A stretch of 63,209 nt of DNA, counting the filler, from Ministeria vibrans ATCC 50519 (taxonomy: Eukaryota > Protista > Filasterea): NCBI GenBank assembly GCA_943704425.1. It is 4 parts of 4 records of this genome, joined end to end, with 100 filler letters (N's around TTAATTAATTAA, not from the genome) between each part and the next. Parts side by side here need not be neighbours in the genome. Positions count along the whole stretch, not along the records: positions 1 to 27,811 come from CALSCP010000209.1; 3 more parts are not named here. One strand, 5' to 3'. Position 1 is the stretch's first letter. Each line of letters opens with the position of its first letter. The notes below the pieces were generated by a model that saw nothing but the letters and a program-made list of their open reading frames with translations, was not told the DNA's origin and ran no database searches. Position numbers and translations under genes: made by a program. This document shows, piece after piece, positions 1 to 63,209 of the stretch.

Positions 1-299
1 ACACTGCCTGGCCCGTGCGCTGCCCCCGCGCCCCTGTGCCGCCGTACACCCTCCGCCCAGTGCAAGTGCGAAAAAAGGTCATTCTCGCTGATGATCCCAC
101 CGCGCGCACAGTTGACAATACGCACGCCCTTCTTGCACTTGGCGAAGACGGCCGCGTTGAGCAGATTGCGCGTGCCCGTCGTCAGAGGCGTGTGGACTGT
201 GATAAAGTCGCACTGCGGCCAAATGTCGTCCAGAGGAAGCGACTCAATGTTGAACGCTATTGGTACGTGAATTTTTTTTTTTAGAAATTAACACAGGAG

Positions 300-343
<44 letters not shown>

Positions 344-1110
344 ATATGTGAGTGTGCGTTCGTGTGGATCGTACTCTTGGCAACCTCGGTAGGAAGGATG
401 GGGTCGTAGCCAATGACACGCATGCCAAACGCCTGCATGCGCGTCGACACCTCGCGTCCAATGCGTCCCAGACTACGAATGATTAAGTATGAGAAACATA
501 TTATTATTATTACGACGATTGAATCGTTTAACTTACCCAATGACAGCGAGTGTCTTGCCCATCAGTTCAACGCCCATAAACTTGGAGCGGTCCCACTTGC
601 CAGCGCGCATCGACTCGTGCGCCTACGCATCACACTCAACATTGAGAGCGCTGTGTCTTTCTTTGCGTTTTTCGTATTTACCTGGGGAGTGTAGCGGCAC
701 ATGGCCATGAGCAGAGCACAGGTGTGCTCAGCGGCGGAGACGGTGTTGCCACCGGGAGTGCTACACACACACACACACACACACACAAATTGGTTAGTCA
801 CGATCACAATCATAATGAAGATCCCTTACTTCATGACAATCACACCGCTGCTGGTCGCAACCTCTGTGTCAATGTTGTCGTATCCCGTACCGGCACGGCC
901 AATGATCTTCAGGCTGCTTCCGGCTGTGCAACGCGAAGACACAATTATTATTACTCGAATGAATCAGTCCAACGTGACCTAAGTCGCTTCTAACCTTCCA
1001 CAATCTTCTTGGTCACCGTTGTGGCACTACGCACCACCATGGCATCGTAATTGCCGATAATGGCAATGATTCTGAGAAGGCAGGCGCAAGAGAGAGAGAA
1101 GAGCAGTATG

Positions 1111-1148
<38 letters not shown>

Positions 1149-1591
1149 GGGGTCAATCACGCAAACTCTCGATTTGCACTGTTCCTCGACTTACTCGTCC
1201 TCCTTCAGCTTCATCTTGGTGTCCACAGCAATTCCAGCGGCTTCCATGATCTCAGCGCATCTACAGGGCGCAAAACAAGATCAGTTTCCACCAAGTCAAA
1301 AGAGACGCGGTTTCAGCCCACAGTGCAACTCGATGAGTCGCTCTACACGTGATCGTCGCTCTACAAGTTCGCCGCGTCGAAATAGATCCCCTTGGCGGGT
1401 CCACACACGGGAACACACCGAATAAGCACTACTGCACCCAAGCGGAGGCGCGCACAGTGCCTCAGGACGCCCACACCGCCAACAGTGTGTCAGAAAGCGT
1501 CGCATAAAAAAAAAAAAACGCCACCACGAAGGTGTTGCGCTCGTTACCGAGGGCTGACGTTGTCGCAGATGAGAACACGTTTAATATCCAT
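1..1591 (-). CDS. PHGDH: D-3-phosphoglycerate dehydrogenase (multi-exon, 3' end runs off window)
   Basis: Spliced translation [90 protein letters not shown], joined through GT-AG introns; hallmark SerA/PHGDH motifs. Confidence 0.95.
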
Positions 1592-1862
1592 CGTGATTTG
1601 AGGGGGTGGGTTGAGGAGTTGATATTTTGGTGATGACTGAATTCTGATGACTTTCAGACTTAATCTATCGAAGAATCGATCATCGATGAATGTCGAATGA
1701 TGCCATTTTTTTTCTCGAGTGCGAGTTGAAAGCTTCATTTATTAGCTGACGCGTATCTCGTCCTGAGGCATTGGTTTCCTTCTCATACCATCACTGGGTG
1801 CTCGCAATTGGACCAGAGAGGGAGGGGGCGCAGGAGAGGAGATAAAAAAAAAAAAGTCGAGG

Positions 1863-2495
1863 ATGAGCGAGGTGGCGAATGGACGACTCAGCGGCGCTCT
1901 GATGGCCGCTCCGTCGACGGGCCCGCGCGGCACGGAGTCTGGCACGTTTGACGACCCTATCCGAACCTTCCTGAAGCGCTCAGTGTCGTATCTGGCGAAC
2001 GTGTCGACGTTCACGACGGCAGGCGCGTTGGAGGACGACGACGACGCGCTGGGCGCTGCACCGCCCCCGGCCGTCGAGGTGGTCCAAGCCATGGGCGCAG
2101 GGGGGGCTCCGACGCCCCCTGGCGAGTGCTCCAGCGAGTGGAAGCAGCGGCCCGTCGACCCCGACCTGCCGAAAAACGCTCGTATTGCGTATGTGCGAGG
2201 TGTGCTCGCTGGACCGACGGGCGCGCGCGAATGGCCCGTCTTTACGGCAGACGACGTTGCAGCACACAACACACGGTCATCCTGCTGGGTGTCGGCGCAC
2301 GGCTGTGTCTATGACGCAACCCTGTTCCTCAACCGTCACCCCGGGTCGGCCAGGGCCATCCTGAAGAAGGCCGGTCAGGACTGCAGCGACGACTTCGACT
2401 TTCACGGCTCTTCGGGCCGTTCCGTCTGGCACAATTGGCAAATTGGGGTGCTCGACGTGGCCGTTGACGAACCCCACTCGTGCGCCATCATGTGA
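1863..2495 (+). CDS. Cytochrome b5-like heme-binding domain protein with C-terminal CaaX motif
   Basis: Single-exon ORF: FTADDVAAHNTRSSCWVSAHGCVYDATLFLNRHPGS..AGQDCSDDFDFHG..WQIGVL (both axial His present); ends -SCAIM*. Confidence 0.85.
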   Translation: MSEVANGRLSGALMAAPSTGPRGTESGTFDDPIRTFLKRSVSYLANVSTFTTAGALEDDDDALGAAPPPAVEVVQAMGAGGAPTPPGECSSEWKQRPVDPDLPKNARIAYVRGVLAGPTGAREWPVFTADDVAAHNTRSSCWVSAHGCVYDATLFLNRHPGSARAILKKAGQDCSDDFDFHGSSGRSVWHNWQIGVLDVAVDEPHSCAIM

Positions 2496-2779
2496 GTGAG
2501 CCAACCCATCAATTGTACGCAACTTTGTAAACCCTGTATTTTGTAAAACACACTGAAACATGAATACGAAGCGCAATTGGAGACGCAAGGGGTCAAGAAC
2601 ACGTTGCCTTGTAGCCATAAATTGCCGACACGTCCTGCCGTTGTTTGCTTTTGGCCGCAGAGATGCACAAAATCTCTCTCTTTTTACTCAAAAGTCCAAC
2701 TCGAAGACGTCGAGTCGTCGACCGAAAATAAAAATACAATAAAATTCAATTAATTAATTATTCATCCTACCCCCCCTTT

Positions 2780-4392
2780 ATGTTGGGTGCTTTTGCTCGA
2801 CGTCCACTTTTCGTGGCGTTCCACGGGCGCCATTTGGCGAAAACGGCGTTTTCAACAACGGTCGTTTCGCCCAACGCAGACGCAAGCACGAGCGCCGACG
2901 GCGACAAGACCGGCTCGAAAGGTGCCGAGTCGGCAAGTGACGCGGCTCCCGTGGCGACCTTCAACGGAAAGCCAGTGAGGGCATTGAGCGATTTTTTGCT
3001 CGACACTTTCGACAGACAACACGACTACCTGCGCATCTCCTTGACGGAGCGATGCAGTCTCCGATGCACCTACTGCATGCCTGAAGATGGTGTCGAGCTG
3101 ACGCCCGACGAGAAGCTTCTGAGCAGCGACGAAATCATACGTCTTGCGGCTCTGTTTGTGCAGGCGGGAGTGCGCAAAATACGCTTGACGGGAGGCGAGC
3201 CACTGGTGCGCCGCGACGTGGTCGACATTGTGGCGCGTCTGTCGGCACTGCCGGGTGTCGAGACGGTCGGCTTGACGACAAACGGTATCTCGTTGCGACG
3301 CAAAGTGGGTGCGCTGCGTGAAGCCGGACTGGGCGCCATCAACTTGAGTCTCGACACGCTTGTACCAGCCAAGTTTGCCATGATCACACGACGTCCAAGC
3401 AACGGCCTCAAGGGCGTCATGGCAAGCATTGACGAAGCACTTAAGGCAGGATTCAGTCCGCTCAAGATCAACTGTGTGCTTATGCGCGGTGTCAACGACG
3501 ACGAAATCAACGACTTTGTCGCATTGACGCGCGACCGACCCCTCGACGTGCGCTTTATGGAGTACATGCCCTTTGGCGGCAACAAGTGGGGCCACAGCCG
3601 ATTTGTCTCGTACGACGAGCAGCTTGATCTCATCCGAGCGCACTTTGGCGATCTAGAGAAGCTCACAGACGAGCATAGTTCCACAAGCAAAGTACGGCGT
3701 TTTCTTTTGTATTTTGTGTAATGTGACTCAAAGTGTCCGTCTCAATATGTCTCAATGGTGCAACAAATATGCAATGAATGTGTGTGTGTGTGTGTCTATG
3801 ACAGTTGTTGTTGTCGTTGTTGTCGTTGTTGTTGATGATGATGCTGTGTGTGTGTGTGTGTGTTGTGTGGGCGTGTGTGTGTGAGTTTGCCCCTCCTCAA
3901 TACCTACGCGTGCGCTCTTAGGGCTGGCGAGTGCCGTCTCACTTAGGCACCATTGGGTTTGTAACGTCCATGAGCGCGCACTTCTGCTCCGAATGTACTC
4001 GAGTGCGTCTCACCGCCGACGGAAACCTAAAAGTGTGTCTTTTTGGCAATGCTGAGGTCTCATTGCGCGACCATTTGCGTTCCGGGGCAACAGACGAACA
4101 GCTCTTCAACGTACGAAAAACTGCCACACGTTTTTATGAGAAGTATGCAAAAAACTGACACGTTCTTTACTTCCGTGTAGATTATTGGACGTGCAGTGAA
4201 AGCAAAGAAGAAACAACACGCAGGTAATTCGCATTCTATTCTTACAATGTGTTCCATTTCTGTGTAATTTTGTGTGTTTTAAGTGTGTAAATCATTTTGT
4301 GTGATTTTTGTTTTGTGTTTTTTTTTTGCCTTTTAGGAATGTTTAATTTGGCGGAAATGCCAAATCGTCCAATGATTCTTATTGGGGGTTGA
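2780..4392 (+). CDS. MOCS1: GTP 3',8-cyclase (MoaA/MOCS1A), radical SAM
   Basis: [19 protein letters not shown] (CX3CX2C), [30 protein letters not shown], terminal exon 4337-4392 [18 protein letters not shown] with the essential C-terminal GG; N-terminal mitochondrial-presequence-like leader. Confidence 0.95.
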
Positions 4393-4478
4393 AATAGTTT
4401 GTGTTTTTGTTGTATTATTTTATTGGGTCCTTTGTGTAGAAATAAAATCTCTTTTCTTTTTTTTCTTTTTCTTCTCAG

Positions 4479-5410
4479 TTGAAAATGAAGAGTGGACAGT
4501 GAAACTGAGCGAAGAGAACGAAAAGAGATATTACAGCGGAATGGAAAGAACAAGAAGAAGAAAAAGAAGAGTGGAAGGAAAGGGAGTGTGGGGTGGACGA
4601 CGAAAGGGAGTGAGGGAATATGGGACAGTGAGTGGAGGGAAGACGGGCGACGAGTTGACGCATGTGGATGGGCGGACGGGACACGCAAAGTAGGTTTTGA
4701 GTGGACGTGACGGTTTGTGAGTGGATGTGTCTGGTTGTGTCAATGTGAGTGGTGATGACTGGTTGTGGTTGGAGTGGTGTGTTGTGAGTGGTTTCGTGAG
4801 ATTGATTGGTGCGACTGATGAGTGGCTTTTTGATCTCTGTCTTTGTTGACATAGTATGGTTGATGTGAGTCAGAAGGGCGATGTGCAGCGGAGTGCGACC
4901 GCCGAGGGCTACATTACTTTGAGTGCGCGAGCGTTTGAACTTCTGCGCGACAACGCACACAAGAAAGGCGATGTGCTTGCAACAGCGCGCATTGCAGCCA
5001 CTATGGCAGCCAAACAGACGAGTGCACTCATTCCTCTGTGTCACCCTCTGCAACTCACACATGTCCATGTTGAGCTAACCCCCCTAAGTGACCCGCCTTC
5101 AAATGAGACCGAGAAAGACGCATTGGCAGTGACGAAAGGCGATGCGACAACGACGACAACCTCAACAACAACAACAACGGGATTGCCCTCAGTGCGCATT
5201 GAGGTGCGCGTCGCAACGCGCGGCCCCACCGGTGTTGAGATGGAGGCGCTTACGGCCGTCTCCGTCGCCGCGTTGACCATCTACGATATGTGCAAGGCTG
5301 TGCAGCCCTTTCAGTTTAGCATCCATGGCATTCGCTTGCTGGAGAAGCGCAAAGATGACCGTATCAAAACACTCGCCTGTCCAACCGAGCAGCCAATTTT
5401 GAAAAAATAA
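4479..5410 (+). CDS. MOCS1: Cyclic pyranopterin monophosphate synthase (MoaC/MOCS1B), downstream cistron; exons 4479-4689 and 4855-5410
   Basis: [12 protein letters not shown]|[61 protein letters not shown]; strong polypyrimidine/AG acceptor at 4478. Confidence 0.93.
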
Positions 5411-5436
5411 ACATTGTTTGTTTTTTTGTTCTTCAA

Positions 5437-5752
5437 TCAGAGCTTCGCCTTAAGCTCACCACTGGTGGGGTCTTCGTCGTAGAGCACATCGAGAATGGCT
5501 GTGAGAACTTCCTTCTGGCCCGGAATATCCAAGGCAGCAGGGATAGCATGGTAGATATCCTGTTGTGCAAGTGTGTGTATGTGAGTGAGGAACAGAGTGT
5601 GGCATTCATTTTCTCTGTTATTTTGCGACTTCTAACCTGTCGTCGCGGCGCTTGGTCAAACTTGGTGACAATGGATTCGACATCTTCAGGCGAAATCTTG
5701 CGACGATTTGCGGGAGGTGATTGCGGCGGAGGCAACACAAGTTCCTACCCGA

Positions 5753-5807
<55 letters not shown>

Positions 5808-7908
5808 GAGTGAGTGAAAGAAAAGACGAAGGAAAACAGAGAGGGAAGGAAGAGAAAGGAGGAGAAAGAGTGAAAGACGAGGAAGAGAAAGGAAAGGGAG
5901 AGAAAGGAGAGGGAGAGAAACAAAGTCATAAAGTGAGAGAAAAACAAGTGAGGGAGAAAGACAAAAAATGATAGAGAGAGAGAGGAGGGAGAAAGAAACA
6001 AAGTGAAAAGAGAGAGAGGAGGGAGAAAGAAACAAAGTGATAGAGAGAGAGAAGGGAGAAAGAAACAAAGTGATAGAGAGAGAAAGTGATAGAGAGAGAG
6101 TTACCTCCTCAATCGGCGCAAAGTACTTGCGGACCATGTCTTGCGTGACCTCGCCAAGGGATGCAGGGCGCCAGACAGGGGTGTTGTCCTTGCGCATGAG
6201 CAGCGCATCGACACCCTCGCTGAAGTTGTCTCCTTCCAGGAACCGCTGTACCATGCGCAGCTCCATCTCATAGCACTGCTGTAGACTCAGCTTGGCACCG
6301 CGTCGCATCTGCTCAAGGGTCACCTGAGGAGGAAATACATCACACAGCAATCACATTTAGAACACAGCATGTACACTCTTGTTCACACACGGTTGAGTTG
6401 TACTTTGAGACTGAGTGGACACATTCGTTGGAGTGCCTTTCGTGTTGAGATTGCAAATGGAGTCACGTCAGACTCGAGCGACGTCATAATCTCTTCCACA
6501 GTGTCAAACTTAAAATGTCTACAAACATATAACAAAAAACACGTCAAAACCCGATGAGAATCACTCCGACATACTTGTTGATGTCGGGGAGACTGGTGAA
6601 AAAGGTTGAGGCGGGCAGAGGGTCGACAAACTCCGACAGGGCCATCTCAACGTGGTCGTGACTCAACGGCAGCTCCCGCTCCAACTCGAGGTCTCGTGAG
6701 CTTTTGGTCACTCCCGGTTCATTGTGCCACACTCTGTGGTGTGCGAGCGAGTGAGTAAGAGTTCGTTGTGTCGCATTGGCATAAATTTTTCTTTTTTACC
6801 TCTTTTCCGAGCCGGCGTCTACGACGCGCTTCTTTAGGGCAAGCAGACGCGAACCAGAGCTAAGAGAGCCAATAAAGTGGGTAGCAATGCCGGCATAGAC
6901 AAGATCGGCGCCCTTAAGACGGTGGCCCGTCAGAGCAAGGAACGTCCCCAGTTCGCCCGTGAGACGCGGTAGGAAGTATGAGCCGCCCACATCCGGAAAC
7001 AGTCCAATTCCTATGGGTGCAAAACACACACATTGAAAGCCCAAAAAAAAAANNNNNNNNAACCCCCGCACACACAAAAGTCAAATGAAGTGTCAATAAT
7101 GAACAGGACAAAAAAAAAAAAAAGTCAATACCAGTTTCGGGCATGGCAAAGAGAGTCTTGTCTGTGGCAATGCGGAACGGGCAGTTGAGGCTGATGCCCG
7201 CTCCACCGCCCATCACAATCCCATCCAGTACGGCAATGACAGGCTTTCGGCATGTCGCAAGGGTCCAATCAAGCTACACGCACATGTATGAGAGAAACAT
7301 TTCGGATGTTGCGTCGGTCGTCATGTACGTGGTATTCCTCGCGAAAGAACTGCGCATTCACCGGCCTGTTTGCTTCCTTGTCCGCCTTGGCGTTCTTCAC
7401 TACAGTCACAACGTCTCCGCCGGCACAGAATGACTTTGCGCCCGCACCCTGCATACATTTTGACATGGTGACATGAGATGAATGCAGACAACAACAGACA
7501 CTATGCGCACCTCCAGGAAGATGGCGCGACACGCATTGAAGTCGGGATGCTCAAACAGATCCAGCTTGGCCTGCATCATGCGGACCATCTCAAGATTCAA
7601 TGCGTTCAATGCCTTTTGTCTGGACGAAGCGAGCGAGTGAGTGGGTGGAGGACAAGCAGGAGAGAGCGAGCATTAGCATTTTGTGTATCGCAACGAAAGA
7701 GAAGCGAAGAGAGAGGACACAGAGGAAGCGTCAGGCGGTACCGATTGAGAATGATGGATCGGGTCATGCCCACTTGCTGCGTGTACAGTGGCTCGGCGAC
7801 TGTGGGCGCTGGATCGGCCATTGCTGGCGTGAAGAAATTGGAGCCGATGGAACGAGCAAGTAATGGGACGCCAAGACTGCACGCACGAGAGGTTACAGTC
7901 GAGAGCAT
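5437..7908 (-). CDS. HIBCH: 3-hydroxyisobutyryl-CoA hydrolase
   Basis: [92 protein letters not shown]; predicted last exons 5637-5744 and 5437-5559 end ...ELKAKL*. Confidence 0.93.
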
Positions 7909-8064
7909 ATAGTATGTAATGGAAGACACAAGCAAACTGTTTACTGTTAGCGTGTTATTTGAAATTGAGTTGTGAATTGTGATTGGGTTAAACACCTCGA
8001 TTGATCGCAACTCAAGTCTCAACGACCATTTTTTTTTATTGTTTGACACGCGCAGCTGTGGTCG

Positions 8065-11044
8065 ATGGACGGCTTTAAAAAGAAAAAGTAGGTTGTTAGA
8101 GTGGACGAGGGTCACTGGTGCGTGTTTGTCTCATCAATTGTGTGTGTGTGTGTGTGTGTGGCAGGCGTCCTCAGGCGCGACGCACAGCGAACGTTGTCGA
8201 CGACGATCAAGCGAATGACGCGACGTCGTCCTCAGCCATGGACGCGACCCCGCCGTCCCACGACAACCCATCGGAGGCCGTCGACCGTGCCGACAAAGCG
8301 GGCGGGGTGCGTAAGGCGCGTCAGACGGGTCTTTTGAGCTTTGGCGACGAAGAGGATGCGGCCACGGTTGCGCACGACGCCGCAGAGGCATCGGCCGAGC
8401 GACTCGCGGCGGCGGCGGCCAAGAAGAAGCGAGGCAAGAAGAAGAGCTTCACCGTGCCAATGTTGCCTGCAGACGACGACGACGCTGGTGGTGGTGGTGG
8501 TGGCGGCGGCAACAGCAGCAACGCGAACCATCACAGCGACTCCATCCTCATGCAGCACGCGACACACTCAAGTGTCGGCGAATACTCGGCGGAGCGCATG
8601 GCCAAACTCCGACAAGAGACCCTGGGCATGCGCGCACTCCCTAGCCACACCGCTGGCACGGGCGAAAACGAAGAAATGGGAGGCGGAGGGACTGCTGTGC
8701 TTTCGACTACACTCATCCCCGATGCATCAGCCATCTTCCTGGCGAAAAAGAAACGAGAAATGGCCCGACAAGTCGGCGGCAGAACAGGCGAGCCGACATC
8801 GTCTATGAGTGTGGGTCAACTTGGCTCGAGTGCCGACTTTGTCACGATGGACACAAACGGCGCTGGGCACGGCAAGGGCAAGGCACATTCACGACTGGTG
8901 CGCGAAGATGACAATGATCACAGCGAGGAGGATGAAGAAGGCAATGCCGAGGGACGCATGACATTTGATAATGCTGTCACGAGCGAGAGCAAGAAGCAGC
9001 GGCGACGCGTGATACGGGCGGCTCTCGACAGCGACAGCGAAGCGAGCGACACCGCGCCACAACACCAGCAACAGCAACGACAACTGAAGAAGAAGAAGCA
9101 GCATCACAATGGCCATGGCGACGATGACAACGATGATGACGATGACGACGACGACGAGCGGGTGATGCGCCGATGGGAGACGGCGCAGATTCGCAAAGGG
9201 GGCAAGACGATTGTGGACGATGAGCTGCGCCGGCGCAATCGTGCCACTGCCGCTGCAGCCGCACAGCGTCCCGACGACAGCGAGGCACTCCTCTCCATTG
9301 CCCTTCTTAGTCTCAGCAAAACGCAAAACGTCAAAATTCCTTCCCGCATCCTCTCTACTCCCCTCTCGCTTCTCTCGGCGACCGTCGATGCGTCTCTGCC
9401 AGCTGTCCAGCGACACACAAGCGCACGCGTCGCTCTTGTCCGCGAAGAGGCTCAGCAGGCACACACTGAGCTTGAGCGTCTTCAGGCGTCTCTCGACTCT
9501 CTTGAACAACAGACGAGACGTATGCAGAACTACGAAAGCATCAATCACAATATCAATTGACTCTTTTTTTTTCTTCTTTTTTTTTGTCTGTTTGGATAGA
9601 AATGACGGAGGAGTTGAGTGACGTGACGGGCCCTCGTTTTGAGTTCCTTCAGGTATCATCATGTCAAAACACTAATATTAAATTATTCTCTTTTTCATAT
9701 CATATTTTCTTCTTCTTTTATTTTTAGAGGAAACGGGAGTACATTGATCGACTGATTCAACAGTTGGACGAGAAGAGTGGAAGGCTGACGGAGATTGAGG
9801 TGGATCAGCACAAAGCACTGCGCACGGTGGGACTGGCAAGTGTGGGACGACGACGGCGGAGGGTGGACGAGCAGATGCGCGCATGTGCGACTGGTACGAG
9901 CGCGGGCGAGGGGGCTGGTGGGGAGCGGGAAGAGCGGGCACGGCGCCATGGGGTGGGCGAGAATGCAATGGAGTTGGGTGCGTGGACGGATGGCGACGAT
10001 GACGGAGACGATGCTGATGCGGATGGGGACAGTGCAATGCGCAGTGGACTGGGTGGTATGTCTGAGGTGCAGAGTGCCCGACGAACGTTGATTGAGGCGC
10101 CTGACGAGGCACGCGAACTGTTTGCGACCATCCCTGACGAGTTCTCACCGCGTGCAATTCTCGAGCAGTTTCACGAGTGGCGCACGCGGTTTCCGCAGAG
10201 CTACACGGACGCGTATGTGTCATTGGCGCTACCGTACTTGTTTGCGCCATTCATGCGTGCACACATGGTCGGATGGAATCCGTTTGGGACGAGTGCCGGC
10301 GAGAGCGAGAGCGACTTTGAGAGTGCGTCATTTCTGGGCGATTTGGCGACGTTTAGCAGTGTGGTGGGTGGCGAGGGGGACGCCGAGCTGGTTCCGCAGT
10401 TGGTGGACCGGACAGTGATCGGGGCAAAGCTGACTGGTCTTGTGACACACGTATGGGATGCGTTTAGTCGGCAGCAGTGCTCACGTTTGGGTTCACTACT
10501 GACGCGCCTCGAGGAGTACTACCCGCTGAAGGAGAGCGGCTTGACGGGCGATGCACGCGAATATGTGTATCGGGCGGTGGCGGAGCGACTGCAGACACTT
10601 GCCCTGAGCGAGCTGCGAGTGCCACCCAAGGTGGTCGCGGCAGCGGACGAGCACCAGCGACAGGTACAACAGGAACGCATTGGGGCGGCGCTCAAAGGGC
10701 TCACGCTGGTGACGGAGTGGGCGGGAGTGATGCGAGAACGTGGGCGTTTGGGCGATTGGGAGCGATTGAGGGACGTCGCGGTGGAGACGCTCATTGGACA
10801 ACAGTTGGCGACGCTCGTTGGTTCGTCGTGGGAGAACAACACACTGTCGCTCGAGGCGCGAGTGTCTCTGGCCGAGCGCATTGTGTGCACAGTTGCAAAG
10901 GAGTTTGCGGGACAGTTGTTTACGTTAAGTGGCGCACTGGTGTGTCTGCAGGAGCACATTGAAAAGGAGTGCACTGCCGTCGATGAGCGTGTCCAACTGC
11001 TCGAGCGCTCTACCCATCTCCGACAGCAGATTGGAGAGAAATAA
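8065..11044 (+). CDS. GC-rich sequence DNA-binding factor family protein (PAXBP1/GCFC2, spliceosome-disassembly NTR2-like)
   Basis: LLSFGDEED, IPDASAIFLAKKKREMAR, RWETAQIRKG, ILEQFHEWRTRFPQSYTDAYVSLALPYLFAPFMR..WNP are typical of GCFC-domain proteins; first exon MDGFKKK| inferred. Confidence 0.85.
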
Positions 11045-11140
11045 TGCACAGAGTGCGAACAGAGGGGGAAGCGAGAGCGAGAGCGAGAAAGAGGAATATA
11101 TTTCTGTACAGAGTTACATTTACGAAAGAATGCGATAATT

Positions 11141-12576
<1,436 letters not shown>

Positions 12577-12755
12577 ACTAATAATTGTTATTAAAATAAT
12601 AAAATTTTGAGTTTCGACTCACATTCGAGTCAGTTTTCTGTTTTGATTGTAAAGGTAGATAGAGTGATAGTTTTAACAGAATAAAAGTCGTTTGACAGCC
12701 TTAGGAGACATTTTTTGCACAGAATAATTGAAAAGGTGTTCACTTAAGATGATGT

Positions 12756-13649
12756 TCACTCGCGGGGAGCGCCACGGCCGCGGCCACCACGGAACTCGGG
12801 CTTGAAGTCGGAGCCGGCGCCGACCTTCTTCTCGCCACCGAAACCACCGGGGCCACCCTCGCGACGGTAGGAGTCACGGCCTTCACCACCCTCGAAGCGG
12901 CGGGGTCCGTCGAAGCGACGCTCGCCACCCTCACGCATGGGGGGTCGGGTGCCGGGGGCACGCGCCTTCTGCTTGTGCGTGGTGGGGACAACATCCTCGG
13001 GGATGTGCAGGAAGGTGCGCAGGTACTCGAGGCCAGATTCGGTCAGGTACCAGTAGAAGTGGCGCCATGCAAACTGCTCTGTAACGTGGCCCTTGGACTT
13101 GAGCGACTGCATTGCCTTGATCACCTGGAGGTTGGGCACGTCAAGCTGAACAAAAAAAGAAGAACAAAGAGTGTGAGTCGCTTTGAGACGCAGAAAAGAA
13201 AGCAAGGGAGGGGCGGGGGAAGTGTGTGCAGGTGCTAGTGGCATGAGTTGCAGCACCGTTGCAGCAGGAGGAGTGTGCGTGGTGTGTCAGTGCGTGGAAT
13301 CACAGTCAAATGTGTCCACTCGACACAAGAGCACCGCAGAGACCAACGTAAGGAACATAGAGTAGTAGGAGGGGGTGTACAAGAAGAAGGAGAGTTGGAC
13401 GAGTGCTGTCGTCAAGGGAGATGCGACACAGGAATCGGCCAAAGATTCACAGAGAAGGGTGGTCCGTCGTCACCTGCGCCCGGTCCCTCTCATGCAGCTC
13501 CGGCTGCCGCNNNNNNNNNNTTTTTTTTTTTTTTTTTTTTTTTTTACCTCTGAGTGTTTGGGCAGGAAGAAGTCCTTCTTGGCGACCATGACGCCGTCGT
13601 TGAAGAGCTTCTCGTGGATGAGCTTGCGGTTCTCCTTAGGAATGAGCAT
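12756..13649 (-). CDS. RPS10: 40S ribosomal protein S10 (eS10)
   Basis: [62 protein letters not shown]-rich tail; splice acceptor immediately upstream of ATG implies a non-coding first exon (donor at about 14247). Confidence 0.97.
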
Positions 13650-14431
13650 GACCTGTCAAGCGAGAAAAAAAAAGAGGTCAAAAATGAGAAAGTAAAAAAA
13701 AAAAAAAATCTCAGGTTGTTCTTTGGTTGGGGTCTTGAGAGCACTCAACGGGCCGTGCAGGTTAAGCAGGTTCATGCGGTTGGGCGAGAGAGGGAAGCGC
13801 GAAGGCGGGAAAGAGACACGCTTGCAAGACACGCGTCTGTTCGAGTTGCGAGAGCAGAAAAAAAAAAAAAAAAAAAAAGATGGCGCTTGGGCATCAGACA
13901 CGCATCGGCGGGGGCGCATTGCAGCAGCTACTGATGAAACAAGGTGGCCACTGGGGATTTGACAGCCAAATGGAGCGGGAGAGGAAGAGGGCGCTTGCAG
14001 GGCGCACGGAAACACTGTGGCCTGTCGTGCGCGACCACGATGGCGGTATCTGCCTTGCGCAATGCAACAACATGAGTCGGACAAAGCGAAGAGGGCGGTA
14101 GAGAGCAAGAAAGCGAGGCAGGACAAGGCACAGAGTGGGGTTTTGGTGTCAACATGCGAAAATGTTCACTACTCCGACTCATGGAAACCAAGGCTGATCT
14201 GCACCACACAGTCACATACATACACACATACATACACATACACTTACCGGTGCGCAAGGAGGAACAAAAAAAAAGGTCGAAACTCGAAAGATCAAAGAGT
14301 CAAAAGTGACCAAAATCCAAACTATCTCAAACCTGCGGAGTGTGGAATCGCTATTCAGTATTCACTCCTTTTAGTCTCCAGCATCCTCCGCACGACTAGC
14401 TGCCTTTCAACCGACAGTTTATCAGCTCAGG

Positions 14432-15705
14432 ATGGATACGTACTGGAAGAAAGTGCGCGACCTGATGGTGCACTTGGAGATTATCGACAAAAACAGTCCA
14501 GTCAATGCCAAGGTATGTGGCACGCAGCCACGGGCGCAGCCGTCGACGTGTTAAAGGATGGTGGGGTCTCCGGTCTGCAGTCCCGCGTTGAGAATGGGGC
14601 GTGATTAAAGGGGGAATGTGAGAGTGAGGGCCCTTCTTCGACATGACGAAGTCAAATTCCGTCTTCTGCTCTCCTGCCGCCGCTTCTTCTGCGCGCGCGA
14701 CTGTCTTTCTCGTTGGTGTGGTATCTGGGGAACTGTGTGAGGGACAGGAGTTGCGTGTCGTGAGCGTCTGCTGCGCTTCTTTGGCACTTTTTCGTCTTTC
14801 GTTTCTCGTTTTTTTTCCTCGGCCGACGTGGAAATCCACGTCTCTGAGGGTGCGTACGTCTCAACGACCTATGTGTCGTCTCTTTGTGATGTCTTCTTGC
14901 TCCTTTTGCAGTCTTCTTCTTTGAGACATTCACAATTCGAACGGATTTTTTTTTTTTATTGTTCAATCGGTTCGGGCGGGGCAATGTACCCCTTGGGAAG
15001 GCGCCAGGAGCCTTCTCGAGCGGCTCTGGGTGCAGCGAAATGAATTCCTTGTGGATATCGCTGGCCGTGGCGGTCATGGGACGTCGTTGAGTCGTTGAAA
15101 TTCGGTGTCATCTTCACACATCGTTTTTTTTTTTTTATAATTATAATATTTTACAAAATCTCACCGACCGCTTCTCTCCACTTTTGGACTGTTCTGTGTG
15201 CAGGAGGCGACTGTGCTTGACTTTGCGGTTGCGCTCAAGGACGGCTTCTCGATGTGTCAGTTCGCCAATACGCTTGAGGCGGGCACTGTGACGCGCATGC
15301 ACAAGAACCCCCAACTGCAGTTTTTGTGCTTTGAAAACATTGGCGCATTCCTGGTGGCGTGCGAGAAGCGCTTTGGTCTCAAGAAGAAGGAACTCTTTAC
15401 GGTCGACGACCTGTTCTATGCCGCTGACTTTGGCAAAGTCATCACGACGTTGAGTGCACTGACGCGTTGCAAACAGGCACGAAACAATCCCAACATTGTG
15501 GCACTTGCGCCCCCCGTGGTACAGACGCGCACCGACAGCCACGGCGACGACGGCGGCGACTACGACGACATCTACGAGCATCTTCCGTCGCTTGTGGAGA
15601 ACGTCGAGCCCGACTCAATCTACTACGATGCTCGTATGGGTGTTGCTCCTCCCAGTGAGGTGCCTTCCGACAAGGTAATAATAATAATAATAATAAAAAT
15701 AATAA

Positions 15706-15764
<59 letters not shown>

Positions 15765-16765
15765 TTTTATTATTTTGTTACTATTATTTTTGGCATTTGA
15801 TTCAGCGACTGATTGTTTTTGTGTAGTTGGACTATGAGGACGTTGAAGACATTTATGAGGCACTGCCGGCAGTGCAGCTACAGAAAATGACTTTGAAGTT
15901 GGAGCAGACGGTGATTCCCGGTGTTCCTCAAATTGGTAATTAATAATGGTTTTTTGTTTATAATAATAATAATAATAATGTTATTGATGTATCCTTTTTC
16001 TTCTTGTAACAGACAAGCGAACGTACATTCTGGACGAACTGCTGGAGACAGAGCGTAACTACACACGGGACCTTGAGGTGATGGTGGAGTGCTTCTACGA
16101 CCCATGCCGCCAGAGCAACAAATGGGCGTCAACCGACATTGACATTATCTTCAACAACGTCGTCGATCTTTACAAGGTCCACGTCCATCTTTTGGGGAAA
16201 CTCCAGACTGCCGTTGTCGAGGTACCATTTTTGTTTTTTGTTGTTTCAGTTACCATGGAGTTATTATAAATTGTTTTGTGTTGTACATTATTAATATTTT
16301 TTTGTGTGCGTAGGAGAAAGGTGTTGATGTGGCTCGCGTGTTCCTTGCCGCTGTCGAGGATCTCATGCAGTATTCCCAGTACTGTGCGTACATTGAAGAC
16401 GCCGATTCCAAAATTATTGAACTCTGCGACAAACGACCCGACTTCAAGGTACCATCTTTTTTTTTTTTTTGTGTGTGAGTACTATTCACTTGTTTTTTTT
16501 GTGTGTGAGTACTATTCATGTTGTGTAATGCTAAAGTTCTCTTTGTGCCTTCTTTTTCACTTTAATAGGAGTTTTTGCGTCAGGCAAAGAGCCGCAGTGG
16601 ACAGAACTTTGCATTGAAGGATCTGATCAAGACTCCCATGCAGCGTATTCTGCGCTACCCTCTCCTGTTGGGCGAGCTACTCAAGAAGACGGACCCGGAC
16701 CACAGAGACCACGCTTCACTTACCTCTTGTCTGCGATCTCTCAAAGAAGTATGGAGATTATTCTA

Positions 16766-16804
<39 letters not shown>

Positions 16805-18823
16805 TGTTTGTTTTGTTTTGTTTTTGTGATGTACATGTGTGCATGTGTCTTTGTGATGTGCTTGATTGATTGATTGTTGTGGTACATAGGTTGCTGTGTC
16901 TATTAACGAGGCGAAGCGTGATCGTGAGAACATGAAGAACGTGATGAATCTGCAGGGCCGTCTCGAAGGATACAATGGACCCGATCTCATTACCATGGGT
17001 AAACTTGTCAAGGATGGAGAGGTCGAAGTTCGCACGGACGGAGAGAAGGTAAATACTATACGCCGTTGACAGATCCGAGGCAAAGTGAGAGACTTTTAAT
17101 TTTATTCTTTTTGACGAGTGTAGAAGATGAAGCGACGGTTTGTATTCCTGTTCGACTTGGGACTGATTGTGTGTCAGCTCAAGGGCAACTCGTACGTGTA
17201 CAAGCAGACGGTGATGCTGTCGGGCCATGTGCTGGAAGACTCTGGCGGCCACAATGTCCATGCGTGGATTCTGCGTAATGTCAAGGCCGTACGCACCCAA
17301 AGTTTTGTTTATTGTGCACGCGTCGCCTCATTACTCTTTGTCTTGTTTGGTGTGTGTTACGTAGGACAAGGAGACGATTATGTTTCTGTGCAAAACGGTT
17401 GAGATCAAAGCACGCTGGCTGACTGCCTTCACTGCGGCCATCAGCAACACCCCCGATGCCCTTGTGCTCATGCACCGTCAGAAGATTTCCGATGTGCGCG
17501 GCACCGACGATGCTCCGAGGCAGCACGGTAGGCCATACAAGACGCAAAATGTTTGTTGCTAACCAAGTAATAATTATTATTATCATGTAGAATTGAAAAT
17601 GTTTACGTACTCCAAGGCGACCTTTTGCGTACATTGCCAATCATTGCTGTGGGGCATTGCGAACCAGGGATTCAAGTGCCAGGGATGTGGCATTGACTGT
17701 CACAAGAGATGCATTTCGCACATTGACCCGGAGTGCAGACCGCGCAACTTGGGGCGGTCGTCGGCGCCGGTGTCCGCCGCACAGCCCGTGTCAAAGAAGA
17801 AGAGCAAGATAGAGAAGAAAAAGAAGGGCAAGGAGGCAATGGATCTGAGCTGGATGAAGGGCAACGGGTCGAATGCGAGCGGCGATAGTTCCGATAGGCT
17901 TGCCACGGGTTCGTCTCACTCGTCGTTGCGCGGTGGTCAAGAGGAGCCGACGACGGTTCAGGCGCGCTACGAGTTTGTCGCCAAGGATTCCAATGAGCTC
18001 AGTTTCTCCGCCGGCGACCTTATTTTGTTGCTGGATCGCTCCAATCCTGCCTGGTGGAAGGTAAGAGGGAATGAGAAGGACAGGGGAAAAGAGGGGGATT
18101 GATTTTTTGTGTGATTTTTATTTGTCTGTAGGGACGATTGGAGGGCAATGTGGGGTACTTTCCGTCGACGTATGTGGTGCTTCAGGATGGCACGGCGGCT
18201 GCCGTTGAGAAGAAGACTCGGCCATCGTACGACCTTGTGTGTGTGTGTGTGTGTGTGTCTTTGTGGTGTGTGTGTGTCTTTGTGTCTTTGTGGTGTATGT
18301 CTTTGTGGTGTGTGTGTGTGTGTTGTTGTTGTTATTGTTGTGTGTGTATGTGTGTGTGTCTTTGTGTCTTTGTGGTGTATGTCTTTGTGGTGTGTGTGTG
18401 TTGTTGTTGTTGTTGTTGTTGTTGTGTGTGTGTGTATTAACAATTTATTATTTATTTTGTTCTTTAGGGAAAAGATGACGTCGTCTTTTTTGCCGTCCAA
18501 GGGACTCGGAGACGCATCGCGAATGGGAGTGGGAGAGATGCCCACGGCTGTTGGGGTGGTTGTACCGGCCGCCACGACGGGTGCGTTAACGGTAGGTACA
18601 GTGGGCATGGGCGACGACGGCGACTACGACATGGTCGAGGGGGCGTGGCAGGGCAGCCCGTGGTTCTTTGGCAAGCTTAGTGGAGACAAGGCCAAGTCGC
18701 TGCTCATCGACTGTGAGCCAGGGACCTTTCTGGTTCGCGAGAGCGAAGGTCGTCCGGGAGATTACTCAATGTCGCTCAAGTAAGAGATTGAACGGAGAGT
18801 AGGGAGACTTTTGGTTGTCTGAC

Positions 18824-18859
<36 letters not shown>

Positions 18860-19043
18860 GAATAGGAACCTGAGCTCAGTCAAGCACGTGCGCATTGTGC
18901 AGAAGGCCAACCGGTACTCATTGGCCGACACAAAGTACTTCAACAGTATTCCCGAGATTGTCCAGACGTACCTTGAAGAGTCCCTTGAGAAGTACTTTCC
19001 CGATTTGCCTGTCACTCTCACTGGCTACCCTTCTCGGTCGTAG
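14432..19043 (+). CDS. VAV: Vav-family Rho GEF (CH-acidic-DH-PH-C1-SH3-SH2)
   Basis: Exon 1 MDTYWKKVRDL..|EATVLDFAVALKDG (CH), acidic DDIYEHL/EDIYEAL, DH (ILDELLETERNY..LKDLIKTPMQRILRYPLLL), PH (RFVFLFD), C1 (FCVHCQSLLWG..GFKCQGC..HKRC), SH3 (ARYEF..ELSF..WWKG), SH2 (WFFG..GTFLVRES). Confidence 0.93.
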
Positions 19044-19261
19044 GCCCGTTTACTTTTTTTTTTTGCGTGTCATGTGTGTTTTGTGTGAGTGTGTGTGTGA
19101 GAGAGACTCTAAGAAAGAGAAAAACTGTATTTTTGCTGCCCTCTTTTTTGTGTTTTCTTTGTTCTTGTCTCCCTCCTACGTGTGTTTCCTTTCTATATTC
19201 ACCAATACAAAGATGCTTTTTATATAATTTTTTAAACAAAATTAGATGAAGAGTATCGGTA

Positions 19262-19360
19262 GGGTTTATTTGAACTGTTAAAAATGGGGTTTATTTGAAC
19301 TGTTGAAAATGGGTTCATTTGAACTGTTAAAAATGGGGTTTATTTGAACTGTTAAAAATG
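19262..19360. repeat. Four tandem copies of a ~25-bp unit GGGTTTATTTGAACTGTTAAAAATG
   Basis: Directly visible head-to-tail copies with 1-2 differences and no spacers; on the - strand three of four units contain AATAAA. Confidence 0.95.
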
Positions 19361-19384
19361 AAGTTGCTTTTGTTGCTCTTTGCT

Positions 19385-20646
19385 TCAAGTGGAGAGAATC
19401 TGTTCAACTTGAGCGTAAAGAGAAACGGTGGCTACGCTGGAGAAGAGAGGAGGAGGAGGACTGACGGGGGGGTGGGGTTGTCGGGTGCCAACGAGGAGAA
19501 TTGCGTCGAGCTCTGGGAGTGAGAGAGGAGCGAGAGGAGACGCGCTGTTTGCTGAGACAGTTGGCGTGCGAGCACATTGCGACGCTGTTGTGCTTTCTGT
19601 TGTTGTTGTTGTTGTTGTTGGTGCTCGGAGTGACGGGGCTGGGAGCAACCGTCGATGAGCAGAAGACAGAGGAAGAGGATGAGACAGCGTTCCCACTGCA
19701 GGGGAATTTCAAGTGCGGCAGACTTGAGTGAAACGCTGTCAAGCTCTTCCGAGCTCTTCTTTTTGGTCCTTTTGGCCTTTGATGTTGCAGACTCACTGGC
19801 ACCCGGACCGGCGGTGCTTGGCGTGTTACTGAGCGAACGCAAATGCTCGTCGACGGTTTTTGCGTGTGCAAGGCGTCGTTGAGCAGCGCTCAGCCAGTGA
19901 GTCTGCATCGCTTCGAGCTGGCCCACCAGTCCGAGCGAGTCTGAGTCCTGCAAGTCGCGACGAGCGCGCGCGAGCAGTTGTGAGGCAATCTCATGCATGC
20001 CCTTGAGCAAGGAGGCCTGGTCGCGTTCCAGTTGACCGACCGTGGCGGTGAGCATGGTTGATTCGCTGTACATGGCCTGTGCGCGTCCTTCGAGTTCGCC
20101 CACTTCATTGTGTGCTCGGTCGCGAATCTTCTGCGCTGCACGACGGTTTGTCAAGCGGCGTTGCTGAAGGCGCTCTTCCGCACTGTAGGGTCTTCTTCGA
20201 CGGCCTAATTAAAAACAAGGGAGCAATTAGATCCCCAATGAAAAAGTGCCACGACAACAGCAAAGTGCTCGACCGACGTGGAACATCCAAAAGGAAGGCT
20301 GGAAAGGGGCGCAACGACCATGCAGCGGCACACCGCACATCATACAAGTACTGACAGGGCCATTTGGAACAGAAAGCGGAGCAGGATGATAAACAAAAGA
20401 GCCGTTTTTGTTTTCTGTTTCTGTTTTTTTTTTTTTTTTTTTTTTTTTTTGGGGGGGGGTTTTCTGTCTCTCTGTGTTTCTTTCTTTTCAGGCGCAGTTG
20501 GTTGTGTGCATCGACATACCTTCACTGCCGCTGCCACTGTGCGCCCGTCGAATGGGGCCGACGGACGACGATTGAGAGGATTCCGACACATCATCGACCA
20601 AACAGTCGTCTGAAGCCATGCCGGGCGACCACGCCTCGTCTTCCAT
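19385..20646 (-). CDS. XBP1: XBP1/HAC1-like bZIP transcription factor (unspliced form stops at 19432, 299 aa; IRE1-spliced form stops at 19385, 308 aa)
   Basis: Exon 1 20646-20520, exon 2 from 20204; basic region RRRRPYSAEERLQQRRLTNRRAAQKIRDR plus zipper (NRxAAQxxRDR typical of XBP1/HAC1); twin IRE1-type stem-loops downstream; overlapping second reading frame. Confidence 0.85.
19699..19718 (-). other. Predicted IRE1-excised 20-nt unconventional intron
   Basis: - strand reads TCAAGT-CTG/CCGC-ACTTGA AA TTCCC-CTG/CAGT-GGGAA: two stems each with a 7-nt CNG/CNGN loop. Confidence 0.85.
20235..20253 (+). promoter_or_regulatory. ERSE consensus CCAAT-N9-CCACG in intron 1 of the XBP1-like gene
   Basis: CCAAT gaaaaagtg CCACG is an exact match to the mammalian ER stress response element; function untested. 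Confidence 0.55.
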
Positions 20647-20951
20647 GGTCCACGGCGAGAGTGGGATCAAACGGAGATGCGAAAGACGGGAGGAGTACGG
20701 AAGTCGCAAAGGACCAAAAAAAATATAATAATAAGAATTATTATTGAATATTGATTGAAATTCTGAAAATCAGTCAGCTCCAAGTTCACCAATAACAAAC
20801 CAATAATAATAGGGGTGTCGTAAACTGTCGTTTCAATCAATAGAGTACCTTGGGGCTTGGGCTTCTGTCCTCGCCTCCTCGGCACTCCTCTCGTACTTCT
20901 CGAATCAGTCATCGATTTGATGTGTGTGTTAAAACTGATTATAATTATTTA

Positions 20952-21533
20952 ATGCAGAACTGGCTGGCACTTTCCCTTTGCCTGGCGCTGTATGGCCACT
21001 GCTGCAGTGCTGCTGCTCCAGACTTCTTCCAGGTTGAGGTCAACACGCAGCTGGGGACGGCGACATTCAACGTGACGCGATCGTGGAGTCCGCACGGCGT
21101 CGACCACTTCTACGATCTCGTCCAGGCTGGCTTCTACGACGACTGCGCCTTCTTTCGAGTCATCACAGGCTTTGTGGCACAGTGGGGCATCAATGGAACG
21201 CCCAGCGTCAACGAGAAATGGAACGGGACGATCGCGGACGATCCCGTTGTGAAGAGCAACCTGCGCGGCTTTGTCTCGTACGCCATGGACTCCAACCCCG
21301 ACTCGCGCACGACCCAGATCTTTGTCAACTACGCAGACAACTCTCGTCTTGATGCTGAGGGATTCGCGCCCTTTGCCGTCGTCTCGGAGGCTGACATGGC
21401 GCTCTTTGACAAGCTGTATGCGGGCTATGGCGAGCAGCCCGATCAGGAGCTCATCTACCGCGACGGCAACCCCTACCTGAAGCAACACTTTCCCAAGCTT
21501 ACTTACCTTGTAACGGCGCGACTGAAGAAATGA
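20952..21533 (+). CDS. Secretory cyclophilin-type peptidyl-prolyl isomerase (PpiA-like), intronless
   Basis: Signal-peptide-like N-terminus; GFYDDCAFFRVITGFVAQWG, SNLRGFVSYAM, SRTTQIFVNYADNSRLD..GFAPFAVV. Confidence 0.9.
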   Translation: MQNWLALSLCLALYGHCCSAAAPDFFQVEVNTQLGTATFNVTRSWSPHGVDHFYDLVQAGFYDDCAFFRVITGFVAQWGINGTPSVNEKWNGTIADDPVVKSNLRGFVSYAMDSNPDSRTTQIFVNYADNSRLDAEGFAPFAVVSEADMALFDKLYAGYGEQPDQELIYRDGNPYLKQHFPKLTYLVTARLKK

Positions 21534-21703
21534 AAGGAAGCCAGTCGCTTGAGTCAATAATGCATCAAAAGAAAGTTTAACTCGCTTGCTTGATTATCGG
21601 CATGTCAAGGGAGTTCAATGCGAACACTTTCGTGTCGTCCAACGACGATAAACACATCGGTATGAAACTGAAAAAAAACTCAGAACAATAAACAAACTAT
21701 ATT

Positions 21704-22525
21704 TTATACGTCCTTGCGCTTCTTTCGCGGCGGCTGATCGTCCTCGTCTGCGTCGTCGCTAATGTCGACGTCGTCGCCTGCCTCGGCACCTGCACGGGTC
21801 GCGTCGAAATCTTCGTTGTCGTCGGCATCTTCGTCGAGTAGATCGTCACCAATAAGGGCAGCCAGACCCGGTCCACTCTCGTCGGACTCGTCCGATTCGT
21901 AGTCGTCGTCGTCTTCGTCGTCGTCGTCCTCCTCCTCGTCGTCGTCCTCATCGCCGTTCATTCCACGGTCTTCCATTTCTTCTCCCTTTTCATTGGTGCC
22001 GTCCAGAGCCACAAGAGACGGGAACTGTTTGAAGAGGCGCTGGCGATAGCCGTCCAATGCCGCGACCGGACAGTTGCCCAAGTCAAGCCACTGAAGCTTT
22101 TCAAGCACCTTAAGCGGCGCCAACGCCTCGAATGACGCCACTTTGTTCCCTGAGAGATTCAAGTAGCGCAGTTCAAGGCAGCCCGCAATGCTAGCCACAT
22201 CGGCGATGCGATTGTCGCCCAACTCAAGCTACACAGAGGATGAAAGGTCATCGACAAACACCCAAATGTTTCCCTTACTCGAAGGAGTTTGGGCAGCTTG
22301 GGCAGCTTTGCAAGCGAGCGAAGACCCACGCCGACGGCCGAGAGGGACGTGAGCTCCTTAAACTGTGCTGTGAGCCCTTCGATATCCGTCGCATTGCTCC
22401 CGTCGAGAACGAGTGCTTTCACCTACGCCAGAAGCATGTTCGTCACACGAAACATTGTCAGTGCAAACCAGTCTAACCTCTTCAGGCTGACGCCCACGCA
22501 GCTCTTTTATGATTCTTGCTTCCAT
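21704..22525 (-). CDS. ANP32: Acidic leucine-rich nuclear phosphoprotein 32 family
   Basis: [16 protein letters not shown]|[50 protein letters not shown], acidic tail, C-terminal NLS PRKKRK. Confidence 0.93.
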
Positions 22526-22649
22526 TTGAAAGTTGAACTGTGATGGAACTGTGTGTGGACGAATGAATATGAGTTAAACTTTGATTCCCTATCTCAATTA
22601 AAATTGATTATTCATCAATCGTTATTCATTATTATCAGTTCTTGTTTCA

Positions 22650-23175
22650 ATGGCCACTAGCAACACCGCTCAGGCCAGCGACGGTGTCACCGAATACCGC
22701 GAACACCTGAGAAGAACGAGCACCGATGTGTGTGCACAAGTCAGTGTCAACCTGAAAAATCTCGTCGAACAGGCGACCGTGACACCGCAAGGAATGCTCT
22801 CGGATGCCGTACAGGTACCCACCTCGCGACATCCGCATGCACCAATAGTCCGAGTTTTCCTCAGTTGTTTGTCCTTGTGCTTGTTTTATCGTTGTCCATT
22901 TTCCCATCCAGATCACACACGACCGATACGCAAGTTCGGTGCACGCCAGCAACCTGGTGCGCTCCATCGAGTCGCTGCAGGCGTTTCTCTTGTCGCTCAA
23001 AGAGACGGCGCTCGTCAACGACTTTCCTGCACGCAACGCGGTGACCCACGAACGCAACGAGTCACTGGCCGAACAACAGCGACAAGTGGACGCCTCTGTG
23101 GACTCGTGCGTCGACGACGCCCGCTCCCTTTTGCACGACATGGAGGCACTCTGGTCGGCATCCTCCTTCAAGTAA
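22650..23175 (+). CDS. MED22: Mediator subunit 22 (two exons)
   Basis: VHASNLVRSIESLQAFLLSLKETALVNDFPARN resembles MED22 [33 protein letters not shown]. Confidence 0.8.
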
Positions 23176-23211
23176 GATGTATGGGGTAAAGAGGAGATGT
23201 ATATACTTTGT

Positions 23212-26140
<2,929 letters not shown>

Positions 26141-26366
26141 AAGAAGAGCCAGATAAATAGAGTTGCAAAAGCCCCTAAGCAGAGTAGTAGAGTTAACCGG
26201 GGTATAAAAATAAGTTGGACTTTGAAATGCTCAAGGTGGTTTGAAGTGATTTGTCATTCCAAGTAATAAGTTCTACAAATTTCACTAAAGTTCAATTATT
26301 TTTCTTTCTCTCTCTGTCTAACTCCCAAGTCTCATTCGAAGTTTGAATCACCTGCTTCTTTTAACG

Positions 26367-27083
26367 ATGGCCCGTTCAGCACCCAGCCGTCGAGCGGCAG
26401 CAGCCGCCAACAGTGCCATGACGAAACAGACAAAGAAAACGACAACATCGTCCGTGACGCAATCTGCCGAGGCGACCGCCCCGCCCCCAAGCAGAGTCGC
26501 GAGTAAGTCGACCGTGGCCCGAAGACAAGGGGACGGTCCGGAAAATTCGAGCGCGCGAAATTCGAACACGTCGAAGGACAAAACGTCCTCCAAAGCAAGC
26601 CGCAGCACGGCCAAGCGAACGGACAGCGCGCCAGAGACGGCAATGGACGCCGCGTTGGGCAGTCCTGCAAAGACAGACGTGTCGTTTGCCTTTGAGGAGG
26701 ACGACGACGACAACGCGCAACGGCCGCCATCCAAAAAGACAGTTCCGTCTGCCCCGACCACCCCGCAGCGCACCCCGCAGCGCCCACCCGCCACCTCCAC
26801 GCCAACCACCACCACGGACGCCCCGGCACGCTCGCCACCCTCAGCACTCACCCACAAAATGCGCATCCGCACTGTGACGGCAAAGCGAACCTTCGCCGAC
26901 TTTACCGTTGAAAGTATCAGTGCTGCGGCGGCTTCCGAGTCTGCTGCGCAGTCCAAGAAACGCAAGCGTGCCACGGAAGCGGACTTTAATGCCAAGGCGG
27001 ACGCCGAGCTCGAAGAACAACGGCGGTATTTTGCCTCCATTGCGCAGAAGCCATTGGTGGACACGACCAACCTGGATTTTTAA
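26367..27083 (+). CDS. Disordered basic protein with Sororin-like C-terminal motif
   Basis: Single ORF, S/T/P/K-rich with TP sites, SFAFE motif, KKRKR NLS, C-terminal AELEEQRRYFASIAQKPLVD. Confidence 0.55.
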   Translation: MARSAPSRRAAAAANSAMTKQTKKTTTSSVTQSAEATAPPPSRVASKSTVARRQGDGPENSSARNSNTSKDKTSSKASRSTAKRTDSAPETAMDAALGSPAKTDVSFAFEEDDDDNAQRPPSKKTVPSAPTTPQRTPQRPPATSTPTTTTDAPARSPPSALTHKMRIRTVTAKRTFADFTVESISAAAASESAAQSKKRKRATEADFNAKADAELEEQRRYFASIAQKPLVDTTNLDF

Positions 27084-27212
27084 TTTTGTTTTATTTTCAT
27101 ATGTTTTCGTTCCTTTCAATGCAACACGATATCTTTAACTGTTCGATGACTTCGATCAAAAAGAAAGAATAAACAAACCAAAAAAAGGATCTTTGTTTAC
27201 GTACAACAAGGT

Positions 27213-27677
27213 TCATTTTTTCTTGTGCGACACAAAGCGCACCATAGAGTGGGCGTCAGTCGCCCACACGCGTCCCTGTACATCCTCCAGACGAACCGCA
27301 ACCGTCACATTCACGCCAGACGCAACAACACCCCCGCCCACATACGCACCGTGAGCATCGCGAGCGGCGCGTGGGGGCGACACAGAGAGCGTCGCGGAAC
27401 ACGAGAAAAAATCGTCGCGCGGCTGAGCGCGCAATGTCCGTTGCGTCTGAAGAAAGACAATATCGTGTTCACAGCAGAATGAACACACAAAAAAAAATTA
27501 CACACAAATATTAGAGAACAGAAAGAAAAAGAAAAAAAAGAATTATCATACCATTTGAATAGGCTTTGACGGGTGATCCGTGGCGACTGAAAAGGATACC
27601 AGAACTGCCACAAAGCGACGACCACACATTGTATTCTTCTGCACGATCTGCCCTTCCACTCGCACACTCTGCTCAAC
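27213..27677 (-). CDS. INTS7: Integrator subunit 7, C-terminal exons (5' part lost in gap)
   Basis: VRVEGQIVQ..RRFVAVLVSFS..AQPRDDFFSCSATL..NVTVAVRLEDVQGRVWATD resembles the INTS7 C-terminus (KVEGVVQ..EPHNDYFS..KDANGIVWKTG). Confidence 0.6.
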
Positions 27678-27732
27678 CTACACAAATGATAACACGTCTC
27701 AGTCAACGAAAACGCACACATACACACACACA

Positions 27733-27811
<79 letters not shown>

Positions 27812-27911
27812 NNNNNNNNNNNNNNNNNNNNNNNNNNNNNNNNNNNNNNNNNNNNTTAATTAATTAANNNNNNNNNNNNNNNNNNNNNNNNNNNNNNNNN
27901 NNNNNNNNNNN
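27812..27911. other. Assembly gap with TTAATTAATTAA six-frame-stop linker (also at 58041-58140 and 60247-60346)
   Basis: Identical 12-mer flanked by N runs at three places. Confidence 0.95.
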
Positions 27912-27957
27912 TTTTTTTTGCGCTCTCTCACTCAACTTCATTTCTTCATTTGTTCAG

Positions 27958-28315
27958 CTCAATGATTAGTGTGTGGCCTCGCGACGGTGCTCATGGTCAT
28001 AGAAACTACCGGTGAGGCTTTGCGAATTGCGCTATTCATCAGGAAGTGCTTTTACCTTTACTCTTTGTTCTCTCTGACAGCGCATTAGTGACTGCCTCAG
28101 AACCCTTCGCTGTACACGATCCCGCCTCCACGACGGGCACCTCGAAAGACCCACTGGTGGATCTTGAGCGACCCACCGACCGTGCCAAGGCTGCGGCCAT
28201 CCGTGTTCTCTCACAGCGTGTGTCTGCCGCGGTCGGACTTATCGCCGCAACACCCCCATCCAATGTGCTTGTCGTTGATTTTGAAGCGGCCGTTCGCAAT
28301 GGCTACACGCAGTAG
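27958..28315 (+). CDS. 3' exons of an unidentified gene (5' part in gap)
   Basis: Splice acceptors at about 27957 and 28080 followed by an open frame ending ..VVDFEAAVRNGYTQ*; no recognised family. Confidence 0.35.
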
Positions 28316-28716
28316 CAGTGGTCTCTCACTCGATCACACTCATATCATATAGTGTACAGCTTTCAAATGTAATATTTCTTGCAATACTAAGGATAGCGCC
28401 GGCGAGACAACCGCGCCACCATGTTCGACAGACTCTTTCCTTTTTTTTTCTTCTTTTTTTTCTTCTTTCCTGTCACCTGTCCGACTGTCACTACGACAGC
28501 TTCAGATTTGTCATTTGAGAATCAAAAGCTTTCCCAATAATAAACCGACCGTTTACATTTTTTGCTCTGCTCTTTCTATGACGAGTGATTGAAGATTATA
28601 TCCAAACATTGATTATTCTATTGATAATTCATTAACGGTTACTCAATTTCGCAGCTTCCTTCATAACCAAGGTTCATTTGCGTAATCACACCACCCCCAT
28701 TCTCTTCTAATCAAAC

Positions 28717-30667
<1,951 letters not shown>

Positions 30668-30833
30668 AGTATTAATAAGACTACGTCTATTTCTTATTAA
30701 AATGAAAAAAGTCAATAATTTTCGTCTTATCTCCTTCCACAAAAACACACTATCATACATAAATTTTTATGCCTTTAATAATTATAATAAATAAATAATA
30801 ATATAATTACGTCGTACTCGCGCGTACTCTTTC

Positions 30834-32832
30834 TCATATGAAACCGCCCTGGCCTTGCGGCTGAAAGAAGAACGAGCAGTTTTGTGGGGGAATGAGATGA
30901 CGATGGAGTGTGGAGGGAAAGGGACCGCATGCGTCATAGATACGGTCCAGGTGAGGGGTGGTGCGGGGCACTCGGTAGTTGTTGTCGCAACACTGCACAG
31001 ACAGACATAGAAAAAGAAGAAAAAAAAAGTGGGGGTGAGTGGAGATTGAGAGACGTACAAAAGCGAGAGCGTTGGGAAGAGAGTGTATCTGTGTTATGCA
31101 TCTTTTTTATGGTACGGCTGTTGGAGGTCGGGACCAGTCATATGCGAACATGGACGTAAACTCTTTGTCTTTCAGCGACGGTCGCCTCAGACACTGAAAC
31201 GAACCGTTGACAAAACCTTGCATTTCCTAAGCAGAAACAACCCAATCATTCCTATTCCCACACAGTGAGTGTCGTTTTTATCAATTTGTTTCTTTCTCCA
31301 AAAAAAATATGTCACATTCTCTGAAATATATTATTATAATAATATTATAATATTTTTATAATTATTATTATTATTATAATAAAATTATAATTTATTATTA
31401 TAATTTCCATCGCTTTTGTTTCTTTTTCCTCTCTCTCTTCTCTCTCTCTTCTCTCTCTTGTTTTAGTCTGTCTCGTTCGCCGTACCGTCAGAGTGGCTTT
31501 ATGAAACACCGAAAAAAGTGGAATGCATGGCCGTGCGCCTGTCAGTGTGTCAAAGCGGTTGTCGTGGAATCGCGTAATGTCCAGCGACGACAAGACTGTT
31601 CCAATCTATCAAATCAAATTAGATACTATTTTCTTTCTTCAGGAGATGCCAATAAAACTCTAACTTTACCATTGCATCTTCTGACCGGTGGATCTCCAAT
31701 AAAGGTTTGTTTTCAATAATATAGTGCACAAGATCAGCGCTGAAAGCAAATGAAAGAGAAAGTCAATAAAAAACAATTAGGTGGCGTAAAGATCGCACCT
31801 TAAAAAGTAGGCTCCTCCCATTGCATACTAATAAAAAGGATGTCAACGTGTGTAAACATGCTTCATCCCCCTCTCTATCACATAGTTTTTACTCCCTCCC
31901 CTCCAACTATTGTGTTATTTCCCTCCATTGTTTTTACTCCCTCTCTACGTCTTCCGTATCTATTATATAATCAATATTATTTTTCTTACCGGAAAGTGTG
32001 TTTTGCAAAAGAAGAACTTGGGTTCATCGTATTTGGCCATGGTGGGTTCGTGTGTGACAACAGACGGACGGAAAAAGCCCCAGTAGAGCCGATCAGGTGG
32101 CTTGGATGCAAGCAGGGCGGGCAGGGTGTGCGCGTCTAGCAGCGTGTCGTCGTCAATTTTGACGAGGTAGTCGAATGTGTAGCGCTTGTACACTTCCTCC
32201 AGTCCGTCGAGAACCTGGATAAGGATGCAATCTTACAATCATACCAATAATTTTCGTTCGCCCGTACCTTGAGTGAGAGTGTTGTGAACCGATCTTGTAG
32301 GTGTGGCAGCAGTATCATGTCTTGGTGTTCCTCCTGTTCGGCCGCCAGTCTCTGTCAACGAATCTCAATACAATGCGACGGTTCCAATGGGGACGTGTAC
32401 CTGTTGATCGTGGACGGTGATGGTGAACGGATGGTTTCGAATGATCGCAGTCGACACGACAAAGAGGGCCTTTGAGTCGGGAAAGCGGTGAAGCCAGGTG
32501 GATCGCATGGCTGTGCGTCGCTCTGTGTTGTCGGGGCGAGGACCCGAAACGACAAGGATGAGCAGTTTCACCTTGGGCGTTGTCGTCGACGGCGCAATGC
32601 TGAGCCAGGTCGCATCCATTCGAGCGCGACTGGTCGCGCGCACCGCAGCTGCAGCCGTTTCAGTGGAGCTGGGTGTGGCAGACGAGGCTGCAGGCTGGGC
32701 CGAAGCGGAGAGGTTGCGTCCAAGTCGTGTCTTGGAAAACACATCGACGTTTGCAGAGTAACCAATGAGCAGGCCCAGGAGAAGTCCCATCACAAGCGCC
32801 TCTTTTGAGACGACATTCCTATAACGACCCAT
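30834..32832 (-). CDS. B3GALT6: GT31 beta-1,3-galactosyltransferase, B3GALT6-like
   Basis: Type II TM; LLILVVSGP..ERRTAMRSTW..LSLKVL..FDYLVKIDDDT..RLYWGFF..FPYAMGG..HDNRFDT..YDWSRPPTA|CC, matching B3GALT6 YDWSAPPSQCC. Confidence 0.8.
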
Positions 32833-32922
32833 CCATTCGACGGACAGAAAGGAAAAAAAGATCTGTGACTGACTGGTGCGATCATATTAATCATCAACAT
32901 AAAATTTTTACCTGACATAGAC

Positions 32923-35330
32923 ATGAAAAAGATCACGTCCTTCTTCGGTAACCAACCCTCTCTTTCTCCTGCGCCAAAGGTATCAAGCATTCCACCAACA
33001 ACTCAACGTTGCTACTGAACCCCTTTTTGGTGGATTTGCGCCTTGTTTCGCTGTAGACGTGCTCTTGTCCGATTTGCGCTCGAATTGTGTTGCTTGATGA
33101 TATCAATGCACACCTAGACTCGGGATGCCAGGCCTTACTAGTCCATGTAGCACCACCTACGGACGAGACGGATGAAAAGGAGCCCCGTTGCGCGTCTGAC
33201 TGTGAGGAGAACGAGCCAAACGCCACGGAGGTCGCAGACGAAGAGGACCAAGACAACTCGGACGGTTCCTCTGACGCGCCGCCTGACCGCACGCCGTACT
33301 ACCTCATGAACTTTTGTCTTGTGGCCGAGGTCGCCGTCGCCGACAATCCAGCCGTGTTCAGTACGGCCGACCGTCTTGTGATGGAGATGTTTTTGGCGTG
33401 TTCTGAGCGCTCACAACGATTGTTCGTGCGCTTGCACTCGCGCAAGCCTGAATGGTTCCGACAGACAAAACTCGGGTATGCCGACGAACTTGGTGATTTG
33501 GTGCCGTTAGTGGATGAGCTGGTGAATGCAAACCTTTTGGAGCGTGGAGAGTATCGTGCGGAACAAGTCGACGATTTCACACCCAATCGCGAAGTGGCAC
33601 CCCTTTCGTACGACGAGGCTCTGGCATTGCTGAGTGTGGTGGAAATCAAAGAGATTGCTGGACGTTGTGGTCTTGGACGGGGGCGCTTGGCGTCGTCGTC
33701 GTCGTCGTCGTCGCCGAATCGTTCCGCGTTGCTTGACAACATGCTACGGGATGCACAACAGCAACGTACCGTCACGGGTGGTTCACGCGAGACGTTGTTG
33801 CGAACACGTATTGGACGGGCAGTGGGCTCGTGCATTCGAGTGGAAAAACACACGCAACGACTGTACGCACGCGCGAGACAGATGTTCTTTCTCAACGAGT
33901 CGTACGACGATCGCGACATCAGCACGTTCTATCTCAACTTCAAGAACAAGGTGGTCTACCCGACCTACACCATTGACCGTCGTACGCCTGTGTTTGCCAC
34001 GCGCGAAGACTTTGTGCAGTGGGATGATACATTGCGTCTCGAGGCGGACATTGTTGCCATGATGGAAAAGGGACATTTTGTTGCAGCGTTTGCGTGTGTG
34101 CGTGAGTGCATTGCAGAGTGGCGTGTTGCCGTGGCGTCGCTGACCGAAGACACGTTGCAGTTGCAAGCGGGCCAACAGCACACAGCTGTACCCTATTTGC
34201 GTCGCTTTAGTCGTGGTTGTGTACTCACGCGTGTACTCTGCCTCGGAGTAGAGTCACTCGAACGTGAGCGGGAGTACACTGAGGCGGCATCGATCCTTCG
34301 CGAGCTCTTACACCAGTCTGTGTATTGTACGTCGTCGCGCGGTCGCTGGTACGATCGTTTGGCACTGGATTTGGAGCATCTCAAGGATCTGGAAGAATCC
34401 TATCGAGTGTGTTTGAGGGGCTTGTCAGACGCACAGGTGCGCACCGGCCATCGCTATGCATTGCTAGAGCGCGCGTGGCGTCTTCACAAAAGACTGAACA
34501 AAGCCAAATCATCGGTGCTCCCGCCACCTTCAGAGACTATTCCAGAGCTGTCGATGATCCCACAACGTCGTGTGCGTGTTCTGCGCGTTCCATCACTCAG
34601 CGATACACCCGGCGGATCTGTGATGGTGCGTTGTTTGCCTGGCGGCTCGCAAGGTGATGACGCCACTGCGTATCCTGTCGAAGAGTACGCGCTACACGAG
34701 TATGCACGCGATGGCTATGCAGGGGTACACGCGGAAGGGAGCATCACAAGCACTCTATTTGCCTTGCTCTTTTGGGACGTCATCTTTACTCCCGTACCCG
34801 ATGTGTTTCGCAACCAATATCAGGTACAAATGGAAGGGGTGTGGGAGGATCTTAATCATTTTATTGTTGTTATTTTTATTTTTGGTTAGATTGCGCCGCT
34901 GGATTTTGCAACGGACCACTTTTACGCGTCGCGTCAAGCACTAGTGGATGCACGGGTGGCGGAACTACGTGCGTGTAGTGACGAGCAAGTGGGGATACTA
35001 GTGCAGACGTCGTATGAGACACACGATGGACAGGCGTGCAGTGGAATGCAGTGGGATCGATTTACGGTGGAGCAACTCATGGAGATTGTTGTGTGTTTTG
35101 GGGCGAGTGCGGTTGCGTCGCTGTGTGATGAGATGGCACGTGATTATCGGCACTGTCGTGGCGGCGTGCCCGATTTGACGCTGTGGCGCATGGCCGACCG
35201 CACAGCGCTCTTTGTCGAGGTCAAGTCGCTCAACGATCGACTGTCTAAAAAGCAAATTGTGTGGCTGCACAAGCTCAAGTCGTTTGGCATTCAAGTGGAG
35301 ACCTTTCACCTCGAGTACAACGAAGGATAA
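32923..35330 (+). CDS. FAN1: Fanconi-associated nuclease 1
   Basis: UBZ4 CPIC..INAHLDSGC; PYYLMNF; RGRWYDRLALDL; HAEGSITSTLFALLFWD; VRR-NUC RGGVPDLTLW..FVEVKSLNDRLSKKQIVW. Confidence 0.95.
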
Positions 35331-35397
35331 TGTAAAGCATCACTTGCGTGAATGATTATCACTTACACAACTCTCTTATTTATAAGGAGCACCACAC

Positions 35398-37813
35398 TCA
35401 ACTGCGACTCTCAAATGCTGCGGCTCGCAGCACCAGTGCCACTGCTACTGCACCAGGATCACGCGTTCCCTCTACACGACTGGCCTCGACATACGCGGCG
35501 CGCCCTACCGCCGCGCCCATGGACGCTGTCAGCGCAGACCCTCTTTCAGCGGCCGCCACTGCCTCTGCCCACCCTTCCGAGCGCGTGAGTGCGCGTGCGG
35601 CAGGCCACAGCGCGTCCAAGAGTGTCCGGTCGCCTTCTCGTGCTTGGCCGTAGTGACTCACTGTCTCACATGCACTCCCAAGCACTTTGCCCCACATTGA
35701 ATCACTCAATTCACTGGCAGTTCCATTTAAGTTGGCCGCCGCATTTGCGGCAGAGCCAAGCAAAATGGAGAGAATTGCGCCACTGGTGCCTATATATTGT
35801 GGATGGAAACGTGGGAGGTGTCAGTCTTTGGGGATCGAGGGTTGTCAACTTACCTCCCATTGTGGCCGAGACTAGCTCACTGAGCGCCTTGAGCACACAG
35901 TTTATCGCAGGCGACTCAGTTGACCATAACACGTCGTGCAGAGTGGACGTCGCCCGTCCATCCATTGTGAGTGCCTCAAGCACACCTAGCGATGGAAAAA
36001 TCGAGCTATGTTATAGCATCAGCGCATTGCTTAAGTCTACCATTGGCACCCTGTACAAGGGTCGAGCCGCAGTCAGCATCGCCTGAGACAGCGTCAAGTT
36101 GATTGAGCTGTGTCTCGGCCGACAGCAGTGTCTGTGCAACACGCGTGAGCACACGATGAACAGGGCCGTGTGGTCGTGCGCCTTTGTTGTCTGGTGAGAC
36201 ATGCGTGACGGGACCTGCCACCTTAGGTGTCTCCCTGCAGAAAGGTTGTCGTTGTGGTGGCTCAGTCGACACAGAGGCAAAGGGCGAAACGACCACTCGC
36301 TCGTCAAGAGACGCAAGGTCCTCGTCATCGCTCACTCGCAAAACCGACACAGACAGGCCCGACATGTCCAACGAGCTCATGTACACGCCTATGTACAGTC
36401 GACACACTTCGAGCGAGTGCGTTCCCTCCAGTTGAGACAGTACATCCGCAGTAGCCACACTCATTTCAAGACATGACTGTGAGTATATAATCATAAGAAA
36501 TTAAAAAATAATAAGAAAAATAAATAGAGACAAGAGCTGATTAATCTAATAATATAATATTATACTTTCGTGCAACGTTCATTTATGTCGTACCGTTCCG
36601 CCGAGATTGTTCACCAAGACAACTATCCTTTCGTTATCATTCAGCTTCAGTGCGTCGACCAGCATTTTGAGCATTTCAGCAATCGTTTCGGCTGACGACA
36701 CAAACCGCGCACGGCGAAATCCGCTTTCCCCCTAGTAAAATTTACTTTCATCACAACACACGTATTATTCTCTCTATCACTTTGTCTCTCTCTCAATCAC
36801 TGTCTTGTTTCTCTCTCTCTATCTCTCTCTATCACTTTGTTTCTCTCTCTATCACTTTGTTTCTATCTCTACTTTGTTTCTATCTCTACTTTGTTTCTCT
36901 CTCTATCACTTTGTTTGTCTCTCTATCACTTTGTTTCTCTCTCTACTTTGTTTCTCTCTCTATCACTTTGTTCTCTCTCTATCACTCTCCTTTCTCTCTC
37001 TCTGTCTCTCTGTCTCTCTCTCTTAGCGTTTACGTGAATGCCCAAACCAATTTCCATTTGGTTATCCGCCAAGGCGGCCGGGCGAGGGCGTGTGGGGAGT
37101 GATGGGGCGGACAGGGCGACGCCAATGGTCGCCAGATGGGAACACACACGCTGCGCGAGCTCGACCAGGCGCTCAAGAGAACGGCCACGTCGTGCGGCTT
37201 CACCAACAATTTTGATAACAAGCGCAGCACCAGCTAGACCACGTGCACCCACACGGTTGGCGGGCACGGCAACATCGTCGGCGACAAAAATAATTTCGAC
37301 TCGTTTGCCAGCGACCTTTGCTTGCTCCACAGCCGCACCAAAGTTGAGACGGTCACCAGTATAGTTCAGAGCAATGATGAGAGTTCCCGCTTTACCCGTG
37401 ACCCGATGGATAGCAGCGAGAACGTCTGACGACGGGGGGCTGGCGAACACGGCGCCACAGACTGGAATTCAATTCGTGTGGTTTAGTGCGTCTCAGCTGT
37501 AAGAATCTGCTCATACCGGCGCCCGAGAGTAACCCGTCCCCTACAAATCCTGCAGCAAACGGTTCGTGACCCGATCCGCCACCTGAGAGCAGCGAGACGC
37601 GCGCATCCTTCACACAGTCGATCTGGCGACGACACACAACGCGCGGAAAGCCAGCAATTCGTTCGAGTTGCTTGTCATTCGACAGGAGACCATCAAGTGC
37701 GGCGTCGACGCACTAGAAACACAAGGCTTGTGGTGTCAACAAAGAAAGAGTTGAAGTAGAAAACGCAGTGGATAGATCATTGAGCGTACGGTAGTCGGCG
37801 AGTTGATAAACAT
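35398..37813 (-). CDS. TKFC: Triokinase/dihydroxyacetone kinase (fused DAK1-DAK2)
   Basis: SGGGSGHEP, NYTGDRLNFG, MEIGLGIHGE, LVNNLGG, LDAVSGDADCG, GDRTLLDAL, GRAAYV..DPGAVAV. Confidence 0.93.
36770..36990. repeat. Intronic minisatellite of ~20-bp unit CTCTCTATCACTTTGTTT
   Basis: About 9 degenerate tandem copies; the same motif also occurs at about 5990-6100, 11810, 24885 and 63120-63170. Confidence 0.85.
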
Positions 37814-37919
37814 TTCTGACTAAAGTGCATTGAATATCTTTCGAATACACGCAACATCCATGATCTACAGTTCTAAACCTGAACATCAAAAATAAACAGC
37901 CACTTGTCGCCGTCTTGCG

Positions 37920-39625
37920 ATGAAGCCAATCATCGTCTTCATAGCGACGCTCTGCACCCTTTGTCTGTCTGCACCTGTCCGTCTCCTGATCGACACGGAC
38001 GCCGGATTCGACGTTGACGATGTTGGCGCCATTTGCGTCGCAAACGCGCTTCAAGACAACGGAGAAGCCGAAATCATTGCTGTTGGCCATACCAATGGCT
38101 TTGTGAAAGGTCGCAATGAATGGATTTTGGCTTCCGACGTTGTTTGTTGACAAAAAGGAAAACATTTTTAGGCATTGGAGGTGTGTCGGCCGTAATGGAG
38201 TTCTACAACCGCACAAACGTGCCCCTTGGAGCGTACAAAGGTCCCTGGGCTCGCGACTCGAACGCCGGCAAGGTAAGCACAGTCTCTCGCACTCACGAGC
38301 AAAGTTGAGTTGTTATGACTCCATAGGGAACTGCCGACAAGTACCTCTCTGATTTGGTGTCCAACTACCCGTCGCCCGTCAAGAACTCGGCACAAGTTCC
38401 CGACGCCGTCTCCGTGTACCGAAAGGTGCTTGCCGCCCAGCCGGACAGGTCGGTGCGCATTGCGTCCATTGGCATCACGACCAACTTGCGCGATCTCGTC
38501 ATGTCTCAGCCCGACGAACACAGTTCGTTGAATGGTCACGATCTTGTTGCAAAGAAAGTTCACACACTCGTGGCCATGGACGGAATGTATAACTTTGGGT
38601 GCGCGCAACACGACACGGACGACTGGCTGGGACCCGACACGGACTGTCGTGGAAGCGCGCAAATCGCCATTATGAACTGGCCTAGCAGCGTGCGCCTCAT
38701 CTTCTCGGGCGTGGGTGCGGACACGCTTCATGGCAGTTGGCTCACGGGCTGTGTTGCACACGGCAACCCTGTCCGACAAGCCTTTGAAGACTGGCTCGGT
38801 CCGAATGCCGGTCGCTCTTCGTGGGATCCCATCGCGGTTATGATTGCTGTGCGGGGCGCAGAGGGAGTCCACTGCAAAGAGGTCGATGTGGGCACGGGAC
38901 GCATGATGGTCGACGAGGCCGGCCACGAGACGTGGCAGTCGGGCACAGCGTCGAATCAGTCACGCATTGCCTACGCGGGCACCAACTCCCAAGCGGCCAT
39001 CTCGTTCGAGCTCAACCAGCTCATGTGCAAGCCCCCGGGTGCCTGGCTGCCCACCAGCAACTCAACGGCATGGACCATGGGCGCTGGTGAGAACTGCTAC
39101 GGTTCGCGTGGAACCGACCCTGCACACGGAGCTACTGACCTCGAGCACCCTGCAGGCGTCTCGTGCGGCGATATGCCTTATGCCGAGTGCCAGCAAAAGT
39201 GTCTCGCCCTGCCGGGCTGCTCAGCGATCACGACAAAGGACGCAGGCAACGGCAAGGTCTCGTGCTACCGCAAGACCGACATTAACTTTCGTCTGTGCGA
39301 CGCTAACACAGAATACTCCACGTCGGTGCGCCACGACTGGATGCTCGCGCGTGGCTTCAACTGCTACGGCCCTCGCGGCGACGAGCCCGGCCACGGCGCT
39401 ACGGACCTCGAGCACCCAGCCACCGCCGACTGCGGCACCATGACAGTACGCGACTGCCAGATCAAGTGCCATGGTATCCCCCAGTGCTCAGGCGTGACCT
39501 GGGCTGGACACGACCACAGTGGCGTCGGCAAGTGCTACCGCAAGGCCAACGTGTCCCTTGCCCACTGCGACCAAAACAGTGACTTTGACACGTACATCAG
39601 CGTCAACAACAACCCTCAATACTAA
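37920..39625 (+). CDS. Secreted nucleoside hydrolase-family protein with two C-terminal Cys-rich (PAN/apple-like) repeats
   Basis: Signal peptide; LLIDTDAGFDVDD (DxDxxxDD-type motif), SIGITTNL, RSSWDP; two ~90-aa repeats NCYG..HGATDLEHP..C..C..KC..C..CYRK. Confidence 0.85.
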
Positions 39626-39736
39626 TAAAATTGATTATTATTAAGTAATATTATCAAAATATAATAATAATAATAATATTATAATAATAATTATTATTAT
39701 AATATTATTTTATTGTTATTATTATTATTATAATAA

Positions 39737-39770
<34 letters not shown>

Positions 39771-39850
39771 TTTATTATTATTATTATGTTGTTGTTGTTT
39801 TGTTACACAATATAATTAATAATAATACTATTTTATTTAATTTTTTTTTT

Positions 39851-40924
39851 TTACACCTGGTCCTCTGTTTGCGTGGAATTCAGAGGCACGCGCACCACAT
39901 GGAGCGTCTGGGGGACTGTCACATGAGAACACAACAGCTCAACCTCCCCATCAAACAGCGACGCATTGTCATCCGAGTAGTCTTCGTTGTCGTTCTCGTC
40001 CGCCTGCAACTCAACATACTCTCCCTCACCCTCCAACACCACATAGCCGTCGCCATCAATCAGTGCGTCGTCATCCCCCTCCAACTCCACATACTCATTC
40101 GCCTCCTCCTCTGCCTCATCCAACTCCACATATTCGTTGCAGTCCTCCTCTTGGTCGCCCTCTTCACTCCCTGTCTCTCCCGACGCCCCTGCCACACTGC
40201 TCGACGCGGTCGCAGCAACCGTCTCGGCGCGTGACCGACTCTCAATCGCTGTCGCATTCCAATCCACATCGACTCGCTGCCCCCCTCCAGTGCCTACCAC
40301 AGTCAACGAATGCGCTCGTTTCGCCCCTCCTCCTCCTCCTCCTCCTCCTCTGCTGTTCTCCTCACTCCCTCCAGCATCCCCCGCCACAATCGCAACTGCA
40401 CCACGAACACTTTCCTTCTTCGTGCTGCTCTCCACCTTCCCACTTTCAATCCGCGACGACACGTTGCTCACAACAAAAATCCACTCGTCGCGCTCTCTCT
40501 CGTTGATCGCTTGCATCACAACACCGCTAAAATACACAAAATGATGAGCGCGAGTCAATTTTTTTTGATTCTGTTTATACCGTTTGATAATGGGAGTTTT
40601 AATCTCAAAGCAAAATCGACGGTCATCCTTGTCACAGGGACGCGCAGACGCACCTTTGAGTTGTAGCAAAACTCGCTTTGTCTAATATTATTCATGAATA
40701 AAAAAAGAAAGAGATAGAAAGGGGTGAGAAAGAACCGAACTCGAGAGAGAGAGAGAGTGTGTGTGTGTTTGAGTCCCGTTTTGTTTCCCCTCAATTATTT
40801 AACCTGTTGGCGCGTTTTGCACATAATTGTTCCTTTCTCAACCGACAAGTACATTCGCGTCCATTTCTTGCTTACTTTCCCAGAACTAAAACATTTCAAA
40901 AAATAATAAATAAACAATAAGAAG

Positions 40925-40979
<55 letters not shown>

Positions 40980-41407
40980 TTATTATTATTATTATTAATA
41001 CAATCAAGTGATGGCGACTTAAAATTTGATTTACCTTAAAACATTGAGCCAGTCACACTTCTCCAGCAAAAAGCGACGCGGCGGAACATACTCACTGAAG
41101 GGGTCCTCGGGATCCTAAGGCAACAACACACAATCGACAGTATTACATTCACAATACTATTCGGGATGTCGTCGTCTGACTGGGTCTGGATTATATCTGA
41201 GCTGATAATCGTCAATGAGATCGTCCGTTGTCTGTGATTGGCTTATGAGTGTGCGCTCTGCGTCGAGCCGAATCAACTGCAGCTCACACCGCATCGACAT
41301 GACAAAAGGTGTGACAGTGCCGTCCACATACCCAATCCCATGTTCAAACATTCCAGTCTGTGTCGAAAAGAGTTGAAAATTGTATCATTAGAAAAACGTC
41401 TCTCTGT

Positions 41408-41451
<44 letters not shown>

Positions 41452-41669
41452 TCTCTCTGTCTTGTTTGTTTGCATCTCTCTCTCTCTCTCTTTCATTAAG
41501 TATTGTGCTTGCCTGTGCATTAAGAAACGACAGCAGTGGCTCCAGCAGTGCAGTGCGTTTGCGCTGTTGAATACGGTTCAGCCGTGAGCAGTACTCGAGT
41601 GAAGTCGAGTGGAACTTCTTTCGAGCCGCTGTAAGGAAAATCAAATAGTGATCACACACACACACACAC

Positions 41670-41705
<36 letters not shown>

Positions 41706-42521
41706 TAAATAGAGAGTGTCGGGGGTTCTTCTTACAATACAAATCGGCATTGGCTTCAAACCGCAACTTGTCGGTGAGCTTCTTCTTGCTCTGTTTGCTG
41801 AAGCGCTGAGTGGCCGCATTGTGCTCGACACTCGCCTCATGAAAGGCCATCTATCAAATAAAACAAAGAACACCGTTGCATGGGCTCCCTTCACCAGCAT
41901 CAAACTGCTTGACCGACTACCTTGGCTTTTTGAGTCTTTGCAAGTTCTTCTCGTTGAAATGTCGCCAAGGGCTGAATCTACAAAATGGTCTGAGTCTCAC
42001 ACACTCTCACTCTCAAAACAGCGCACACACCACGTACCACCAGCGAATTCACATGTGCAAGGGCTGCGTCAGTGCCCCCGTTGATCTCGCCAATCATGTC
42101 GCCTATTTTCTCGACGGTGGACGACACAAGCGCGTCAGGCGCACCAAAGCCGTGTCTGCAGCACACAGACGCGTTATGGGCGACTTCCGCACATCTCTCT
42201 GCGCTCCTTTACCTCTTGTATGCTTTCAAATGGGCCACGAGACTCTTGGCAGCCTCAGCTTGTGCTTGTGCGGCCCGTTCAAACTGGCGACGAATCAACG
42301 GTTTTATCGTCTCTTCTCTCTGCCTCTACTGCTCCTACCTTTCGCAGGCGACTGAGCAGCACATCGACGTAGCCTCGTGTCGCATCGCAGTCTTGCTCGT
42401 GTAAGCTTTGGAGCTCACGTAACTATCAAAATTGTAAGTTATGTTGTTCTTGGAAGCAACGAGAAATGCCCACCTGAGGAGGGTCGTCCAGAGTCAATTG
42501 CAGATCAATACTGGGCAGCAT
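39851..42521 (-). CDS. APPL/ACAP-like BAR-PH protein
   Basis: MLPSIDLQLTLDDPPQ|..ARKKFHSTSLEYCSRLN..LLEPLLSFLNAQ (BAR); KKWTRMY..DDRRFCFEI..MQAINERERDEWI (PH). The 3' end is uncertain. Confidence 0.75.
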
Positions 42522-42639
42522 CTGGTTAACGCAACCGAGGCACCGACAATCGAGGTAAGAACTTATTTGACTAAATTGAGTAGTGACCCAGTGAATACCG
42601 ATGATCACTTATTGTCAATATAATTTATTTATTTCTTTC

Positions 42640-43214
42640 ATGAGTGAAAAACTCGTCAAGGCCTACGATACAATACATCTAGGCCCTTTAGTGGGCGCTT
42701 CAGTGGCTGCCGCTGAGGGAGCCAAGTAAGATACAAAACAAACATAATAATCATTATCTTGTTGAGAGAGAACAAGACACACACACACACACACACACAC
42801 ACACAACGCGGAAGTGTAGCGGGTTAGGGATGACAAGGGAAGCGGGAAAGATGAGGCGCATGCACTCACTCGCAGTCTCACAGACACACAAACACACACA
42901 AACACACACAACCTCAACCAAATATCATCTTTCTCTTTCTCGTTTTAGGGCCCCACCGGCGAAAAAAGACCGCGTGGCCGCGTGCAAGACACTGGCAGAC
43001 ATGGTGTGCCAGCCGGCAGCGCGCCAAAACGACGATTTCTCCAAGAAACTGTCCATCAGTGTGGCGGGTCTGCTGCGCGGACACAACGACGCCGAAACAG
43101 ACGTGCGCATGATGGCCGAGGAGTGCCTCAACCGCGTCCTCAACGAGTTCCTGGCCACCCATGTCGTTCGTCTTGAAGGTGAATCGTCTCGTCGTCACAC
43201 GAAATCGCTCATCT

Positions 43215-43250
<36 letters not shown>

Positions 43251-46200
43251 AACTCTCTCTCTCTCTATCAGTCGAGTTATACAAAGAACTGAAGCGCACC
43301 GGCTCGCAAAGTCGCTCGTTGCGCGCTGCCATGACCAAGTTTGCTGAAATGGCTCATCTCATCAAGCCGGCCAAGTGCAAGGCATTCGCGCAGTCGCTTG
43401 TGGCGCCCCTCGTTCAGATTGTGCGGCGGGAGGAGGAGCCCATTCATGAGACACTGGCGCACTCCATTGATCGTATCCTGCGCGTCTTTGGCCTCTATCT
43501 CGCCGACGAGGCCGTCCACCAGCTCACCGACAGCTTCTTCCGGAATCTTAGCAACGGTTCGGCTCTCATCCGACGTACTGCAGCCGTCGGCGTCGTCAGC
43601 GTCTGCCGGCATGTTCGCGCTGCCGACCTGCTTTGCGAGAGCGTCTTTCATCGTCTCTCGTTGCTCGCACGCAGTGCCCTTGCCGGACAGCCCGACCAAT
43701 TACGATCGCCACAGCAGCGCCAGTCTATCCCCGGTGGCGCTGGCCAGTCCCCAGGTGACGTGGACACGTCCACGCGCTGCTTGCATCTCCTGCAAGGGTC
43801 ACTCTTGTGCTTTCGCTACATGGTTGCCATGTCGCGCGAGCGTCAGAGCTCGTGCGTGTTACGTCAGCGTACCGTGCGTGCCATGACCACCGAACTAGTT
43901 CACTCGCTGGCGCACGAAAACCACAACGTGGTCACGGCCAGCCTCGAGGCGCTCCAGGTGTTGCTTCGTCTGCTGCACAGTCGTGAACTGCACGTGTGGA
44001 TTGGCACCGATGATCAGTTGCAGTCGACGAGCAACAGCTTGTCTTCCACTCCTTCCTCGTCAACCGCCTCCGTGTTGTCGCATGTCGGTGTCGAGCGCAT
44101 TGTTCGCTACCTGTGCGGCTTTCTCCATCACGCGGGGCCCAAGCGAGGTCCTCCACCCGCCGGAACCAAACGTGTGCGTGTCTCGGTCAAGGCCCTGGCG
44201 CTTGGCTGTCTTGCCTGGCTTGCTCGCTCCGACGCGCGCCGTCTCTTTTTCACCGAATCTATCACTCCCATGCCAGTGGGCACGCTCGCTGCACCGCCCG
44301 GCGCTGCCGATGCTCTCCGACTTTGTCCCGCCTCGCTTGTTCTGCAGTACGCGAATGAGACAGATCCTCTCTTGCGGGGCACTTGTGCTTTTGCATGTGG
44401 TCACGCTGTGCGCGCCGCCATCGAACATCGCATTCTCAAGCAGAACCTCACACCGTACTATGGTGCGATCCTTGGTGCACTCGAAGACGAATCGTCAACC
44501 GCTCGTCGTCTCGCCATTGACGCCGTCCTCGTATGTCTGCCCGCACTTCAACAGAGCGGTCTCGTGGACAAAGTCGTCATGCTCTCGCGTGCCATCATGC
44601 GACGTGCCAACGATCAGTACTGGCTCTGTCGTGCCGATGTGGTTGCTGCCGTTGCCGAAATCGACTACCGCATCGTGTCGCACTGGGAGTACGCTCGTCG
44701 CTTTCAGTCGGCCACTCAAGCGGCCAACGTCGACAACGACAACAACAACAACAACAACAACAACAACAGCAACAACACGGGCGACGACACTCGCTCGAGA
44801 CAAACCAACGTGGTGGGCTGTCAACAAACAGACGAGTTGCAGGACAGCGCCGTGCGTTGTGTCGTACGAGCGCTGGTGGACGAAGATCCGCGTGTGCGTG
44901 AGCGCGCCGCCGTTGCCTGTGTACGCATTGTGCCGCGCACATTTTACGCGTCGGACTGGCCTTCGCAGGATCCAATCACAGTGCTTGCCGAGTGCATGGC
45001 TGCTCCACGATTACGGCCGCAGTTTGCGCCCTTGTCGGTACCAGCCGATCGCAGTGTGTCCACCTCTCTAGTGGCCACTTTGGGTGGCGACGACCACGGT
45101 GCGGGTGGCTCGGGCGACGGCGATTTCTCGGGTAGTGGTGGCGCCAGTGGCGGTGGTGGTGGTGGCAGTGGAGCTGGCGGTGGTGGTGGCGGCATGTCGT
45201 CGTCCGGTGGTGGCGGTGGAACTGCGGCTCCCGATGATGGCAGCAGCGGAGGTGATGACGGTGACGACGTGCCTTGCACGGAAGACCTTCTGGATGCGAA
45301 CCTCAGTCGAATGCTGTCGCGTCTTGTGTCGCTCTTTCAGACGTCTCACTCTCACAGCGCCATTGGAGGGGCCCTTTCGGCACTGTTGCGCGTCGCCCGC
45401 TCGTTTAGCGTCCCCTCGCTGAGTGCCGTGCTCTCGAGCAGTCCCATTGGCAGTCTCACCGAACCTCTCAAGTGTCTCAGCGAGTGCGGTCGCCATATTA
45501 TGCCACTATTGCTCGACCACATGGCAGTGGGCTGGGTGGCCCTCGACCTGGGTGTTCATGCCGAGGCCCTTCAGCTGTCTGCGTGCCTCCTGCGCAACGT
45601 CGGGACTATGCCAGACGCAGCCACCCAAACGAATATTGAGAGTTTGTGCGTGCACGCAATGCGTTTGCTTAACATCTGTGTTCACATTGTGTCCAACACC
45701 ACGCCCAATGACAAGGCAGCGACAGCCGCGGCTGCTGCTGCAGTCGCCGCAGCCGCTGCCTCTCCCTCTGTCTCGCAAAAGGAACCCCAGTCCCCGGCAC
45801 CGGGGTCTCAAGCACCCATGTCACCGGGTGCCATGCCTGGCACTCCACAGGGCTCTGCTGCGTCGGCTGCTGCGGCTGCTGCCAACGCCGCCGCTGCCGC
45901 ATCCGGTTCAGGGTTTGGGAGTGTCGCGCCTGGCGAACCCTACGGTGAGTTTGCTCATCTGCCCCATCTCATGCGACTGCATGACCAGCTTGCTGCCACC
46001 CATCACAATGCGCGCATGTCACTTGAACTTGGCGGTGAAAATCGCTTTCAGGCGCTCCTCGCAGCTGCTCTCGATGCCCTCTCGGTGGTCATCCAAGCGC
46101 ACGGTCGCTCATGTGTTACTTATGCCGAGGAGGCGCTCGGCTACTTGCGCCAGCTGGGCACGCACGACTCGCGCGGTGTTCTCCTGTGCATCACCGAGTT

Positions 46201-49200
46201 GTTGTGGGCGTTGTTTGGTAGCGATACGCAGCGCAAACGTCCAGTTCCTTCGGTGCACGCCTGGCGCCTCGAACGCTCGGCCGCGTCGGCCGAATCTGAT
46301 TTGGGTGTCGACGACCGTGCGGGTCCAGCCGATGGCTTTTACGAGCGCGTCATTGCACGACCACGACGTGTCTTGTCGCGTCTTTTGCACAGCCACGGCG
46401 ACGAGACGGACGTGTCCGCGTTGCTCGCCCACTCAGCATCGTCCGCTACTCCCTCGTCCGCCTCACTCACCTCATCCGCCGCAAGTACGGCCAGTTCTGC
46501 TAATACTGCCACCTCGTTTGCAACAAGCTCTTCGCTCTCACGTGGACGGCTCGGAAGGCGTGCCTCGCGCAACACTGTGTTTGCCTCGGCGACGTATGGC
46601 AGTGCATTGATGGGTGCGATTGCTGCCGAGGGACGACAGCGTGCTGCAAGTGCTGCGAGTGTGGCCAAAAAGTTGCCGCCCAAAGCGAGCATGCAGCACT
46701 TTGTGCGGCTCTTTGAGCCTCTGGTCATTCGCGCCATGAACAGCTACTGCAACACCAACTCTATTGAGATGCAACAGCTGACGCTTTTCCTCCTTTGCCA
46801 ACTCATGGTGTTGCGTGTCAACTACTCGCTCCTCGACGGCGAAGCTATGTTTCTGTCGTTTCTCACGCGACAGCTTGAGGGTGTCTATGAAGGACGCATG
46901 CGCGACTCCGAGCGCCTATTACCCTTGCTCTTCCAGTTCTTCCTGCTGCTCGCACGTGAGAGTCAGGGCGCCTCGACCTCCTCGCCGGCGCCGAACGCCA
47001 CCTCTGGGTCCAAGGCCACGATCACGCCCAATGCTGTTCTTGATCATGCGGCGCGTCTGCTCCAGAGCCACGACCTTGTTCTCGAGCGCTCCTTGCCCAT
47101 GTTGCAGCCGCTCATTCAAGAGTACTTTGAGGTGAACCCGTTGACGTCGCCTGTGGCGCCGCCCAAGTGGCTCTCGACGGGTCGTCTCGTTGTGATGGAG
47201 GCACTTCTGCGCAACCTTGGCGAGAGCTCCAATGCGGTCGACATGCTCACGCGTATGCTCACGTTGGCCCAGCGCCAGTGTATTGTCACCAACGACCTGG
47301 GCGCCTATGCGGCCGACGACGAACGAGTACTCGCGCATGCTGCGGCACGCGACGCCTTCTCGCGTCTGGTGCGTCGTGCTGCCGAGCGTGTGTTGCCTCA
47401 GGCGTTGTCGTCGGAGATTCAAGGCAGCTGTGGCGTCCTTGGTGCACTGATGGACAGTCTGGGTGTCGCCTTGCATCCCGCGGTGGCACTCATCAAGTGT
47501 ATTTTTGGCGTTGGCGAGAACTTTGTGACGGGCGAAGGCGCTGCCGACATTGCAGACGCACCCGAGGGCGACCGTTCGGCGCACCTTGAAGACTTTGACT
47601 ACGACAGTGCCGTAGACGGTATCGAGACGAATCCGTTTGATTCAGATCCGATTCCCAGTGGCACGTCGACGCGTGGCGGTGGTGGTGCTTTGGCAGCGAG
47701 CGGTGGACGTCCTGGCAGCACTGCGGGGGGTGGCGGCCGTGGCCATGGGAGTGCGTCGGACACGCACAACGACTTGCACGAGTTGGATGTGGGGCGTTGG
47801 CTACCATCGGCAGTGGCCACCGTGCGTGCTCTTTGTCGTGTTGAAGATCCCATTGCTGGCGTGCTGCAGTGGGACAAGATGCAGCAAGGGGCCCTGTTGA
47901 GCGAACTGGGTATTTTGCCAAGCGACGAGCCGATGAAGAAGCGCAAGGCGGCCGCCATCACCCTTGTGGCACGTCTTCTAGACCTTTGTCGCATGGCCCT
48001 CGAAGTGTGTGTGACGCAAGCGGGTGCGGCGTCGCGTCGCACGCGCCTCAACGAGACCTGTCAACTGCTTTGGCTCGTGTCGCTTTTGCTCAACGAACCA
48101 CTCAACAATGAGGCCGCAGCAACCTTTGCGCGTCGCCTCAGCACCAACCAGGTGGCGGGCAGTTCGATCTCTGGCGACTTTGTGAGTGGCCGTTCGACCG
48201 CTAACACAGGTGCGTCGGCCCGGCGACGATTGGACCCCATATTTCAAGAAGAAGAAGAGAAAAACACGTCGATGGGTGCAAAGACTTCACCGAGTGTGTC
48301 AGGCGCGACAACGACCACGACGAACACCGCCGCCACAGCAGCAACATCATTGCCAGCAAAGAAGGGACTTGAGCATCGCCAGATGCTCTCTGAGGTGCTC
48401 AAAGATCCGCTGCTGCAGGCCAAGACGGGCATGCCGTCCATTTTGTCTGCGGTCGAGTCACTCGTGACCCAGCTTGTCTCGGTTGATCCCGTCCTTGTGG
48501 TGCAATGGTATCAACTGCGGGCGGGCTCGGGTCTGGCAACCGACACGTGGTGGGACTCGGTGTGCATGCGAGCGACGACATTTGACGCGGACCCCAACCA
48601 GTGTGTGACGCGACGTGCGGCGCTGCTGTTTCGTTGCGAACGTGCTGTCATTCAACACGCACGCGGCGACCAGATTGATCTGTATCGATGGGTGCCGGCG
48701 CTTGCAAACGAAATTGTCGTGCTCATGCCCGAACCACCATGTCGTCAACTGTGGAAGTTGGTGCGCCAGGACGCCGGCTTGGCCGCGGCCTGCCTCGAGG
48801 TGATGGGCGATCCGCAGCGCTTTCGAACCAAGGCAGCGTCGGCCACCATGGTCATGCACCGTCTCAACTGCCTTGACAAGCTTCCAAGCTCGGCACGCCT
48901 TGCCTGTGTGCTCGTCGACGATGTGGTGGCCGTGTCGCGTACTGGTCGCCTTGCGCTACAGCGTGTTGCCGAGCGTACACTCCGTCGCGTTCTTCGTGCG
49001 CTTGTGGCTGCCGGTGAGCACGCGGGTGTCGAGCAGGCACAGCGGTTGTACCGTACCTACACGAATTCGTCGTCGCGGCCGCTCGTCATGAACACTTCGC
49101 TTTTGTCCGTACTGCTGCAAACATCGGGCGACGACACGAGCGCGGCGACTCCAGTCACGCCGCTTGTTGACATATCTTCCGACGACGCGTCGACCACCCC

Positions 49201-52200
49201 AAGTGCTCCGGCGACGCCCGTCACCCCGACTGTTGGGGGGAACATTGAGTGTGCGCCTTGGCCCAATGGCAACCAGCGTTTGCACGGCTGGCACGTGTCG
49301 AATCTGCTGAAGCAGTGGTGCAGCGACCGACGCTGGGCGCGAGGCAGTGAGCTGGCTGCCGCGGCTGCATCGGCGACCAAGACGGTGACACGCGTGGCGG
49401 CGGCACGGTGTGCTCGCATGCTGCTGGAGCTCGACGAGACGTCATTGCAGCAAATTTTGCCGCACGCACGCATGGATGTGGTGCTGGCGAGTGTACGCTG
49501 CGGCCTCGAGGCGGCCGATGAGGCACGCATGAGTTTGCGAGCCATGGAGGAGGACGAGTGGAGCGACGCGACCGCCGCTTCGACCGAGGTGCACGTTCCT
49601 CTGCTCGATGTAGTCGCACGTGTGGTGGTCCAGCGCGCAACTGCCGAGCAGCAGAGCGCGATGGATGTGCACGAGGAGGCGGACCTTGTCGAGTCTATTG
49701 GTTTGCTGTATGCGCGTGCCTCGCCCGACTGGTTTGGCATTGCCGAGTCGCAGCGGTTTGCGCCCGTCGAGTTTGTGTGTCGGGCACTTTCGCGAGCCGT
49801 TGTGTTTCTCCGGCAGGGGTTGTGGCAGCCACGTTATGTGCAAGTGGCGCTTCAGTCGATTGCGGGCGTGACGACACAGGCGGACATTGGACATTGGATG
49901 AAGGAGGCGACCACGGGCAAGGCTGTGTTTCGCACCACGGTGCGTCATGTCTATGCGCTTTTTCAGTTATTGATGCGCGGTGCGGTTGCGGTGACACGCA
50001 AGCCTGGTTGTGAGCTGGCGATGCTTACACGCGAGTTGGGCCAGGTGTTGCACTCGCCGGCGCTCACGGGCGGTGCGACGGCACGTGAACTGGCGCTGGA
50101 TGTGCGCCAGCCGGAGTTCATGCGAGAGGCACTGCGTCGCGCTGCGTTTCACATTGCGCGAGTGGACATTGACGAGGCGAACTTGCAGGCGATGGATAGT
50201 GTACAACCGTTGATGCAAATGGGCTTTGAGGAGCGCTCGGGCGACGACGACGAGGACGCAGCGAACGGCGGTCGCGATAAGAATCTCGAGCAACTAGGGG
50301 GTCTTGAGGCGGACGACTGCTACGAAGACGTGGACCGTCAGGCAGAGATGGCAGCTGCGTCCGCTTCCTCGTCGGCGACCGGCGGGAATCGGTCGCGCAA
50401 CGTGTTCATTGCGGAATTTCTGGCGGACGCAGAGATTTTGCGAGACATTTTGGAGAACATGGGGCATCTGGGTTGGGTGGAGCGACGACAATTTGAGGAG
50501 AGCTGGGCGTCGTTGTTGAGTGTCTTGGGGAGCACAATGTCGTCCGAGAGCAACATGGGGGGCGATGAGAGCGAGACAGTGAGTGGGTCGCGCGAGGAGG
50601 ACGCGCGTCTCGTGCTGCTGGGTGTGCGTGGAGTGACGGCCCTGCTGTTACGTAGCATGTGCGAGCCCATCATGGGCGATCCGCACCAAGGCTGTGTGCA
50701 GCATGTACCGCGACGCCACGATATGCACTTTCTCGAGGAGCAGCGCAATGGGAAGCGACTATTGCGCCCACGCGGATTGCTTGCAGAGGCGCTGAGTGGC
50801 GAGAGTCGCTACTGCACTGGCTTTTCGTTCCAGACAATTGCCTCGGGCACGACGACGACGACGCGACTTGGTATCAGTGCCGGTGGTGCGGCGAGTGCCT
50901 TTCTCACGCGATCCGGCTCGCGCTACCTGGGCCGCAACGTGGAACGTGTGACAGAAACGCGTTCGCGCTACGGCCAGGTAAGTGTACATCACTTGCGTGT
51001 GGCGTGTTCGGCGGACGGCGTTGGTGAGTTTGGCCTGATGGACAGCGGTGGTGGCGACTCAGAAGGGAAGCGCGGTGGACGAGACAGGGCGGGCACGTCG
51101 GGGTCGATGGTGGCGTCGGCACGCGTGGTGGTGGGACCTTTGGAGGCGCTGATTGAGGCGGCACGTGTTGAGGTGGCACCCTGTCTGCGGATTGTATTGG
51201 ATCTGATGGAGAACCGACTGCGAGCGTCCGCGCCATTGGCGGCGCTGCACGCCACTTGCCGGTCGGTGCTGTTGCTGTCGGACTTGTTCTCGCGCGTTGC
51301 TCAGTGGGAGTGGCTACGCCGCGTGTTTGGCGAGCTGATTGCAACGCACGCCGTTGAAGATGTGATGGTACGACAGTATCTGATTGTGGGGCTGAGCAAG
51401 GCGACAGCCGTGCTAGGTAGTGACACGATGGGGCAGGGACCGCCATTGGGTGTGCTGCTGGAGAGTGCGATTGTAAGTGGGCGTCCGGCGCTGCAGTACG
51501 CCGCACTGCACAGTGTGCTGATGCTTGCGGAGGGAACCATCTCGCACGTGGTGGTGACGTTGATTCCGCCCGTCATGGAGTTTTGTCTGGGAGTGCTACT
51601 GAGTGGCGCAGACTATCCGATGGCGTTGCAGTTGGTAGCGGTTGCGGTGTGTGTGGAGCTGGGACGGCAGTTTCCGCAGGAGATGGGTGAGATGGACTAC
51701 ACGCGACGGGCCGTGATGGCGACGTTGGTGGTTGCGAGCAACGACGTGCACACGCCCCAGCCGGTGTTTGAGTCGGTCATGGTGGGTCTGGAGCAGTTGT
51801 TGCTCACCTTCACGCTCTCTCGGTCGAATCGCGAGACTATTTCCACCCTAGGCGCAGACAAGGCGCGCTCAGGGAGGTTCAAACGGGCGCTATCGGCGCT
51901 GGGACTCACGCTAACGTGCATGTACACGCGTGCGCAAGAGAGCAAGCTGAACATTGACTTGTCGACGGGTGCCGACCCGACTGACCGGGCGGCAGTTATG
52001 GGCGACTCGCCGTCCTCCTCGCCTCACCCCCAGCAGCAACAGCTGCAAGAGACACCTCACTTGCACGTTATGGAGCGACTCAGCGCCCTCCTGGACAAGA
52101 TCCGTCGCGGCAATGGCTACGAGGCGCGTCGGGTCAGTGGTGTTGTACCTCATTTGCTCGCCGACTTTTTCCCAACGCAGCAAATTGTTTCGACGGTCAT

Positions 52201-52873
52201 GGGTGAGTTTCTGACGGACCAGCAGGCGCACCCGGGTCTCCTTGCAACCATTGTCTTTGAGACCTTTGCTTTTCTTCAATTCCGTGGCCAACACGTAAGA
52301 AACGGGTCAAAGTGAAAGTGGATTGTTATTTTTTTATTTTTTTATTTTTTTTATTTTTTTTTTAGAATACGATCAAGGAGTGGGTTCTGCTGTCGCTTGC
52401 ATCGTTTACGCAGAAGCGTCCTTTGTCCCTCTCGCTCTGGTCCCTCACGTGCCTCTTTACGGCGGTTTCGCGCAACCGATGGCTCAGGACTCTTCAAGAG
52501 CATCTCATTCCATTGCAGGACACCTTTATGGCCGTAAGCTCACAGCCAGACAAACCTTGTGTTTATATATGCGAACTCACTGTCATTTCCGGTCTGTGTG
52601 TGTGTGTGTGTGTGTGCGTGTGTGTTTCTATAGAATCCACAAGACAAACAGATGTTTGTTGTGTCTGGGTATGACTTCTTCATGTACCAGGACCTCACCG
52701 AGCACGAGAAGGGCGCCTTTCTCGCCGTCTTTGCCCCTCTCACCGACACTCCCTTTCCCGAGGTATGCTCCATTTTGTTAGTTATTCCATTATATCCTAT
52801 AATGGGTAAATATTTTTTTTGTGTGTAGCTCTGTGCTGCTTGTGGGCTGTTAGATACAGCTGATGGCATTTGA
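42640..52873 (+). CDS. HTT: Huntingtin
   Basis: MSEKLVKAYDTI..|KKDRVAAC; DAETDVRMMAEECLN; ELYKELKR..SRSLRAAM..FAE; DEDPRVR; FVRLFEPLVIRAM; LRVNYSLLD; LGWVERRQFEESW; ALGLTLTCMYT; VMGEFLTDQQAHP; EWVLLSL. About 3100 aa. Confidence 0.96.
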
Positions 52874-53084
52874 GAACGGAGCCTTTTTCTTGAATAAAAA
52901 TAATATTGTATAATTAATAAGAAAATAAAAAGAGAATCGAGAGCTGTAATAATTAATAATAATAATAATTCATGGCGATGAATAATTTATAGACAAAATC
53001 GACAAAAACAGACAAAACTTAATAATACATTTCATTTTGCTTTTCTATTGGAGTGAAGAGAACGCCGACTGGCAGCATTGAGCA

Positions 53085-53827
53085 ATGGCAAAGATACTGT
53101 ATGCGTTTGCCAATGGGCTTTCGAGACGAAAGTTTTTCGGTGAAGATTCGTTGACGGATGAGACACTTCGCGAAGAGCTGTTTCCGGAGATGGCACACGA
53201 TGGTACGCCTGGGGGCAGTGTTGATGCGCGCGCGAGAGGGCGCGTCGACGAAGCGACAGAGAGAAAAAAAAAGAAGAGAGAGAGGAGAGAATTGAAAATG
53301 TGTTGATAGCGTACGAGACACTGCGCGAGCGATTTGAGGCGGCGCTCACGGCCGCAGCATCGAACGATTGGGACACGACGGCGCTCGATGCGCATCTGAA
53401 CAGTATTGGGAGCGAGCAGGCGGAGACGGATGCGCTTGTGAAGCTGTGGAAGGCGCAGCGGGCGCGAGTGCACGCCGAAATGGTCTCCAAGTCGCGGTTT
53501 GGCGCCAGCCTGGACGACGCTGCCTGGCGCATTGATGTCAAGACGCGCTCCCGTCACATTAGCCAGTTGAACGAGAACACCGCTGTTGTACAACTGTCCA
53601 TTCGCAACCGAAACAGTATCAAATTATTATTACATTGTAAACTTTGTCATCTCGCTCTGTGCTGATTCTCTTGTCTGTTTTCCATAGGCGACGATGCAAC
53701 GGCTGTGCGGTTTGAGGCAGACGAAGATCAGCTGCGAAAGTTTGTGGACGATATGGATGCAGTGGAGGCGCGTCTGGCTGAGGCAGCCAGTGCCAAGACG
53801 GGTGCGTCCAGGAGAGTAAAGCAATAA
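53085..53827 (+). CDS. COMMD1: COMM domain-containing protein 1
   Basis: LREELFPE..LVKLWKAQRARVH..SRFGASLDDAAWRIDVKTRSRHISQLNENTAVVQL matches COMMD1 (WKSHK..SWRVDGKSQSRH). Confidence 0.85.
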
Positions 53828-53924
53828 CATCGACTGACGTCTGATGATTGAAGTTCCAATATGCATGGGAGTGTTTACACTGCGTTCGGTTTCATGTATT
53901 GCTTAAGATGAGAATGGGTGTATT

Positions 53925-53961
<37 letters not shown>

Positions 53962-53972
53962 ACACACACACA

Positions 53973-54014
<42 letters not shown>

Positions 54015-54606
54015 TGCTTTGCAAATTAGTACTAAATGTCGTTTGTGAAACATGCGGTTATTGAAGGCGGTCTGGCCGTCTGGGACTCCAGCCGGGTAGA
54101 GGGTGGGGTACCCGCGACAAACATTGAAATAATTTGATCTGAATTTGAAGAGATGAGCATCTCTTCAAGAAACTCGTCAGAGTAACAACTAACAAATAAC
54201 AGACATGTTTAGCTTGTTCACTATGACTTTCTACAGCAATCGATGCAAAATACACCAATTTTATTCTGGAAAAAAGTATTTTTGAATTGCTCGGAAATTG
54301 CTCGTTTCTCATCTCTCTCGTCTGCCAACCTGACAGCTTCCGAGGCTGCTCTCTTGCCGCCATTAACCGAGAAAGGGTATGTCTAAAGTGATAGAAGAAG
54401 AAACCATCGGGAAAAGAGGGCATTTAGGGCAAACTTACGTTGGTCGAGGAAAAAGAAGTTCGTCATGACAACGCTGCAATGCCAAATCACTTATTTTTTA
54501 CCCTTCCTCCTGTAGTTGTATCCCCCCCACCCTCACCACCACTCACCACTCACTCACCACCCACCACCCCTTTTCCATACCCCTTCCCACACACACCACC
54601 ATTGGA

Positions 54607-55921
54607 ATGGCATCAACGAAGCGGGCTCGATTAGAGTTGATGGAAGAAGCGGTGGACCTTACAGCGCCGCTCTATCCGGCGCTTCGGCGTGCCTCGTCCT
54701 CGGACAGCCTTGGAAACGACTCTGGAGTGTCGGCTGATACTGTTGACGACTTGAGCGCACGAGAATTGCCGGTTGCGACAGAGTCATGCGACGAAGTTCA
54801 GACGACGACGATTTTGCAACCGAATGTGTCGTCGTTGCAATACCGATTTGCGACGCCGTCACGATCGACATCGCTTGTCCAGGGCCACCGCGTTGCCACT
54901 GGCGAACCTATTGTGGCCAAACGTGTTGCCAGGGATTGCGTAGATCGCTTCTTCGCAACCGAGGGGCTCATTCTGTCGCTTCTGACGCGAGGCGCCACGA
55001 ATATTTCACGCTCCATTGCAAATGTCGTCGATACGACCATCGCTGATGACGGATCGCTTATGCTTGTGCTTGATCGTCCCTATGGCATGGACTTGCACTC
55101 TCTTTTGCGCCAGCGCAAGAAGTTCTCGGAGCCAGAGGCGCGATCGCTTTTTCGCAACATTTTTGCGGCGATTTGTCACTCGCACCGTCATGGGGTCGCC
55201 CTAGGCGCCCTCAAGCTCTCCAGCGTGCGTGTGTTGGAGGAAGCCCGCGAGGACGGAAGGTAATCCTTCATCCTTATAAAATAACCGCCTCCCAAGGGGC
55301 GTACACACAGAGATAGTCTCTCTGTGGACTGTGCGAGAATATTTAATCATCCAACAACCCGTTTTTTTTTTTTTTTTTTTTTTGTTTTTGTGTTATTCTT
55401 CTAGATTTATTCGGACAGGTGTGGTCACCGATTTGCAGCACGCAATGTTTGTGGCTGAGCAACCATGCCAGAGTCGTGCATCACCCGCCTACCTGTCACC
55501 CGAGTGCTGTACTCTCGACTCGACGACTCCCTCTACAACAATTGACGTGCGTGCGTGCGACATGTGGTCGCTGGGCATCATGTTGTATGCGCTGCTGGTG
55601 GGCCGCTACCCGTTTGTCGCCGACAACCTGGACAGCCTCAAGGCGTGTATTCTACAGGGCCAAGTGGTCTTCCCAGAACACGTCTCACCGAGCGCACAGT
55701 CTCTGGTGCGCGCGTTGCTTCATCCCTCCCCCACAAGTCGTGCCACCCTCTCCACGGTGCTGCGCCACCAATGGACACGCGTCTCACCCACCTTGACTAC
55801 CAGTAACACAGGAGAAAGTACAACCGTCTCCTCCAACACGACAAACACCAGCCGCCTGGCCATGCCATCGCGGAAACGACACTTTGAGGAGACGATTGAT
55901 GACCAGTGCGTGCCCTCCTGA
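54607..55921 (+). CDS. TRIB: Tribbles-like pseudokinase
   Basis: YGMDLHSLLRQRKKFSEPEARSLF..CHSHRHGVALGALKL..DLQHA..SPAYLSPE..DMWSLGIMLYALLVGRYPF..VLRHQW..DDQCVPS*. Confidence 0.8.
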
Positions 55922-56125
55922 CCATTTTTACCACCTTTCAAAAGCAAAAATACATACAACAAATGATGCACAAATGATTCTTCGTTCGTCCATCGCATTG
56001 CAGAAAAAGGAACAAGAGGATGCGTATATTTCCATGAGAGAAGAAGATGGAGACAGAGAGGGAAAGTGATAGAGAAGATCCATCACAAGTGAGCAAATGG
56101 CGAATGAAATCACATGTGCACTCCA

Positions 56126-58040
56126 TCATTTGCTCTCCTCAACAGATTTGCACTCGTCCGCATAGCTCACTGGCACAAAGGCCTGCAAGTGCGCAATGAA
56201 CTCCTCCAGTGCGCACAGAGTGCCATCCGAGCCTTTTCGTGTCTCTTTGCAGAATCCCATCTTCTGCACTTTTCCGTTGTAAAGAGCGCGCACAAACCGC
56301 TTTCCCGTTTTCCTATATTTTGTCAAAAGATTACGGCTAGCAATGGATTCGCCAGGGATACTACCTCTCCGTGAATGTCTCAAGAGTGACATTGGCGGCA
56401 AAGCGGGGCCATTCGCCATCGAAACAGTCGAGTGCAACCAGAAGAGGTGCAACAGTCGTGTCGTGACCACTGAAAAGGTAAATAATAGAGAGAGAATGAG
56501 ACAGGTACGACTCGTGTAAATAATAGAGAGAAAAAGAATGAGATCACACACACAGACACAGTACGGTAAGAGAGAGAAAGAACAGATTGTGAGAAAGAAC
56601 CAAAAAAACAAAAAAAAAAGCAAACAAACAAACAAACAAACAATGTGATAGACTGAGTCAAGTGAAAATATTGCACCTGAAAACCATGAAGCGAACCGAC
56701 TGTTGCTCCGGTGCAACTTTTAGTGGCGTAATAAGCTCATTTAAAAACCGCCCTGAGCCCAGTCGGATCATCTCCCGACTACGCTCAAACCCTCCAAACC
56801 ATTGCAATACAGACAAGTGACTCGCCTCCAACACCATTTCCTCCGTCACTCCCTATGCAAAGCAGACACGCACGCAATTGTTTCAGACTCACTCGCTCGT
56901 TTAGGACTGGCTGTACCTTTGGCAGAGCAATTCCGTGTGCTACTCGACAGCTAAACTCGTCAAAGAGCCCATGAACACTGGGAAGATGCTCCACTTCAGT
57001 GCCCAACGCCTACAAAAAGACAGTTTCTTCACACTCGATCGCTGCATTGCTTGAATACCTTTGCAAATGTCTTGCGTAGTGCCGCTGAACGAGGGTTAAA
57101 ATCATCTGTGTACTCCTGACTGCGCTGCCAGGCCTTCTTCAAATCGCCCAGCCGACGACACCGTCCCGTGTTGGGGTACATCGTCTCCACTCGCTCTTGC
57201 ACTGTACACATTGGAATTCAGAGAGAGGTCGATATCTCTCGTATTTTCTCTACCGGTATGAATGATCACAGGCTCGCCGGACTTCTCACGTTTATCTAAT
57301 GGAAACATAGCACCGAGAAGATGCTGCACACTCTCAATGGCACGTTGAATAGTCGTCGCGCGAATGTGCACCTACACACACCATAGTGATCATATCATGA
57401 GACGCGACGAAGGAACGTGCCAGCCAGTCACGTACCGTGTCCTTGCAGTACACATCAATAAAGCCCAGTTGGTCGCTGTACAGCGTGCGTAGTCGCGCCC
57501 CCAGCTCGACCAGCTGCCATTTGCCGACTTCCGTCAACTACACAATGACAAACCGCACAGACACACCCCAAAAGAAATTAAGAATATAGAAAAAAAAACC
57601 CCCCTTTTCTGTACCTGTCCAGAGTAGCAGGTTCCCTTCAGAGCCTGGCGATCCGGATAGTGCAGCAGCTGGTAGGCGGCGGGGGCAACGTGCGGCATCG
57701 GGTCTGCTGCGACATCCGTGCGTGATGATGACGAGGCGTTTTGGGTTGCGTCGACGCACGACAGCGCACTCAGCGACGGCGGACAGCGCCACTCCACAGG
57801 GTGCATGTCCACGCGCAATGCCCCGGAGGTCCTCGCGCCGTGACGGTGCGTCACCTGCACCAGGTCGAGCCGCAGATCGTCGGGATAGAGCGCCGTGAGC
57901 TCCCGTGCGCTCGGCAAATGGAACGTTGGTGCGCCGAGAACCTCTCGCACGCGCGTTGTCGGCTCCTGATGCGCATACACTCGCGCCCCGCTCTCCTCTT
58001 GCACACTCCCCACACTATAGCACACTGCTGCGGCACCCAC
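56126..58040 (-). CDS. ACP6: Histidine acid phosphatase, ACP6-like (5' end in gap)
   Basis: LDLVQVTHRHGART (RHGxRT), GQLTEVGKWQLVELGARLRTLY, RATTIQRAIES, SGHDTTV..PPMSL, CALEEF. Confidence 0.8.
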
Positions 58041-58180
58041 NNNNNNNNNNNNNNNNNNNNNNNNNNNNNNNNNNNNNNNNNNNNTTAATTAATTAANNNN
58101 NNNNNNNNNNNNNNNNNNNNNNNNNNNNNNNNNNNNNNNNGGCGGGCGGGAGGGGCTGCAGAGGCACAAATGGGTTGTAC

Positions 58181-58256
58181 CTGCATCAGCATCTTTGCCT
58201 TTGTCTACTTTCGAGTCCTTTCCTTCCTTGTGGCCTTTGCTGCTATCGTTACCCAT
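58181..58256 (-). CDS. First exon of a gene continuing into the gap; N-myristoylation-type start
   Basis: ATG GGT AAC GAT AGC AGC AAA.. = MGNDSSKGHKEGKDSKVDKGKDADA followed by a GT donor. Confidence 0.45.
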
Positions 58257-58402
58257 GCTGAAGCAGATGAGGACACGTCGGAGAACAACAATAATAATGT
58301 TAAATTGATTAATTTAGTCTTTACAACTCTTTAGTGTCAAGTGATACAGAGTGAATCATGTTGATTGTTTTGTTGAGTCATATTCATAATTCATTCTTTT
58401 CG

Positions 58403-60037
58403 ATGCCTCCCAGACGAGCTGCTCCTCGCCGCCCCAAGGCGGGGCCACTCTTGTTGTTTTCCGTCTTTGTCAGACAACGATGGCCTTCGCTGATTGCCAT
58501 CGCCATCGGCGTAGTGTCGCTGGCAACAATGAACGTCTGGTGGCCCGCCGATGCGCCACTCTTGGCGTCTCATCCGGCTGTCGCTCTTCGGACGACGGCA
58601 ACGCCGCCGACCGAAGCGCCAACAGAAATGCCGCCGTCCACTACGGGAGGGTGGGTGGAGACGCTCAACGCGCTTCAGGAGCAGGGGCAGCTTTGGCGCG
58701 CTGTCATGTTGATCGACGACCGTCTCAAAGAGGACTTTCGCCGTGTGGGCCCCGAAGCCTTCACCGTGTCCCAGCTTGTGAGCGTCGGCGATGCTTATGC
58801 ACGTGTACACGTGTACGACCGGGCCATAGACATTTTCCGCATTGCCTTTCAGCTGGCCCAAGCCAATTCGGACCGGGCTCTGGCTGCCGTGGCGTTTGCC
58901 ACCGTCATGCGCACTGTTGGCGAATACGACAAGGCCCTTGCGCTCCTCGACACAGTTCCCGTTGACTCCTTGCCAAAGTCGGCGGTGTCCGTTATCGAAC
59001 GGCAGACTGCCGACTTGTATGAGTGCGCCGGAGACTACGTTGCAGCGCTGCGTCACATGGAGCAGAGCCGCAAGCTGCTCGACGTCGAGCGAGCGTCGCC
59101 CACCGAGGTGTTTGATGCCGTCCGCATGCACATTGATCTTCTTGACAAAGTCGCGCAACGTACGATGCCTCGACCGCCCGCCGACGTGATCACCAGTCTT
59201 GTGCGCGAGCGAGATCGTCTCACCGAACGACTCTTGGCCATTGGCCCATGGATGTCGGTCGCCCAGCTCCCGCGCACCTACATCGCTGGTCTACGCGCGC
59301 TTCCTTGGCACTGTACCGAGTTGTCACGTCCCAGCGAGTGTATGTTTCCCTCGCTGGCGCCCCTCGAGCGTCTCCTTGAAGACTCACACGCACAGCTCAA
59401 GGCGGAAGCTCAACGACTGTGGACGGAGAATCTCCTTGAAGAAGAGACTGAGTGTCTGCATGGCAATCACCGCAGCAGCAGTGAATCCGGCAGCGGTGAC
59501 GGCGGGCGCTGGTTCACGCTGTCTATCAACGGCAACTGGCATCGCCAGCGCAACAGCGACGGCTGCAGCGACACCCTCACGCCCGCGGCGTGTCGTGTGT
59601 GGGCGCGCGCACTCGCCCTTGTTCGCCCGCTTGGTGCCACGCGTCTTTTGCGCGCCACCTACAGCATTATTGAGCACACGACACACATTGAGCCGCACTA
59701 CGGCATGACCAATGGCCAACTTAAGATGCACCTGGGACTCACTGTGCCGTCCAGTGACTGCACTAGCCTCACTGTTCACAACGAATCGCGCGCTTGGTCC
59801 GAAGGCTCGGTCCTCTTCTTTGGTAACGCGCATTAGTCAAAGATGGGAATTGGGAATGAGAAAGACAAGACTGCTTGTTTTGACTTTTCTTCATTGTGTT
59901 TAGACGATAGTTTCCGCCACTCTGTATGGAACAACTGCACGTCGATGCGAGCAGTGTTTCAGTTGGTGTTTGTGCATCCGGATGTGGAAGAGGGGATGCG
60001 TGGCAAAGCGAGAGCGGACGGTGGCCACAGTCACTGA
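58403..60037 (+). CDS. Aspartyl/asparaginyl beta-hydroxylase-like (TM-TPR-2OG/Fe(II) dioxygenase)
   Basis: N-terminal TM, TPR-like helices, GLRALPWH, HIEPHYGMTNGQLKMHLGL, WSEGSVLFF|DDSFRHSVWN..RAVF..HPD. Confidence 0.88.
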
Positions 60038-60156
60038 TGGGGAGAGGAGAAGACACTGAGTGTAATTGGGTGGGATTGAGTGTGAGTGGGGATTGAGACT
60101 GTGGGTGTGACACAAAGGAGGAGAGAAAGACAGAGAGGGAGAGAGGAAGAGACAGA

Positions 60157-60246
<90 letters not shown>

Positions 60247-60346
60247 NNNNNNNNNNNNNNNNNNNNNNNNNNNNNNNNNNNNNNNNNNNNTTAATTAATT
60301 AANNNNNNNNNNNNNNNNNNNNNNNNNNNNNNNNNNNNNNNNNNNN

Positions 60347-60429
<83 letters not shown>

Positions 60430-60481
60430 TGCTTAGTGTACTCAGTGTGTGTAGAAGGAAATTTTTGTTTCTTGTGCTCAC

Positions 60482-61126
60482 TTGCTCAGACATGGTCTTG
60501 GTCACCGAGTAGTAGGACTGTGTCCAGTTGGGAGCATCGTCTTCGGAAAACGGTTTGCCTCCCATACGGTGGTCCGTTTTCTCGTCGTAGTTGTAAATGC
60601 ATCCCGTCGCAAAGTTGGTTACATGAATTCCTCTTGCGTTGCACGCATCAACCAAGTGAAGCGTGCCCAACACGTTCACACGCACCGTCTCCAGCTTGTG
60701 GTCTTCACACCAATCGATATTGGGACGTCCCGTCAGGCCCGCCGCATTCAAAACATATCGAGGCTTCACTCTATCGAGCTCACTGTGAAAAAAGACAGAC
60801 GAAACAATGAAAAGTCAGCGAATCGTTTCGTTTTTGAGAAATAGAAACACACAGGCACACCCACCCACCCACACAGACACACATGAAATGCAACCACATG
60901 GTAGGGTGTGTTAGGAGCGCCATTCAGGAGCGCAGAGCGTGTGAGGAGAGCGAACCTTGCGACGTCTGCTACATTTTCCAGTCGCGATGTGGCCCGAATC
61001 GCCGGCTTGTTTCCCTCCTCAAGCATCTCCATCAAGTGGGTCCCCACATAGCCCGTCGAACCAAACACAAGGTAACTCTAAAATGAAAGGCGTGAGCGTG
61101 GATAAGACGGTTCGCCACGTTACCAT
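60482..61126 (-). CDS. NDP-4-keto-6-deoxyglucose 3,5-epimerase/4-reductase (NRS/ER, L-rhamnose synthesis); 3' part in gap
   Basis: M|SYLVFGSTGYVG..SRLEN..VKPRYVLNAAGLTGRPNIDWCEDHK..VNVLGTL..NFATGCIYNYD..FSEDDAPN..SYYSVTK. Confidence 0.9.
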
Positions 61127-62069
61127 TATTCTCGTCTAAACTGAACTATAGAAACAAGTCAAAAGGGGCGCGAGTCAATCAAACGGATTCAAAGCCACAT
61201 ATGTCCGTTTAGATACCTGGTAGATAACTTCAGATTAAAATGGTCAATGAATAAGAAGAAGAAGAAGAAGACATTTTCAATTTATTATCAATCACAAACG
61301 AAAAGCGACAACACAAACAACTCAGAAGTCAGAACCACTTTCTAAGCTACGGGAGCATCAAAAGAGATTGGCTGCTGGCCAGACAAGTGACGCGATAGGC
61401 ACCAGATACTGGATACACCATATCCTGAACATATCCTGAGTTCATCCTGAGAGAGACATAACTCACATAAGGCTTTGCCAGCACAAGGGGCGGGTCTGTC
61501 AAGGGCCGGCACTAGGGTGAGTACTGAGTAGGGTCTAGGTGGGAGGAGCGAGCTCCAGCACCTTTAGATCAATGAATAAAAAAAAATCTGCAATCAATCA
61601 TAAATTATTAGTCTTCATCATAACATCACAAAAATCATAAGCCGGCCTAAAGTCTGAGTGGATTCGCCATCAGCAATTAGGCATTAGGTCATAGACCTCA
61701 TAGTGCCATTAGCCATAAATAGCCAATAGCCATTTAAAACAATTAGCCATAGGCCATAGCGCTCCTCAACGGGCAATGGTCAATGTGGGCAATGCTGATG
61801 GTATATTTATATTTTACGCCGTCCGCAATGACTCACACTGACACACTCACTCACTCATCACTCACTTACTTATTCACCCACTGACCCACTCACGCTGCAC
61901 GCATGACACAGGCACTCTGGCGACTCCCGACTTTAGCCCGACTCCTACTAAGAGGATATAAGGAGAGAGACTGGGGGAAAGACTCTCTATAAGTTATATC
62001 AAAATAAATCATTATAAATTCAATTAGAATTTACTACTTAGATTGATTTAACATTTTTTAACACCTTTA

Positions 62070-63089
62070 ATGGCTGACGGAATCACTGACGCAGCCGCTG
62101 TAAAGCTTGGCGGCGGAAAGTACGGTCGTGCTGGTACGCGAATTGTTCTTTTTTTTTTTTTTTTTTTTTTTTTGTACTGTATCTCTCTATATAATATTCT
62201 CTCTGGCCTTTTCTTGAACGCGCGTTTGCCGGTTTCCCCTTTCCTTGCACCGAAACCAGCGCTCCGTTGCCCCTCGTCTTCGCCCTGGGGTCCCGTGGGT
62301 TGGATTAGATCGCTCTCCGTACCCCCGATGGCATTGTAATGTAGTGCCGTGAAAGGAAACGCTGTTTGGAGTTCGTTCGGTTTTTTTTGAAAAAAAACGA
62401 AAAATTGAAAAGGAGGCGAAAAAAACACAATGAGACCATCTCCATGCGACGCGTTGACATCATTCGGTAGATGTGACGCTCGCTGAAGACCCTCAATGTC
62501 TGTTTCAACGCAAGATGACGTTTGAATTTTTTTTTGTGTGTGTTTTTCGCATCGTCACACACACTTTTGTCGCAAGCAAGTCGCTTGCTGTGCCCCCCCC
62601 CCACACTCCATCACACTGCCCGCCACGCCCTATCCCACCCGCCACGTCCACTCCCCGCCTCTCGCATCCTCCTTGTGATGTTGCGTTGGCTCTTCATCGC
62701 AATAGCCATCTTTTTTTTTCTCGTCTTCGTTTTTTTTTTTTTTTTTTTTTTTCTTTTTCTTTTTTTTTCGCATCTGAAGTACCCTAAAATGCTCTTGCGC
62801 TCTCTTACGACATGCGTGTGAACCGAAAGGCTTTTATGAGTTCTCTTGATCACGGCAGATGCGGTGTTTGTTTGTTCTCTGGCCTCTTTTTGGCTCACTC
62901 TCTCAAATTTTTTCAAAAAAATGCTCACCAATCCCTCTTGTTTGCAGAGAATCGGCGTCTTATCAAACACTCAGACGTCGACCCCGAACAGAGTCGACGC
63001 TCGAGTTGGGGCGGTGGCAGATGGATGGACGAGGAGCGCAAGAAACTTATTGCGTACGAGTACCTTTGCCATCTGCAAGAGGCCAAAGA
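62070..63089 (+). CDS. IQGAP: IQGAP, N-terminal exons (continues past window)
   Basis: WMDEERKKLIAYEYLCHLQEAKE matches IQGAP MDERRRQNVAYEYLCHLEEAKRW; start exon at 62070 is inferred. Confidence 0.85.
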
Positions 63090-63160
63090 GTAAGAACGTT
63101 TCCCTTCTCTCTCTCTCTCTCTCTCTATCACTTTGTTTCTCTCTCTCTCGCTCTATCACT

Positions 63161-63209
<49 letters not shown>

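Follow-up and report, generated by a model that had tools for sequence, protein, structure and literature searches.

A Hac1/Xbp1-type RNA element with a predicted 20-nucleotide unconventional intron in a bZIP gene of a probable unicellular holozoan

Results

The bZIP gene and its transcript

The window analyzed here is a stretch of DNA of 63,209 nucleotides, and all positions refer to it unless a contig is named. A bZIP gene is transcribed from the minus strand at positions 19314-20723. RNA contigs from four public runs, each from a different study, were collected for the region 18900-21100 and cover positions 19313/19338-20203 and 20519-20700/20723. The interval between the two blocks is a conventional spliceosomal intron of 315 nucleotides with GT..AG ends (20204-20518, minus strand). 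The 20203/20519 joint is present in four out of four runs. Because this intron is skipped in every run, the contigs represent RNA and the gene is transcribed. The resulting mRNA is approximately 1.1 kb long after conventional splicing. A C run followed by about 37 A residues occupies 20405-20450 of the intron on the minus strand and was skipped as a repeat when the contigs were aligned.

Exon 1 (20519-20723) contains the start codon at 20645-20643. Exon 2 (19314-20203) contains the bZIP domain, the RNA element described below, both alternative C-terminal tails, and the 3'UTR. The poly(A) site is located at approximately 19314, where a loose T-run before this position represents the poly(A) tail of the minus-strand mRNA. 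A plus-strand gene convergent with the bZIP gene ends at approximately 19241. Between these two genes lies a 25-nucleotide unit repeated four times (19262-19360, 92% matches). On the minus strand, every unit includes an AAUAAA, and the bZIP mRNA is polyadenylated inside this repeat.

The bZIP domain (20002-20175, minus strand) is composed of a basic region and a zipper of approximately six heptads. It scores 31 bits against Pfam bZIP_1, for which the cut-off is 27.6, and 34.6 bits in the genome search. Its best relative of solved structure in the PDB is JunD; we know of no XBP1 bZIP in the PDB. The basic region reads N-x2-AAQ-x2-RDR, which may resemble that of XBP1. No relatives of the protein beyond its own strain were returned by phmmer against 1.8 billion representatives or by two word-seeded searches. 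At the level of protein sequence, the similarity is that of bZIP proteins in general, with no detectable similarity to XBP1 beyond the fold. Inspection by eye of the sequence upstream of the gene revealed no ERSE- or UPRE-like motif worth reporting.

The bZIP gene has a head-to-head neighbor that encodes a cyclophilin-type peptidyl-prolyl isomerase (20850-21533, plus strand; PF00160, 59 bits). Approximately 240 nucleotides separate the RNA contig ends of the two genes (20723 and 20962). With translation from the ATG at 20949, the cyclophilin would begin with what looks like a signal peptide, and it would be an ER foldase whose promoter region is shared with a UPR factor; the contigs begin just after this ATG, so the start is unsure.

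Several other features of the window can be named. An SH2 exon (18661-18786, Pfam SH2) is found within 18148-18786 on the plus strand, preceded by a (TG)n-rich stretch. This stretch includes an 82-nucleotide repeat (18236-18435) and creates long artefactual ORFs on both strands. Three further plus-strand genes at 2780-3718, 8118-9557, and 9764-11041 encode, respectively, a MoaA/MOCS1-like radical-SAM protein, an NTR2-domain protein, and a GCFC-domain protein, the last two being splicing-related.

The twin-hairpin element

The minus strand at 19740-19683 contains two adjacent hairpins enclosed by an outer stem. The 5' arm of this stem, GACAGCG (19734-19740), forms seven base pairs with the 3' arm, CGCTGTC (19683-19689), and has pair probabilities of 0.97-1.0. 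Hairpin 1 (19709-19727) has a 6-base-pair stem, TCAAGT/ACTTGA, with pair probabilities of 0.79-0.97. Its 7-nucleotide loop, CUGCCGC, is at 19721-19715. Hairpin 2 (19690-19706) has a 5-base-pair stem, TTCCC/GGGAA, and the 7-nucleotide loop CUGCAGU at 19701-19695. Both hairpins are placed by the covariance model (CM) alignment as well as by the sequence. Both loops fit the pattern CNGCNGN, with C at position 1, G at position 3, and G at position 6 (CNG|CNGN). Cuts after the G at loop position 3 are predicted at 19719/19718 in hairpin 1 and at 19699/19698 in hairpin 2, and would release a 20-nucleotide unconventional intron (19699-19718). Read directly from the DNA, the hairpins, their 7-nucleotide loops, and the outer stem agree letter for letter with what a sequence-only reading had claimed, and the proposed removal of these 20 nucleotides by cutting after CTG in each loop follows from the sequence.

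The complete element (19675-19746, minus strand) is a full-length match to positions 1-72 of the Rfam family RF04247, named "bZIP non canonical Hac1/Xbp1 intron", a bifurcated stem-loop of the Hac1/Xbp1 type. For the gene, the match reaches 43.3 bits, where the gathering score is 41, and has an E-value of 1e-6. The element therefore passes the curated membership test of this RNA family, which Rfam describes as based on metazoan sequences (PMC11701678). At many or most stem positions of the alignment, pairing is maintained through compensating letters and not through identity. The alignment requires a 3-nucleotide deletion between the hairpins. When the genome was scanned with the family model, a single match was found in 29.7 Mb (E-value 4.8e-6), and this match is at the bZIP gene.

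The location of this match is informative. The genome has about 11 bZIP_1 loci, and the match is on the sense strand of one of them, at a distance of approximately 0.3 kb on the 3' side of its domain. The features looked for in a bZIP mRNA of this kind are all present: the element is in the coding region, it is 3' of the domain (20002-20175), and the length of the predicted intron is not a multiple of three.

The loop motif by itself is not enriched, with 143 copies of CNGCNGN in the window against 126 expected. A loose twin was defined as two CNGCNGN loops, each closed by at least five pairs and 15-40 nucleotides apart. One such twin was found in the window, while 400 shuffled 27.8-kb windows produced three. 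At this rate, several loose twins are expected by chance in a genome of 29.7 Mb. The significance of the element comes from the whole structure and its context, not from the loop motif.

Folding of the element

The element is more stable than shuffled sequences, with a z-score of -2.7 for 58 nucleotides and -3.1 for 151 nucleotides. A fold of 19660-19765 adds further enclosing stems, in which 19744-19750 pairs with 19671-19677 and 19755-19760 pairs with 19661-19666 (5' arms within 19744-19760, 3' arms within 19661-19677, minus strand). The canonical drawing has an energy of -18.2 kcal/mol, compared with -20.7 kcal/mol for the thermodynamic optimum. The check by RNA folding that had been suggested for the element is favorable in part. 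Pairing is well supported in the central stem and in hairpin 1 (probabilities of 0.8-1.0), whereas the canonical register of hairpin 2 is disfavored by the energy model, with pair probabilities of just 0.02-0.16. This low value arises because the central stem can gain two pairs.

A different fold is predicted when the 20 nucleotides are removed. The exons zip into a single long hairpin, in which the strand that was the 3' arm of hairpin 2 takes the 5' spacer UUUCAC as its new partner. The restored CUGCAGU is then no longer in a 7-nucleotide loop, and is located instead in a stem with a 4-nucleotide loop.

Reading frames across the element

Translation by script of the RNA-supported exons from the ATG at 20645 yields 299 amino acids when the 20 nucleotides are kept and 308 amino acids when 19699-19718 is removed. 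The switch proposed from sequence, including the tails as quoted there, is thereby reproduced on the exon structure given by RNA.

The C-terminal tail of the unspliced product is encoded by 19432-19698 on the minus strand, with its stop codon at 19434-19432. It contains the hydrophobic segment CLILFLCLLLI (19654-19686), which begins four codons past the 3' cut and is present in the unspliced frame only. The Kyte-Doolittle value of this segment over its 11 residues is 3.6, while the maximum for the spliced tail is 1.5. A hydrophobic segment just after the site in the unspliced form, as had been described, is thus borne out. The tail of the predicted spliced product is encoded by 19385-19698 on the minus strand, with its stop codon at 19387-19385, 47 nucleotides beyond that of the unspliced frame. 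This tail has 103 residues, is rich in Ser, Thr, and Pro, and contains two acidic-hydrophobic patches.

Worth noting is that all three frames are open for approximately 90-100 codons past the site, in a C-rich stretch. A given frame stays open in 7% of shuffles, a figure that rises to 30% if the shuffling is done on codons of the unspliced frame. The earlier statement that both frames close correctly holds as far as the stop codons are concerned; as an argument for splicing it is weak (p of approximately 0.07-0.3). When codon usage was scored as log-odds, with 8.5 kb of exons from this genome as the training set, the spliced frame came lowest (-0.19), followed by the third frame (-0.10), the unspliced frame (0.02), and a control region (0.25). 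Neither openness nor codon usage gives a coding signal in the new frame, a protein-atlas query returned no hit for the tail, which is uninformative, and any function of the new tail is putative.

The 20 nucleotides are kept in all contigs of the four RNA runs. Since contigs drop minor isoforms and the growth conditions of these runs are unspecified, the absence of a form with the 20-nucleotide deletion is weak evidence and does not count against splicing. The spliced-form protein is likewise absent from a collection of 5.8 billion proteins searched over a length range that includes 308 amino acids, which is also weak evidence. The excision of 19699-19718 is accordingly treated here as predicted, from the sequence and from the match to the curated RNA model.

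The same transcript is present in an environmental metatranscriptome contig (L008, JGI sample 3300040761) from a near-identical strain, and the conventional intron is missing from this contig too. Its protein, P0001, has 298 amino acids in the unspliced frame, is named "hypothetical protein", and is the sole database entry for the gene. The description of the switch as invisible to standard gene prediction is therefore a fair one. Two metagenome scans, one for relatives of P0001 and one for a gapped pattern of the two exon ends with 0-20 letters between them, came back empty; both missed even L008 and are therefore uninformative. This contig differs from the window at six positions, consisting of three substitutions and a 3-nucleotide change in a CAA repeat. 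Two of the three substitutions fall in the tail that is read in both frames, and the hairpin region is identical; six differences are too few to prove constraint or to compare the frames.

IRE1 and ligase genes

A search of the genome for IRE1 and for RtcB or Trl1, as had been recommended, recovered an IRE1 with kinase and KEN domains and an RtcB. The IRE1 gene (contig C1199) has a 912-amino-acid exon that encodes an N-terminal or luminal part, a membrane-like segment (about residues 381-399), a kinase domain (Pkinase, residues 532-817, 146.9 bits), and the start of the KEN domain. The KEN/Ribonuc_2-5A domain is split over two exons, scoring 24.9 bits in this exon and 90.7 bits in the next. 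The closest relatives of the protein are ichthyosporean proteins (41% and 39%), followed by cnidarian, other animal, and fungal proteins named IRE1. In a quick tree it forms a long branch that falls outside both Metazoa (support 100) and Fungi (support 98), with its placement relative to Ichthyosporea unsettled.

RtcB was found on contig C2497 as five exon matches, the best of which scores 179.8 bits. The Trl1-type ligase domains PF08302 and PF09511 were not found in the genome, in a search run without a positive control.

Identity of the organism

The genome contains approximately 25 SH2 loci, two T-box genes, and three integrin-beta genes, with the T-box and integrin-beta genes located on contigs C1301, C1244, C749, C376, and C2390. 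No LHC proteins were found in it. This gene content fits a non-choanoflagellate unicellular holozoan of filasterean or ichthyosporean grade. A photosynthetic stramenopile, considered as an alternative, is rejected because of the missing LHC proteins, the many SH2 genes, and the T-box and integrin-beta genes. The earlier assignment to a unicellular holozoan agrees with these genes, with the lack of LHC proteins, and with an IRE1 that branches outside Metazoa and Fungi.

Comparison with known IRE1 substrates

The element is most readily compared with metazoan XBP1, in which a three-stem structure presents 7-mer loops with the junction consensus C(C/U)G|CAGC (Peschek et al. 2015, PMC4687415). Shared with metazoan XBP1 are the three stems, including a central exon-exon stem and two arms with 7-nucleotide loops that are cut (here, by prediction) after the loop G. 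The loop CUG|CAGU is nearly the consensus and CUG|CCGC is close to it. Also shared are a short frame-shifting intron 3' of the bZIP domain, a hydrophobic region confined to the unspliced product, the presence of an RtcB-type ligase, and a predicted exon zipper after cleavage. The predicted placement of the restored motif in a stem with a 4-nucleotide loop is likewise as in spliced XBP1 (PMC4687415). The differences from metazoan XBP1 are an intron of 20 rather than 23 or 26 nucleotides, a C at position 5 of the first loop, and a U at the end of the second. The hydrophobic segment is short here (11 residues) and begins four codons past the site, the protein has no detectable similarity beyond the bZIP fold, and the organism is not an animal.

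An unconventional intron of 20 nucleotides is known from hacA of Aspergillus and Trichoderma (PMC13703316). The filamentous-ascomycete hacA/hac1 genes resemble the present gene in intron length, in a frame shift that leads to a new C-terminal tail, and in having a conventional intron as well (PMC13703316). They differ in the ligase, as fungi ligate with Trl1 whereas here RtcB is present and Trl1 domains were not found. The IRE1 of this organism is also outside the fungal clade.

In Saccharomyces cerevisiae, the UPR is driven by the bZIP product of HAC1, whose mRNA is cut by IRE1 at two 7-nucleotide loops. These share their three invariant letters with the two 7-nucleotide loops here. The yeast intron is approximately ten times longer than the 20 nucleotides of this gene. 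It pairs with the 5'UTR and blocks translation of the unspliced mRNA (PMC4891664), whereas the unspliced frame of the present gene is a normal ORF.

Plant bZIP60 has comparable twin hairpins and a short intron, of 23 nucleotides (PMC4891664). Loss of a hydrophobic region on splicing has been described for both XBP1u and bZIP60u (PMC4891664, PMC6213907). The hydrophobic segment of bZIP60, like the one described here, is at or just after the site and is lost on splicing (by prediction, in the present gene). The unspliced product of plant bZIP60 is a true membrane-anchored protein, and splicing removes its membrane segment. In the present protein, 11 residues are too few for a standard membrane span, and plants are another lineage.

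Discussion

The gene at 19314-20723 is probably this organism's counterpart of XBP1/HAC1, and its mRNA is probably spliced by IRE1 together with RtcB. The architecture of IRE1-spliced XBP1/HAC1 mRNAs, which the sequence-only reading had recognized in the hairpins, is supported by the match to RF04247, by a transcribed bZIP host gene, by the frame shift, and by the presence of both IRE1 and RtcB.

The following sequence of events is proposed. In unstressed cells, the 20 nucleotides would be kept, and the 299-amino-acid protein would be made with a tail that opens with the 11-residue hydrophobic segment. If it acts as in XBP1u and plant bZIP60u, the segment may guide the nascent chain, together with its mRNA, to the membrane of the ER. 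When ER stress sets in, IRE1 would use its KEN RNase to cleave behind the third loop nucleotide, G, at 19719/19718 and 19699/19698. The central exon-exon stem would hold the cleaved halves together while the exons zip into one long hairpin, and RtcB would join the cut ends. Loss of the 20 nucleotides would shift the frame and replace the hydrophobic tail with the 103-residue Ser/Thr/Pro-rich tail, giving a 308-amino-acid protein that may act as a soluble activator.

Other explanations can be offered for the same observations. IRE1 may cut the mRNA at a real site with no productive switch of frame, in which case the mRNA would be degraded or otherwise processed in a RIDD-like manner, or only the loss of the hydrophobic tail would matter, with no separate function for the new one. 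The lack of a coding signature in the spliced frame, its openness at a level that is not significant, and the absence of the spliced form from contigs and protein collections all speak for this, and in Schizosaccharomyces pombe Ire1 does act by RIDD without HAC1 (PMC13703316). Against this reading, the two sites, the three-stem structure, the exon-exon stem, and the predicted post-ligation zipper are features of a splicing substrate and not of single RIDD sites. RtcB is encoded in the genome, and the new frame reaches a stop just 47 nucleotides past the old one. A non-productive cut is thus considered improbable, though it is the least improbable of the alternatives.

A relic or chance look-alike, with hairpins that are not cut in this organism, is less probable still. 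The RF04247 score is just 2.3 bits over the gathering threshold, the loop motif occurs at chance level, loose twins appear in shuffled windows (three in 400 of 27.8 kb), and no relatives were found that could show conservation. Against this, the match is unique genome-wide (E-value 4.8e-6) and sits on the sense strand of a bZIP gene, one of about 11, on the 3' side of the domain; the predicted intron length is not divisible by three, and a hydrophobic segment follows directly. The element is also identical in the second strain, where six differing positions are too few to prove constraint. Very improbable, and the lowest in our ranking, is a structure with some other role in the mRNA that is independent of IRE1, such as a translational pause, a localization signal, or a protein-binding site. 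In its favor are the strong folding of the region (z-scores of -2.7 to -3.1) and the long enclosing stems, but nothing in the structure calls for another reader, and the conserved loop letters are those that IRE1 needs.

Splicing by IRE1 and RtcB therefore remains the preferred reading. IRE1-bZIP splicing, the oldest branch of the UPR, has been studied in depth in yeasts, filamentous fungi, plants, and animals. No description of IRE1-dependent splicing in unicellular holozoans was found in the literature searched, the coverage of which was incomplete. The finding is to be expected on evolutionary grounds, yet the switch is unannotated and directly testable, and its interest is accordingly moderate. 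The picture of how the IRE1-bZIP system works is unchanged by it.

For the organism, the locus provides a concrete and easily tested substrate for the study of the UPR in a close relative of animals. The annotation of the gene would be corrected to two predicted products rather than one. For the family, the gene is a data point between the fungal version of the switch (20 nucleotides, Trl1) and the animal version (23 or 26 nucleotides, RtcB). Whether the animal-type logic of XBP1 (translation of an unspliced form that bears a hydrophobic targeting segment, a three-stem RNA whose exons zip, and ligation by RtcB) is complete in this unicellular animal relative, and combined with a 20-nucleotide intron of the length otherwise known from filamentous fungi, is in our judgment evenly balanced. 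If it is, 20 nucleotides would become a candidate for the ancestral opisthokont state, and the co-translational targeting of the substrate mRNA would predate animals.
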